Source: an uncultured cyanobacterium (GTDB lineage Bacteria; Cyanobacteriota; Cyanobacteriia; Cyanobacteriales; CAWUOF01). Taken from it: a stretch of DNA of 64,000 nt. Positions 1-64,000 of the stretch are shown piece after piece. Below the pieces are notes generated by a model that saw only the letters and a program-made list of their open reading frames with translations, was not told the DNA's origin and ran no database searches. Numbering within the stretch: the stretch's first letter is position 1; each line of letters starts with the position of its first letter. The translations under genes and the position numbers were made by a program. The stretch lies in contig CAVUSO010000001.1 of assembly GCA_963744145.1 (NCBI GenBank), forward strand, positions 832,001-896,000, read 5' to 3'.

Positions 1-273
1 GGAAAATCACTAATAATTTTTTCAACTACTTTTATGCCCGGATCTTGGCGATCGCGAATGGCAAAAACTACTTGATAAATGGGATAATCTTGCTGACAAA
101 AAGATGCAATATTTTGATAGGTTAGACTATCAATTCCACAGAGGGGTTTTAAAATCGTGATCGGTGGATGAAAACTTGGATCAAATTTTCTGGGTTCTTG
201 AAAAAACCTAATCGCGGCATAAATAGCAAAAATATAATAACAAATTGCTGCCCAGCAAAAAATTAATAACATC

Positions 274-1113
274 TTATCTCATTCCTTCACTGGCAGAAAT
301 TAAAGCTACACCAATGCAAATAAACATCGTCCCAAATAACCGACCAGAGGAAACCTTTTCCTGTAAAAAATATCCTGCTCCTAATACACTCACCACATAA
401 CCAAGAGCAGTCATGGGCATCACAAAACTTAGATCAGACCAACTTAACAAAGAAATAAACATAAAGAAAGCTATAGCCATACAAAAAACACCTAAGCCAA
501 GATAAGGATTGATGATCGCACGACGCACCAGTTTAATTAATTCTGGCGATCGCTTAAATTCAACTTCTCCCACCTGTTTCATCCCTTTGCTTAATAAAAT
601 ATCACCGATCGAATCAGATAATACCATTACCATGACTGCAAACCAGGTTTTAGAAACAGAAAAAGAAATCGGTAATAGGAAAAAGAACAAATTTTTTAGT
701 TTATTTCTGATTTTGCTGAATATTTCTTTGCTCACCTCTGGATGTTCACCGATACTAACAACCGAAACACCTACAGAGACTATGAGAGTACCTACCCATC
801 TCACTACAGAAATATTTTCACCTAAGATTAACCAAGCTAATACAGCATTCAAAACATAGTTCGATGCGGTCATCGGGAGCAGATAACTTAAATCTAACCA
901 AGACAGTGCTACTAAGTAAACAAATAGAGCTATAATTAGAAAACCTACCCCCATCCAAATCCAAGGATTCATCAAAATATGTAGAGCAATATCTAACAAA
1001 ACAGCAGGATTGAGACTATTAACTTCGCCAATTTGTCCCATTCCATGACTTAAGCCAATATTACCTAAAGCTTGACAGGCAATTAGTAAGGAAATAATAA
1101 TAAGATTTTTCAC
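274..1113 (-). CDS. EamA/DMT family transporter (two EamA-like halves), hopanoid-cluster associated
   Basis: Hydrophobic 279-aa protein with two similar halves (LSWLDLSYLLPMTA / LSWSDLSFVMPMTA); overlaps the end of hpnK by 4 nt. Confidence 0.8.
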   Translation of the reverse strand: MKNLIIISLLIACQALGNIGLSHGMGQIGEVNSLNPAVLLDIALHILMNPWIWMGVGFLIIALFVYLVALSWLDLSYLLPMTASNYVLNAVLAWLILGENISVVRWVGTLIVSVGVSVVSIGEHPEVSKEIFSKIRNKLKNLFFFLLPISFSVSKTWFAVMVMVLSDSIGDILLSKGMKQVGEVEFKRSPELIKLVRRAIINPYLGLGVFCMAIAFFMFISLLSWSDLSFVMPMTALGYVVSVLGAGYFLQEKVSSGRLFGTMFICIGVALISASEGMR

Positions 1114-2034
1114 GATCGGATCTCTTGATTGTTAAAATTGGTTAACTCAAACCCACAAGTAAAAAGCAGATCACGAACTTTTTCACTGACTAAAGCATTT
1201 AATTCTGCTTCACCTAAACCGAGGGGACTATTACTTGGTTCTCCAGCTATAGCGATCGCAGGATGGGAATAAATTTCGACTAAATCTGCTTGAATTTGGG
1301 GAATCAAACCGAGAAGATAATCTTCTGTCATTTGACCGGTTTGGAGTAATCCATAGACAGATTCAACTAAACCAATATTTTTGGCTTTCAATAATTTCTC
1401 TCCCTGAACGTCTTAACGCACTAAACACCAAAGACCAAACTAATTTCATCAAGAAATTCCGCGAATCAATCTTTAAGGTAAACTGCAATTCTTCTTGTGG
1501 TAATCTAATGACTTTAATTTTAAACTCTTCGGCTAAATCGATAATTGTTTGTAAGACAAAAGGATGACAATGAAGGTGTAAATGTCCATCAACATGGGAT
1601 AAAGTTAAACCAGTTTGACGAAATTTTTCTAACTGAGCGCGAATTTCTTGAGGTAATTCTGCTCTAGCACCTGGGTGAAACTGATAACGTAAACCAGTCA
1701 TCAGTGGATCATTGGGAAAATTACCTTCCCGATCGACTAAATGAGGAATTTGACTCGGAGGTAAGACTGATTTACCACAACCCACAACTAGATGTAAACC
1801 TACTGCTAAATGGGGACGTTGACGAGCCATTTCTACTGCTTCCGGAAATGCTGCTCCTGTTACCATTAAACTGGTACTGGTGAGGATACCGCGATCGTAA
1901 GCTTCGATAATAGCACGATTAACTCCACTGGAAAACCCAAAATCGTCACCATTGACAATCAGTAAACGACGACGAAATAGATTATTTGGATTAGCAAGAG
2001 TATTTAGATCGGAAATTAAGTTTTGACTCATCAC
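1110..2034 (-). pseudogene. hpnK: Hopanoid biosynthesis-associated protein HpnK (YdjC/ChbG family), split by a +1 frameshift at about 1402-1404
   Basis: IVNGDDFG, VGLHL and HVDGHLHLH motifs in ORF 1363..2034. Removing one G from TCAGGGAGAG joins it in frame to ORF 1110..1391 (RRSGEKLLKAKNIGLVESVYGLLQTGQMTE...EIYSHP). May be a sequencing error. Confidence 0.8.
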
Positions 2035-2055
2035 TCATGGGTAAAAAACTGGCAC

Positions 2056-2120
2056 TGTCTTAGTAGGGGCGTATAGCTATACGCCCTGTCTTAGTAGGGG
2101 CGTATAGCTATACGCCCCTA
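2056..2120. repeat. Tandem pair of palindromic REP-like units GTAGGGGCGTATAGCTATACGCCC
   Basis: CTGTCTTAGTAGGGGCGTATAGCTATACGCC occurs twice in tandem, each copy a hairpin. Confidence 0.8.
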
Positions 2121-2158
2121 CAGGATTTTCATACCCTGATTAAGCAACGCATTATTCC

Positions 2159-3664
2159 TTATACTTGGACTGGGGTTCCAGCTTTAGTATGGGCTGAGGT
2201 TTGTTGAAGACGACGTTCTCGCAGATAGGAGAAAAATTCACCCCCTTCTCGCAGACGACGAATCAACATTTGCCGATCGCCTAGCATTTCCCGCACAATG
2301 GGAATAATCGCTTGAGGACGGAAGTAAAATTTGCGGTACATTCTTTCTACCCCATCTTCAATTTTTTCTTTAGATAGATTGGGATATTGCAGAGTAGAGG
2401 TTTGAATGCCAGAATTAGCGACTAAAGTATGATCCGCAAACCAACCATTTGCTTGAGCTTGAGCATAAAGTTCAGTTCCGGGATAGGGAGCTGCGATCGA
2501 TACTTGAATGGTATGGGGACTAATATCACAGGCAAAATTAATAGTTTCTTCAATGGTTTCTGGTGTTTCCATTGGTAATCCTATGATAAAAGTGCCATGA
2601 ACCGTAATCCCGAGTTTATGACAATTTTGCATAAACTCCCTGGCTACTTCTAATTTGATCCCTTTTTTAATCCGGTTTAAAATTTCTTGGTTACCCGATT
2701 CAAACCCAACTAACAGTAACCTCAACCCATTATCGCGTAATTGTTTTAAGGTATCATAATCCAGATTAGCTCGGGCATTACAACTCCAGGTGAGGTTGAG
2801 TCGTTTCAGGTATTCACTAATTGCGATCGCGCGGTGCTTATCGATGGTAAAAGTATCATCATCGAACATATATTCCCGGACGCGATCGCCAAAAATTGAC
2901 TTAGCTTCTGCCATCATTTGACCAACTGCTGCTGGACTTTTAGCCCGATATTGATGTCCACCAATAGTTTGGGGCCAAAGACAGAAAGTGCATTTAGCTG
3001 GACAACCTCGTCCAGTATAGAAGGAAATATAAGGGTGCAGCAAATAGCCGATGAAATATTTCCGAATATCTAAATCACGATCATAGACTGGTAAAACACT
3101 GGGCATCGCATCCCAATCGTGAATTAATTCCCGATCGGCGGTATGCTGAATTTGGCCATAGCGATCGCGATAGCTCAGTCCTTTAATTTGATCCCAGGGT
3201 TTTCCTTGGGCTAACTCCAGGCAAGTATAATCAAATTCATGACGACAAGCAAAATCAATGATCGGATGATCTTGGAGAGTTTGTGCTGGTAATACCGCTA
3301 CATGGGCACCAATTAAGCCCACCTTCACCTGGGGATTTTGGGCTTTAATCGCTTCAGCACACTTAACATCATTAGCTAAAGAAGGGGTACTGGTATGTAG
3401 AATCACCAGTTCGTAATCCTGAGCAATTTTCAGGACATCATCAACAGTTTGCCCATGGGGAGGAGCATCGATCAACTTGCTACCGGTTACCAGTGCTGCG
3501 GGTTGTGCTAACCAGGTAGGATACCAAAAAGAAGTAATTTCCCGTTTAGCTTGGTAACGGGCTCCAGCACCACCATCAAACCCATCAAATGAGGGAGGAC
3601 TAAGAAAGAGGGTTTTTTGCACGCATTTCTCCTGTTCAGATTGCTGATTGGTACTGTCAATCAA
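2159..3664 (-). CDS. hpnJ: Hopanoid biosynthesis-associated radical SAM protein HpnJ
   Basis: N-terminal TLFLSPPSFDGFDGGAGARYQAKRE, CxxxCxxC motif (CPAKCTFC), adjacent to hpnK. Confidence 0.93.
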   Translation of the reverse strand: MIDSTNQQSEQEKCVQKTLFLSPPSFDGFDGGAGARYQAKREITSFWYPTWLAQPAALVTGSKLIDAPPHGQTVDDVLKIAQDYELVILHTSTPSLANDVKCAEAIKAQNPQVKVGLIGAHVAVLPAQTLQDHPIIDFACRHEFDYTCLELAQGKPWDQIKGLSYRDRYGQIQHTADRELIHDWDAMPSVLPVYDRDLDIRKYFIGYLLHPYISFYTGRGCPAKCTFCLWPQTIGGHQYRAKSPAAVGQMMAEAKSIFGDRVREYMFDDDTFTIDKHRAIAISEYLKRLNLTWSCNARANLDYDTLKQLRDNGLRLLLVGFESGNQEILNRIKKGIKLEVAREFMQNCHKLGITVHGTFIIGLPMETPETIEETINFACDISPHTIQVSIAAPYPGTELYAQAQANGWFADHTLVANSGIQTSTLQYPNLSKEKIEDGVERMYRKFYFRPQAIIPIVREMLGDRQMLIRRLREGGEFFSYLRERRLQQTSAHTKAGTPVQV

Positions 3665-3716
3665 TGACAGGTATTTACCTTGACAGTACCAAATTGAAAA
3701 TAATATTCTCGATAGT

Positions 3717-4538
3717 TTACTTTTTCATACCAGCAACCCGTTGGACGAGAGCCATGACCATACTGCGACTGAGTTTATCTTGACCATGAACTAACGCGTC
3801 AATCGTAGCATGGGCTAAGGTTAGGGGGATTTGGCAAAAGTCCAAAACTGGTCCATTGGGTAAAAGCTTTGTATAAGCATCAGCCAAAACTAAATTACGA
3901 CGTGCATAATTTTGCATATCGCTTTCGACCCAACCATCTGGGAAGAAATCAACACCCCGTTGCTGATCTTCTCTGTGATTACGGAGAATATTGACTGCTT
4001 GTAAACCCCGACCAAAACCGATCGCTTGAGCCCGGTTAGTTTTAGTGCCATCATACCAAGCCCAAAGATCTGAAAGCAGTAATCCAACTGCACCAGCAAC
4101 TCCGAAAGTATAACGATCTAAATCTGCTTCTGTATGAATTTTCCAATTACAGCCCGCCCAATAAGCCATCCGATCAGCCATTGCCGCAGTTGCATCCCAA
4201 ATTCGAGGACCGATGGAGGGGGACGCAAGTAGAGCCCATTCCCCAATCCGAACTGTTACTTCTGGGAGGGAAGCTTCCTGCTTGCTTAATACTAACGATA
4301 AGTCTTTCAAGACCAAACCATCACTGGCAGCTTGTAAGGTCAAGCTAATTATTCGCAATAGTTTTGCCTTCGTAGCGTTGTCCAGTTCTGCATGATCCTC
4401 AATTTCATCAATAGCACGCATACATAGATAAGCAGAAGCAACACTCTCTTGCAATCCCATGGGTAAACGGCTAATTGGGATATAAAAAGTCCGACTGGTT
4501 TGTTTGAGAATCTCTAATGCGTCTTGTGGCAAATCCAT
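3717..4538 (-). CDS. Squalene/phytoene synthase family protein (cyanobacterial squalene synthase type)
   Basis: SRTF motif, DEIED Asp-rich motif, GLQAVNILR; next to hpn genes. Confidence 0.88.
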   Translation of the reverse strand: MDLPQDALEILKQTSRTFYIPISRLPMGLQESVASAYLCMRAIDEIEDHAELDNATKAKLLRIISLTLQAASDGLVLKDLSLVLSKQEASLPEVTVRIGEWALLASPSIGPRIWDATAAMADRMAYWAGCNWKIHTEADLDRYTFGVAGAVGLLLSDLWAWYDGTKTNRAQAIGFGRGLQAVNILRNHREDQQRGVDFFPDGWVESDMQNYARRNLVLADAYTKLLPNGPVLDFCQIPLTLAHATIDALVHGQDKLSRSMVMALVQRVAGMKK

Positions 4539-5050
4539 CCGTTCAACTCCTCTAATTTTTCACCCTGACAGTCACTAGCTCCTGGTTAGGGCAACCATTG
4601 TCTGCGCTGTGGCATTGATTCGCCTCTTTGCTCCCCTGTTAATAGCCGTTAGGCAATTACCAGATTAATCTGATTAGCTTAATTTGGGCTAGTGGGGTAG
4701 TAGGGCGTGCCGGGTCATTACAGCAAAATCTCTGGACATTAGCTATTCTGTCAGCTTTTAGCTCACCGCAGGCTAATGCTAGTCTGCGTTATCGCCAATT
4801 ATGGCCCTGATTGGGTTTTCGATTAGCTGAAGTTTCCCAGTCTTACTCATATTTTTTGATGTTGATATTGTCATACTACTCTGTCTCCGGTTTTTTCTGT
4901 GCCCTTATGCGTCTTTCACCTTTGTCAGCGTTTTTGATCATTGTTTCAGCAATTTTTGGTATAATAAGGGGTTATTTACCATATTTGACTGAAATCCTAT
5001 TGTTAACAAAATGTTACCCAATAGTATCAAATCTGTTTTCCACGTCAACT

Positions 5051-5286
5051 AAGTGTTAGCACTAGCTAGACCTGGGGTCAGCAGACTTCTTGCAAAAATA
5101 ACTAGGACAGGCAAGATGCCTGTCCCACAAGGGTTTTTTTGTTGTGGGACAGGCATCTTGCCTGTCCAAAGTGTTAGCACTAGCTAGACCTGGGGTCAGC
5201 AGACTTCTTGCAAAAATAACTAGGACAGGCAAGATGCCTGTCCCACAAGGGTTTTTTTGTTGTGGGACAGGCATCTTGCCTGTCCA
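5051..5286. repeat. Exact 118-bp tandem duplication containing GGACAGGCAAGATGCCTGTCC hairpin repeats
   Basis: 5051-5168 is repeated at 5169-5286; each copy has two inverted copies of the palindromic unit. Confidence 0.9.
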
Positions 5287-5339
5287 AATAAATTGATCAC
5301 TATGACTTTTGTAAGAGATCTAGCCTAGTTAGGATGTTT

Positions 5340-5900
5340 TTAAATGAGCAATTCACCATAATCTTTTAATAAATTCTGTAAAAAATTAGCCGCTGTTACC
5401 GCTGTATAAATCTCTGTACCTCGGGAGTTTTGGCTAATTTGCCATCCGGTCACTGTCTGGGGCGATCGCCATAGATCTAAATGTTCCACTTGTGGATCTG
5501 CATAAAAATTCTCTTTTCCTGAACCGAGCAGAGCCGAACTCCAATGAGTGAAATAATCATGGCTCAAACGAAAAATCGGAAAATTTCCCCCTAATGGTAC
5601 TCCCCACCCGTCTACAGCGATCAATGCTTTGACTTTTCTCCCCTGACCTACCCAAACCCAAGCTGCACCAATTGCTCCCACCACACCAGCACTAAAACCA
5701 ATAAAAACTAATTCTGTTTTTACACCTGATCTACCCAAAAATTGCCAAATGTCAATCGCTGAATAAGCAGGATAATCTTGAACTGGAAAAATCAATATCT
5801 GGTTTGATTGACAGAAATTTCGCCAATTTTCGGACAATCCCTGTAAAAATTGCTCGGTTAGGAATGGGTCATGGATACCTGGACAAATGACAATACTCAT
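5340..5900 (-). CDS. Conserved cyanobacterial alpha/beta-hydrolase-like protein
   Basis: GFSAG nucleophile-elbow motif, DGWGVP, SHDYFTHWSS. Confidence 0.7.
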   Translation of the reverse strand: MSIVICPGIHDPFLTEQFLQGLSENWRNFCQSNQILIFPVQDYPAYSAIDIWQFLGRSGVKTELVFIGFSAGVVGAIGAAWVWVGQGRKVKALIAVDGWGVPLGGNFPIFRLSHDYFTHWSSALLGSGKENFYADPQVEHLDLWRSPQTVTGWQISQNSRGTEIYTAVTAANFLQNLLKDYGELLI

Positions 5901-6036
5901 GGTTGACTTGATCTAATCGGAATTTATCCCCCCCCTAGGGATGTTAACATAAAGATTGGATGGACTTGTGGGAGAATCCTCAGCCCCCCTTGGGCATCAC
6001 CTTGATTTCCAGATTATCCAAGAGAAGGAGTAAGAA

Positions 6037-7179
6037 GTGGTTGCCACTGTGCAAACAACGGATCACGATATATCCTCTACCTTAAGCAGTCAAGATCGGG
6101 TTGCTGTCTTGCTGATGGGTTATGGTGAAGTGGAAAGCTATGCTGATTTTGCCAATTACAATGAACAAGCTTTAAATTTATTGACAGCAAAGTTCGCTCC
6201 TGTACCTACCTGGATTTATCCACCCTTAGCTAAACTATTAGCGATTTTTGACTTACATGAGTGGGATCATCAACACGGACATTTTATTTCCCCTCATAAT
6301 GCTATTTTTGAGCAGCAACGCGCCGGAGTAGAAAAATATTTGCAAGCAAAATGGGGCGATCGCGTACAAGTTTTCAAAGCTTTTAACTTTTGCGCTCCTT
6401 TTCTTCCTGAGCAAGTTTTAGCGGAAATTAAAGCAGCAGGATTTGATAAAATTCTGATCTATCCCTTGTTGGTAGTTGATTCAATTTTTACCAGTGGGAT
6501 TGCAGTTGAACAGGTGAATAAAGCCCTGACTAAATTAAGTGATGGGGGTGAACATTGGGTTAAAGGTCAGCGTTATATCCCTTCTTTCTATAACCAACCT
6601 GACTATATTGATTTGCTAGCTCAGTTAGTTGCTGCAAAAATTAAAACTGATTTAGCTGTAGCACATTTACCATCTCAAACTGGAATTGTGTTAATGAATC
6701 ATGGTTGTCCTCATAAAGCGAAAGGTTTTACTTCAGGAATTGATGAAAGTCAAGCTCTTTATGAAGCGGTGAGGGAACGTTTAATCGATCGTTATCCTTT
6801 AATTTCGATCGGTTGGTTAAATCACGATACTCCTTTGATTGAGTGGACTCAACCTGATGCGAAATTAGCTGCTCAAAATCTGATTGAATTGGGAGCAACA
6901 GCAGTAATTTTTATGCCGATCGGTTTTGCGACGGAAAACCATGAAACTTTATTGGATGTAGATCATATTATCCATGCGGTTGCTCGGAAATATCCTCATG
7001 TGCGATATGTGCAAATGTCTTGTGTTAATGAGAATACAGAGTTTCTTCAGATGGTAGCGCGATGGGCTGATCCTCAGATTGAAGCGTTGTTAAACGAAAT
7101 GAGTTTAACTGTTAATCCTGGTTTAGCTTCCGGTCATCATCACCATGATCATGATCATGATCATCATCACCATCACTAG
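6037..7179 (+). CDS. Ferrochelatase-family (class II chelatase) protein with His/Asp-rich C-terminal tail
   Basis: VLLMGYG, NHGCP and PIGFATENHETLLDV motifs; AAGGAG RBS before the GTG start; tail HHHHDHDHDHHHHH. Confidence 0.8.
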   Translation: MVATVQTTDHDISSTLSSQDRVAVLLMGYGEVESYADFANYNEQALNLLTAKFAPVPTWIYPPLAKLLAIFDLHEWDHQHGHFISPHNAIFEQQRAGVEKYLQAKWGDRVQVFKAFNFCAPFLPEQVLAEIKAAGFDKILIYPLLVVDSIFTSGIAVEQVNKALTKLSDGGEHWVKGQRYIPSFYNQPDYIDLLAQLVAAKIKTDLAVAHLPSQTGIVLMNHGCPHKAKGFTSGIDESQALYEAVRERLIDRYPLISIGWLNHDTPLIEWTQPDAKLAAQNLIELGATAVIFMPIGFATENHETLLDVDHIIHAVARKYPHVRYVQMSCVNENTEFLQMVARWADPQIEALLNEMSLTVNPGLASGHHHHDHDHDHHHHH

Positions 7180-7240
7180 ATATTGGTCAATTGTTTGACC
7201 TCTCCCCCAACCCCTCTCCTCAGAGGAGAGGGGAGTAGAA

Positions 7241-7366
7241 TAGACAAGAAAGCAAAAATAAATAGGACAGGCAAGATGCCTGTCCCACAAAAGTGATTTT
7301 TTCTGGTGGGACAGGCATCTTGCCTGTCAATAAATAGATCAATAAGGACTTTTGCTTTCTTGTCTA
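7241..7366. mobile_element. MITE-like element with 17-bp terminal inverted repeats enclosing GGACAGGCAAGATGCCTGTCC hairpins
   Basis: TAGACAAGAAAGCAAAA (7241-7257) and TTTTGCTTTCTTGTCTA (7350-7366); related partial copies at about 9975-10122 and 58249-58323. Confidence 0.7.
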
Positions 7367-7375
7367 ATGATTATT

Positions 7376-7500
7376 GCGATCGATCCTAATTTGGAACAGG
7401 AAAGATTCTGAGGATTATATTGTAATGAATTGGCTCGGGTCACCCAACCGCGATCGCGTTACCAACTAAACTAATCAATCCTCTAACTATTACTAATATG
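7376..7500 (+). pseudogene. Degenerate copy of an internal fragment of the PARG-like gene (9435-9560)
   Basis: Colinear similarity, e.g. GCGATCGATCCTAATT.GGAACAGGAAAGA and CAACTAAACTAATCAATCCTC.AACTAT.ACTAAT; carries a stop codon. Confidence 0.75.
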
Positions 7501-7513
7501 TCAAGAACAATGT

Positions 7514-8875
7514 GTGATGAAGCTACTAAAATTTTTTGATCGCGAACAGACTATTGCCCCACCTGACTATAACCGTTGGGTCATTGTGATTGCAGCTCTA
7601 TCTATCCATCTTTGCATCGGACAGGTTTATGGATTTAGTGTCTTTAATTTGCCCCTCACCAAACTCATTGGGATCACTCAAAGCGATCCTCAAGATTGGA
7701 ACTTATCGACTTTAGGTTGGATTTTTCCCTGCGCGATCGCCGTTCTAGGAATTTCCGCTACCATATTTAGCGAATGGGTGGAACGGGATGGTCCCCGCAA
7801 AGCAATGTTTGTCGCTGCACTTTGTTTTAGTGGTGGTTTTTTTGTGTCAGCGATCGGTGTAGCAGTTCATCAAATACTTTTATTGTGCTTGGGTTATGGA
7901 GTTTTGGGAGGTATTGGTTTAGGAATTGGCTATATTTCTCCTATTTCTACTCTGATCAAATGGTTCCCTGATCGACCAGGTATGGCAACGGGTTTAGCAA
8001 TTATGGGTTTTGGTGGTGGTGCGATTATTAGCTCCCCTTTTGCAGTGAACTTAATGGAATTTTTTCAGTCACCTACATCGGTTGGGGTGACGCCTACTTT
8101 CTTGACAATGGGGGTGATTTATTTCTGCATAATGATGGTAGGTGTAGTTTTTGTGCGTGTTCCCCCTACCGATTGGCAACCAGCCAACTATCAACCGAAT
8201 TGGCGATCGCAGCTCCTAGTTACCACCGTCGATGTATCCCCTGACAATGCCATCCGCACACCACAATTTTGGTTACTTTGTGTGATGTTATCCGCTAACC
8301 TCACAGCCGGGATGGGTATTCTGAGTCAAGCATCGCCAATGATTCAGGAAATTTTTCAAGTTTCGCCACAAGAGGGAGCAATATTTGTGTCATTGCTCAG
8401 TGTGTTTAATATGCTTGGGCGTTTGATTTGGTCGTCTTTATCTGATTATCTGGGACGCAAGCGCACCTATTTTGTATTTTTCGGCTTAGGTATTATCCTG
8501 TATCCGGTCATTCCTCTGATCGGTAAACTTGGCAATACCGTTTTGTTCGATGTTTGTTTTTGTATCGTCTTAAGTACCTATGGTGGTGTAGTTGCCACCC
8601 TTCCAGCCTATTTGCGCGATCTATTTGGCACAATGTATGTAGGAGTAATTCACGCTAGATTGATCGCTGCTCACTCAGTATTAGGTGTCTTATGTCCTAT
8701 TTTAGTCAACTATATTCGCGAGTACCAAATCAAAATTGGTGTACCGAAGCTTGATTCCTATGCGTTGATGATGTATATCATGGCAGGTTTTCTCTTGATC
8801 GGCTTACTAGCAAATTTGCTAGTAGGGGCTGTTGATTCCAAATACCACCATGTCTTACCCACACCTAGTCAATGA
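7514..8875 (+). CDS. OFA (oxalate:formate antiporter-like) MFS transporter
   Basis: About 12 TM segments; KWFPDRPGMATGLAIMGFGGGA and SDYLGRK motifs. Confidence 0.9.
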   Translation: MMKLLKFFDREQTIAPPDYNRWVIVIAALSIHLCIGQVYGFSVFNLPLTKLIGITQSDPQDWNLSTLGWIFPCAIAVLGISATIFSEWVERDGPRKAMFVAALCFSGGFFVSAIGVAVHQILLLCLGYGVLGGIGLGIGYISPISTLIKWFPDRPGMATGLAIMGFGGGAIISSPFAVNLMEFFQSPTSVGVTPTFLTMGVIYFCIMMVGVVFVRVPPTDWQPANYQPNWRSQLLVTTVDVSPDNAIRTPQFWLLCVMLSANLTAGMGILSQASPMIQEIFQVSPQEGAIFVSLLSVFNMLGRLIWSSLSDYLGRKRTYFVFFGLGIILYPVIPLIGKLGNTVLFDVCFCIVLSTYGGVVATLPAYLRDLFGTMYVGVIHARLIAAHSVLGVLCPILVNYIREYQIKIGVPKLDSYALMMYIMAGFLLIGLLANLLVGAVDSKYHHVLPTPSQ

Positions 8876-8954
8876 CCATCAGCGATCGCGATTACAAATA
8901 TCTGAAGTATTAAGATATAATTAAACCTAAGAATATCAAACATGGGTTCTGGGT

Positions 8955-9965
8955 ATGGATGAACTATTAGAATATCTAATTTATCGTTTTTCTTTCAAAA
9001 CACAAGACCTGGTAAATTCATCACCACCAAAACTAGATCACCCTCATAAAAATATTGTTTATGAAATTGCTTGTCCACCTGATTCTATTCACAAGGGTAA
9101 GTTAGAGTTTTCCCGTTGGTATCCCATTCCCTTACCGGATATTATGACTCCAGCGTATCAAAGAATAGTGTGGGAAGCAAGAACAGATTACTTTGGTTAT
9201 GAACCAAACAGTAATCTTCAGGAGATTGATTGGTATCTAAATTTTGCCGATCCGGATCTGTTTGTTGCTTATGGTAGTCCTCTGTTTGCTCAAGATGAAA
9301 TCCAAGTCGCTGAACATCCAGCTCTAGCTTCTCTCCGAGAGGCTTTATTAAATGCTAAGATTAAACCCTTAACTGTAGAAGATGGTAATCCTACTCCGAT
9401 TTTAATTCGGGGGGTAGAACGACGTTGTGCGATCGCGATCGATCCTAATTCGGAACAGGAAAGACCTTTAGGATTATATGGTAATAAATTTGCTCGGGCA
9501 ACCCCTAATGCGATCGCGTTAGCAACTAAACTAATCAATCCTCCAACTATGACTAATCTGATCGCGATCGCCGCACCAAGAAATAAATACGGTTTCTATG
9601 CTGAGGAAGAAATCGAGAATATTCTTTTAACAGCTTTTACTGGTTTTTTAGCAGCAAAAATTGATTCTTCTCTTCTATCTTCTCATCCAAGAAATGTGGT
9701 AATTCATACGGGTTTTTGGGGATGTGGAGCATTTGGAGGTAATCGGGTTTTGATGGCTCTTTTGCAACTAATAGCAGCGATGTTAGCAGAAATCGATCGA
9801 TTAGTTTTTCATACTGGTGACTCGAGCGGTCTTCAATCTTTTAGAATGGCTCAACAAATCCTAGATGAAGAATTAATCGCAGACAGTGCTTTAATCGAAA
9901 TCTCTACTTTAATTGAGAATATTTATGAAATGAGATTTCAATGGGGAATAAGTGATGGTAATTAG
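8955..9965 (+). CDS. Poly(ADP-ribose) glycohydrolase (PARG)-like macrodomain protein
   Basis: NFAD..., FAQDEIQ (cf. QEEI catalytic loop) and TGFWGCGAFGGN (PARG phosphate-binding loop). Confidence 0.7.
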   Translation: MDELLEYLIYRFSFKTQDLVNSSPPKLDHPHKNIVYEIACPPDSIHKGKLEFSRWYPIPLPDIMTPAYQRIVWEARTDYFGYEPNSNLQEIDWYLNFADPDLFVAYGSPLFAQDEIQVAEHPALASLREALLNAKIKPLTVEDGNPTPILIRGVERRCAIAIDPNSEQERPLGLYGNKFARATPNAIALATKLINPPTMTNLIAIAAPRNKYGFYAEEEIENILLTAFTGFLAAKIDSSLLSSHPRNVVIHTGFWGCGAFGGNRVLMALLQLIAAMLAEIDRLVFHTGDSSGLQSFRMAQQILDEELIADSALIEISTLIENIYEMRFQWGISDGN

Positions 9966-9974
9966 TCCAATTTA

Positions 9975-10122
9975 TGGACAGGCAAGATGCCTGTCCCACC
10001 AGAAAAAATCACTTTTGTGGGACAGGCATCTTGCCTGTCCTATTTATTTTTGTTTTCCAGAAAAAATCACTTTTGTGGGACAGGCATCTTGCCTGTCCTA
10101 TTTATTTTTGTTTTCTTGTCTA
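9975..10122. repeat. GGACAGGCAAGATGCCTGTCC hairpin repeat cluster / MITE remnant between convergent genes
   Basis: Three palindromic units with an internal direct duplication; ends in TTTTCTTGTCTA, like the 7241 element. Confidence 0.75.
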
Positions 10123-13100
10123 ATTAACACTAACTCGGAACCTCACAAACCCAAAATTCTGTCCAGAACTATTAGAAACATTATTAATATTAACCACTAC
10201 AGCACCATTACTATTACTCGAATTACCACAAGAAGTCCCCGAAGGTAAAGGAGCTAAAGGAGAGAAAAACGTACCTCCATCACCATCTTGAGCATTAGTC
10301 AATAAAGTCACAGTTCCAGCTTGATTAAGTTGAATTCCACTACTAGCACTAAAGGTATTCGGTACAAAAGTAGTATTAGTGGGAATTAAATCACAGAAAC
10401 TAACTTTCTGAACTGGTGCACTACCATCAGCTAAAAAGTAAATCGTATACTCTAACTGATCACCACTACGCAGCGCAGTTGTATTATTGAGACTATATAT
10501 CCCCACCGGTAAATGTCCTGTCCAACCAGAAACATTATCATTATTATCTTGGGGATCTTTGACAAAATCAGTAAAATTAGTGGTTACACCCTGTTGAGTA
10601 ATTGCAGTGATCCGCTTCACCAAACGGAACCCTGATCCACCCGAATTAGGTATGGAGATCGATGATTTATCTGGTTCACTGAAATCATTATTATTAGGTC
10701 GAGAGTTAGGATCATATTGATTCGCTGCAATCACTTGAGCATAATTAACCGCAGGAACACTGATTACACGAGTCGTCAATTGTAAAGTAGCAGCTTGTTG
10801 ATTAGCGATCGTCCCGATATTCCAAACACCAGTAGTGGGATTATAAGTTCCTTGACTAGCTGTAGCACTCAGAAAGGTTAACTGTGTCGGAATTAAATCT
10901 CTCAACAAAACACCAGTGGCTGTATCTGGTCCATTATTTGTTACCTTAACTGTATAAGTCACATTACCACCAACACCCACATTGGCATTATCAACAGTTT
11001 TAGTTACACTTAAAGCAGCGACTTGTGTGGGGAGGGTGAGAGTATCCTCATTATTAGCAGGATTAGGATCATTTTGGTCAGAGTGAGTAATTACAGCGGT
11101 ATTAGTTACCGGAATGCTATTTACGGTGACTGTAATTTGTAAAGTTGCAGTACCACCATTCGCTAGACTACCGACATTCCATTGTCCAGTAGTTGAGTTA
11201 TAAGTACCTTGAGAAGGAGTAGCTTTCACAAAAGATTCACCCGTGGGTATTTGCTCAAGAACTTGAACTCCTGTAGCATTATTCGGACCATTATTACCAA
11301 GGGTGATCGTATAAGTAACCTGTTGTCCAGCAGTGGGACTAAAATTATTAACAGATTTAGTAATTTTTAAATCTGCATCACCAGAAGGAACAGTTACTCG
11401 TGATTCATTATTGTAAGGATTAGGATCGGGTTGATCAGCTTTAACAATAGCAACATTAGTTTGAGGTACAGCGGTAACATTAGCAGTAACTTGGAGAGTT
11501 GCTAAAGCTCCATAAGACAAATTTCCAATACTCCAAATCCCTGTAGTCGGATTATAAGTCCCTACCGACGCAGTTGCTCCGACAAAAGTTAGTCCTGATG
11601 GTAATTGATCAACTACATTCACTCCGGTAGCATCATTTGGACCGTTATTAGTCACCTGGATTGTATAGACAGCTTGTTGTCCGACTCCTACAGCAGAATT
11701 ATTAACGGTTTTGATCACTCTTAAATCAGCAGGTGATAAAGGAACCGTAACTGTCGCTTGATTATTACCAGGATTAGGATCAGGTTGATTAGCTGTCACT
11801 AAAGCACGGTTGGTGAAAGGAATACTCGTTACCGTAGCAGTAATTTGGAGAGTTGCGATCGCTCCATTCGCTAAATTACCAATACTCCAGATTCCGGTTG
11901 TCGGATTATAAGTACCTACTGAAGGAGTAGCACTTACAAAACTCAATCCACTGGGTAATGGATCACTGACACTGGTTCCCGTCGCATCATTTGGACCATT
12001 ATTTGTTACCCGTAAAGTATAGGTTATTTGTTGACCTACTGTAGCTGTGGTGTTATCAATAGTTTTAGTAATTCCTAAATCAGTGGGTGATAAAGGAATC
12101 GTGAGACTAACTTGGTTATTAGCAGGATAGGGATCGGGTTGATCACCTTGGACTACAGCAGTATTGACGATCGGAGTGTTTGTGCTATTGACGATTACAG
12201 TAATTTTGAGAGTTGCTACAGCTCCACTAGGTAAATTGCCGATCGTCCAAATTCCCGTGACTGGATTATAAGTACCGATCGAGGGAATAAAACTAACTAA
12301 TTGCACTCCTGGTGGAAGCAGATCAGTTACTTTTACTCCGGTAGCATTATTCGGACTATTATTTGTTACCTGTAAAGTATAGGTTACCTGTTGACCCGGT
12401 GTTGGTACTGGATTATCAACTATTTCGGTAATCCCCAAATCAACGGGAGGTTGAGTAGTAGTAGTCTGAGGAATTGTTAAGCTGGTTTGATTATTTTGAG
12501 GATTATTATCAGTAGTTGTAGCACTAACAGTGGCATTATTAGTCACAGGAAGACTATTAACTGTTGCAGTAATTTGCAGAGTTACCTTACCCCCATTAGC
12601 TAGATTACCAATCGTCCATTGTCCTGTGCTGGGGTTATAAATTCCTTGACTAGCTGTTGCACTAATAAAAGTCAATCCTGAAGGAATTTGATCAACTACG
12701 TTAACTCCAGTTGCATCATTTGGACCGTTATTATTGACTTGGAGGGTATAAGTAACCTGACTACCAACACTGGGATTAAGATTATTAGCAGTTTTACTAA
12801 TACTTAAATCTGCATTTACTCCTGTGGAAGTCATTGGAGTACCAATCACGATCGGAGTCGGATCGGTAGGACCTGGTAAAAGTGGATAATCCGTCAGGGT
12901 CGGGGGAAAATTACTACCAGTAACTGTACCTTGGTTATTAATAGTTGTTCCCGCAGCAATTCCTGGATTTAACTTGACTCGGAATTTAGCTGTAGTAGTC
13001 GTACCGGTGTTAAGAGTACCTCCATTACTAGAATTTGCTCCCGTTCCTAACCGAAATACAATAGTAGATCCGACGATTTCCGCTTGATCATCATTAGTCG

Positions 13101-15855
13101 TATCTGTTTTCGCTACACCATCGATCGATAAACTACCAGGTACATAAGTGGTATTTGGTGGAAGTGGATCAACCAAAATCACATTGTTAGCTGTACTGAT
13201 GCTAGTTACAGCGATCGTATATTCCACTACATCTCCAGAAACAGGAATACCATTATTATTAATATCTTGGACAAGAGCCGCAGTTTTGATAGCACTAACT
13301 GCACCAGGAGCAGGAGTATTAGCACCAAGAGGAACAACTGTCGGATCTTGAGCCCCTGGTTTACTCGGATCATCAGTTAACGTGGTAGGAAGATTCGTCC
13401 CACTAACACTTCCTTGGTTAACTAATTGAGTAGTCCCACTAGGGAGAGGATTATTAACAGTTACTTTATAAGTAATAGTCACACTACCACTAACTGGAAT
13501 ACTGCCAATATTAACATTAACTGTCTTATTACCAGGAGTATTACCAGAAGTAATAGAACTCCCAGTAGGAGCAGTTACAGAACCGCTAACTAGAGTAGTA
13601 TTACCATCAGGAGTATCAGCATAAACCACACCAGTTGCAGCAATACTACTATTGTTGACGAGAGTAATTGTGTATAAAAGGGTATCTCCTGAAGCAACAA
13701 CACCATTACCATTGACATCCACTACTAATGCAGCAGTTTTAGTAGCGGTAACTGTTGCTGATGTGGGTGTACCTGATGTGGATGGACTAACAGGAGTAAT
13801 CGTAGGAGCAGGAGGACTAGAATTTGTTTGACTTGGATTGCTAGTTAGGATAGTTGGGATATTACTACCAGTCACACTACCTTGATTACCAACTTGTTTA
13901 ACTGTTGCTGGTAAAGGATTATTAATTTTGACATCATAGGTAACTGTTTTGATATCTCCAGCTTCTAGATTAGCCATATTAACTCTAATGCTAGTATCAC
14001 CAGTATTGTTACCGCTGAGTACAACTCCTCCACCAGTAGCAGTGACCGAACCAATCACGATCGTCGTATTAGGATCAGGAAAGTCATTAAAAAATACTCC
14101 TGTTGCTCTGGTCCCGCTATTAGTCATGGTGATCGTATATCTTAAAGTATCACCAGGAGCTGCCGGATTATTACCATTCAGATCTACAACGCTTTTGGTA
14201 GCAGTAACATTTGGCTGATTAGCAAATATGATCAGGTTACCTATGGTAGGTTGACCTGTAAAATAGATCCAAGTGTCGAGCGCTTGGTTATTACCCCATC
14301 CATTGGAATCACCATCATCACCAAAAGCGTGGTAGTTACCTGAATTTGTCCCAGTTCCGTAAATAGGATTAGTATATAAAGGGTTAGGAGCGGGAGGGTT
14401 ATTACCAACAGACATTGTATAGGCAACACCCGCAGGCTTGTTATCATAGTAGTAATCTCCAGGAGTAGGAATATTATTATCATCGTAGTAAGCTGTGGTC
14501 GCATCAGTGCCAGGAGTAAAAGGACCAGGAGGATTAAGTAAGTCAAAAGTTAACCCGTTAATATTATCTTCTACATCTAGCATCGGGAAATGATATTCAC
14601 CTGATCTGACGGTAATCTGAAAGCTATATTGACCTACAGGTAAAGCGACTCCGTTATTATCTGTACCATCCCAAGTAAAACTATTTGTACCGACGCTGCT
14701 TTGACTGCTGATAACTCTAACGATGTTGTTGTTGCTATCGAGAATCGCAATCTGAGAACTACCGTTGACGTTGCTAGTGTATTTGAATGTACCTCCAGCT
14801 CCCACTGGGGTAGTGTTTTTAATTAGTCCTGTAAATGAAGCATTAGTAACTTGGGGATTGATCGCAGTTGTATTAATTGGAGTGGGAAGAGTGTCTAAAG
14901 CTGGATCAGGTGGGTTGAAAAAGACTTTGTGAACGGGATTTTGAACTACCATACCCGCACTCAGAGAAACTGGGCTTGTACCATTAATTGTAGCACCAGG
15001 TGATGTAGCGCTGTGGTAAGATGGTTGGCCATTGGGATAAAGAATACCTTTGTTATTAGCTAAAAAGACAAAACCGTAGGGTTGCATCTGGTTGAGAGTA
15101 GTTTTATAAATAAACCCATCAGTAGTTAATACATATAAAGAGGAGTTAAGATAGGCAGATTGGTCTCCCAAATTCAACGCGAGCAGATCTGTATAAACTC
15201 GTCCTGTCTGGGTTTGGGTATTACCTGGATCTGTACGTACTGTCACATCCCAAGCGGCAGTAAGATTATTGTAGGTTGATTGATCCCATTGAGCTGTCGT
15301 CGATAGACCACCAGTTGGTAGGACGAAACTACCTTGATTGGTGTTGGGAGCAGGGGGGACAAACCGAACTTGCCAAATCCCACCTTGACCTGCACCTACT
15401 TGAACCAGACAGGGTTGATAACTACCTCCTGTACCAAAAACTCCAGTCGCTCCAGTTGTTCCGGTTCCTGGTCCATTCTGTTCCTCGGTGGGGTTAGCGA
15501 TCGCTCCTTTCCCAGGTTGAGTCAGGTTACAACTGATTGAACCACCACTAGGGGGAGTATACACAATATCTCCTGAACCATAGCCGATCGCACTCGATCC
15601 CATGTTGATCCATTCACCTGGTTGGACAGAAACGTCGATCACTGTATTGCGGAGAAAAGTAGCAGTATATGCTCCGTTAAAGGTTTCTAACCACGGACGA
15701 TCACCACCATTCGCAACTAAGTCTTTTGAACCTTCTGCTTGCACTGGTGTCGAGGTGAACAGATAAGATAATAATGGTAAGAGGTAAAGCCATTTTTTCG
15801 GGCTAGTTAAAATTGATGATGCTCGATCGCTAGGTTTTAATTTTGATTTCTTCAC
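10120..15855 (-). CDS. Large secreted DUF11-repeat surface protein / putative adhesin
   Basis: Signal-peptide-like N terminus (PVQA-EG), FlgD-like FTWDG segment, about 9 Ig-like DUF11 repeats (DLxITKxVxN...VTYTxxVTNNGPxxATGV), T/N/P-rich. Confidence 0.85.
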   Translation of the reverse strand: MKKSKLKPSDRASSILTSPKKWLYLLPLLSYLFTSTPVQAEGSKDLVANGGDRPWLETFNGAYTATFLRNTVIDVSVQPGEWINMGSSAIGYGSGDIVYTPPSGGSISCNLTQPGKGAIANPTEEQNGPGTGTTGATGVFGTGGSYQPCLVQVGAGQGGIWQVRFVPPAPNTNQGSFVLPTGGLSTTAQWDQSTYNNLTAAWDVTVRTDPGNTQTQTGRVYTDLLALNLGDQSAYLNSSLYVLTTDGFIYKTTLNQMQPYGFVFLANNKGILYPNGQPSYHSATSPGATINGTSPVSLSAGMVVQNPVHKVFFNPPDPALDTLPTPINTTAINPQVTNASFTGLIKNTTPVGAGGTFKYTSNVNGSSQIAILDSNNNIVRVISSQSSVGTNSFTWDGTDNNGVALPVGQYSFQITVRSGEYHFPMLDVEDNINGLTFDLLNPPGPFTPGTDATTAYYDDNNIPTPGDYYYDNKPAGVAYTMSVGNNPPAPNPLYTNPIYGTGTNSGNYHAFGDDGDSNGWGNNQALDTWIYFTGQPTIGNLIIFANQPNVTATKSVVDLNGNNPAAPGDTLRYTITMTNSGTRATGVFFNDFPDPNTTIVIGSVTATGGGVVLSGNNTGDTSIRVNMANLEAGDIKTVTYDVKINNPLPATVKQVGNQGSVTGSNIPTILTSNPSQTNSSPPAPTITPVSPSTSGTPTSATVTATKTAALVVDVNGNGVVASGDTLLYTITLVNNSSIAATGVVYADTPDGNTTLVSGSVTAPTGSSITSGNTPGNKTVNVNIGSIPVSGSVTITYKVTVNNPLPSGTTQLVNQGSVSGTNLPTTLTDDPSKPGAQDPTVVPLGANTPAPGAVSAIKTAALVQDINNNGIPVSGDVVEYTIAVTSISTANNVILVDPLPPNTTYVPGSLSIDGVAKTDTTNDDQAEIVGSTIVFRLGTGANSSNGGTLNTGTTTTAKFRVKLNPGIAAGTTINNQGTVTGSNFPPTLTDYPLLPGPTDPTPIVIGTPMTSTGVNADLSISKTANNLNPSVGSQVTYTLQVNNNGPNDATGVNVVDQIPSGLTFISATASQGIYNPSTGQWTIGNLANGGKVTLQITATVNSLPVTNNATVSATTTDNNPQNNQTSLTIPQTTTTQPPVDLGITEIVDNPVPTPGQQVTYTLQVTNNSPNNATGVKVTDLLPPGVQLVSFIPSIGTYNPVTGIWTIGNLPSGAVATLKITVIVNSTNTPIVNTAVVQGDQPDPYPANNQVSLTIPLSPTDLGITKTIDNTTATVGQQITYTLRVTNNGPNDATGTSVSDPLPSGLSFVSATPSVGTYNPTTGIWSIGNLANGAIATLQITATVTSIPFTNRALVTANQPDPNPGNNQATVTVPLSPADLRVIKTVNNSAVGVGQQAVYTIQVTNNGPNDATGVNVVDQLPSGLTFVGATASVGTYNPTTGIWSIGNLSYGALATLQVTANVTAVPQTNVAIVKADQPDPNPYNNESRVTVPSGDADLKITKSVNNFSPTAGQQVTYTITLGNNGPNNATGVQVLEQIPTGESFVKATPSQGTYNSTTGQWNVGSLANGGTATLQITVTVNSIPVTNTAVITHSDQNDPNPANNEDTLTLPTQVAALSVTKTVDNANVGVGGNVTYTVKVTNNGPDTATGVLLRDLIPTQLTFLSATASQGTYNPTTGVWNIGTIANQQAATLQLTTRVISVPAVNYAQVIAANQYDPNSRPNNNDFSEPDKSSISIPNSGGSGFRLVKRITAITQQGVTTNFTDFVKDPQDNNDNVSGWTGHLPVGIYSLNNTTALRSGDQLEYTIYFLADGSAPVQKVSFCDLIPTNTTFVPNTFSASSGIQLNQAGTVTLLTNAQDGDGGTFFSPLAPLPSGTSCGNSSNSNGAVVVNINNVSNSSGQNFGFVRFRVSVN

Positions 15856-15880
15856 GTTTTTCTCACTTTAAATAACTAAA

Positions 15881-17455
15881 TTATCTGGTTGCTAAATCAA
15901 TCTTTTTAATGACGGCACTGAGTGCTGGTTCTGATGTACCATGTTGAGGATCAGTTGCGATCGCACTTACTCTTTCTCCTGGTTGCAAATTAGTTAATTT
16001 AATCGTAAATTTACCTTTATTGTTTGTGATCACTGTGCCGATCGGTTCACTCAGTCCCTCATCAACTTCTCGATCTATTTCTATTTCTACTCCTGGTGAT
16101 GCTGTACCGATTAAAGTCACACTTCCCTCGTTGATAAAAAACTCTTTTGAACTAAATTTTGGTGTATCAACTCCAAAATTACCTGTTTTCCGTCGTTGCT
16201 GATAACTATTCATTCTTGGGTTTCTTCCATCTCCAATTTCATAAGTGTGAACATCTGTATTTTGTTGGGTAACTAAATCAATGGTTAACCCATCTAAATG
16301 AGCAAAACGATTTCTGATGATGATATTGCGATCGCTAGGAGGATAAGCTCCGACTACTACTCCTGGACCGGGTTGATTACTAATTTGATTGTTCATGACT
16401 TGATGATTATTTCCCATTAAAAATATCGCTGCTCTTCTGAATAATTTCCCATTATCATTGATGATATTTTCTTTAATTTCTGTCGCTCCTGTTGCTTTAA
16501 AAATATAAATTCCACTTCCAGCATTATTTTGAATTTGATTAGCTCTAATCTGGGTATTACTAATATCTCCTTCTAACCGAATTGCATCGGACATTCCGCG
16601 AAAACCATTTCCTTCAATCAGATTTTCACTAATCAATAGGTTGGTCGATCGCTGTCCTGTAATAATCCCACTTCCATCATGGTTAGCAATTCGATTGTGA
16701 ACAATTTTTGTTCCCACACTATCAAATACAAAAACTCCAAAAGCAGAATTGATGGGATTGGGTAGTGGTGTTTGTTCACTCCTCGGAATTCCTAAATAAT
16801 TATCCTCGACTACTACATCTTGAGGAGACTGATTAACTATAGATGAGAAGGAATCATCAACAATATACCAAGTCCGATTAGCAATAAAAATATCTGCTGG
16901 GGGTGTAGTTGCGGTAGCACGATGATGAGCAGTAAAACCAGATAAATCTAATCCACGAATCTTAATTCCACTAGCAATAACCGTCAACCCACGAAAAACT
17001 TCGTGACCAGGAGCGGGGGCGAGGGATATAATCGGTTGAGGAATACTAAAATTACTAGATTGTTTTAAGCTATTTACATCATAACCTGGCTGAGTAGTAC
17101 CATCAATTACCACTGAATGATTGAGTGGTGGTAAGACATCATTCAAATAAATTGTTGTTTGATCTGGTGGTAAATTAAAGTCAATTCTATTAGGATATTG
17201 ATCATCATGATTAACGGTAATTTGGGCTAGAGTAGATTGACTCAGTTTAGTAAGTGGTAAAGTACCATTGACGATCGCGATCGCTTCCCGTAAGGATAAT
17301 TTACCATCTGGTTGATCTGGTCCATCTTGATTCGTATTCACTACTAATCGCAGTCCCTGGGTTTGAGCGATCGCGATTAATCCCCCATTTTGTAAACCCA
17401 ATAACTGGATCACCAAAACTCCCATTAACTTCATCCACAATTTCTGATTTTTCAT
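15881..17455 (-). CDS. Secreted right-handed parallel beta-helix protein with CSLREA-like N-terminal motif
   Basis: Signal peptide, LSLREAI, IDGTTQPG, repeated N-x-I-x-x-N beta-helix turns, C-terminal ATDPQHGTSE Ig-like end. Confidence 0.75.
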   Translation of the reverse strand: MKNQKLWMKLMGVLVIQLLGLQNGGLIAIAQTQGLRLVVNTNQDGPDQPDGKLSLREAIAIVNGTLPLTKLSQSTLAQITVNHDDQYPNRIDFNLPPDQTTIYLNDVLPPLNHSVVIDGTTQPGYDVNSLKQSSNFSIPQPIISLAPAPGHEVFRGLTVIASGIKIRGLDLSGFTAHHRATATTPPADIFIANRTWYIVDDSFSSIVNQSPQDVVVEDNYLGIPRSEQTPLPNPINSAFGVFVFDSVGTKIVHNRIANHDGSGIITGQRSTNLLISENLIEGNGFRGMSDAIRLEGDISNTQIRANQIQNNAGSGIYIFKATGATEIKENIINDNGKLFRRAAIFLMGNNHQVMNNQISNQPGPGVVVGAYPPSDRNIIIRNRFAHLDGLTIDLVTQQNTDVHTYEIGDGRNPRMNSYQQRRKTGNFGVDTPKFSSKEFFINEGSVTLIGTASPGVEIEIDREVDEGLSEPIGTVITNNKGKFTIKLTNLQPGERVSAIATDPQHGTSEPALSAVIKKIDLATR

Positions 17456-17481
17456 GCTGTTAACTACCTCAAATATTAATG

Positions 17482-20400
17482 TTAATTACTTGATTTATTC
17501 CATAAACTCTCAACTAAAAACAATTCAGAATCAGATGGTAATTTTGCACTAGCGATCGGTTTCAAGGGACGAGATTCTTGTTGTTGGGGAGGAGTAACTT
17601 TTTGTCGTCCAAAACCACCGAATAATTCATTCAGCTTTAAGGTTACTGCTAAATAAGGACCATTAGCGCCGCGATAACCAGTAAAATCAGGATCACTAAC
17701 ACTACCAAAACTATATCCTACTCCCACTCGCAAATCAGGAGAAAGATAATAGCCAAACTCTAAAGCCCAACCAATTTCAGTATAGTTGAAAGACTGATTA
17801 ATCCAACGGGCTTCAGCGGCTAAATCCGTATTATATCCTAACCGATAACTAGCTCTCATTTGGGCTAAAGAAGTAAAGGTGCTATTACTAAAATTCTGTG
17901 CTAAAGTAGAATCAGAAATCCGAAACGCATATTTACTATAAAACTCCCAACGTCCAATTGGGTGCATAAATTCCTTCCAGGGAAAATACATGATCTCTAG
18001 AACCTGTTCCACTCCCGAGTAATAAAGTATCAGGAATAGTTGATGGATTCAGACGATATTCATACTTAAATAAGCCATTAAAGCGATCGCTATTGGGATC
18101 GCGATAAGCTAATCCCAATTTGATATCCATGGTATTTCCTAAATGGGTCAAGGTTTGGTTAGCTGCACTTGCTTGTTGATAGCGAAATAAAGTTGTCAAT
18201 GCTGGGGTAATTTTACCACTAGCACTTAGGGAAAGAACAGTATTTTCCGCAACTACATTACTGCGATCGCGATGTTCAATTTTTGCGGAAACTTGAAAAT
18301 CAGGATTATCGTGATAGTCAATTCCAGCACTAAAAGAATTAGACGCAGCTACACCTAAAGAAGCAGCACTTTGTCCCACTGTATAGGGTTGAGCAACAGG
18401 AGTACCAGCACCATTAGCGGTAAATAGATTGCTATAGATTCTTTCATACCCTAAACTTAAACGCAATCCCGGTGCGATCAACCATCCACCTTTAATTCCT
18501 GTCGCACCTTCACCCGTCATCCCATGATTACTACCCAAAACCGTATAGCGATTAGTCAACTCAATATTTTGACTTAATTTTTGTTGTGATGTTGTTTCTA
18601 AACTGGTAATTGAACCACCTCCACTTTTATCGGTCAGAAATTGCTGGGCTAAACGGATACTGGTATTGGGATCAACAGCCCATTCTAAACCGACAATTGT
18701 GCGATCGGGATAAAGAGAATTGTTTTGTTGTTCTATATTTTGTTCATTTTGAGCGCGAAAAGTCAATTCTTTAGTTAAGGGAAAACGCAAACTAGAGACA
18801 ATTTCATCAGCATTAATGTTACTATTAGCAACTTTATCTATGCTTTGACGATCTACATACTCGATACTAGCAACTGGGACAGGAGCATTGGGATTGATCC
18901 GTGCAAAACTAAGTTGTTGACGAATTCCAGCTTTAATCGTAGTTAATTCGTTATTAACTTTACTCCCTGGTGTTGGTTGAGTTCCAGGGTTAAATACATC
19001 GAAATAGTTCTGACTCACATCGGTAGTAACACCATAATTAGCTTCATAGTCATAAGCAGCAGTTAATTGGGTTTGACGAGAAACTTGGGCACTTACTTCT
19101 GCTCCATAGCGAGTTTGTCCCGGATTAAAACTTAAGGTTGCATCATTGCTAAAACGTTCATCGACTGAGCGATAATAAGCTTTAGTTGTTAATCCTCTAA
19201 TCGGGGTACTTTCTAATTCCGCTCGTAGTGCATCCCCAGCAATATTATGTTGAAAAACTGAATCATTGATAGAACGTGCATACTCAGCAATAATTTTAGT
19301 ATTGGTATTGATCGGTAGGAATAGATCAGCACCATCTAATTCAAAGTTTTGATTTCCTTGATTTTGACGGAGATAACTAGCTGCTACCCATCCTTTTAAA
19401 TCTTGTCCAGTTTTGGAAATTTGTTGTTGATTATTCAGATTATATTGGACTCGACCTGCATATAAACTGGTGTCACCTGAACCATTATTGTCAAATTGGT
19501 AGGTGGTAACGATATGATTTACTTGGACAACTCCAAAGGGATCATAATTCGTTGCTTGAATCGCATTACGAAATAATAATGTACCTCGGTCATAGTCAAT
19601 TTCGTAGTCTGTCCCCCTGCTCAGAGATTGTCGTTGTAATACCGTACCTGGTCGATTTAGTTCTTCTGTTTCGATAAAAACATTTTCACTCCCAGGTATA
19701 ACTAAACGATGGGAAAGAAAATAATATCCACTTGTTCCCGTTGGTGCGATCGTATCTCTGACAAAACCTTGGACATCCGGACTATATAAACCCGTAAGTT
19801 GCACATTACCGATGTTATAATTGGCTTTGAAACCATGTAACTGTCGATTTGTTGCAGTATAAAGTTGGGAAGAACGGGCAAATTCTGTGGTACTATAGTC
19901 TCCCCACATAAAATAGTCGGTTTCTTTCCCTCGACCCGCGTCTCGTTCTAAACGCACAAAAAGGCTATCTTTAGAAGGAGTCAGGTTACTTGAGGTGGAA
20001 TTATCACCGTAAACTGGATAGGTGCGATCGCATGATTGTTGATCTTTAAAGAGTTGTTGTGTACCAGTACAACTTTGGTTCAGAGCTCGAGCTGAATTAT
20101 AAGCACCAGTTAATAACCATTCTCCAATTGGTCCAGTCGCAAAAATCTGTCCACTGAGTTTAGCTTCAGCATCGGACATTTTCCCAGGATTAAGGAAGTC
20201 ACTCGAACTACCATAATAGTCCGTTCCTGCTCTCCCCAGTCGGAAATTTACCACACCACTAACTAAAGAAGGTCTCAAGTTGGGAATAAATTCAACTTGG
20301 GTATAAGCTTCGACTGTTTCATTGGGAGTGGAATCGATCGGGAGAGCATAATTATTTTTAAATGATGTGTCTGGGGAAATTTCTGGTGCTGGAATTAATG

Positions 20401-21271
20401 GATTAGGGGTTTGATTAGTTAAATTTGTTGGAGTCCGTTCTCCAATCACAGGATTGTGCTGTTCTGAAGGTGTTAAATTGGCTAATTGTTCAACTTTCTC
20501 AATCGCTGCACGAATTTTAACAGTTTGAGGTTGTAAAGTTGATTGTAATTCAGCCTTAAATTTACCTCCCCGCGCAATCACATGAAACCCAGGGTTATCT
20601 GGATCTTGATTTGCACCTAAAAATTTACCAGTGGTAGAAGTTAAAACTACACTAATCTCTTGTTCAATTAATTGACCATTGTCATCGGTAATTTGTCCTT
20701 CAATGATCACAGTAGAACGTCCATCAGCTCGAATTCGTGATTCAGTAGCGGGAGCGATGTTAAGATGAGCGTTTAAAGTTTTTACTGCAAGCTGTACGCT
20801 AACTGCTTCTCCCTGATCTGGTTTAACTGTTAGGGTATTTATACCTTTTTTTAAAGAAATATTGTACCAGGTTTGGGTAATGGTATTTGTTGTTTTATTT
20901 TCTTCAATACTGCTGGGAGTAGCAGGATCAAGTAGTTTTTGATTAACAAAAACTTTAATATTTGTACCAGTTGAGTATTGAATTACTAAGCTAGTAGTGG
21001 GACTTTTAGTAATTCCGCTAGTTGGAGTTAAAATTTTAATTGCTGCTGATGTTTGGGAAAGCAATTTAGGTGCAATCAATGGAGAAATTTTTTGCTGATC
21101 TTTCTCCCCATAACTAATCAGATAGGATTGATGATCTATCCCTTCGATCAATGGGGGAATTTCGTTAGCACGAGCTGTAATAGGAAAGGTGAAAAATAAA
21201 AAGTAAAAGGTGAAAAATGAAAGTTTTTGTTTGTTTAGATTGGGGTAATTACAGGGAATTTGGCTAATCAT
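17482..21271 (-). pseudogene. Large outer-membrane beta-barrel protein, split by a +1 frameshift at about 17953
   Basis: ORF 17936..21271 ends YAPNWTLGVL*. Deleting one base gives YAPNWRWEFYSKYAFR, continuing into the ORF 17482..18012 frame with amphipathic strands (LEFGYYLSPDLRVGVGYSFG). May be a sequencing error. Confidence 0.75.
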
Positions 21272-22314
21272 TTTTTATCTTCTCTCCCATAAGCTGGTGT
21301 GACACCAAAGTTCATTCTTACCAGTCCCCCTGGAGCGAGACGAACTAAGCGAGATTGACTATTTTGTTCAATAAAGTGACGGTTAGGTGCTAGAGTATAA
21401 CCAGGTAAACTACTTAAATCTAAGGTGCCAGTATGGTTTCCTGGTAAGACTCCCGCTAAAGAAAATAAACCATTAGCATCAGTAACTACACGGGTTCCAT
21501 CTTCAAAGAAAATTACAGCGTTGGGAATTCCAGGTTCTCCTGGTTGTTGTTCTCCGTCAAAATTTTTATCAACAAATACCCGACCAATAATTGTGCCACA
21601 ATCAGACAGGATACCTGGACTAATTCTAATTAAATAGGTAGCTACATTACTACGAACTGGGGAATTTCCTGATTGTCCAACCACTGAAGCTGCATTACGT
21701 CCTGTACCGCGAATTGAGTCCGGTGTCAATACTCCTGCGTAAGCAACATTCAAACTCTGATTTGGTGCTAGAGTGCCAGAATAAGTAAAGTTTACTACTC
21801 TTTGAGATGTGGTAACTCCGGTTAAGGTGACTGAAGTAGTTGGTCCTGTAGGTGAGGGAACATTGGTGGAATTTGGAGCTGTAGTAGTTGCAGTGGTGGA
21901 ACTTAGGGATGCTTGTAAGGATTTGGATAAAAATTTAATTCCTAAGGGAAGTGTATCGCTGATTTGCAGATTACTGACAGGCACTTTACCCGTATTTTTA
22001 ATCAGTAATCGATAAATAATTGTATCTCCTGGTTCGGCTGATGCGCGATCGCCAGTTTTAATGATTTGTAACGATGGTGGGGTAACAGTTGCACTCACCG
22101 ATACGGTATTTGATGGAATGGTCTGTGGATTAGATTTAATGGTAAATGTTGCTACTCCTGTATTGGAGATAGTTGTACTCTCCTGAGCAATAGCGGAACT
22201 AACCCCGACACCAATTAAATTAGTTACTGCTAAGATCAGATACCCCTGACCTAACAGGTGAAAAAGAAATTTCATCAAAGCTAACCATTCCCTATAAACG
22301 CCAAAATTATTCAA
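21268..22314 (-). CDS. DUF11 domain protein with C-terminal SdrD-B-like domain
   Basis: Signal peptide, KTGDRASAEPGDTIIYRL DUF11 motif, GRVFVDKNFDGEQQPGEPGI motif; true start may be downstream. Confidence 0.8.
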   Translation of the reverse strand: MNNFGVYREWLALMKFLFHLLGQGYLILAVTNLIGVGVSSAIAQESTTISNTGVATFTIKSNPQTIPSNTVSVSATVTPPSLQIIKTGDRASAEPGDTIIYRLLIKNTGKVPVSNLQISDTLPLGIKFLSKSLQASLSSTTATTTAPNSTNVPSPTGPTTSVTLTGVTTSQRVVNFTYSGTLAPNQSLNVAYAGVLTPDSIRGTGRNAASVVGQSGNSPVRSNVATYLIRISPGILSDCGTIIGRVFVDKNFDGEQQPGEPGIPNAVIFFEDGTRVVTDANGLFSLAGVLPGNHTGTLDLSSLPGYTLAPNRHFIEQNSQSRLVRLAPGGLVRMNFGVTPAYGREDKK

Positions 22315-22690
22315 ATTTTAGCGGTTTTAAGTTTTTTAGATTTTTAGTAGATGCCCTGTTTTTTAATTCTAGACAGAAAAATATAGCAGAAGTTTTTAAT
22401 TTAGAACTTCTTGCTCACTGATTGCTAATTTCCACAATTTTGCCAATCCGCGTTTAGATACATGAATAATTATTTTTATTCCGGATGAGAACTTGGCAAA
22501 TTTGAAAAAATTACAATCTGAGTATACCCGGAATTAGATTTTTTCTTACCAACATACTATTTTTTTTTCATTTGGTAACATTAATTTACAAAAATATTTG
22601 CTTTTTCTACCCAATTATTTCATTATAGAAAAAAAAGGCCAGGTCTGTTAGTTCCTAGCCGACAGAATTTTCAATTTATCTCTGTGGACA

Positions 22691-23386
22691 TTATATTCGC
22701 ATTAAGATGTTCAAGCCATGGGTATCAGTGCCACAGGTGTTGAATAGACTATAAATTTTACCTAATTCTGCCACTTCTTCAGTTTGGCTGGGACTAGGTT
22801 GCCAGGGATTGGGGTTATTATAAGCATAATAGGTTTCAATTCCATCAATTCCCAAACTGGCAGCTACCGGGATCAGTTCAGTTGCTGGCAGTTTATAACG
22901 TGCTGGATGAGCTAAAATTGCCAAGCCCCCTGCTTGTTGAATGGATGAAATTACATTCACTGCTTCGCAATCGCTACCAATGGGAGCTTGACTTTGTACA
23001 TAAGGCTGTATAGATGAATGCTGCGGATTAAACCCATAACCCAAAATGTGTACTTCTACCCCTAGGAGTTCTGCGGTAATCTCAATACCGCTCCATAAGT
23101 AAGGTTTGGGAGCATCAATCTGATTTTCTAGCCAGTTTTTGGCAATTAAATAACCATTTACACTATGGTGATCTGTGATCGCTAAACCTGTAAGACCAAT
23201 CGCGATCGCTTGTTCCATTAATGCTTCTGGGGATAATCTACCATCAGAGTAAATGGTATGGAGATGGAAGTTAAAGGTAAGAGGACAGCTATGGCCATCA
23301 ATTTCTGAGAATACTTGCTGAAGCGCCGGCAGATCCTGCGCCCAGAGCTGATTAAAAATAGGAGTCGGAGCGAGGTTGACAGCCAT
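22691..23386 (-). CDS. PHP domain protein
   Basis: HLHTIYSDG, ITDHH, LAHP and GTDTH motifs. Confidence 0.9.
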   Translation of the reverse strand: MAVNLAPTPIFNQLWAQDLPALQQVFSEIDGHSCPLTFNFHLHTIYSDGRLSPEALMEQAIAIGLTGLAITDHHSVNGYLIAKNWLENQIDAPKPYLWSGIEITAELLGVEVHILGYGFNPQHSSIQPYVQSQAPIGSDCEAVNVISSIQQAGGLAILAHPARYKLPATELIPVAASLGIDGIETYYAYNNPNPWQPSPSQTEEVAELGKIYSLFNTCGTDTHGLNILMRI

Positions 23387-23649
23387 AAAATTTTTTACTT
23401 TAGTGTTCTTTAATCTACTATATCCAATTTATGATTAAGGTGGGAGTAAGGCCAAGTTTAGATCCCAATATGATTTATTATGATCAAGATAAAAGTTGCC
23501 AATATATTTCTGAAGAACTGGCGGGTCATGATTGAGGATGTGGTCAGAAGACAGAAATATTCTGTCTTCTGTCAATCCATAACCTGTTCAGCATTATTAA
23601 TTACCTGTAAGCTTGCTCTAACCCTGATGTCCAATCATGCCCAAAAAGA

Positions 23650-24927
23650 TTATTTTTTTTCATCAGTATTTCGGGCTTGCCAAGCTAATTCTAACAACCG
23701 CGACCAACGCTTTTGGACTTGTTTAGGGGTGCATTTCAGTGTTTTCGCGATCGCTTGATCACTAGCCCCGGCTTGTTTCATTTGGAATAATTGTACTTGT
23801 TCTAGGGAAAGCTGTTGTAAAAAAGCATCCCATTCCGGTCGAGACATCCCTAAATTTTGATCAAGATCGGCACCTAACCATTGATGTACCAATTGCCAAT
23901 GATGAACTCGGGCAAATTTTTCTACATGGTACTTAAATCTTTGTTGTAAGTAATCCCGTTGTCGAGGAGACAAGTTTAACAGTTCATCAATTTCTTGAGC
24001 TGGTAAATCTTGTAATTTTAAGGTTAAATAATCAACACAATCCGCTTGTCCTTGGGCTTCTAAATATTGGACTAATTCTGCTAGGACACGCTCACGCAAG
24101 ACTCCATCAGCTGGGTCATGAGCTTCTGCGACCAATTGCTTCCGGACCTGTTGCATCACATAAGACCGACTGTGAGCTTCTGAGTCTTCTCCTTTAGGTG
24201 ATTCTACTGCTAATTCAATGTCGATCGCCGTTTCGGCTGGTTGACCATTAGCAAATCCCTGGGCTCTTAAGATAATCAATTGTTGATTATAACCACCTGG
24301 TAAAGAAATCCGACGTTTGGCATAATGTTCAGTGAAGGCCATGTATTCAGCCAATTCTAACTTCGTGCGCGGCATATAATCATCACCTAGTTGATTTTCC
24401 CGTCGAAAAGCTTTCAGTGATTCAATATAAAAACTTTGCAAAAAGTCTTCAATTAAGGTATAACGGGCTTGAAAACCTAATTGGGCTCGCAGTGGTGCAA
24501 TATGACGGTAAACCATCACACTCAAATTGCTATGTAACTCCACTCGTCCTTTAGTAGAAGACAGACGATAATAGGTTAAACATTTTTTCAACCGATGTCT
24601 TCCTAAAGCCAATTGCCAACTATCGACTTGTCCAGAATTTTGAATTCTTTGACTTTTTTGACAAATTCTTTGCACTTCCAGCGCGATTCTTGTTACTATA
24701 GCAGTAGCTGAAGCTAAGGAGATTTTTGGCGATCGCGTGGTTGAAGTTCCGGATAATGGGGAAGATTGGGGAAATTCGGCTTGAAGTTCGTGCAAAAGGA
24801 TATTAGCTAAAGTATCAGAGTCCATGACTGCCAAGGAACCGAATTGATCTGAATCTTCAGGTTGGTAATTGCGTTGGGATGAATCGGGATGATTGGGATA
24901 GAGAGAATTAGCGAGTTCAACGTTCAT
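23650..24927 (-). CDS. HetZ-related protein
   Basis: Cyanobacterial HetZ-like features (LELAEYMAFTE, RQRDYLQQRFKYH, C-terminal HTH); start placed at ATG 24927, the ORF extends to 25029. Confidence 0.7.
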   Translation of the reverse strand: MNVELANSLYPNHPDSSQRNYQPEDSDQFGSLAVMDSDTLANILLHELQAEFPQSSPLSGTSTTRSPKISLASATAIVTRIALEVQRICQKSQRIQNSGQVDSWQLALGRHRLKKCLTYYRLSSTKGRVELHSNLSVMVYRHIAPLRAQLGFQARYTLIEDFLQSFYIESLKAFRRENQLGDDYMPRTKLELAEYMAFTEHYAKRRISLPGGYNQQLIILRAQGFANGQPAETAIDIELAVESPKGEDSEAHSRSYVMQQVRKQLVAEAHDPADGVLRERVLAELVQYLEAQGQADCVDYLTLKLQDLPAQEIDELLNLSPRQRDYLQQRFKYHVEKFARVHHWQLVHQWLGADLDQNLGMSRPEWDAFLQQLSLEQVQLFQMKQAGASDQAIAKTLKCTPKQVQKRWSRLLELAWQARNTDEKK

Positions 24928-25289
24928 AATTTTCCTGAAAGATAACGCACCATAAATAAGAGGAAAACGCTTGCTCAGAGCCGATTCAAACATCTTGCTG
25001 CTCAAGCTGAAATTACCTACAAAGTGCATCTGGAAAAAAACAGATATTCTCGTCCATCAATGTTTCACTTTCTTACTTGGCTGTCTATTCCACCAAAAGC
25101 ATCCCTAATTTCAAGATTTTCCTTCCTCAAACGCAACCTCTTGAACAGTAAGGGTTAAGTAGTTCTTCACTCTACTGTAATTAGCTAATTGAACCAAGGC
25201 TACCAATTACCCATAAATAGACAATTCTCTAACTGGCTGATCCTAACATGACACAATCACTTTTTACTCTAAAATATCTATGGTTTAAC

Positions 25290-25955
25290 TTAATCTTTGA
25301 TTAGTTGCGACCAATCTGCTACCGCTTCCCAGCCTAAACCTTGACGTAGAATGATCGGTTCTTGCTCAGTTAAATCGATAATGGTGGAAACTTGGTAGCT
25401 TGGTTCGGAACCGTTATCGATGATAATGTCTACTAATTTTTCCATCTGGTCAAATAACTCCGCTCGCTCAAACTGCTCGGTAATAGTCCCCCGAGTTATT
25501 TCATCATCACCGATTAAATGAGCGGAAGTAGAAATAATCGGATTACCCAAGATATTTAAGAGTGCTAAACAAATCGGGTGATTTGGGACACGAATACCTG
25601 TAGTTTTACGTTTTGGATTCAGGACCAATTTGGGGACTAATTTAGTTGCTGGTAATAAAAAAGTATAAGTCCCGGGAATCAGACGTTTAATAATTCGGTA
25701 AGCTGAATCAGAAACAACAGCATAACTGGCAATATTGGAGAGAGAAGGACAGAGGAAAGTTAAGGGTTTATCGTTAGCTAATTGTTTGATCTGTCTAACT
25801 TTTTCGATCGCTGATTTTACTTTTAAATCACAGCCGATCGCGTAAACTGTATCAGTAGGATAAAGCATGACGGCTCCATCCTGTAATGCGTCCCCGATTT
25901 TTTGGATAGTACGAGTTTGGGGTGTATCGGGATGGACTTCGTAAATTATTGCCAT
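25290..25955 (-). CDS. Sua5/YciO/YrdC family (L-threonylcarbamoyladenylate synthase-like) protein
   Basis: YPTDTVYAIGC, GIRVP, STSA and STIIDL motifs. Confidence 0.9.
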   Translation of the reverse strand: MAIIYEVHPDTPQTRTIQKIGDALQDGAVMLYPTDTVYAIGCDLKVKSAIEKVRQIKQLANDKPLTFLCPSLSNIASYAVVSDSAYRIIKRLIPGTYTFLLPATKLVPKLVLNPKRKTTGIRVPNHPICLALLNILGNPIISTSAHLIGDDEITRGTITEQFERAELFDQMEKLVDIIIDNGSEPSYQVSTIIDLTEQEPIILRQGLGWEAVADWSQLIKD

Positions 25956-25985
25956 GATGATGTTGCTCCAGCGAAAAACACATTT

Positions 25986-27242
25986 ATGAAAAAAATAGCC
26001 TATCTTGACTGTTCAACTGGAATTTCTGGTGATATGTGTTTAGGAGCCCTAGTTCATGCTGGTGTACCGTTAGATTATCTAATTAAGCAACTAAGTCTGC
26101 TCAAGATTGACCAGGAGTATCAGTTATTTGTGGAAAGTGTACTTCGCAATGGTCAGCAAGCAACTAAGTTTTTTGTGGATTTGGTCGAACCTGGTGCTGA
26201 TCATCCTGGGTCGGAAACAACTGCTCATCATCATCACCACCATCATGTCCGTCATTTACCAGAAATAGAAAGTCTTATTCAATCAGCTGAGTTACCTGTT
26301 CGTGTCCGCGATTGGAGTTTAGCAATATTTCGCACCTTAGCGATCGCGGAATCGGAAGTCCATGGAATTCCTCCCGAACAGGTTCATTTCCACGAAGTAG
26401 GTGCTACCGATGCAATTGTTGATATTGTCGGAACTTGTTTGGGTTTAGATTGGTTAGATATTGATCTCCTTTATTGTTCACCCTTACCAACTGGAGGAGG
26501 TATGGTGAGAGCAGCACATGGTCAATTACCAGTACCTGTTCCCGCTGTGTTAAAATTGTGGGCATCCCGTCAAGTTCCGGTTTATAGTAATGGGATTGAA
26601 CGAGAGTTATGTACCCCGACCGGTACTGCGATCGCAGTGACTCTCGTTACTAGCTTTGGTCCTCCTCCAGCTCTGGTGATCGATCGGGTTGGTTTAGGTG
26701 CTGGTTCTCATCAGTTACCAATTCCTAATATTTTACGCTTGTGGATTGGTTCTCCTACTGTTCCCCTAGGAGAAGAACATCTTTCCTTATCACCTAATTT
26801 AGAAAATATTTCCGTTTTAGAAACCCAGATTGATGATTTAAGTCCGCAAGCGATCGCTTATACTTATGAAGCTTTATTTAATGTGGGTGCTCTTGATGTT
26901 TTTACTCAACCAATTGTCATGAAAAAGTCTCGTTCAGGGATATTATTGACTGTTATTTGTCATCCTGAATATCGAGCTGCTTGTGAAAATGTTTTATTCC
27001 GAGAAACCACTACTTTAGGAATTCGTCATCGTCTGGAACAACGCCATATTTTAGCGCGAGAAATCCGGGAAGTGCTAACTGATTATGGTCCGGTCAGGGT
27101 AAAAGTAGCCTTTCATCATGGCAATATTATTAATGTTCAGCCAGAATACGAAGATTGTGCTAATATAGCGAGAACTAAAAATATTTCTTGGCGAGAAGTT
27201 TATCAATTAGTAAAAAAAACTTGGTCTGATCAGTATTCCTAA
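25986..27242 (+). CDS. larC: Nickel pincer cofactor biosynthesis protein LarC
   Basis: YLDCSTGISGDMCLGAL, His-rich stretch, HFHEVGATDAIVDI, PEYEDC; start moved to ATG 25986 to avoid overlap with the divergent gene. Confidence 0.92.
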   Translation: MKKIAYLDCSTGISGDMCLGALVHAGVPLDYLIKQLSLLKIDQEYQLFVESVLRNGQQATKFFVDLVEPGADHPGSETTAHHHHHHHVRHLPEIESLIQSAELPVRVRDWSLAIFRTLAIAESEVHGIPPEQVHFHEVGATDAIVDIVGTCLGLDWLDIDLLYCSPLPTGGGMVRAAHGQLPVPVPAVLKLWASRQVPVYSNGIERELCTPTGTAIAVTLVTSFGPPPALVIDRVGLGAGSHQLPIPNILRLWIGSPTVPLGEEHLSLSPNLENISVLETQIDDLSPQAIAYTYEALFNVGALDVFTQPIVMKKSRSGILLTVICHPEYRAACENVLFRETTTLGIRHRLEQRHILAREIREVLTDYGPVRVKVAFHHGNIINVQPEYEDCANIARTKNISWREVYQLVKKTWSDQYS

Positions 27243-27287
27243 TTTCAGTTCACTATAGTGGATATTAAAGAGAGATGGGCATGATTA

Positions 27288-27710
27288 TTAAGGCACGAGC
27301 AAACTCATTGAACTTAGAGGAGTGGTAAAAACAAAATAGATCATCCCAGTTCCTAAAAGGAGGATAGCGAGACTGAAAAGAATTACCCATCGATCTGGTG
27401 GTTCGTAGGTATCCTCATCAATATCACGACGGACCGCAAAATAGTGCTGGGTACAAAGTAACACAGTGATTAAACCAACCAAAGCAAAAATTAGGCCCAA
27501 TTTCCAGCCATTACCAGGGTCATGGGAAAGGGGAGGATGAAAATCACGAAGACGCACAATGACGACTCCAAAACCCATGAGCGCGATCGCTGTACGCATC
27601 CATGCTAGATAGGTCCGCTCATTGGCTAAGTGATCCCGCACCCGGGAGGGATTAAGTAGCTTTGGCTTTTTTTCCTTTTCTTCTGTGGAATTGACGATGA
27701 GCTGCATCAA
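27288..27710 (-). CDS. DUF202 (YidH family) membrane protein
   Basis: RDHLANERTYLAWMRT signature, 3 TM segments. Confidence 0.9.
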   Translation of the reverse strand: MMQLIVNSTEEKEKKPKLLNPSRVRDHLANERTYLAWMRTAIALMGFGVVIVRLRDFHPPLSHDPGNGWKLGLIFALVGLITVLLCTQHYFAVRRDIDEDTYEPPDRWVILFSLAILLLGTGMIYFVFTTPLSSMSLLVP

Positions 27711-27989
27711 AACACCTTTAATTTTAGTTTGCCATGTAAATTAAACCAGCATTAACTAATCAAAAACAATCATTTATACTACAAATCTCCAAAAGGAAAG
27801 GGGGGCAAGAATGACCTCTCCCCCAACCCCTCTCCTCAAAGGAAAGGGGAGAAGAATAAATCTATTCAATCTCCCATCAATTTAATTATCTTAATTGTCC
27901 CCAATTATTAAAATTATGACTAAGAGCTTTTGCGCCCGTCCAAGGGTCATTGTCCATCTACTAGAGAAAATTACCCAAATATATTTTTT

Positions 27990-28257
27990 GCAAAATTTGA
28001 TTGCTAAAATATGTAGCAAAGTTGCAAAAGTGTTTTATAGTTTTTATATGAATTTTTTGGCAAGGCGAAGCTAGGTCGAAAAACCAGGGGGTGCCGCCAA
28101 AATCTCTAGAACCTTGATAATTCAATACTTCTAACCTCTAAACCTGTTCCAAATCTGGTGAAAATTCAGTTGGGGCGATCGCTGAAATGAAGTTTTTTTG
28201 GAGACCTGCCAAAACTGCTTTTCAAAGCTAGTCCCAGTAACCCTTCTAGACCCCGCT
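27990..28257 (+). promoter_or_regulatory. CRISPR leader
   Basis: Non-coding region directly 5' of the first repeat, with TTTTGGCAAG...GCCAAAA inverted motifs typical of cyanobacterial leaders; degenerate repeats lie at the opposite end of the array. Confidence 0.75.
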
Positions 28258-31200
28258 CTTTCTCAATACTGAATCCCGGCAACGGGACTGAAACAATTGA
28301 CCATGATTTTTTAAGGACATTATATGTTATAGCTTTCTCAATACTGAATCCCGGCAACGGGACTGAAACTATCTAAAATAGGATAACCCGCTTCTTTTTC
28401 TCCTACTTTCTCAATACTGAATCCCGGCAACGGGACTGAAACTTGTTCGCCGATTACCTATCTACGATAAACGTATTCGGAGATCTTTCTCAATACTGAA
28501 TCCCGGCAACGGGACTGAAACCTGGCATCTGAGCCAGAGATAAAGAAAGAAATAAAGCTTTCTCAATACTGAATCCCGGCAACGGGACTGAAACTAAACG
28601 AGCAAAAGCTGTAAAAAGAACCATAACACATCTTTCTCAATACTGAATCCCGGCAACGGGACTGAAACTATCGTCGGTTTGTTAGTTACAATATTGTCAA
28701 CTTTCTCAATACTGAATCCCGGCAACGGGACTGAAACTGGCGATTTCACGATTAAGGCAGAATCCGATTTAAGCCTTTCTCAATACTGAATCCCGGCAAC
28801 GGGACTGAAACTTGGGAATAGAGTTATTAAAATTAAATTATGATATTAACTTTCTCAATACTGAATCCCGGCAACGGGACTGAAACTTCTGAAGCTCATG
28901 CTTAATTTGCATGAGCATCCCCACCTTTCTCAATACTGAATCCCGGCAACGGGACTGAAACCCTCTGTACTCATGCCGTTCAAGAAAAACTTGAAACTTT
29001 CTCAATACTGAATCCCGGCAACGGGACTGAAACTCTTGTATAGATGGAATAATAGAATTCAATTTCTTCGGCTTTCTCAATACTGAATCCCGGCAACGGG
29101 ACTGAAACCCTTGCCCTATTAGGGCTAACTACATGAGAAGCTTTCTCCTTTCTCAATACTGAATCCCGGCAACGGGACTGAAACAAATATCCTTCTATTT
29201 CATTGTCAGAGGCTGTATGATTCTTTCTCAATACTGAATCCCGGCAACGGGACTGAAACAACTGATAAGTCCGGATCATTTAACTTCTCATGTCAGCCGG
29301 ACTTTCTCAATACTGAATCCCGGCAACGGGACTGAAACGTATCATTTACTCCTGTTGGAGCTGCTACTGCTGCTGCTTTCTCAATACTGAATCCCGGCAA
29401 CGGGACTGAAACATCTTAGTTGAGAGGATACGTTTATAACTTCATTAAGCTTTCTCAATACTGAATCCCGGCAACGGGACTGAAACCCACCACTTTTAAT
29501 AGTACATATTAAGATATCCACGTCTTTCTCAATACTGAATCCCGGCAACGGGACTGAAACTCTTTAATTTCTATACGTTCCTTAGCCAATTCATCTAACT
29601 TTCTCAATACTGAATCCCGGCAACGGGACTGAAACATAAAGTATTGTGTATTCTTATTCTGAGATAAGAACTTTCTCAATACTGAATCCCGGCAACGGGA
29701 CTGAAACAACTATCATCATGAGTACACAAGAAAAACAATTCCTCTTTCTCAATACTGAATCCCGGCAACGGGACTGAAACATGTGAATATAAATGTTGTT
29801 CGGTTAAGATAAAATCTTCCTTTCTCAATACTGAATCCCGGCAACGGGACTGAAACATTCTTTAACTTCTCTTTAAACTCTCCCCAACTTAACATGGGCT
29901 TTCTCAATACTGAATCCCGGCAACGGGACTGAAACTTGCAATCACTTCCTCAAACGCATAGCTTAGAGCGTTGAAGATGCTTTCTCAATACTGAATCCCG
30001 GCAACGGGACTGAAACTTAACTCCAGAATTTCATTGTGTACGTGGGATATCTTTCTCAATACTGAATCCCGGCAACGGGACTGAAACCTAAATGACAGAA
30101 ATTATAGTGATCTGATAAACGGTCCTTTCTCAATACTGAATCCCGGCAACGGGACTGAAACTCTTTAATATTAAATTATCAATATACTTATACACACTTT
30201 CTCAATACTGAATCCCGGCAACGGGACTGAAACTCTTTATCATATAAATTAATAAAAGGTATTTTACCCCCTCTTTCTCAATACTGAATCCCGGCAACGG
30301 GACTGAAACAATTCTTTATGATTATTTAATAAATGACTGGCAGCCACTTTCTCAATACTGAATCCCGGCAACGGGACTGAAACCACAAAACCAGGATAAA
30401 AAGATTAAACCTAGTGTTAAAGACTTTCTCAATACTGAATCCCGGCAACGGGACTGAAACCGATACAGTATCAATCAATCTAGAAGTATGTAAATCTTTC
30501 TCAATACTGAATCCCGGCAACGGGACTGAAACCTGTTCAGTATGTTGATACTGTAACTTCTGAAGTCGCTTTCTCAATACTGAATCCCGGCAACGGGACT
30601 GAAACCCTCCTCTAAACATTAATAATATAGTTCCACCTACTTTCTCAATACTGAATCCCGGCAACGGGACTGAAACAAAGTAATTACATCATGTCGTAAT
30701 CTAGATATAAACCTTTCTCAATACTGAATCCCGGCAACGGGACTGAAACTGTACATAACTAGAATATTTAACTTCTGTTGAGAATAAACTTTCTCAATAC
30801 TGAATCCCGGCAACGGGACTGAAACAGCGTTTCTCGATTCCGTTTAACTTCATCCCAGCTAGCCACTTTCTCAATACTGAATCCCGGCAACGGGACTGAA
30901 ACACCTCATGCATAGAAACTAAAAGTTTTGTTGTCTCGAACTTTCTCAATACTGAATCCCGGCAACGGGACTGAAACGTTTCCCAGAATTTTTCTGTTCT
31001 GACTTCTTCAGGCTGATGTCCAGCTTTCTCAATACTGAATCCCGGCAACGGGACTGAAACTATAGAAGAAAGGAATAAGATTACAGAGCTACATCCTTTC
31101 TCAATACTGAATCCCGGCAACGGGACTGAAACCCTGGTCTTTGTGCCCCGTATGATTTGTATGAAACCTTTCTCAATACTGAATCCCGGCAACGGGACTG

Positions 31201-34200
31201 AAACCATTGTGTAACTAACTGTGTAAAGTAGGATAATCATACTTTCTCAATACTGAATCCCGGCAACGGGACTGAAACATGTCCACTATTTCTCAAGAAA
31301 GGAGATTAGTATGTCTAGCTTTCTCAATACTGAATCCCGGCAACGGGACTGAAACCATTAATAGCTATTGAAGTCCCCTTAGTAAGTACAGCCTTTCTCA
31401 ATACTGAATCCCGGCAACGGGACTGAAACTCGTTAGTAAGGTTTTCTCACGTTACGAGTCAAATCTTTCTCAATACTGAATCCCGGCAACGGGACTGAAA
31501 CATATCGTTTTAATAATCCTGCATCATATAGAACGACTTTCTCAATACTGAATCCCGGCAACGGGACTGAAACGTCATAGGGTATCTACATAAGATATAC
31601 ATTATGTAGCTCTTTCTCAATACTGAATCCCGGCAACGGGACTGAAACTTTTATTAGTTTGTTCTACTTGTTCAGGTTCTTGTTCCTTTCTCAATACTGA
31701 ATCCCGGCAACGGGACTGAAACAGATACTAAAGATTTGGAGATAGACATGATAAAAACCTCTTTCTCAATACTGAATCCCGGCAACGGGACTGAAACGCT
31801 ATTTATCCCTATACCAGAATATTAGGTGTATAGCTTTCTCAATACTGAATCCCGGCAACGGGACTGAAACTTTTAGTAAATCAGTAATGTTGAGTTTTCC
31901 ACAACTTTCTCAATACTGAATCCCGGCAACGGGACTGAAACGCTCTATATATTGTTTATTTAAACGTTCATGTAAGGATAACCAACACCGCTTTCTCAAT
32001 ACTGAATCCCGGCAACGGGACTGAAACCATAATATATATGAGGAATATAACATTTAATTTTTTGAATCTTTCTCAATACTGAATCCCGGCAACGGGACTG
32101 AAACAAGTTAATTTAACTGATCCGCGAACAAATATTATTACTACTTTCTCAATACTGAATCCCGGCAACGGGACTGAAACTAGATTCTTCTAGATTATCT
32201 ATGGAATCTATTAATGACTTTCTCAATACTGAATCCCGGCAACGGGACTGAAACATCTATCTAGACGTTCATCACCATCTAGTTCTATCACTTTCTCAAT
32301 ACTGAATCCCGGCAACGGGACTGAAACGTTGAGAAAGCATACTGCTCTATCTGTAGGAATATTAAACTTTTTACACTTTCTCAATACTGAATCCCGGCAA
32401 CGGGACTGAAACGATCTCAAACCCAGATTTAAGTCTGATTCTATTAAAAGCTTTCTCAATACTGAATCCCGGCAACGGGACTGAAACTTTTTAAAAAATT
32501 TATTCATTATCCATGCCGAAGCTTTCTCAATACTGAATCCCGGCAACGGGACTGAAACTTCCCAGGTCCTGGTTTGAGCAGGTCGAATACTTCTTTCTCA
32601 ATACTGAATCCCGGCAACGGGACTGAAACAACCTTGCATGAATTTGGTTAATAGCCTTAACTGGCTTCTTTCTCAATACTGAATCCCGGCAACGGGACTG
32701 AAACATCACTTCTCCTAATCCTAACCCTATTCATCAAGTACTTTCTCAATACTGAATCCCGGCAACGGGACTGAAACCTGTCAATCCTTCAAAAGTTGGA
32801 TCTTGACAATCAAACTTTCTCAATACTGAATCCCGGCAACGGGACTGAAACCATTTTGTTCTCTAGCAATATTGATTTCTTCCCACTTTCTCAATACTGA
32901 ATCCCGGCAACGGGACTGAAACTTAAACTTTTTAATAGTATGACCAGACCGAATATTACTTTCTCAATACTGAATCCCGGCAACGGGACTGAAACAACCA
33001 TCCTAGATTAAGGATCTAGGAAGCTCGAATCTTTCTCAATACTGAATCCCGGCAACGGGACTGAAACAATGGATGATATAGCACAGCCTATCCTACGAGA
33101 TAGGCTTTCTCAATACTGAATCCCGGCAACGGGACTGAAACATGTCAAAATGACCGGATTCAATCGCCATTAACGCTTCTTTCTCAATACTGAATCCCGG
33201 CAACGGGACTGAAACATTCCTAAGCAAACTTTTTTGTCGTCATCGGGCAACTTTCTCAATACTGAATCCCGGCAACGGGACTGAAACTTCTTATGTTGAC
33301 TTAAGAATACATAGAGAGACTCTACTTTCTCAATACTGAATCCCGGCAACGGGACTGAAACTAGATACCCTTGCAAAGCTCCGTTAGTTCTACTACTTTC
33401 TCAATACTGAATCCCGGCAACGGGACTGAAACTTTACTTGAATCGTTTTTTTCGGAAGTTCAAGAACCTTTCTCAATACTGAATCCCGGCAACGGGACTG
33501 AAACTCACGGCCAGTGGCTCCGGTAAAGTCGGAGTTTTTTCTCAACTTTCTCAATACTGAATCCCGGCAACGGGACTGAAACATTTAAACCTAGTTTTTG
33601 GGAGTATTTCTGTTGCGGTTCTTTCTCAATACTGAATCCCGGCAACGGGACTGAAACTTCTGATTCATCTTTAATTTCTAATTCTTCATCTTTCTCAATA
33701 CTGAATCCCGGCAACGGGACTGAAACTCATTTTGCTCAAGGAAAAACTGCGCTAGCTCGATATGACCACTTTCTCAATACTGAATCCCGGCAACGGGACT
33801 GAAACGAGAGCGCGTTGCAAATTGATTCATACTCAAACTCGTCTTTCTCAATACTGAATCCCGGCAACGGGACTGAAACTTCCATCGTAATTTTCTGGGG
33901 TATAAACTTTGACTTTCTCAATACTGAATCCCGGCAACGGGACTGAAACCCATGTTAGTTGGACTTGGGAAGAAATCAATATCTTTCTCAATACTGAATC
34001 CCGGCAACGGGACTGAAACTTCCTATCCCTAATTCGTACAGGGGATTATATAGTTGATCTTTCTCAATACTGAATCCCGGCAACGGGACTGAAACATTCT
34101 GTTTCTAAAATCACTGGGATTGATAACGCCACTTTCTCAATACTGAATCCCGGCAACGGGACTGAAACATGAGAAGCGGGTAGATGTTCAATCTCTATTG

Positions 34201-37200
34201 ATTCAACTTTCTCAATACTGAATCCCGGCAACGGGACTGAAACTCCGAAAGCCACTGTATCCGTAACTCCAACCTGATTCCTTTCTCAATACTGAATCCC
34301 GGCAACGGGACTGAAACAACCATACCAGAGTTTTCCACCATAAACCCACGTTAGAAGAATGCTTTCTCAATACTGAATCCCGGCAACGGGACTGAAACAT
34401 ATTAAATGCAATCTGATTTGCAAGGGCAGACTTTCCTTTCTCAATACTGAATCCCGGCAACGGGACTGAAACAACAAAAAATGGATACCCAAGAAGCTGG
34501 AATTGTTGTAAAGCTTTCTCAATACTGAATCCCGGCAACGGGACTGAAACATTTGCCAATGAACGATTTTTACTAATTTGTTACTGCTCGGGACTTTCTC
34601 AATACTGAATCCCGGCAACGGGACTGAAACATCGACCCAGCAAGCAATAGCCCTTTACCAGCGTCTTTCTCAATACTGAATCCCGGCAACGGGACTGAAA
34701 CAACGACGACTAGAAATGATGAAGAAAATTTATTATACTTTCTCAATACTGAATCCCGGCAACGGGACTGAAACTAAACATAAACATCAGAAAAAGGTGT
34801 TACTGGATTAGCCTTTCTCAATACTGAATCCCGGCAACGGGACTGAAACGTTGGCCAAAAGCATCTTGACCTTTAAGCGTATAATACTTTCTCAATACTG
34901 AATCCCGGCAACGGGACTGAAACGTCTCCGGGAATATCCCGGCAATGTAAAAACTCACAACTTTCTCAATACTGAATCCCGGCAACGGGACTGAAACTTG
35001 GATATAAATCGTTTTAGGCAGACATCTTCTACTTTCTCAATACTGAATCCCGGCAACGGGACTGAAACACCTGACTCATTTTGTATGATCTTTTGACCAG
35101 CTTTTACGCTTTCTCAATACTGAATCCCGGCAACGGGACTGAAACTAATTTCTTTGGGGCATCAATAAGGCTGACTGAAGTCAGCTTTCTCAATACTGAA
35201 TCCCGGCAACGGGACTGAAACATCAAGGGAACAAAACTACAGAAAAGTCAGGATCTTTCTCAATACTGAATCCCGGCAACGGGACTGAAACGCTAAATAG
35301 CTACCTGATAATCCTAGAAAGACTACTTTCTCAATACTGAATCCCGGCAACGGGACTGAAACTCTTCTGGAGTGAAGGTTTGTCCAACGATGCTAGCAAC
35401 TTTCTCAATACTGAATCCCGGCAACGGGACTGAAACATAAGAAAAATAAGGGAAAACTCAAAACCTTACACCTTTCTCAATACTGAATCCCGGCAACGGG
35501 ACTGAAACTCCATTAACGCTTCCTATGTCTTGGCGACATAAAACAACTTTCTCAATACTGAATCCCGGCAACGGGACTGAAACCCTTTTGAAGCAGTTGA
35601 AATAAATGGGCCAAAGGTGAACTTTCTCAATACTGAATCCCGGCAACGGGACTGAAACAAGCAGAAGAAATTGTGATCATAAATCCCAATATGATCTTTC
35701 TCAATACTGAATCCCGGCAACGGGACTGAAACGAGCAAATGTCTGAAAAAGAGATGCAGAATACTTTAAAAGCTTTCTCAATACTGAATCCCGGCAACGG
35801 GACTGAAACTAACGGTTGTCCCTATTTGGCAGTCCCAGCTTGCCAACTTTCTCAATACTGAATCCCGGCAACGGGACTGAAACCTGACGGAGAGGGATAT
35901 TTGGGCACACCTCCACAACCTTTCTCAATACTGAATCCCGGCAACGGGACTGAAACACAGAAAGAAGAAAGAATGCGCGATATCTCCTCCTTTCTCAATA
36001 CTGAATCCCGGCAACGGGACTGAAACTTGAATTTGCTAATCCTGCCGCTGGAATTGCGTTAGGAGCCTTTCTCAATACTGAATCCCGGCAACGGGACTGA
36101 AACTTTTCTAAACAAGACGATTTAAAATTTATCAACAATGCTTTCTCAATACTGAATCCCGGCAACGGGACTGAAACATAAGAAAGCGAAAGAGTAGACA
36201 TAGAAAACCTCACTTTCTCAATACTGAATCCCGGCAACGGGACTGAAACAAAAGACGGACTATATTCACTGTCCCCATCACAGTGAAGGCTTTCTCAATA
36301 CTGAATCCCGGCAACGGGACTGAAACATCGGATTGTTGAGCAAGTCATCTCTTTATCTAATCAGCTTTCTCAATACTGAATCCCGGCAACGGGACTGAAA
36401 CAAACTGCTTCTCTACCGGAGAATAGCTCAACATCGGCTTTCTCAATACTGAATCCCGGCAACGGGACTGAAACCGAAATGATAAATCCAATTGAATGGA
36501 AAGGCTTCTTCTTTCTCAATACTGAATCCCGGCAACGGGACTGAAACTCGGAGAATGCCGAGCAAGTATCTGTTGATATTGCTTTCTCAATACTGAATCC
36601 CGGCAACGGGACTGAAACAGTCTTAAAATCATCTACATCAATATTTTTCCAACTTTCTCAATACTGAATCCCGGCAACGGGACTGAAACTAATCCGACTC
36701 GCTCACACAAATTTAAGGTAAAACTTTCTCAATACTGAATCCCGGCAACGGGACTGAAACCTTGCAAAAGTCCCAATTGCCGGGCGATCGCAAATCTTTC
36801 TCAATACTGAATCCCGGCAACGGGACTGAAACCATTGTATTAGATGGCGGTGGAACGCCTCGACCGAGCTTTCTCAATACTGAATCCCGGCAACGGGACT
36901 GAAACAATAGTCGATTTGCTATGATGAAAGAGTGGATAAAAACTTTCTCAATACTGAATCCCGGCAACGGGACTGAAACTGCTAGTCATTAATTTACCCA
37001 TGATATTCATGATAAAGCTTTCTCAATACTGAATCCCGGCAACGGGACTGAAACATCATAGTGGCTTTTTGTAAATTAGTCCAACTGCCGCTTTCTCAAT
37101 ACTGAATCCCGGCAACGGGACTGAAACTTTAATGGAAATGAAACAGCGCAATATTCGCTAAATCTTTCTCAATACTGAATCCCGGCAACGGGACTGAAAC

Positions 37201-40200
37201 TGATACCCCAGTTTTTCTACTTGCTTAAGGATTGCGACTTTCTCAATACTGAATCCCGGCAACGGGACTGAAACGTTATAATACCCATTTATAAATGAAA
37301 CTCCACAGCTTTCTCAATACTGAATCCCGGCAACGGGACTGAAACTCTGAAGAAAAAAGTGCAATAAATCAATCATTGCTTCTTTCTCAATACTGAATCC
37401 CGGCAACGGGACTGAAACATGCAGCTAGTCCTCAAATTATTAAAATTGCAAGTACTTTCTCAATACTGAATCCCGGCAACGGGACTGAAACGGGCACAAA
37501 TTCTTGCCACAGACACAGCTCAATTAGTACTTTCTCAATACTGAATCCCGGCAACGGGACTGAAACTCTGTAAAAGTCCGGGGATGAGAAATAAGTGTAA
37601 GTATCTTTCTCAATACTGAATCCCGGCAACGGGACTGAAACAAGCCAATGAGATGAAAGGAATATCGCCCGATGATTTCTTTCTCAATACTGAATCCCGG
37701 CAACGGGACTGAAACGATTATGAATCACCTAAAACCCTTCATTTAAGAACTTTCTCAATACTGAATCCCGGCAACGGGACTGAAACATTCATAATCTACC
37801 GCTTCTTTTAAAACCCAAACTTCACCTCTTTCTCAATACTGAATCCCGGCAACGGGACTGAAACTATGTGGTCTCTTCATCCCATAGTTTAGTTAAATCC
37901 CCGACTTTCTCAATACTGAATCCCGGCAACGGGACTGAAACTATACAAATCCAAACTCATACTACCATTGTAATCCTAATTGCTTTCTCAATACTGAATC
38001 CCGGCAACGGGACTGAAACAAACTAACCTCCTCTTCTAGTTCGTCTGACAGTTCCCCTTTCTCAATACTGAATCCCGGCAACGGGACTGAAACATGTGTT
38101 GGAAGAGAAATATATTGAACAAATTCCGATCTTTCTCAATACTGAATCCCGGCAACGGGACTGAAACAAGCTTACCACGATTCGTGGTTGAAGCTTTCCA
38201 CCTTTCTCAATACTGAATCCCGGCAACGGGACTGAAACTTACTACACCACCCACAACACCTCTGCCACGATTGAGCTTTCTCAATACTGAATCCCGGCAA
38301 CGGGACTGAAACGAGAGCTGATCGCATCAATACCTAAGCTGATACCCTCTTTCTCAATACTGAATCCCGGCAACGGGACTGAAACGCCCAAATTGCAGGG
38401 CACCGCGATGGAAGGATGATCGTCTTTCTCAATACTGAATCCCGGCAACGGGACTGAAACGACTTAGCTTTTTTAGTTCCCGATCCACCACCGGACGGCA
38501 CAGCTTTCTCAATACTGAATCCCGGCAACGGGACTGAAACAAAGCAAAAAAACTTTTTTCTCGCAATTTAGCAACTTTCTCAATACTGAATCCCGGCAAC
38601 GGGACTGAAACACTATATGTAATTTATCTTCATATAATATAGTAAAAGCTTTCTCAATACTGAATCCCGGCAACGGGACTGAAACCAGTTAATGGCATCT
38701 CAAATGCTGTTGCTGCAATCAATCTTTCTCAATACTGAATCCCGGCAACGGGACTGAAACTTCCTGCAAATACCAGGTGAAGTGATGCGACTAGCTGCCT
38801 TTCTCAATACTGAATCCCGGCAACGGGACTGAAACTTGAGAAAGTTGTCCAGATTGAATCGCTCCAGTTATCGCTGTCTTTCTCAATACTGAATCCCGGC
38901 AACGGGACTGAAACGAGAGTCAAGTGTTAGTAATTGTCCTGGGTCAAGCTTTCTCAATACTGAATCCCGGCAACGGGACTGAAACAAGAATAAGCCAGAC
39001 AATTTATTACCGTTTTCTGCTTTCTCAATACTGAATCCCGGCAACGGGACTGAAACTGGCTGCGTTCATATTTTTCCTTATTAGCTAAGTCTTCTCTTTC
39101 TCAATACTGAATCCCGGCAACGGGACTGAAACACGTTCTAATGATGGATTTTGACTTTAAATCAATCTTTCTCAATACTGAATCCCGGCAACGGGACTGA
39201 AACGAATCAGCTCATTTTCAAGCAGCATGGAATGATCCGACTTTCTCAATACTGAATCCCGGCAACGGGACTGAAACCAGAAAAGCTTTTGAGCCGTTCG
39301 GGTTCGGGTTGAGGACTGCTTTCTCAATACTGAATCCCGGCAACGGGACTGAAACTTAGCCTGTTACGGCATGACTTACTACGGAAAGCAGCTTTCTCAA
39401 TACTGAATCCCGGCAACGGGACTGAAACTAATAGCACCGCTAGAATTTTGACCAGAATAAGGTGCTTTCTCAATACTGAATCCCGGCAACGGGACTGAAA
39501 CCGATAACGATGTTATCAATGCGCCAAGTTTGTCAGCTTTCTCAATACTGAATCCCGGCAACGGGACTGAAACTTCTGCACTGATATAGAATAAATCAGC
39601 ATCTTGTCCCTCTTTCTCAATACTGAATCCCGGCAACGGGACTGAAACGATCAGGGAAGATTTTCTTACCTTGCTCATGGTCTTGCTGCTTTCTCAATAC
39701 TGAATCCCGGCAACGGGACTGAAACCTGTTCTGGTAGGTTATCTCCCGGAACAATTTCTAAATCTTTCTCAATACTGAATCCCGGCAACGGGACTGAAAC
39801 TCACTCAGACGGTCTGGTGCGTCACTACCAGACATACCACTTTCTCAATACTGAATCCCGGCAACGGGACTGAAACTATTCATATAATCTTCTTCTATAA
39901 GATAATGATCTACAGCTTTCTCAATACTGAATCCCGGCAACGGGACTGAAACAATATCAAGATTAAATTGATCATCTACAGGATATCCGATCTTTCTCAA
40001 TACTGAATCCCGGCAACGGGACTGAAACTATAAGATTAAATATACACCTGTATGTTTACATCTAACTTTCTCAATACTGAATCCCGGCAACGGGACTGAA
40101 ACTTTGTTTCCCTACAACCATATAGGGAAACGGAGACAACTTTCTCAATACTGAATCCCGGCAACGGGACTGAAACAATTATAGTTAGGATATATAATTT

Positions 40201-43200
40201 TAGCCAGACTGCTTTCTCAATACTGAATCCCGGCAACGGGACTGAAACTATAGAAGATAGATTATAAGATTAGCTACATCTACCTTCTTTCTCAATACTG
40301 AATCCCGGCAACGGGACTGAAACGATTACTATATAGATACTCAACCATAGATGAGTAAGCTTTCTCAATACTGAATCCCGGCAACGGGACTGAAACAGCC
40401 TGTTTACAATTGCATTTACAAACTTAGGAATGCTTTCTCAATACTGAATCCCGGCAACGGGACTGAAACATACAGCTTCACTGATTGCTTCACTAAAACG
40501 TAACTTTCTCAATACTGAATCCCGGCAACGGGACTGAAACACTCAGCTATGCCAAACCATAGATGACACTGCGACAGCTTTCTCAATACTGAATCCCGGC
40601 AACGGGACTGAAACCGATCGCTGGGGGTCAACTAGGCGGCGAAATCGGAGCTTTCTCAATACTGAATCCCGGCAACGGGACTGAAACGGTAACTTTGCAA
40701 TACTTGATATCTGCCATTTTTTGCCGCTTTCTCAATACTGAATCCCGGCAACGGGACTGAAACGTATATTTTGAAGTTCCTAAGACATAAAATAAATCAC
40801 TTTCTCAATACTGAATCCCGGCAACGGGACTGAAACTTTACAATGGTGGACAATGATATTAAACAGAGGCTGCTTTCTCAATACTGAATCCCGGCAACGG
40901 GACTGAAACATTTAGCTACTTCAGCCTGCTCCCTTTTGGCATCTTTCTCAATACTGAATCCCGGCAACGGGACTGAAACTTTACAATTACTCCGGCGGCA
41001 AAACCAACAGCTCCACTTTCTCAATACTGAATCCCGGCAACGGGACTGAAACCCCTCCAGGGACTGAACCCAACAGACCTTTAATTTCCCGCTTTCTCAA
41101 TACTGAATCCCGGCAACGGGACTGAAACATATGCTGGAGCGGAAATTTAATCAGCAGATTTCGTTAGCTTTCTCAATACTGAATCCCGGCAACGGGACTG
41201 AAACACAGACGATCATTCTTATCAAACTCCAGACCGGCAGGACTTTCTCAATACTGAATCCCGGCAACGGGACTGAAACTCCAAAAAGAATCCTAAAAAA
41301 CCACCATCAATAACTTTCTCAATACTGAATCCCGGCAACGGGACTGAAACAAATTACGCCTTCTTCTGTTAGTGTAAACCCATTGACTTTCTCAATACTG
41401 AATCCCGGCAACGGGACTGAAACGACAAGTCTTTCAGGGACAATGTTGCCTATTTTCTCTTTCTCAATACTGAATCCCGGCAACGGGACTGAAACCTTTA
41501 GCTCATCTTGATACTCTTGTGTTTCTTGAAACTCAAACTTTCTCAATACTGAATCCCGGCAACGGGACTGAAACCTTCCTGAGACATATTTAAGTCTTCT
41601 CTTAGTTTTGCCAACTTTCTCAATACTGAATCCCGGCAACGGGACTGAAACAGATTCAGATCGTCAAGACGATCTAAATCTGAAATCCTTTCTCAATACT
41701 GAATCCCGGCAACGGGACTGAAACATCTTATCTAGATCACGATGACAAAACTCATACTTAACTTTCTCAATACTGAATCCCGGCAACGGGACTGAAACCA
41801 ATCTGTTTTTCAATTGCTACTCCGGACTTTTCCTTTCTCAATACTGAATCCCGGCAACGGGACTGAAACAATTCTTGAGTTTTGTTGCGATCGCATCGGT
41901 ACGCAACTTTCTCAATACTGAATCCCGGCAACGGGACTGAAACATGCGACTAGCTGCCACTATACAACCTGACGATACAGTCTTTCTCAATACTGAATCC
42001 CGGCAACGGGACTGAAACAGGAACTATTTTAAAGGCAAAAGTAGATCAGTTTTATCCTTTCTCAATACTGAATCCCGGCAACGGGACTGAAACATTGTCG
42101 CAATACTAGAAGTTCCCGCTGCCGTTCCCGCTTTCTCAATACTGAATCCCGGCAACGGGACTGAAACATAATGCAGTAAAAATTACTACTCCGAGAGCAT
42201 GGACAACTTTCTCAATACTGAATCCCGGCAACGGGACTGAAACCTCTCCTTCAGAAATCAACTGATCAATAGAAATATCAAGCTTTCTCAATACTGAATC
42301 CCGGCAACGGGACTGAAACCAGCAGGTTCTGAACCGGGAGGGGTTGGCGTTGGCGTTGGCTTTCTCAATACTGAATCCCGGCAACGGGACTGAAACATAA
42401 AGATAGAGAGCCATACGCTCTTACCCTTTCCCCTTCTTTCTCAATACTGAATCCCGGCAACGGGACTGAAACATGGATGACAGGGGGATAATATCGGCAG
42501 ATTTGGCCACTTTCTCAATACTGAATCCCGGCAACGGGACTGAAACAAACGGTTAAAGTCTATCGTGCTGCTTACGCTGCTTTCTCAATACTGAATCCCG
42601 GCAACGGGACTGAAACAACCCACTCCATTGGCCATGCCCGTGGAAATTTCTTCTCTTTCTCAATACTGAATCCCGGCAACGGGACTGAAACTGTTGCTTG
42701 GGGTTCCGATGGATGACTATCTAGTCATCTTTCTCAATACTGAATCCCGGCAACGGGACTGAAACATAATCTTCTTTATCAATTTCTTCCTGAATCTCCA
42801 AGCTTTCTCAATACTGAATCCCGGCAACGGGACTGAAACTTGTTGCGGTTGGTGAATGTTCTGGGGGCGGAAGGTTGGCTTTCTCAATACTGAATCCCGG
42901 CAACGGGACTGAAACTTATCGCTTAGATCGAAACCTTTTAAATGATCTAAACTTTCTCAATACTGAATCCCGGCAACGGGACTGAAACACTTGATTGCCT
43001 CCCGTAGCGGAAAATAATATTAAATCTTTCTCAATACTGAATCCCGGCAACGGGACTGAAACCAATTTGTTCCAGATTCGTAACCCGAATTGATCCTACT
43101 TTCTCAATACTGAATCCCGGCAACGGGACTGAAACTGATTTTAATCTCCGAAGTTGTTTGTGTCTTTCATCTTTCTCAATACTGAATCCCGGCAACGGGA

Positions 43201-43699
43201 CTGAAACAACAGTTCTTCATAAATTAATTCGATGCAGTCCTTAACTCCAGCTTTCTCAATACTGAATCCCGGCAACGGGACTGAAACGAGGAAAAAATGA
43301 TCCTACATATTCAGAAAATCAAACTTTCTCAATACTGAATCCCGGCAACGGGACTGAAACTTGTTCTTAGTTCATCGTGATTCTCTTGTCCCGCAGACTC
43401 AAACTTTCTCAATACTGAATCCCGGCAACGGGACTGAAACTCGCCTCCCACTTCTTCAGTGGCGTAGTTCCGTCCGACTTTCTCAATACTGAATCCCGGC
43501 AACGGGACTGAAACTTTGCAAGGGAAGTAAAAAATCTCAACAGGAACTTTCTTCTTTCTCAATACTGAATCCCGGCAACGGGACTGAAACTAACCGTCGG
43601 TAGCTATTCCACCATCTCTTAATGTGGCTTTCTCAATACTGAATCCCGGCAACGGGACTGAAACTTGTTTGAAGACAGAGTTTTGCTATCCGAACTTGT
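28258..43699 (+). CRISPR. Main CRISPR array, repeat CTTTCTCAATACTGAATCCCGGCAACGGGACTGAAAC (37 nt), about 208 repeats, spacers about 32-49 nt; type I-D-like
   Basis: Identical repeats from 28258 to 43664 (manual count about 208), hairpin TCCCG-GCAA-CGGGA and 3' GAAAC; resembles the Synechocystis 6803 CRISPR1 (I-D) repeat. Confidence 0.98.
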
Positions 43700-44448
43700 T
43701 GTCACTTGAACCATAAAATGGCAGCAGGGTAGAACCATAAAATGGCAGTAAAAATCGCTGAAATACTGATTATTGGGTTGAGGCTAAAAGCAATTGAGGG
43801 TGGGAACGGAAGCATAAAATGGCAGTAAGTACCAGAAAATGGCAGCATTATGTAGCAATAAATACAAATAACTAACTAATAGCCTTGAAAACCTCTGGTC
43901 AAAAGACTTCAGCGGAATTGTCATTTAAGAAGAGCAAATAGACAATTTACTCTGGAGCTGGGAAAATTGGGCAAGTGAATCGCCGAAAATCCTCAGTTAG
44001 ACATCAAAGATGATGACAGTGTTGATTTTCTGGCCAATTGAGCGGGGATTGAGCAGAAGAGTTCTTGTCGGCTGAAAAGCTTACCAATCAAAGACTTTAA
44101 AGATGATCCTAGAAAAACCAGAACCATAAAGTGGCAGTAAATCAAAAAATCATGAAAAAAAACGGGGGAATGGGAACAATTGTTCGCTTGAATAGAAATG
44201 TGTGACCCTAGAAAAAACACTGGGAATAAAGCAAAAATGGTAACAGGAGAAGAGTTGAGCAAATAGTCTGGGAACATCAAATCTCGGCAGGTTATAAGTT
44301 ACATAGTAAATTTCTCTTTCACCACCCTGGATAATTTGTACTGTCCCAAAATAATTTATACTTTCTCATCTTTGTGGAAGCATAAAGTGGCAGTATCCTA
44401 TTGGAAGCATAAAGTGGCAATTACTGCCATTTTATGGTTCAAGTGACA
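43700..44448. mobile_element. 749-bp non-autonomous transposon with 25-bp TGT..ACA terminal inverted repeats, inserted in the CRISPR array
   Basis: TGTCACTTGAACCATAAAATGGCAG (43700-43724) and its exact reverse complement (44424-44448); additional copies of a 17-bp motif inside; no transposase ORF. Confidence 0.85.
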
Positions 44449-44464
44449 ATAAGAAACTATGTTT

Positions 44465-44646
44465 CTTTCTCAATACTGAATCCCGGCAACGGGACTGAAA
44501 CTTATTCCCTAATAACCCTAGGGAATATTTTAACCAGCTTTCTCAATACTGAATCCCGGTAACGGGACTGATACCTCTCCACTCATCAGTTCGATCTTCA
44601 TTTCTAACACTTTCTCAATACTGAATCCCGGTAACGGGACTGATCC
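44465..44646 (+). CRISPR. Trailer part of the array: 3 repeats, progressively degenerate
   Basis: Perfect repeat at 44465; variants ...CCCGGTAACGGGACTGATAC at 44538 and ...GACTGATCC at 44610. Confidence 0.9.
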
Positions 44647-44679
44647 CAATTTCGTAAATTAGCACTACAGATAATTGCT

Positions 44680-45070
44680 CCCTTCGACTCCGCCCTTCGA
44701 CTACGCGAGCGGGTAAACTCAGGGTAAACGATCGCTCATCTCAAGGAAACATCAACAGAATTTTGTCCGGATTTGTATTAGGGGCGAAGCATTCGGGCGA
44801 TAATTTATTACTCAAATTTTACCCTGAGCGAAGTCGAAGGGCGGTTAATATTTATATCCGAATGCTGATGCCTACGGCATCGCTACGTGAACGCCCAGTT
44901 CTTTGCCGAGAGTTCCCAAAAAATTCTTAACTGAATCGTATTGATATATATTTGATCGATTGGCTGCATAGATGGTGAGGGCTCTCGCATTTCGGTAATA
45001 TTATGCTTCGTTTGAGCTATCATTTATGCGCCGAAATGCTTTGCCCCTACAGTTAACTGAACCATATTGA
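44680..45070. repeat. Nested REP/MITE-type repeats inside the array trailer
   Basis: CCCTTCGACTACGC units, TAGGGGCGAAGCATTCGG...CCGAATGCT hairpins and CTTAACTGAA.CGTATTG ends, shared with the 51031-51180 element. Confidence 0.7.
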
Positions 45071-45138
45071 TTTGTAGTTAGAATTCAATAATTGGTATGA
45101 AATACGGTAAAAGGAACCGAATAAGTAGTGGGAGGAAA

Positions 45139-45223
45139 CTTTCTCAATACTGAATCCCGGTAACGGGACTGAAACTGTTATTCGGTTTTCAAGGTTCAGG
45201 TCTGTAACTTTCTCAATACTGAA
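45139..45223 (+). CRISPR. Detached terminal repeat-spacer-half-repeat unit
   Basis: Variant repeat at 45139-45175 (GGTAAC), 32-nt spacer, then the first 16 nt of the repeat at 45208-45223. Confidence 0.85.
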
Positions 45224-46514
45224 CTCCGATCAGGTTACCACTTTGCTGCTGCCTCGGTAAATCGATAATCAACTCTGTTCCTCTTCCCAAAGTAGAAAAA
45301 CAAGTTAATTTACCACGATGTTTTTGGGTAATAATTTGGTAACTGATCGGTAGTCCCATTCCCGTACCTTTCCCAACTGGTTTGGTCGTGAAAAATGGAT
45401 TAAATATCTGTTTTTGCATTGCTTCTGTCATTCCTGGTCCATTATCGGCGATCGCAATTCTGACCCAATCGGAATCAACTACCGATGTAGAAATTGTAAT
45501 GGTCGGTGCGAGATAGTGTGGCAGATCAACTGTTACATTTTTTTGTTGTTCTTCTAGTACATCGATCGCATTCACAATTAGATTCATAAATACCTGGTTA
45601 AGTTCCCCAGATAAACATTCTACTTTGGGAATTTTACCATAGCTTTTAATTATTTGGATGGTGGGATGGTCATAATTAGCTCTGAGACGATGTTGTAAGA
45701 TCACTAAAGTATTGTCAATTCCTTCATGAATATTCACCAGTTTAAATCCGGATTCATCTGTCCGTGAAAAATTTTGGAGCGATCGCACTAAATCCCGAAT
45801 CCGATTGGTGCCCATTTGCATTGAATTGAGCAATTTAACTAAGTCTTCTTCTAAAAATTCCAGCTCAATTGTGTCGATTTCAGTTTGAATTTCTAAGTCA
45901 GGTATTGGGTAATGTTTTTGATAAAGCTGAATCAGACTCAGGAGATTTTCAACATATTCTTTCACATAGCCAATATTCCCATGAATAAAGTTAACAGGAT
46001 TATTAATTTCATGGGCAATTCCTGCCATTAATTGTCCTAAACTAGACATTTTTTCAGTTTGGATCATTTGGGGAAATTGCTGAAGTTGATTTAGGGTTTC
46101 CTTTAAGTTTTCTGCTTGCTGTTTTAAAGATACTTGCGATCGCCTTAATTCTAGTTCTATATAGGATTTTTCGCGAATTTCTTGAATTAAAGGTCGATAG
46201 ATGAAAAAGTATAGTGCTGGAGAAATTAGTAGTGATAACAGGGTCGAATCAAGAAAAGCTTCGACTAGATCTGGTATTTTTGGCAAAACTAGAAATAATA
46301 ACATCACAAAAGTCTCAGCCAAAAATACTGAAAGTGCCATTTTCATTAAAAATTCCCATGGATTTCTTAGCTTGATATTTAGATCTATAGAATCTAAATC
46401 AATCTGTTTCAGCTCCATTATCGATTCTTCAATTATCGGTTTTTTCTGATTAGCTGTACTAAATTTTTTAAGTTTTTGGTCTTGATGTTGAGCAGGTGTG
46501 GTAATCATTGTCAA
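45213..46514 (-). CDS. Membrane-bound sensor histidine kinase
   Basis: Two TM helices, H-box AGIAHEINNP, N-box NQVFMNLIVNA, DNGPG and GKGTGMGL; start uncertain. Confidence 0.9.
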   Translation of the reverse strand: MTMITTPAQHQDQKLKKFSTANQKKPIIEESIMELKQIDLDSIDLNIKLRNPWEFLMKMALSVFLAETFVMLLFLVLPKIPDLVEAFLDSTLLSLLISPALYFFIYRPLIQEIREKSYIELELRRSQVSLKQQAENLKETLNQLQQFPQMIQTEKMSSLGQLMAGIAHEINNPVNFIHGNIGYVKEYVENLLSLIQLYQKHYPIPDLEIQTEIDTIELEFLEEDLVKLLNSMQMGTNRIRDLVRSLQNFSRTDESGFKLVNIHEGIDNTLVILQHRLRANYDHPTIQIIKSYGKIPKVECLSGELNQVFMNLIVNAIDVLEEQQKNVTVDLPHYLAPTITISTSVVDSDWVRIAIADNGPGMTEAMQKQIFNPFFTTKPVGKGTGMGLPISYQIITQKHRGKLTCFSTLGRGTELIIDLPRQQQSGNLIGVQY

Positions 46515-46847
46515 ATTCTTCCGTACAAGTGTTATTGATGGTTAGATGTCAATTTTCAATATTATGTATATCTATATTTTTATAAATAGATATAAAATCA
46601 ATAGTTGATGCTCACACATATTGATATTTGGATGAATTATTTTTCACATAAAGCACACTCCAGCATCGAGCATAACTAATGGTAGATTAGCTCAAAGCAA
46701 AATTAGAATAAGCCAATTTACCTAATTCTAAAAAATATCTAGATAATTTATGAATAATTTGTGAATTACGAGCCAATATTAGTCAAAATTAATAATTTTA
46801 TAATATTAGGCAAAGGAAGAAGTTTTGCCTGAGTATATAGATTAAAT

Positions 46848-46874
46848 AAAAAAACCGGTTTGTAAGCAAACCGG
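46848..46874 (-). terminator. Probable intrinsic terminator of ftsH
   Basis: Minus strand reads CCGGTTTG-CTTA-CAAACCGG followed by a T run, about 50 nt after the stop. Confidence 0.7.
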
Positions 46875-46922
46875 ATTACACAAATTGAAAATTAGAACCA
46901 GCGCTCGAATGATAGCGACAGA

Positions 46923-48809
46923 TTAAATTTGAGGTAAAAATTTTTCTTTTTCTGGTACATCTGCATATTCAGATACAATTTGGCGAAATTCTGCCCCATC
47001 AATTGTTTCTTTTTCAATTAACAAATCAACCAGTCGGTCAATCACAGTGCGATTGTCGCGCATAATACCGAGAGCTTTTTGATAACAATGATCAACGATC
47101 CCACGTACTTGACCATCAATCCGAGCAGCGATTTCTTCGGAGTATTCAGAACGAGCCATTAAATCCCGACCTAAAAATACTTCACTTTGTTGACTTTCTA
47201 AGGACAGAGGACCTAAATTCGACATTCCAAATCGAGTTACCATTTGACGAGCCATTCCCGTCACCTGTTGTAAGTCATTACCAGCACCAGTAGTAACTTC
47301 TGCATCTCCGAAAATCACTTCTTCAGCAGCACGACCCCCTAAAGCACCAGTAATTCGAGCCAGGATCTGCGATCGGGAAACCAAACTTTGATCTTCTCCT
47401 GGTGCAAACCAGGTCAAACCGCGAGCTTGTCCACGGGGAACTAAAGTTACTTTCTGCACAGGATCGTGATCCTTAATCAGAGTCCCGACGATCGCATGAC
47501 CAATTTCGTGATAAGCAATCAAACGCTTACTTTTGCTATCAACTAAGGGAGTACCCTCCATCCCAGCAATTACCCGATCGACTGCATCATCAATTTCCAA
47601 CATCGTAATTGCATCTTTGCGACGACGTGCGGTTAAAATTGCTCCTTCATTGAGCAAGTTGGCTAAATCTGCACCAGTAAACCCAGGAGTTCGACGAGCG
47701 ATCGCTTCGAGGGAAACCTCGGGTGCTAACTTTTTATTGCGAGCGTGAACATTAAGAATTTCTAAGCGACCTTTAATATCTGGTGCATCAACAGTGACTT
47801 GTCGGTCAAAGCGACCAGGACGTAACAGGGCTGCATCAAGAACATCAGGACGGTTAGTCGCAGCAATAATAATAATACCTGTATTGCCTTCAAACCCATC
47901 CATCTCCGTCAGTAACTGATTGAGGGTTTGTTCCCGTTCATCATTACCACCACCAATTCCGGCACCCCGTTGACGACCGACCGCATCAATTTCATCAATA
48001 AAGATAATACAGGGTGCATTATCCTTAGCTTTTTTGAACAAATCCCGGACTCGGGAAGCTCCTACTCCCACAAACATTTCCACAAATTCCGAACCAGAAA
48101 TACTGAAGAAGGGAACACCAGCTTCACCAGCGATCGCTTTTGCTAAGAGAGTTTTCCCCGTCCCAGGAGGACCAACCAATAACACACCTTTAGGAATTTT
48201 TGCTCCTACTGCGGTAAAGCGTTCTGGTTTTTTCAAAAATGTAACTACTTCTTGCAATTCTTCTTTTGCTTCTTCAATTCCAGCTACATCATCAAATAGC
48301 ACACCGGTTTTTGCTTCCATTTGAAATCTGGCTCGAGATTTGCCAAAATTCATGGCTTGACCAGGTCCACCACCGACATTATTAGAACGACGGAAGAGAA
48401 AGAATAAACCAGCAATTAACAGTAAGGGAAATACTAAATTGCCCAATAATCCCCAGATCGCACTATTATTACGCATGGGATGAGAATCAAAGCTCACCTT
48501 ACTATCTCTGAGTTGGGCGATTAGTTCTGGAGCGCTAGCTGGGAGATCCACTCTCCATCTTTGGATTTGGTTGTCTAAATCGGGATCAGTAACTTCTACG
48601 ATCGCAGTTCGACTCCCATCGTAGAGATCAACACTAGTTACTCGTCCCGTGTGCAAATATTCTAAAAAGTGGCCGTAGGTCATCCGCGTACTGGCAGTAT
48701 TTTTGCTCATCTCCAGAGAAGAAGGGAAAAATGACCCTTGCCAGAGCAAAAATCCGATGATTCCGGCTGGTAATAACCATAATAGAATGACTTTCCAAGG
48801 AAGTTTCAT
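46923..48809 (-). CDS. ftsH2: ATP-dependent zinc metalloprotease FtsH (FtsH2 type)
   Basis: [24 protein letters not shown] zinc motif, two TM segments; [10 protein letters not shown] and EKFLPQI termini typical of FtsH2. Confidence 0.92.
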
Positions 48810-49133
48810 AAGCCACTAGTTTCCCTAATAAATTACGACAACAAGCATTCAGGATCACAAAAACTACGCCCTGGGCGACTCAGCCATTGGCCAACGGGGG
48901 GTCTGCGCTGGGGGAAAGCGATATTTTTGTTTTAATAATCTTAACTTAATTTAACTTAATCATGGTCAAATTGGACAAGATGAAAGAGAAATTGTTGGCT
49001 ATAGTGGCGAATTATGATAAATGTGCGATCGTCATGAGCAAAAATAGATCGATGCCACGATCTGCTGAAACTTTCAGTGTTCTGACCAATTAGCGCATAA
49101 TATGATGAGTATAGGTGGAGTTAACTCGTTCTC

Positions 49134-50294
49134 ATGAATAGCCAACAACCCGTTCAGCCTGCTAGTCTACCGATGAATACCAATCCAACGACTCCTAAAC
49201 CCACTACTGGGACTGGGTATAATCCCAGACCCAGTGTTTCATCTCAAAAACAGATCCTGAGTGTAGATTTAGGTCGGACATCGACGAAAACTTGTGTTAG
49301 TCGTGATGTGAATGGAGTTATTTTCATCCCCGCTAATGTCAAACACTTGACCATCGAACAAGTTAGAGGTGGTGGCTTTGAATCAAAAACTACAGATCCT
49401 TTACTAGATATGTGGGTAGAGTATCAAAATCGCGGCTATGCCATTGGTCAATTAGCGGCAGACTTTGGTGCGGATCTGGGCATTGGACAATCCAAAATTG
49501 AGAATGCAGTGGTAAAAGTCCTCGCCGCAGCTGGATATTTTCAGATCGATGGTGATATATCAGTAGTGTTAGGTCTACCTTATCTGTCCCAAGAACAATT
49601 TGAGCAAGAAAAACAAGACCTGATCAGTCGGCTCACGGCTCGTCATAAACTGACATACCGAGGAGAATCGCTCTCGGTGAACATTATCCAAGTTTGGGTG
49701 ATGCCTGAAGGATATGGTAGTTTGATTTGGAGTGAAGCTCAAGATAAAAAAACTGCCCTCACTCCCGATTTTGCCAATTTGTCGATCGCTGTAGTAGATA
49801 TTGGTCACCAAACAACTGATTTTCTCATGGTAGATGGTTTTCGATTTGCCCGAGGAGCTTCAGAAAGTATCAATTTCGCGATGAATCAGTTTTATACTAA
49901 AGTCGCAGAAAGAATTGCCGAAAAAGTTGACAAAGCTGATCCTAAAGAAATTAGCCAATCTCTCTCTCTGCTCAAAGCAGTTCACGAACCCCAAGGAGAG
50001 CGGTTCTATCGTGCTAAAGGATCGACCAAACCAGTTAATCTTGATGAATTTTTGCCAGAATTAAAGAAAAGTTTTGCTCAAGAATTGTCCGATCGCTTGG
50101 TGAAATGGCTCCCAGAACGGGTGACTGATGTCGTTGTAACTGGTGGTGGAGGAGAGTTTTTCTGGGCAGATTTCCAACCGTTGCTCAAAGAAGCTAAACT
50201 AAAAGCACATTTAGCAGAGCATTCTCGGAAAGCGAATGCCCTAGGACAGTATATCTACGGAGAAGCCCAAATGTTGGCTTCGGCAAACAGATAA
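49134..50294 (+). CDS. ParM/StbA family actin-like ATPase (chromosomal)
   Basis: SVDLGRTSTK phosphate-1, PEGYG, VDIGHQTTD phosphate-2 and TGGGG adenosine motifs. Confidence 0.88.
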   Translation: MNSQQPVQPASLPMNTNPTTPKPTTGTGYNPRPSVSSQKQILSVDLGRTSTKTCVSRDVNGVIFIPANVKHLTIEQVRGGGFESKTTDPLLDMWVEYQNRGYAIGQLAADFGADLGIGQSKIENAVVKVLAAAGYFQIDGDISVVLGLPYLSQEQFEQEKQDLISRLTARHKLTYRGESLSVNIIQVWVMPEGYGSLIWSEAQDKKTALTPDFANLSIAVVDIGHQTTDFLMVDGFRFARGASESINFAMNQFYTKVAERIAEKVDKADPKEISQSLSLLKAVHEPQGERFYRAKGSTKPVNLDEFLPELKKSFAQELSDRLVKWLPERVTDVVVTGGGGEFFWADFQPLLKEAKLKAHLAEHSRKANALGQYIYGEAQMLASANR

Positions 50295-50310
50295 ACTAAG
50301 GTTTAACCTA

Positions 50311-50967
50311 ATGGTGGCATGGTGGGCTAAAAAAAAATCGGTCACATTTACTTCCGATAGTGCAGACCAAAACTTGCTAGCAGATATTGAACAAGTTTTG
50401 GCTGAACATCAGTATGAAAATTTCAGTGACCTCTGTAAACAAGCCCTCTGGCAATTTTTAGCACAATCTGAATTGGTACAACCTAGTTATAATTCCCCTG
50501 AGCTTTTGTCTCAAATGGCTCAAGCTAAACTCCCAAGTGTTAACACTGGAGCAGGGGAAGTTTCTTCTCAATCTAGTGTGACCAACCAACCAGATGCTAA
50601 ATATATTGCTGAACTACAGCAAAAAATTACTGAGCTTGAACAAAAACTGCAACGTACTCAATCCCCAGAGGAGTCCGTTGGAAGTCAGTCTGTCAATGAA
50701 CTACAGCGTCAATTTGTTGAATTAAAGAATTATGTGGATACGGCTGAATCTAGACGTTTAGCACAATTAGAACATCAGCTCAATCAATTGACTCAAAAAT
50801 TCCAAGAATTGCTGGAAATGAAGGTTAATCAAGAATTAATGGAAAAACCTGTTGGTAAAATTAATCCATCTATCCCCAAAAATCCTGAACCTCAAGAATA
50901 TCCTCCAGCACCTGCTTCAGATGATGATGTGTTAAAGCGTATCGGTTCGATGTTAGATAGTTTTTAA
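50311..50967 (+). CDS. ParR-like partner protein (RHH-like N terminus plus coiled coil)
   Basis: 16 nt downstream of ParM; FSDLCKQAL helix, central coiled coil, aromatic/basic N terminus MVAWWAKKK. Confidence 0.6.
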   Translation: MVAWWAKKKSVTFTSDSADQNLLADIEQVLAEHQYENFSDLCKQALWQFLAQSELVQPSYNSPELLSQMAQAKLPSVNTGAGEVSSQSSVTNQPDAKYIAELQQKITELEQKLQRTQSPEESVGSQSVNELQRQFVELKNYVDTAESRRLAQLEHQLNQLTQKFQELLEMKVNQELMEKPVGKINPSIPKNPEPQEYPPAPASDDDVLKRIGSMLDSF

Positions 50968-51030
50968 GATTGGCAAAATTCAATTGGTGGGACAGACAAG
51001 ATGTCTGTCCTACAATAGATTCATATATTC

Positions 51031-51180
51031 CAATACAGTTTGTAGGGGCGAAGCATTCGGGCGATAATTTATCACTTACACCAGTTGATCTTATATCCGA
51101 ATGCTTCGCCCTTCGACTACGCTCAGGGTAAACCCTGCTTCGCCGATATCTTCAAAAAAAATCTTAACTGAACCGTATTG
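51031..51180. mobile_element. MITE-like repeat (CAATAC...CTTAACTGAACCGTATTG ends) with nested hairpin repeats
   Basis: Related copies at 56932-57067, 60701-60800 and within 44770-45070. Confidence 0.65.
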
Positions 51181-51199
51181 TCAAATATTCCACAGATAT

Positions 51200-51793
51200 T
51201 TAGCTAAACTGAGTATTAGATGGTACGATGATTGGTTGACGATTAACCGTATTTTCTAACTCTACCCCAGCCCAGCGACGATAATCAGATAAAAGCTGGT
51301 GCATCAGTCTTTGTTTAATGGTTAACAATACACTACATAACAAAGCATTACCAGCTGCTTCTGAAATTGGTGCAGGAGTCAAGCATAAAGGTGGGGGTAA
51401 TTCTACAATTACTTCTAAATCAGCTTGACCAATCAAACGAGTCACCCCATTAATTTGGGATGGATAAAGCTTACCGAACAGATTTAAGGAAAAACGCTGA
51501 TTAATATACTCAATTCCCCGAATTTCACAAGCGACTGACTTTAAATAAATTGTTTCATTCGCACCTAACCAAACTCTCATGTCTACTGTAGGTTGAATGC
51601 TCAACATCATAAAAGTCAGTGGACGCATGGTCAAACGAAACAATTCTGGACTAAGTTGTTCCATCCGACTGGAGTCTACCAGAGCATATACTAAGCGTTT
51701 TGGTTGACGTAAATAGTGCTGAATGGGCACCGATTGCTCTGGGACAGCAATCTCAACTGATTGTGAAGCTACAAACCTGGTAAGCATGATCAA
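51200..51793 (-). CDS. DUF1997 family protein
   Basis: PIQHYLRQPKRLV and LLTIKQRLMHQLLSDYRRW, typical of this cyanobacterial family. Confidence 0.8.
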   Translation of the reverse strand: MIMLTRFVASQSVEIAVPEQSVPIQHYLRQPKRLVYALVDSSRMEQLSPELFRLTMRPLTFMMLSIQPTVDMRVWLGANETIYLKSVACEIRGIEYINQRFSLNLFGKLYPSQINGVTRLIGQADLEVIVELPPPLCLTPAPISEAAGNALLCSVLLTIKQRLMHQLLSDYRRWAGVELENTVNRQPIIVPSNTQFS

Positions 51794-52007
51794 TTAGGCT
51801 TGGGTAACATTTCTTTTCATCTTGTCTCTTAATTTTACAATTCTTTACAATTTTTTTAAATTGGTTAAGACTGTAATTTCGATAATTTTGCTAGTGTAGC
51901 TCAAAATAGTCAGGAAATTTTAGCCAACTGAGACACGAATTGTCCTAGTCTATATTAGAAAAGTTAATAAAAACAGATAAAATCATCCAGAGCAAAGGTT
52001 GAATCCC

Positions 52008-52865
52008 ATGACTGTATCAATTGCCCATTTAGGACCACCTGGCACCTATACGGAAGCAGCAGCTCTCGCTTACGTGAACTATCTGAAACAAGAGACTGGT
52101 AACAAGTGTATATTATGTCCTTATCCTAGCATTCCCCAAACTCTTAGAGCTGTAGTAGAAGCGCAAACAGATCAAGCAGTTGTACCAGTGGAAAATTCAA
52201 CGGAAGGTAGCGTCACCATGACGTTAGATACTCTGTGGAGATTGGATAATTTAGTGATCCAAAGAGCATTAGTTTTACCAATAGTTCACACTTTGATTTC
52301 CTTTGCACCAAATTTGGCAGAAATTAAAACAGTTTATTCCCATCCCCAAGCACTGTCTCAATGTCAGGGTTGGTTAGAAAGATTTTTGTCCCCAGCTCAA
52401 TTAATTCCGACCAATTCAAACACAGAAGCATTACAGCGTTTAAAAGCAGAACCAACCGCAGCAGCGATCGCTTCCGAAAAAGCAGCTAAATTGTATAACT
52501 TACCAATTCTAGCATCAGGAATTAATGATAATCCTGAAAACTCCACTCGTTTTTGGGTGATGAGTTTACAACCTTCCCAGGGAGGTAGTCATACATCTTT
52601 GGGTTTTAGTGTACCAGCTAATGTGCCTGGAGCTTTAACCAAACCTTTACAAGCGTTTGCTGATCGAGGAATTAACTTAAGTCGGATTGAATCTCGTCCT
52701 ACCAAGCGATCGCTTGGTAGTTATTTTTTCTTTATGGACTTAGAAGCGGATATTAGAGAACCATTAGTCCAATCAGCTTTAGAGGAATTAAGATTATATA
52801 CAGAGACTTTGAAAATATTTGGTAGTTATTCCTTATTACCGATTAAATCAGCAGTAGAAAATTAA
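52008..52865 (+). CDS. pheA: Prephenate dehydratase
   Basis: HLGPPGTYTE, PVENSTEG, SHPQAL, NSTRF and ESRP (ACT domain) motifs. Confidence 0.95.
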   Translation: MTVSIAHLGPPGTYTEAAALAYVNYLKQETGNKCILCPYPSIPQTLRAVVEAQTDQAVVPVENSTEGSVTMTLDTLWRLDNLVIQRALVLPIVHTLISFAPNLAEIKTVYSHPQALSQCQGWLERFLSPAQLIPTNSNTEALQRLKAEPTAAAIASEKAAKLYNLPILASGINDNPENSTRFWVMSLQPSQGGSHTSLGFSVPANVPGALTKPLQAFADRGINLSRIESRPTKRSLGSYFFFMDLEADIREPLVQSALEELRLYTETLKIFGSYSLLPIKSAVEN

Positions 52866-53014
52866 TAACTCAGATTTGTGCTGTAAATAACAGTCCCCGT
52901 TATTATATGTCTCAACAGAAAGATCCGGATCAGGTTGATTTGACCAAGTAGGATAAATTAATCACTCATAAGTTTTACCTACTGACGACCAATTTTGGTC
53001 AGATTCGTGAGAAT

Positions 53015-54124
53015 ATGATAGCAAATCTCAAGATCCAAAACTTCAAACCATTTCAGGATTGCTCACTTCAACTCAAACCCCTAACTCTACTTTCTGGTCT
53101 AAATAGCACTGGTAAATCTTCGGTTTTACAAGTGTTACTTTTATTACGTCAGTCATACCAACAGGGTTTATTACCTCATAAAGGTTTAGCACTTAATGGT
53201 GACCTAGTCCGGATTGGAATCGCTCAAGATGCTCTTTTTGAAGGGTCAAAAGAAAAATCGATCGGGTTTGATATCCAATGGCAAAATTGCCAAAAAGGAA
53301 ATTGGCATTTCCATTATAATCAACAAACGGACATCTTAGAGATTGATTCACCTCCAGCTGCTGCTGAAATTTTTAAATCAAGCATTTTTAGCGATAAATT
53401 CTATTACTTACAAGCAGAGCGGATCGGTTCTCGCTCTTATTTAGAAATAGCTGATCAGCAAGTAAAACAGCATCGTCAACTTGGTACGAGAGGGGAATAT
53501 ACAACACATTTTCTTTCTCTATATGGAGATGAAAAAATTACCAGTCCCCTCCTGAGTCATCCAGAAGAACAATCTCTGAGTCTCATGTCTCAAGTAGAAG
53601 CATGGATGAGAGAAATTAGCCCAGGAATCAGACTGAAAGTTCAATCAAATCCTAGTCTCAATCTCGTCAATTTGCAATGTTGCTATGGATTGAGTGATTC
53701 CTATCTTACTAACAATGTAGGGTTAGGAATTAGTTATAGTTTACCCATAATTGTAGCTCTGCTAACGTCAAAACCCGGAACATTAATCATTATTGAAAAT
53801 CCAGAAGCTCATCTTCATACCAAAGCACAAGCGAAAATTGGTGAATTATTTGCTCTGGTCGCTAATTGTGGGATTCAGATGATTATAGAAACTCACAGTG
53901 AACATATTTTAAATGGGATTCGTCTAGCTGTTTATGCTGGCAAATTACCACCTAAATACCTCCAATTACATTACTTTCATCGTCGCGAACAAAACGGACA
54001 AACAGTCCCAGAAATTATCTCTCCTCGGATTGATAAAAATGGCCGAATTGATTATTGGTCAGCCGGATTTTTTGATGAATGGGAGAAAGGCTTAGATGTT
54101 TTATTAGAATCAGTAGAAAAATGA
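53015..54124 (+). CDS. AAA/ABC-type ATPase with C-terminal DUF3696
   Basis: GLNSTGKSS Walker A, IIIENPEAHLH, IIETHSEH, C-terminal IDKNGRIDYWSAGFFD. Confidence 0.8.
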   Translation: MIANLKIQNFKPFQDCSLQLKPLTLLSGLNSTGKSSVLQVLLLLRQSYQQGLLPHKGLALNGDLVRIGIAQDALFEGSKEKSIGFDIQWQNCQKGNWHFHYNQQTDILEIDSPPAAAEIFKSSIFSDKFYYLQAERIGSRSYLEIADQQVKQHRQLGTRGEYTTHFLSLYGDEKITSPLLSHPEEQSLSLMSQVEAWMREISPGIRLKVQSNPSLNLVNLQCCYGLSDSYLTNNVGLGISYSLPIIVALLTSKPGTLIIIENPEAHLHTKAQAKIGELFALVANCGIQMIIETHSEHILNGIRLAVYAGKLPPKYLQLHYFHRREQNGQTVPEIISPRIDKNGRIDYWSAGFFDEWEKGLDVLLESVEK

Positions 54125-54126
54125 TT

Positions 54127-54894
54127 TTATTGCTCTTGATCTAGACCTAATGACTTTAAGCGATCGCGCAGTTTTTCGGTTTGTTGACGTTCTTGAGCTA
54201 AAGCAGCTAAAGCTTGTTCTTTTGCTTGTTGTTCTTTTTGGGCTCTTTCCGTTCCTAACAAGATTAAATTTTCCTCTTGATCATAAAATCTCAGCCAAGT
54301 GGCATTTTCTTGATAAATTGTACCTGACCATTTCCCTAACCATAATCCTAATATTTCACACCATAACCAACCTTGCTCATTGGGAATAATCTCCTGATAT
54401 TGTCGGTTTGCTCCTAAATTCCATCCTTGGAATGAATCTGGTTGAAACGGATCATAGATAAAGTAATATTGAGTCCGAAACGTCTGTTCATAGATTTTTT
54501 TCTTTTCAGTTTTGTCTTGTTTAGCTGTAGTCGGTGACAGTAATTCTACAATCACATCGGGATAGCGTCCTTCTTCTTCCCACACTACCCATCCTTGTCT
54601 TTCTTTTGTACCATCCACATCTAAGACGACAAAAAAATCTGGTCCGCGAAAATCTTGATTTCTGGCTTGTTTGCTGCTGTAATAAACAAACATATTTCCA
54701 CCAGCAAAAAAATCATCTCTTTCTTGAAGAGCTTCATAGATAGCTTCAATCAAGACATTGATTGCGATGCGATGTCGATTACTTTCCAAGGGGACTCCAT
54801 CATCAAAAATTAAATCGGTTGGGGGAAGAGGTGGTGTCCATTCCTGTGGTGCCAAATTTTCCAGTTCTGGTGGTTGGATCAGATTAGTGGACAT
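54127..54894 (-). CDS. Uma2 family endonuclease
   Basis: GPDFFVV, PDVIVELLSPTT, YFIYDP and a C-terminal coiled coil. Confidence 0.9.
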   Translation of the reverse strand: MSTNLIQPPELENLAPQEWTPPLPPTDLIFDDGVPLESNRHRIAINVLIEAIYEALQERDDFFAGGNMFVYYSSKQARNQDFRGPDFFVVLDVDGTKERQGWVVWEEEGRYPDVIVELLSPTTAKQDKTEKKKIYEQTFRTQYYFIYDPFQPDSFQGWNLGANRQYQEIIPNEQGWLWCEILGLWLGKWSGTIYQENATWLRFYDQEENLILLGTERAQKEQQAKEQALAALAQERQQTEKLRDRLKSLGLDQEQ

Positions 54895-55102
54895 AGAAAT
54901 ATCCTGCTGGTTGAGATTCTGGTTTCTATTCTATCCTAAACTTCTAGGTACTTGACTAGGATGAGCGATTTTTATCCTTAACTCTTAATGTTGGCGATCG
55001 CGATCATTGATCGCGATCACCAAGTCTATTATGATCTAGAGTAGTGTGGCTGTTTTAGTTTGGTTAATCTCAAAGATTTGGATATATAGCGCAGGATATT
55101 TT

Positions 55103-55987
55103 ATGTCAAAAAATCTCTCTTTTAAAGTTTGTGCTTATTCTTTAGGTATCTTGCTTTTATTTTCCTTTCCTGTATATGCAGAAAAAATTGTTAATCCTCG
55201 TTTGAAATCTCAAACCTATCCAGAGGAACAAATTTTCCCACAACTAGAACAAAGTCAGGTGATTTATTTAGGGGAAACCCATGATCGGATGGCAGATCAT
55301 CAATTACAATTAGAAATTATTCAGAAACTTTATCGACAGAATCCGAAAATAGCGATCGCGATGGAAATGTTCCAAAGACCTGCTCAAAATATTCTGGATC
55401 TTTATGTAGCTGGGAAAATTACAGAAACTGAACTAATTGAACAGACCGAATATCCAAAACGTTGGGGGTTTCTCTGGCAAAATTATCAGGCTATTTTGCA
55501 ATTTGCTCAAGCAAATCAAGTAAAAGTTTTAGCGTTAAATACTCCTTCAGAAATTACTAGAAAAGTGGCTCGTCAAGGATTAGAAAGTCTAACTGAATCA
55601 GAAAGAAAATCTATTCCCCCCTTGACCGAACTGATCACAGATAATTCTGCTTATCGTCAGCTTGTGCTAAATTCTTTTCAGGAACACCACCAAAATAATT
55701 TGGGTTCTAGTGCTTCGTTCGAGAGATTTTTTCTAGCTCAAGTATTATGGGATGAAACTATGGCAGAAACTATTAGTAAGTTTGCTAAAATTAATCCTGA
55801 TTATCAAATCATTGTCTTAGCTGGTCAAATGCACATTGTTTATGGTTTTGGGATTCCGAGTCGAGTAGCAAGAAGATTTGCAAATCGGAAATTATCTCAA
55901 ACTTTAATCCTGCTCAATTCCTCCTTAAACCTAGATAGCTCAGAACAGCCTATGGCAGATTTTCTGTGGTACAATATCCCAAAATAA
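55103..55987 (+). CDS. ChaN family (heme/iron-regulated) protein
   Basis: YLGETHD, AMEMF, AQVLWDETMA and LAGQMH motifs; start placed at ATG 55103. Confidence 0.85.
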   Translation: MSKNLSFKVCAYSLGILLLFSFPVYAEKIVNPRLKSQTYPEEQIFPQLEQSQVIYLGETHDRMADHQLQLEIIQKLYRQNPKIAIAMEMFQRPAQNILDLYVAGKITETELIEQTEYPKRWGFLWQNYQAILQFAQANQVKVLALNTPSEITRKVARQGLESLTESERKSIPPLTELITDNSAYRQLVLNSFQEHHQNNLGSSASFERFFLAQVLWDETMAETISKFAKINPDYQIIVLAGQMHIVYGFGIPSRVARRFANRKLSQTLILLNSSLNLDSSEQPMADFLWYNIPK

Positions 55988-56893
55988 TTAGCGTTCGATC
56001 GCCAAAGTTCCTTGAGTTCCATCTAAACACGCGATCGCACCTACAGGTAAAGCTGCGTTGACACCATCGTGACCAAAAGGTAAATCCGAAACAATCGGAA
56101 TCCCTAAATCACCTAAGCGATCGCGCAATACTTCCTCAACTGTAAAACTGGGGATATTAGGTGGTGCTTCACATTTACTAAAACGACCAAGAGCAATTCC
56201 TTTGACTTGAGCAAATATTCCCATCATTCTCCATTGTGTTAACATTCGATCGAGACGATAAGGAGCTTCACCGATATCCTCAAAAGCTAGAATAACTTCA
56301 TCTAAATTTGGTGCTATAGATGTTTGTAAAAGATGAGTAGCTACAGTTAAATTCGCTGGTAACAAATAACCCTTAACTGCACCTCCACCCCATCCTTGAC
56401 CAACTAAAGGATCGATCGCTTTTCCTTCTACCCAATCAAACAATCGTTGAATTGACCAATTAGGTTCATCTGTAATTGTAGTCAGTAAAGGACCATGCAC
56501 TCCAGCAATTCCGCAACTACTCAGACTCCATAAAAGACTGGTAATATCAGAAAACCCAATTAACCACTTCGGTATCGCGATCGCTGACCAACACCAATCT
56601 TCTAATAATCTCGCACCACCATAACCACCTCTAGCACATAAAATCCCGCGACAATTTGGATCTAACCAAGCTGTTAATAACTGCGCTCTGCGATTTGCAT
56701 CTACCCCAGCTAAATAACCCCAGCGCTGATCATAACCAGCAGCAAATTCCACCTGATAACCGCGCGATCGCCAAATTTCTACACCTTGTTCTACAGCACT
56801 TATTTCGCGCAAATAACCACTCGGAGCAATCACCTTTAATAAATCTCCAGGTTGTAAAGCTGGAGGTATTTGAGCCGGACTAAATTTCACCAT
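55988..56893 (-). CDS. LD-carboxypeptidase (peptidase S66)
   Basis: ARGGYG, GFSDIT, FEDIGE and PFGH catalytic motifs. Confidence 0.92.
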   Translation of the reverse strand: MVKFSPAQIPPALQPGDLLKVIAPSGYLREISAVEQGVEIWRSRGYQVEFAAGYDQRWGYLAGVDANRRAQLLTAWLDPNCRGILCARGGYGGARLLEDWCWSAIAIPKWLIGFSDITSLLWSLSSCGIAGVHGPLLTTITDEPNWSIQRLFDWVEGKAIDPLVGQGWGGGAVKGYLLPANLTVATHLLQTSIAPNLDEVILAFEDIGEAPYRLDRMLTQWRMMGIFAQVKGIALGRFSKCEAPPNIPSFTVEEVLRDRLGDLGIPIVSDLPFGHDGVNAALPVGAIACLDGTQGTLAIER

Positions 56894-56931
56894 AAATCAA
56901 ACATTGGCTTTTTACTAATTACAATAACTCT

Positions 56932-57067
56932 CAATACGATTCGGTTAAGTGTAGGGGTGAAGCATTCGGGCGATAATTAAACACTGAAGTGAGTAGCATT
57001 AGACCCGAATGCTTCACCCTTCTTCTGCGTCGATATCTCCCAAAATATCCTTAAACGAACCATACTA
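56932..57067. mobile_element. MITE-like repeat copy
   Basis: CAATACGATTCGGTTAAG left end, GGGTGAAGCATTCGGG...CCCGAATGCTTCACCC hairpin, degenerate right end. Confidence 0.6.
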
Positions 57068-58174
57068 CAATAACTCTGACTCGGATTTGATGACACTAAC
57101 AGGGAGTGAAATTTCTGGAGGAGATGATTCTAATTGATTAATATTTTCCTCAGTTGGTAGTGAAGTTTGATTACTTTGACTATTGTTGGTGAGTATCTGG
57201 TTCAGTCTTTCAGCAATAACATCACGTTGATTGATGAGATAAATGCTAACTAAAGTCAGACAAACACCGATTGATTGGACTGGGCTGAGAACTTCTCCTA
57301 AAAATAAATTGCCAAACAATAAGGCAAAAACTGGGGTGAGAAAAGTCAAGGAACTGAAACTGGTCAGATTACCAGTAGAAGCAAAGTAAAAGAATAAACC
57401 ATAAGCGATCGCACTACCAAATACGGTGGAATAAGTCAAAGATAAATAGTTACCTAAATCCAAATTCACCCACTGCTCAGATTCAGTCATTCCGGAAAGC
57501 AGAAACATGGGCACCCCACCTAAAATCATGTGCCAACCTGTTGCGGTAACTGGATCAGCATAGCGACAAACAGCCCTAACTGTAACTGTCCCGATCGCCA
57601 TAGACAGTGCCGCTAACAACATCAGCCATTCGCCATTTTGCCATAATTGACTAAAGTCTAGAGTCATGGCAATCCCATTTCCTTGTAACCATCCCCAAAT
57701 CCATTCATCAGGTAAACCAATCAGACTGATTCCCAACACTCCGATCGCCAACCCTAACCAGCCCCATGGGCCAATTTTTTCCCCAAATAACCATAAACAT
57801 AATAAAGCTACTGCGATCGGTTGAGAATCAATCATCACAGAACCCAAACCTGCTCCAGTTCTAACTAATCCTTCTGCTAGAAAACCTTGGAACATAGCAC
57901 CATCAACTAGCGCAAATAGGGAAATCCACAACCATGCTTTCACACCTTGGGGTTGGGGTTTCCCCATCAGCGCACCAGCAATCACTACAATAATTCCCGC
58001 AGGTAACAACCTAATCCCTGCCATAAATAGAGGAGTGGTGTGGGGAACTACATCTTTCATCGCGACCATTGCTGTGCCCCACAAAAAAAAGGGAGCAATT
58101 AAGAGGAGCGAGCTAAAGAGAGATTTCGCTTCAGTAATTTTTGCTTGCATATCAGATTTTGTGAAAAATGTCAA
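57065..58174 (-). CDS. DMT/EamA family transporter
   Basis: 10 TM segments, PFFLWGTAMVAMK N-terminal motif. Confidence 0.88.
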   Translation of the reverse strand: MTFFTKSDMQAKITEAKSLFSSLLLIAPFFLWGTAMVAMKDVVPHTTPLFMAGIRLLPAGIIVVIAGALMGKPQPQGVKAWLWISLFALVDGAMFQGFLAEGLVRTGAGLGSVMIDSQPIAVALLCLWLFGEKIGPWGWLGLAIGVLGISLIGLPDEWIWGWLQGNGIAMTLDFSQLWQNGEWLMLLAALSMAIGTVTVRAVCRYADPVTATGWHMILGGVPMFLLSGMTESEQWVNLDLGNYLSLTYSTVFGSAIAYGLFFYFASTGNLTSFSSLTFLTPVFALLFGNLFLGEVLSPVQSIGVCLTLVSIYLINQRDVIAERLNQILTNNSQSNQTSLPTEENINQLESSPPEISLPVSVIKSESELL

Positions 58175-58890
58175 TCTATTTGGCGATCGAATTTAAAAGC
58201 AATTAACATAATTATATACTTTTGTTAAGCAAATACTGCTATAAATCTTAGACAAGAAAGCAAAAATCAATAGGACAGGCAAGATGTCTGTCCCACCAGA
58301 GTCTTTTTTGATTGTGGGACAGATGATTAACAAATCCCAAACCTTTCTTCCCACTTCATCCCTTAATCTTAACCAAACCTTAATTTACATCTAGCAAAAA
58401 GAAGTATATGCTATGAAATCTCCAATAAAAAAGGTAACAACGATGTTTGAGAGATTCACCGAACCAATTTTTGTTAAACGACCAACTCACCTAGCAGAGT
58501 CAATACTTTGCTATTTAGTTAGTGTGATCCAGATCCTGATTTTCCATTTTTCTTACCGAAGTCCGATAAGTATCTAATCTGTCACTTCTTTAATGCGATA
58601 CATATAGTGGCAGATTAGCTAATATTACAGATTTTTTGAAAATTTATCGCCGAATAGACAAGGCTAGCGATCGCGATCGGGAATAAAAGCGATTGATGCA
58701 AGTTGAGGTATGAACCTCTTCTTTCTTGGCGTCTGAGGATGGTAATACTGTGCGATCGCACGCAGATGTGGAATGACTTGGTGATCAATAAAACTGACGA
58801 TCGCGATCGGAAATAGGCGATCGTCAGGGATGGAATGCTTGTAGCTTAGGCAAAAATGTTAACCCGATTGGAAAAAATGAGGATAAAATT

Positions 58891-60576
58891 ATGTTGACTA
58901 GAGATTTGGCTGCTGTATCTTTAAACTCTGTGAATGAACTTAATGGCAAGAGTTCTGGGATTGTTCTTGGTAATAGTCCGTTGGATATTGAACAAGTTAA
59001 TTCAGTCGCGAGAAAATCAACTTCCGTCGATTTAACTACTAATAAATATATCCGTCAGCGGGTTGAAGAGGCTCATAATTATATTCGTCGAGCAGTAGCT
59101 GCGGGTAAACCAATTTATGGCGTCACTACCAAATTTGGTGGAATGGCAAATATTGCAGTGCCTCCTGATGAATTGTCACAGCTACAAATGAATTTGGCGA
59201 TTTATCATAAAGCTGGTGCTGGGAACTATTTACCGGATGAGTGTGTACGCGCTGGGATATTAGTGCGAGTTATTTCCCATTTACAAGGTGCTTCAGGAAT
59301 TCGCTGGGATATCATTGCCAGAATGGTAGCTTTTTTAAATTCTGGAGTGACTCCTTTAGTACCTGAACTAGGTTCAATTGGAGCTTCGGGAGATTTAACT
59401 CCTTTAGCTTATGTAACCGGATGTGTAATTGGTTTAGATGAAAAGTATCTGGTCAATTTTAAAGGGACAAGAATGTCCTGTTTAGAAGCATTAAAACGCT
59501 TGGAATTACGCCCAATTACTTTGTTGCCAAAAGAAGGTTTGGCGATGATGAATGGAACTTCAATGATGACAGGAATTGCGGCTCTTTGTACTTATGATGC
59601 AAAGTCTTTATTGCGGTTATCCCTGGGCGCTCATGCGTTGATGATTCAAGGTTTAGCTGGTACTAATCAATCTTTTCATCCCTTTATTCAGCGTCTAAAA
59701 CCCCATTTTGGTCAGGTCTGGTCTGCAAGGATGATGGTGAAATTATTAGCTGGTTCTCAGTTAAGTTTAAATGAGTTGGATGGGAGTAATAAGTTTGATG
59801 GGAGTAGTTTGATTCAAGATCGTTATTCCCTGCGCTGTTTTCCTCAGTATTTAGGTCCGATCGTGGAAGGGATTGATCAGATTAATCAGGAAGTGGAAAT
59901 TGAAATAAATTCAGTCACCGATAATCCTTTAATTGATGTGAATCAAGGGACTAGTTATCACGGTGGGAATTTCTTGGGTCAGTATATTGGGATGGGGATG
60001 GATAAGTTACGTTATTTGTTAGGAATGTTAGTTAAGCATTTAGATGTGCAGATTGCTTTATTGACTGCTCCTGAGTTTAGTAATGGTTTGTCTCCTTCTT
60101 TAGTAGGTAATACTAATAATCGAGTGAATATGGGGTTGAAAGCTTTGCAAATTACCGGAAATTCGATTATGCCCATGTTGAGTTTTTACGGTAATTCCAT
60201 TGCTGATCGTTATCCCACTCATGCGGAACAATATAACCAAAATATCAATTCTCAAGGCTTTGCTTCAGCTAATTTAGCACGGAAATCAATTGAATTAGGT
60301 CAGCAATATTTGGCGATCGCGTTGATGTTTGGTGTGCAATCTGTAGATTTACGCACTTTTAAGGTTGCAGGTCATTATGATGCGCGGAAATGTTTATCGA
60401 CAAAAACAATTCCTTTGTATGAAGCAATTCGGGCAATTGTTGGTAAACCACCTTCAGCAAAACGCCCTTATATTTGGGACGATCGCGATCAGTTTTTAGA
60501 TGAACATCTTGCAGCGATCGCCGCTGATATTACTAATGGTGGTCGGATTGTTCAAACTTTGAATTTGGAGGTTTGA
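58891..60576 (+). CDS. MIO-dependent aromatic amino acid ammonia-lyase (PAL/TAL family)
   Basis: YGVTT, GSIGASGDL (MIO-forming ASG), KEGLAMMNGT, QDRYSLRC and HGGNF motifs. Confidence 0.93.
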   Translation: MLTRDLAAVSLNSVNELNGKSSGIVLGNSPLDIEQVNSVARKSTSVDLTTNKYIRQRVEEAHNYIRRAVAAGKPIYGVTTKFGGMANIAVPPDELSQLQMNLAIYHKAGAGNYLPDECVRAGILVRVISHLQGASGIRWDIIARMVAFLNSGVTPLVPELGSIGASGDLTPLAYVTGCVIGLDEKYLVNFKGTRMSCLEALKRLELRPITLLPKEGLAMMNGTSMMTGIAALCTYDAKSLLRLSLGAHALMIQGLAGTNQSFHPFIQRLKPHFGQVWSARMMVKLLAGSQLSLNELDGSNKFDGSSLIQDRYSLRCFPQYLGPIVEGIDQINQEVEIEINSVTDNPLIDVNQGTSYHGGNFLGQYIGMGMDKLRYLLGMLVKHLDVQIALLTAPEFSNGLSPSLVGNTNNRVNMGLKALQITGNSIMPMLSFYGNSIADRYPTHAEQYNQNINSQGFASANLARKSIELGQQYLAIALMFGVQSVDLRTFKVAGHYDARKCLSTKTIPLYEAIRAIVGKPPSAKRPYIWDDRDQFLDEHLAAIAADITNGGRIVQTLNLEV

Positions 60577-60592
60577 TTCTTCTTAGCTAAAA

Positions 60593-60862
60593 TGACCTCT
60601 CCCCCAACCCCTCTCCTAAGAGGAAAGGGGAGTAAGAATGATTTCTCCCCCAACCACTCTCCTATGAGAAAAGGGGAGCAGAATTAATCATTTTAAAGCT
60701 CAATATGGTTCGGTTAATTGTAGGGGTGAAGCATTCGGGCGATCATTGAACAATTAAAAGAGTAATATTAGACCCGAATGCTTCACCCTTCTTCTGCTTA
60801 CAAGAGTTTGAAGACAAATTATTTTCAAAGTCCCCCTTTTTAAGGGGGATTTAGGGGGATCT
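60593..60862. repeat. Cluster of cyanobacterial intergenic hairpin repeats and a MITE fragment
   Basis: Two CTCTCCCCCAACCCCTCTCC...GGGGAG-type units (also at about 7197 and 27813), a MITE-like copy at 60701, and TCCCCCTTTTTAAGGGGGATTTAGGGGGAT. Confidence 0.7.
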
Positions 60863-60926
60863 TATTGGCAAATTCGCGACCTATTCTCAATTTTTCTCAC
60901 TGTTAACTTTTTCTGCTGTCAAGACC

Positions 60927-62438
60927 ATGAACATTTCTCAAAACATCGAACGAGTAGCACGCATTTTTCCTCATCAAACCGCTTTACTGTTTGAAGAGCA
61001 AACCTTTACCTACGCCCAATTAAATGCCCAAGCTAATCTAGTGGCTAATAGCTTGCACTATTTAGGAATTGGTAAAGGCGATCGCGTGGCTTTATTTCTG
61101 CCGAATATTCCCGAATTTATCTTTGCTTATTATGGCATTCAAAAATTAGGAGCGATCGCAGTTTCTCTGAATGTGATGCTGAAGCGAGATGAGGTTTGGT
61201 ATATTTTGAATGATTCTGGTAGTAAGGCGATTATTACTACTTCAGATTTACGTCGTCAGGTGCCAGAGCAGGATTTAGTTGATTTGCAATGGGTGTTGTT
61301 AGTAGATGGCGAAAATAGCCAGGATTTAAGGTTATCAGAATTGATGCTTAATGCTTCGCCGATTTTCTCATCCATGGAAATGGAACCAAAAGACCCAGCC
61401 GCGATCGTTTATACTTCTGGAACTACTGGTTTTCCTAAAGGTGCGGTTCTTTCTCACGGTAATATTGTCTCGAATATGCACTCTCAGCGTCATAGTTGTG
61501 GGATAACAAAAGATGATAAGTTGTTGCTTTATTTGCCCCTATTTCACTGTTTTGGTCAGAATGCAATTCTGAATAGTGGTTTGAATGCGGGCGCAACTAT
61601 TATCTTGCAAAGACGCTTTCAACTTGACCAGGTTTTGGCAGCGATTCAAACTGAAGGTGTCACAATGTTTTTTGGCGTTCCTACGGTTTTTGCTAAACTT
61701 TTGGAAGCCAAAGCAGAAAACTGGAATTGGCGTTCCGTTCGTTATTATTTTAGTGCGGCTGCTACTTTGTCGATGGAAACTGTTCGCTGTTGGGAGCAGA
61801 AATTTGGCAGTCCGATCTATCAAGGTTATGGGTTAACGGAAGCTTCTCCTTGTGCTAGTTATAACCATGCTTGGAAGTATAAAACTGGCTCGATTGGAAT
61901 GCCGATTGATAATGTGGAAATGAAGGTGATTGATGAAGCTGATCAAGAAGTTTCCGTTGGTAAATTAGGGCAAATTATTATTCGGGGTCCGAATGTGATG
62001 TTGGAGTATTGGAATCATCCCGAAGAAACAGCCAAAGTGTTAAAGAATGGTTGGTTGCATACCGGAGATATTGGTTACATGGATGCGGATGGCGATTTCT
62101 ATTTAGTCGATCGGTTGAAAGACATGATTAATGTCTCTGGTTTTAAGGTTTATCCCAATGAAGTGGAACGGGTTTTTCATCAGCATCCTGGAGTGGCGGA
62201 GGTCGCGGTTTATGGAGTTAATGATCCGATGAAGGGAGAGGTGGTTTATGCAAATATTCGGTTAGTTCCAGGGGAATCTTTTACGGTTGATGATTTGAGG
62301 GCTTTTTGTCATGAAAAAATGGCTAATTATAAGGTGCCCCAGGTGATTAATTTGGTTCGTTCTTTGCCGAAAAATGCGACAGGAAAAGTCTTGAAAACTG
62401 TGCTTCGTCAAGAGGCGATCGCTCGGCGGAATTCCTGA
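60927..62438 (+). CDS. Acyl/aryl-CoA ligase (ANL superfamily)
   Basis: YTSGTTGFPKG, QGYGLTE, GWLHTGD and PKNATGK motifs. Confidence 0.92.
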   Translation: MNISQNIERVARIFPHQTALLFEEQTFTYAQLNAQANLVANSLHYLGIGKGDRVALFLPNIPEFIFAYYGIQKLGAIAVSLNVMLKRDEVWYILNDSGSKAIITTSDLRRQVPEQDLVDLQWVLLVDGENSQDLRLSELMLNASPIFSSMEMEPKDPAAIVYTSGTTGFPKGAVLSHGNIVSNMHSQRHSCGITKDDKLLLYLPLFHCFGQNAILNSGLNAGATIILQRRFQLDQVLAAIQTEGVTMFFGVPTVFAKLLEAKAENWNWRSVRYYFSAAATLSMETVRCWEQKFGSPIYQGYGLTEASPCASYNHAWKYKTGSIGMPIDNVEMKVIDEADQEVSVGKLGQIIIRGPNVMLEYWNHPEETAKVLKNGWLHTGDIGYMDADGDFYLVDRLKDMINVSGFKVYPNEVERVFHQHPGVAEVAVYGVNDPMKGEVVYANIRLVPGESFTVDDLRAFCHEKMANYKVPQVINLVRSLPKNATGKVLKTVLRQEAIARRNS

Positions 62439-62655
62439 TGATTTTGAGCTTGGAGCAGAAATATTTGGAAAGGTTCCAAATATTTTCTATTCTTAGTTAT
62501 CAGTCATAAATTTTGAGAGCGAAATCACCAACATTTATATCATTAAATTAAATCTTCTCAGAACATACAACTAGTTATATTCTGAGAGATTTTTTGCATT
62601 CAAATTGACTCCATTTTAATTATATAAAGCTTTGATAAAGATGCTTCTAAACCTC

Positions 62656-62684
62656 TTGACTCTAGTTGAATTAATAGTTACTAT
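62656..62684 (+). promoter_or_regulatory. Candidate sigma70 promoter for the ThDP-enzyme gene
   Basis: TTGACT-17 nt-TACTAT, 38 nt upstream of ATG 62723. Confidence 0.5.
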
Positions 62685-62722
62685 AAAAGTCATGAATTAG
62701 CTGAGGTTAAATTACACCACAA

Positions 62723-64000
62723 ATGAATAGACCAAATGAAAATTGTATCATCATATCAGATACTACCAAACAAGAGATAAAAGAAGTAAAAACAACCGAT
62801 GATTTGACAAAATCATTTGTTAGTGTTAAGCAGGAAGTACCACAGCAAATACCGCCCAAATATTTGCAGGAAAATCTTAAAATTAATTGTGAAAGCTCTG
62901 GGGCATTTCCTCATCTTAATCAAGAGTCATCAGCTAGTGAATCTGTGGCTGAGGTGGTGGTTAAGATGTTAGAAAAATTAGGAGTTGAGTATGCTTTCGG
63001 AGTTTCGGGGGGTGCGATCGCATCTGTTTGGGCTGCACTAGAAAATAGTTCTATTAAAGTGATTCATTTCCGGCATGAATCGGGTGCGGCTTTTGCAGCA
63101 ACAGAAGCTTATTTTGCTAGTGCTAGTCGCGTTCCTGTAGTAGTATTTAGTACAGCAGGGCCAGGAATTACTAATGCTTTAACAGGACTATTTGCAGCTC
63201 GTTGGGAAGGGGCAAAAGTCATCTTTCTCTCTCCTGCAACTTCAGCCCAACAACGAGGTCGGTTTGCTTGTCAAGAAACCAGCGCAAACACTATGCCAAA
63301 GAAAGGGTTTTTTACTAAAAAAGGAAAGAAGTTGTTTGATTATGCAACCATTTTGGAGAAATCAAACCAATTACCAGAAATAATTCAAAGTCTGGCTAAA
63401 GGGTTAGTAAAACCGGGCAGTTTTGTTGCTCACATTAGCATTCCTACAGCTATCCAATCAAGCTCGATCAAGCCTTCATTTTCAGAAGAAAAATTAGCTC
63501 ATTTGATGAATCTTCCTGACAAAAAAGTAGTCACACCTGATGAGGAAAAACTTAAGAAATGTGCTAAGAAGCTATCTAAAAAACCATTTGCGATCTGGGT
63601 TGGCTTTGAAGCAAGAGAAGCAGCAGCAGAAATTTACGAGTTAGCCCAAAAAACTGGTGCTGCTGTGATGTGTTCGCCACGCGGCAAGGGTATTTTTCCC
63701 GAAAAGCATCAGCAGTTTGTGGGAGTAACGGGCTTTGGTGGTCATGCAGAAGTATTGAGATATATACAGGAACACGAATTCCGCCCACAGTATCTTTTGG
63801 TTTTGGGGACTCAACTTGGTGAGCTTACTTCATTCTGGAGTCCTGCAATGATACCTCCAAAAGGATTCATTCACGTTGATATTGATCCAAATGTACCCGG
63901 AACTGCCTATCCTGAAGCCAAAACTCTCTCCGTAGTTTCTGATATCAAAATATTTGTCAAAGCTTTGATGGAATTGTTACCAGAGTCGTCAGCACAAGAG
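62723..64000 (+). CDS. ThDP-dependent acyloin synthase / acetolactate-synthase-like enzyme (ScyA/CybE-like), truncated by the window end
   Basis: Absent from the ORF track because it runs off the edge. Manual translation gives YAFGVSGGAIA, HFRHESGAAFAATE, STAGPGITNALTG, RGRFACQETS and SPRGKGIFPE. Confidence 0.88.
   Translation, partial: MNRPNENCIIISDTTKQEIKEVKTTDDLTKSFVSVKQEVPQQIPPKYLQENLKINCESSGAFPHLNQESSASESVAEVVVKMLEKLGVEYAFGVSGGAIASVWAALENSSIKVIHFRHESGAAFAATEAYFASASRVPVVVFSTAGPGITNALTGLFAARWEGAKVIFLSPATSAQQRGRFACQETSANTMPKKGFFTKKGKKLFDYATILEKSNQLPEIIQSLAKGLVKPGSFVAHISIPTAIQSSSIKPSFSEEKLAHLMNLPDKKVVTPDEEKLKKCAKKLSKKPFAIWVGFEAREAAAEIYELAQKTGAAVMCSPRGKGIFPEKHQQFVGVTGFGGHAEVLRYIQEHEFRPQYLLVLGTQLGELTSFWSPAMIPPKGFIHVDIDPNVPGTAYPEAKTLSVVSDIKIFVKALMELLPESSAQE

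Follow-up and report, generated by a model that had tools for sequence, protein, structure and literature searches.

A cyanobacterial family of Tn7-like transposons homing to CRISPR arrays was reported from bioinformatic analysis in 2025 (Chacon Machado & Peters, Mob DNA 2025;16:5; PMC11837452). Its members encode a fused TnsA-TnsB, TnsC and one short TnsD and carry no cargo. Eighteen of the 22 lie in CRISPR arrays, in a single orientation and at a fixed spacer position, with a conserved target motif that belongs to the next repeat and is 40-50 bp away from the left end, and some members occupy non-CRISPR sites that keep this motif. A subgroup stands out by unusual site patterns and by a right end some 500 bp long. 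That TnsD reads the repeat is the inference of those authors, and the protein is without the C-terminal DNA-binding helix-turn-helix of its tRNA-targeting relatives. Attempts to reconstitute transposition in E. coli failed, and the authors suspect that a factor of the host is involved. Target duplications are tabulated as detected (11), degraded (7), semi-degraded (1) or not determined (7), and several of the degraded cases come from genomes with more than one copy. The paper also lists copies with large internal deletions and proposes that degraded copies, some of which occur as several identical copies, move in trans; the terms “miniature”, “non-autonomous” and “MITE” are absent from its main text (PMC11837452).

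The founding example of the family lies on pMIC7113.03 (PMC11837452). This plasmid of Allocoleopsis franciscana PCC 7113 holds two copies (L002 14283-19390 and L007 8229-13336) of 5,108 bp each, with tnsAB, tnsC and a tniQ-family tnsD as their only genes and no resolvase. Each copy sits within a CRISPR spacer, the two in different arrays, and the array of the first adjoins type III cas genes. Over L002 942-13506 and L007 1-7273 two arrays bracket type III genes, cas3', cas6, cas4 and cas1, and it has been suggested that the arrangement could act as a composite transposon (PMC11837452). The tRNA-targeting Tn7-like elements and the type I-D and I-B2 CASTs of cyanobacteria are placed as sister group in PMC11837452. 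Going by that paper and PMC9881144, they share with the array-targeting family the fused TnsA-TnsB, TnsC and an insertion that TnsD directs to a set distance from a conserved motif, and differ from it in their cargo, often Cas genes, a second TniQ, a TnsD with C-terminal helix-turn-helix and a tRNA gene as target. Laboratory mini-Tn7 donors, as used in the assay of PMC11837452 itself, consist of two ends only, flanking a marker, with the proteins supplied in trans.

Here we describe a natural counterpart of such a donor in a 64-kb window, which is the whole stretch of cyanobacterial DNA that was analysed. Unlike a mini-Tn7 donor it originated by deletion and keeps short remnants of tnsAB and tnsD. 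It is very probably a gene-less internal-deletion derivative of the array-targeting Tn7-like family (PMC11837452), a reading that rests on the homology of its ends, its gene remnants, its position and its orientation, all of them evident at the level of sequence. The element and its ends comprise the following features.

43700..44448, plus strand: mini-element of 749 bp, 37.9% G+C, with its right end at 43700 and its left end at 44448
43700..44236, plus strand: right end, 537 nt, starting with the terminal 8 bp TGTCACTT
43708-43724, 43732-43748, 43809-43825, 43829-43845 (degenerate) and 44121-44137, plus strand: presumed TnsB sites of the right end, from the pattern search
44335..44448, plus strand: left end, 114 nt from the tnsD stop to the tip, ending in the terminal 8 bp AAGTGACA
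44377-44393 (plus strand), 44404-44420 (plus strand) and 44424-44440 (minus strand): sites of the left end, from the pattern search
43708, 43732, 43809, 44121 and 44377, plus strand: exact 17-bp sites, from the pattern search with up to 2 mismatches
43829, plus strand: degenerate 17-bp site with 2 mismatches
44404, plus strand: 17-bp site with 1 mismatch
44424, minus strand: inverted copy of the 17-bp site, exact

The perfect 25-bp inverted ends with TGT...ACA tips noticed in the initial annotation are confirmed, since the reverse complement of 43700-43724 (TGTCACTTGAACCATAAAATGGCAG) agrees with 44424-44448 at every base. Once the 5 flanking bases on either side are added (43695-43724 and 44424-44453) the inverted repeat reaches 30 nt with one mismatch. 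The terminal 8 bp read TGTCACTT at the right and AAGTGACA at the left, so that the left tip equals the right tip. A search for the 17-bp site GAASCATAAARTGGCAG with at most 2 mismatches returned eight matches in the window, all eight within the element and none elsewhere, against a chance expectation of 0.02, and none of 100 shuffles reached eight. These are the same eight copies, at the same coordinates, that the initial annotation had listed. Its description of the site as pseudo-palindromic needs a small correction, since the palindromy is partial, with a CCAT-N3-ATGG core. The 17-bp repeats are presumed transposase-binding sites, of which the right 537 nt hold five and the left 114 nt three. 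Two of these latter three share the orientation of those in the right end, and this layout differs from that of classical Tn7.

The low RNA folding energy of the whole element (z -4.0) reflects pairing between the inverted ends. Promoter-like sites are no commoner than in shuffles (5 against 4.1 expected), and the one terminator-like site (1.7 expected) lies on the minus strand, none being predicted on the plus strand within the element; these counts argue neither for read-through nor against it. Rfam over 43400-45400 with E up to 1 gave nothing in the element, the only matches being weak CRISPR-repeat matches outside it. As first noted from the letters alone, there is no transposase: none of the ORFs of the element has a Pfam match, and no transposase or Cas domain occurs in the 33 window ORFs scanned. 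The sole ORF of at least 90 aa in the element, a 95-aa frame on the minus strand (43993-44280), has neither Pfam family nor homologue and was treated as spurious.

The surroundings of the element are those of a CRISPR array.

28258..45175, plus strand: CRISPR array, 212 repeats of CTTTCTCAATACTGAATCCCGGCAACGGGACTGAAAC with spacers of 32-49 nt
43628..43664, plus strand: repeat 208, the last before the element
43665..43699, plus strand: left part of the interrupted spacer, 35 nt, ending in CTTGT at the place expected for a 5-bp target duplication
44449..44464, plus strand: right part of the interrupted spacer, 16 nt, beginning with ATAAG
44465..44501, plus strand: repeat 209, exact, the presumed TnsD attachment site, with GAAAC at 44497-44501
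around 45208-45229: truncated repeat after the array

The element is thus located inside the array, as had been claimed, between repeats 208 and 209 of 212. Repeats 1-209 are all exact and three of the repeats after the element have 2, 3 and 1 mismatches; this trailing pattern and the 3' GAAAC of the repeat indicate that the leader is on the low-coordinate side, which puts the element near the trailer, with four spacers downstream of it. The array itself is very large (about 17 kb) and, with no cas domain in the 33 scanned ORFs, is an orphan within the window.

The position within the spacer follows the rule of the published family. From the left end to the GAAAC of repeat 209 we count 48 nt, where the family has 43-48 and its large-right-end subgroup 46-48; when checked against the two pMIC7113.03 copies, this way of counting reproduces the 44 and 45 tabulated in PMC11837452. 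The order of tnsAB start and tnsD end along the ...GAAAC strand is that of both pMIC7113.03 copies, and the target repeat of the second of these, CTTTC...AATCCCCGCAAGGGGACTGAAAC, resembles the repeat of the window. The idea of array targeting is supported, in that the place of the element in the array is no accident; the family homes to CRISPR spacers (PMC11837452).

The flanks, in contrast, lack the 5-bp target duplication that is general in the Tn7 family, the two pentamers CTTGT and ATAAG being identical at 1 of 5 positions. The family table, too, has 7 degraded and 1 semi-degraded duplication beside the 11 detected ones (PMC11837452), and the pMIC7113.03 copies have clean duplications of CCTTC and ATAAA. 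The same two pentamers (43695-43699 and 44449-44453) are inverted copies of each other at four of five positions. This match could be due to chance (about 1.6%) or be a trace of conversion between the tips. We would speculate that the flank pattern together with the identical tips arose by recombination of two copies in one array, or by tip conversion. Removal of the element and of one 5-bp copy leaves a 46-nt spacer, and only 3 of 209 ordinary spacers are as long or longer. Neither half of the interrupted spacer has another copy in the 64-kb window.

Between the two ends, cargo genes were not found, and the coding traces are confined to the remnants of tnsAB and tnsD.

44237..44266, plus strand: probable tnsAB start remnant, an ATG, the peptide MVTGEELSK and a stop, from comparison of N-termini
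44267..44274, no strand: approximate deletion junction, placed from the tnsAB and tnsD remnants
44275..44334, plus strand: 3' end remnant of tnsD (tniQ-family), HQISAGYKLHSKFLFHHPG and then the stop TAA at 44332-44334, from protein alignments

The tnsD remnant was found with proteins of the TnsD family as queries. The 27 protein clusters tested were those 49-96% identical to the TnsD of pMIC7113.03, and 18 of them align with their C-termini to 44275-44325 on the plus strand, the other nine having no match there. The best match, P0006, has 403 residues and aligns with 385-397; of these 13, 11 are identical, at an E of 0.001 in a small search space. In the 403-aa relatives HQISARYKLHNKF is followed by six more residues and the stop, and the HQISAGYKLHSKFLFHHPG of the element stays in register with them up to the stop codon, so that the last 19 codons are represented with up to 11 of 19 identical. 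The remnant is clear only with these closer 403-aa relatives as queries; the proteins of pMIC7113.03 and of an Acidobacteriota element described below gave only weak tblastn matches to the element (best E 0.12-0.17). In the protein collection the 27 clusters (formed at 90% identity), most of them from short metagenome contigs, stand apart from the next matches at 43% or less, and the family is probably larger than described, given 16 homologues in the published survey (PMC11837452).

For tnsAB the 9-codon peptide from the ATG at 44237 is only suggestive of a start remnant. Relatives of TnsAB begin with MLTESELEEW (Calothrix sp. 336/3) or MLTELELNEW, to be compared with MVTGEELSK in the element. 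When aligned at the first Met, at least 4 of the 9 residues are shared by 18 of 120 TnsAB relatives as against 58 of 2400 control windows, and tblastn of the same 120 relatives against the element gave no convincing match past the start-codon region. Read from these remnants, the anatomy of the element is a right end, about nine tnsAB codons, one deletion, the last 19 codons of tnsD and a left end. The two remnants point to an origin from a full-length copy by one internal deletion, which could have occurred in place. Judged from full-length relatives of 5.1-5.7 kb, about 4.5-5 kb would be missing at the junction. No gene is left, the fused TnsA-TnsB, TnsC and short TnsD of the family all being absent, whereas the pMIC7113.03 elements have all three. 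The element is a non-autonomous derivative and not an autonomous member of the family, in agreement with what the initial annotation had concluded from the missing transposase.

Relatives were sought by their ends in 185,579 species genomes, a collection that excluded the genome of the window itself. A scan with the 24-nt tip, in which two positions were left free, gave a single exact match, on the Acidobacteriota MAG contig JBAWCO010000054.1. No cyanobacterial species genome in this collection has the exact end, and a full-length partner that shares these ends exactly did not turn up in it; blastn of the element against 72,556 plasmids gave no match either. The Acidobacteriota element (L001 1603-11443, on a contig of 11.4 kb) has the tip of the window element at 24 of 24 nt. 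Its left end agrees at 40 of 45 nt (88.9%) and shows the same arrangement of a site, 3 nt and an inverted site. Inward from the tip follow a TetR gene, two other genes, TniQ, a TniB/TnsC-like ATPase, a Mu-transposase-C protein and a TnsA-like piece. It differs from the element of the window in its high G+C, its cargo (the TetR gene and the two others) and its phylum. Its TniQ, of 667 aa, includes an HTH of the AraC type. The Acidobacteriota element is found 31 nt upstream of the gene for a DUF6094 methyltransferase, with no adjoining CRISPR array. An in-frame stop breaks its tnsA and a frameshift its tnsB, and its other end runs off the contig. The comparison suggests that the module of ends and transposase occurs beyond Cyanobacteria, where the published family was defined.

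By tblastn the Acidobacteriota transposase matched 4117 plasmid records, 46 of them over at least 80% of the query. Among the matches listed, all 30 of 30 were cyanobacterial plasmids with 38-42% identity to proteins annotated as TnsA-domain or DDE proteins, and the nearest plasmid relatives among them were cyanobacterial TnsA-TnsB fusions, one of them on pMIC7113.03. The first 16 nt of both tips of the pMIC7113.03 elements (TGTCACTTGAACCATA) are identical to those of the window element. Their right end (205 nt) and left end (151 nt) are built from sites of the form GAASCATAnnnTGTCCA, and the elements lie 44-45 nt from GAAAC. The 17-bp site of the window, allowing up to 3 mismatches, is absent from the pMIC7113.03 element and from a second cyanobacterial locus with a TnsAB relative (L003), in which the element tip has no match either; by this pattern search the two lineages use a different site core. 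A tblastn search of the plasmids with the pMIC7113.03 TniQ gave a family-level match to pMIC7113.03 only, the other records (32 of 33) staying below 60% with a best value of 36.6%, and thus provided no DNA of a large-right-end relative for comparison.

By these relatives the ends of the element are of the Tn7 type. Inspection of the genes between other such ends, one of the checks proposed at the outset, revealed tnsAB-tnsC-tniQ. The “Tn7/Tn5053-like” label holds in its first half, as the tips bound tnsAB-tnsC-tniQ elements in two public records, and fails in its second, as their TnsA is fused to TnsB; Tn5053/Tn402, with tniA-tniB-tniQ, a tniR resolvase and no TnsA, is not matched. The initial annotation had further offered IS21 as an alternative. 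IS21 elements have TG...CA tips with repeated subterminal sites, and a MITE descended from an insertion sequence, IS21-type or other, would share these features; the irregularly spaced direct repeats also resemble the iterons or operator arrays of plasmids or phages. We give such an origin next to no credence. IS21 carries istA/istB between its multi-repeat ends, whereas the elements with the same tips as ours carry tnsAB, tnsC and tniQ, no ist-like domain was seen in them, and they have 5-bp duplications. A tnsD remnant lies inside the element, and blastn found no plasmid match. The IS21, iteron and operator readings were rejected on the tips and on the internal tnsD remnant. The Tn7-like system that the initial annotation had thought possibly uncharacterised is the family already described (PMC11837452). 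In a literature search of a limited collection we found no other paper on gene-less array-targeting elements, and a full-text search with the sequence of the 17-bp site gave nothing related.

Within the family, the large-right-end subgroup comprises elements of Calothrix sp. 336/3, Desmonostoc muscorum LEGE 12446, Richelia, Scytonema sp. UIC 10036 and Tolypothrix bouteillei VB521301 (PMC11837452). The right end of the window element (537 nt) falls within their range of 505-571 nt, its left end of 114 nt equals their “LE full” value, and both have a TnsD C-terminus of the 403-aa type, the same array orientation and no cargo. The terminal 8 bp AAGTGACA equal the tabulated right-end tip of most family members (PMC11837452). 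The right ends were compared by eye over the first 400 nt of the tabulated subgroup right ends. Here colinearity with the elements of Scytonema, Tolypothrix, Richelia and Desmonostoc extends over the first 170 nt or so, where 8 nt are followed by a site, 7 nt, a second site, about 60 nt of partial similarity and then GGAAGCAnnnnATGGCAGTAAGTA (PMC11837452), and an 11-nt gap in the element shortens its fourth site relative to these right ends. In two respects the element is unlike the subgroup: its left tip is AAGTGACA where the subgroup has AAGT(T/A/C)ACA, and its site core CATAAAATGGCAG differs from that of every tabulated lineage, the large-right-end subgroup included (PMC11837452). These differences in left tip and site core indicate that the element belongs to a separate lineage. 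Its 749 bp have lost all three genes, whereas the smallest tabulated element, of 2,546 bp, retains tnsD (PMC11837452).

Relatives with the same tips lead us to infer a TnsB-type DDE transposition with TnsC and a TniQ-family selector. The TniQ-family TnsD would recognise the 3' part of the repeat (...GAAAC) and, via the AAA+ protein TnsC, direct the fused TnsA-TnsB transposase, which would bind the repeated 17-bp sites in both ends. Insertion would then take place 43-48 bp upstream of GAAAC, that is into the preceding spacer, with the left end turned towards the repeat that was recognised and the tns genes pointing the same way as the array. By this route the spacer between repeats 208 and 209 would have received a copy of the lineage whose right end measures about 500 bp, and either that copy or an ancestor elsewhere would have lost the stretch from about codon 9 of tnsAB to about codon 384 of tnsD in a single deletion, leaving only the cis-acting parts. 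Guidance by crRNA and Cas proteins of the host, in the manner of a self-targeting CAST, instead of TnsD reading repeat DNA, seems to us very improbable. It would fit a TnsD without C-terminal helix-turn-helix and a system inactive in E. coli for which a host factor is suspected (PMC11837452), as well as the occupation of arrays with different repeat sequences. Yet neither the pMIC7113.03 elements nor the 33 scanned window ORFs include a cas gene, the distance is fixed to the GAAAC of the downstream repeat and not to any protospacer, and some members lie at non-CRISPR sites with the motif kept (PMC11837452).

Two histories may be considered for the gene-less copy. In one, the full-length transposon inserted here and lost its genes by one deletion, so that the 749 bp are a fossil that never moved itself; we consider the chances of this to be evenly balanced. 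The element is the sole copy in the 64-kb window and no other exact end occurs in the cyanobacterial species genomes searched. One clean junction separates the tnsAB start and tnsD end remnants, and the canonical position and orientation are those that a primary TnsD-directed insertion would have. Large internal deletions are on record for other copies (PMC11837452). However, a simple insertion followed by deletion should retain the 5-bp duplication, which is absent here, and with perfect ends and all sites intact there is nothing to prevent mobilisation.

The other history makes the element an active non-autonomous one, deleted elsewhere and inserted at this spacer by TnsAB, TnsC and TnsD that a full-length copy within the cell provided. 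This is a serious possibility to which we would assign somewhat under half of our belief. The perfect 25-bp tips with five right-end and three left-end sites speak for it, as do the identical degraded copies for which mobilisation in trans has been proposed (PMC11837452), and the missing duplication would fit a recombination of two copies, implying more than one insertion event. On the other side, neither the window nor the species genomes searched contain a second copy or a partner, and no duplication marks a fresh insertion. The element may at present be mobilisable by the proteins of a full-length copy, and it may affect crRNA production, for instance by cutting off the four downstream spacers from the leader-driven transcript, as the initial annotation proposed.

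A bolder version, which we think unlikely, is that of a live MITE-like passenger moved in trans between spacers, with flanks that record recombination or gene conversion between copies. If this were true such elements would delete or reshuffle stretches of CRISPR arrays, here in an array of 212 repeats without nearby cas genes, and the near-identical Acidobacteriota left end would, if true, mean that a module of transposase and ends was exchanged across phyla while the target selector was swapped. The novelty of our finding is limited in that the element is an extreme deletion derivative of a described family and not a new kind of element. It adds to the family published in 2025 its smallest known derivative, with zero genes, and a lineage with ends unlike those tabulated. 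If such minis move, the element is a natural minimal donor with cis requirements of 537 nt and 114 nt, useful for reconstituting the system that failed in E. coli. It is also a test case for the silencing of spacers downstream of such insertions. For annotation, what looks like an 800-nt “spacer” close to the end of a cyanobacterial array can turn out to be the scar of a transposon and not the boundary of the array.

Two further features of the window were observed. The array is interrupted a second time by 492 nt between repeats 211 and 212 (44647-45138). This segment holds an inverted repeat (44690-44706 and 44828-44844), and short parts of it recur in the intergenic regions 51041-51180, 56931-56978 and 60700-60743; its appearance is that of small dispersed repeats gathered in a patch, not that of a Tn7-like element. 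Further downstream a gene for an AAA_15/AAA_21/DUF3696 ATPase (53015-54124) adjoins a Uma2-family endonuclease gene (54127-54894), and the two (53015-54894) may form a small defence-type gene pair, unrelated to the transposon.
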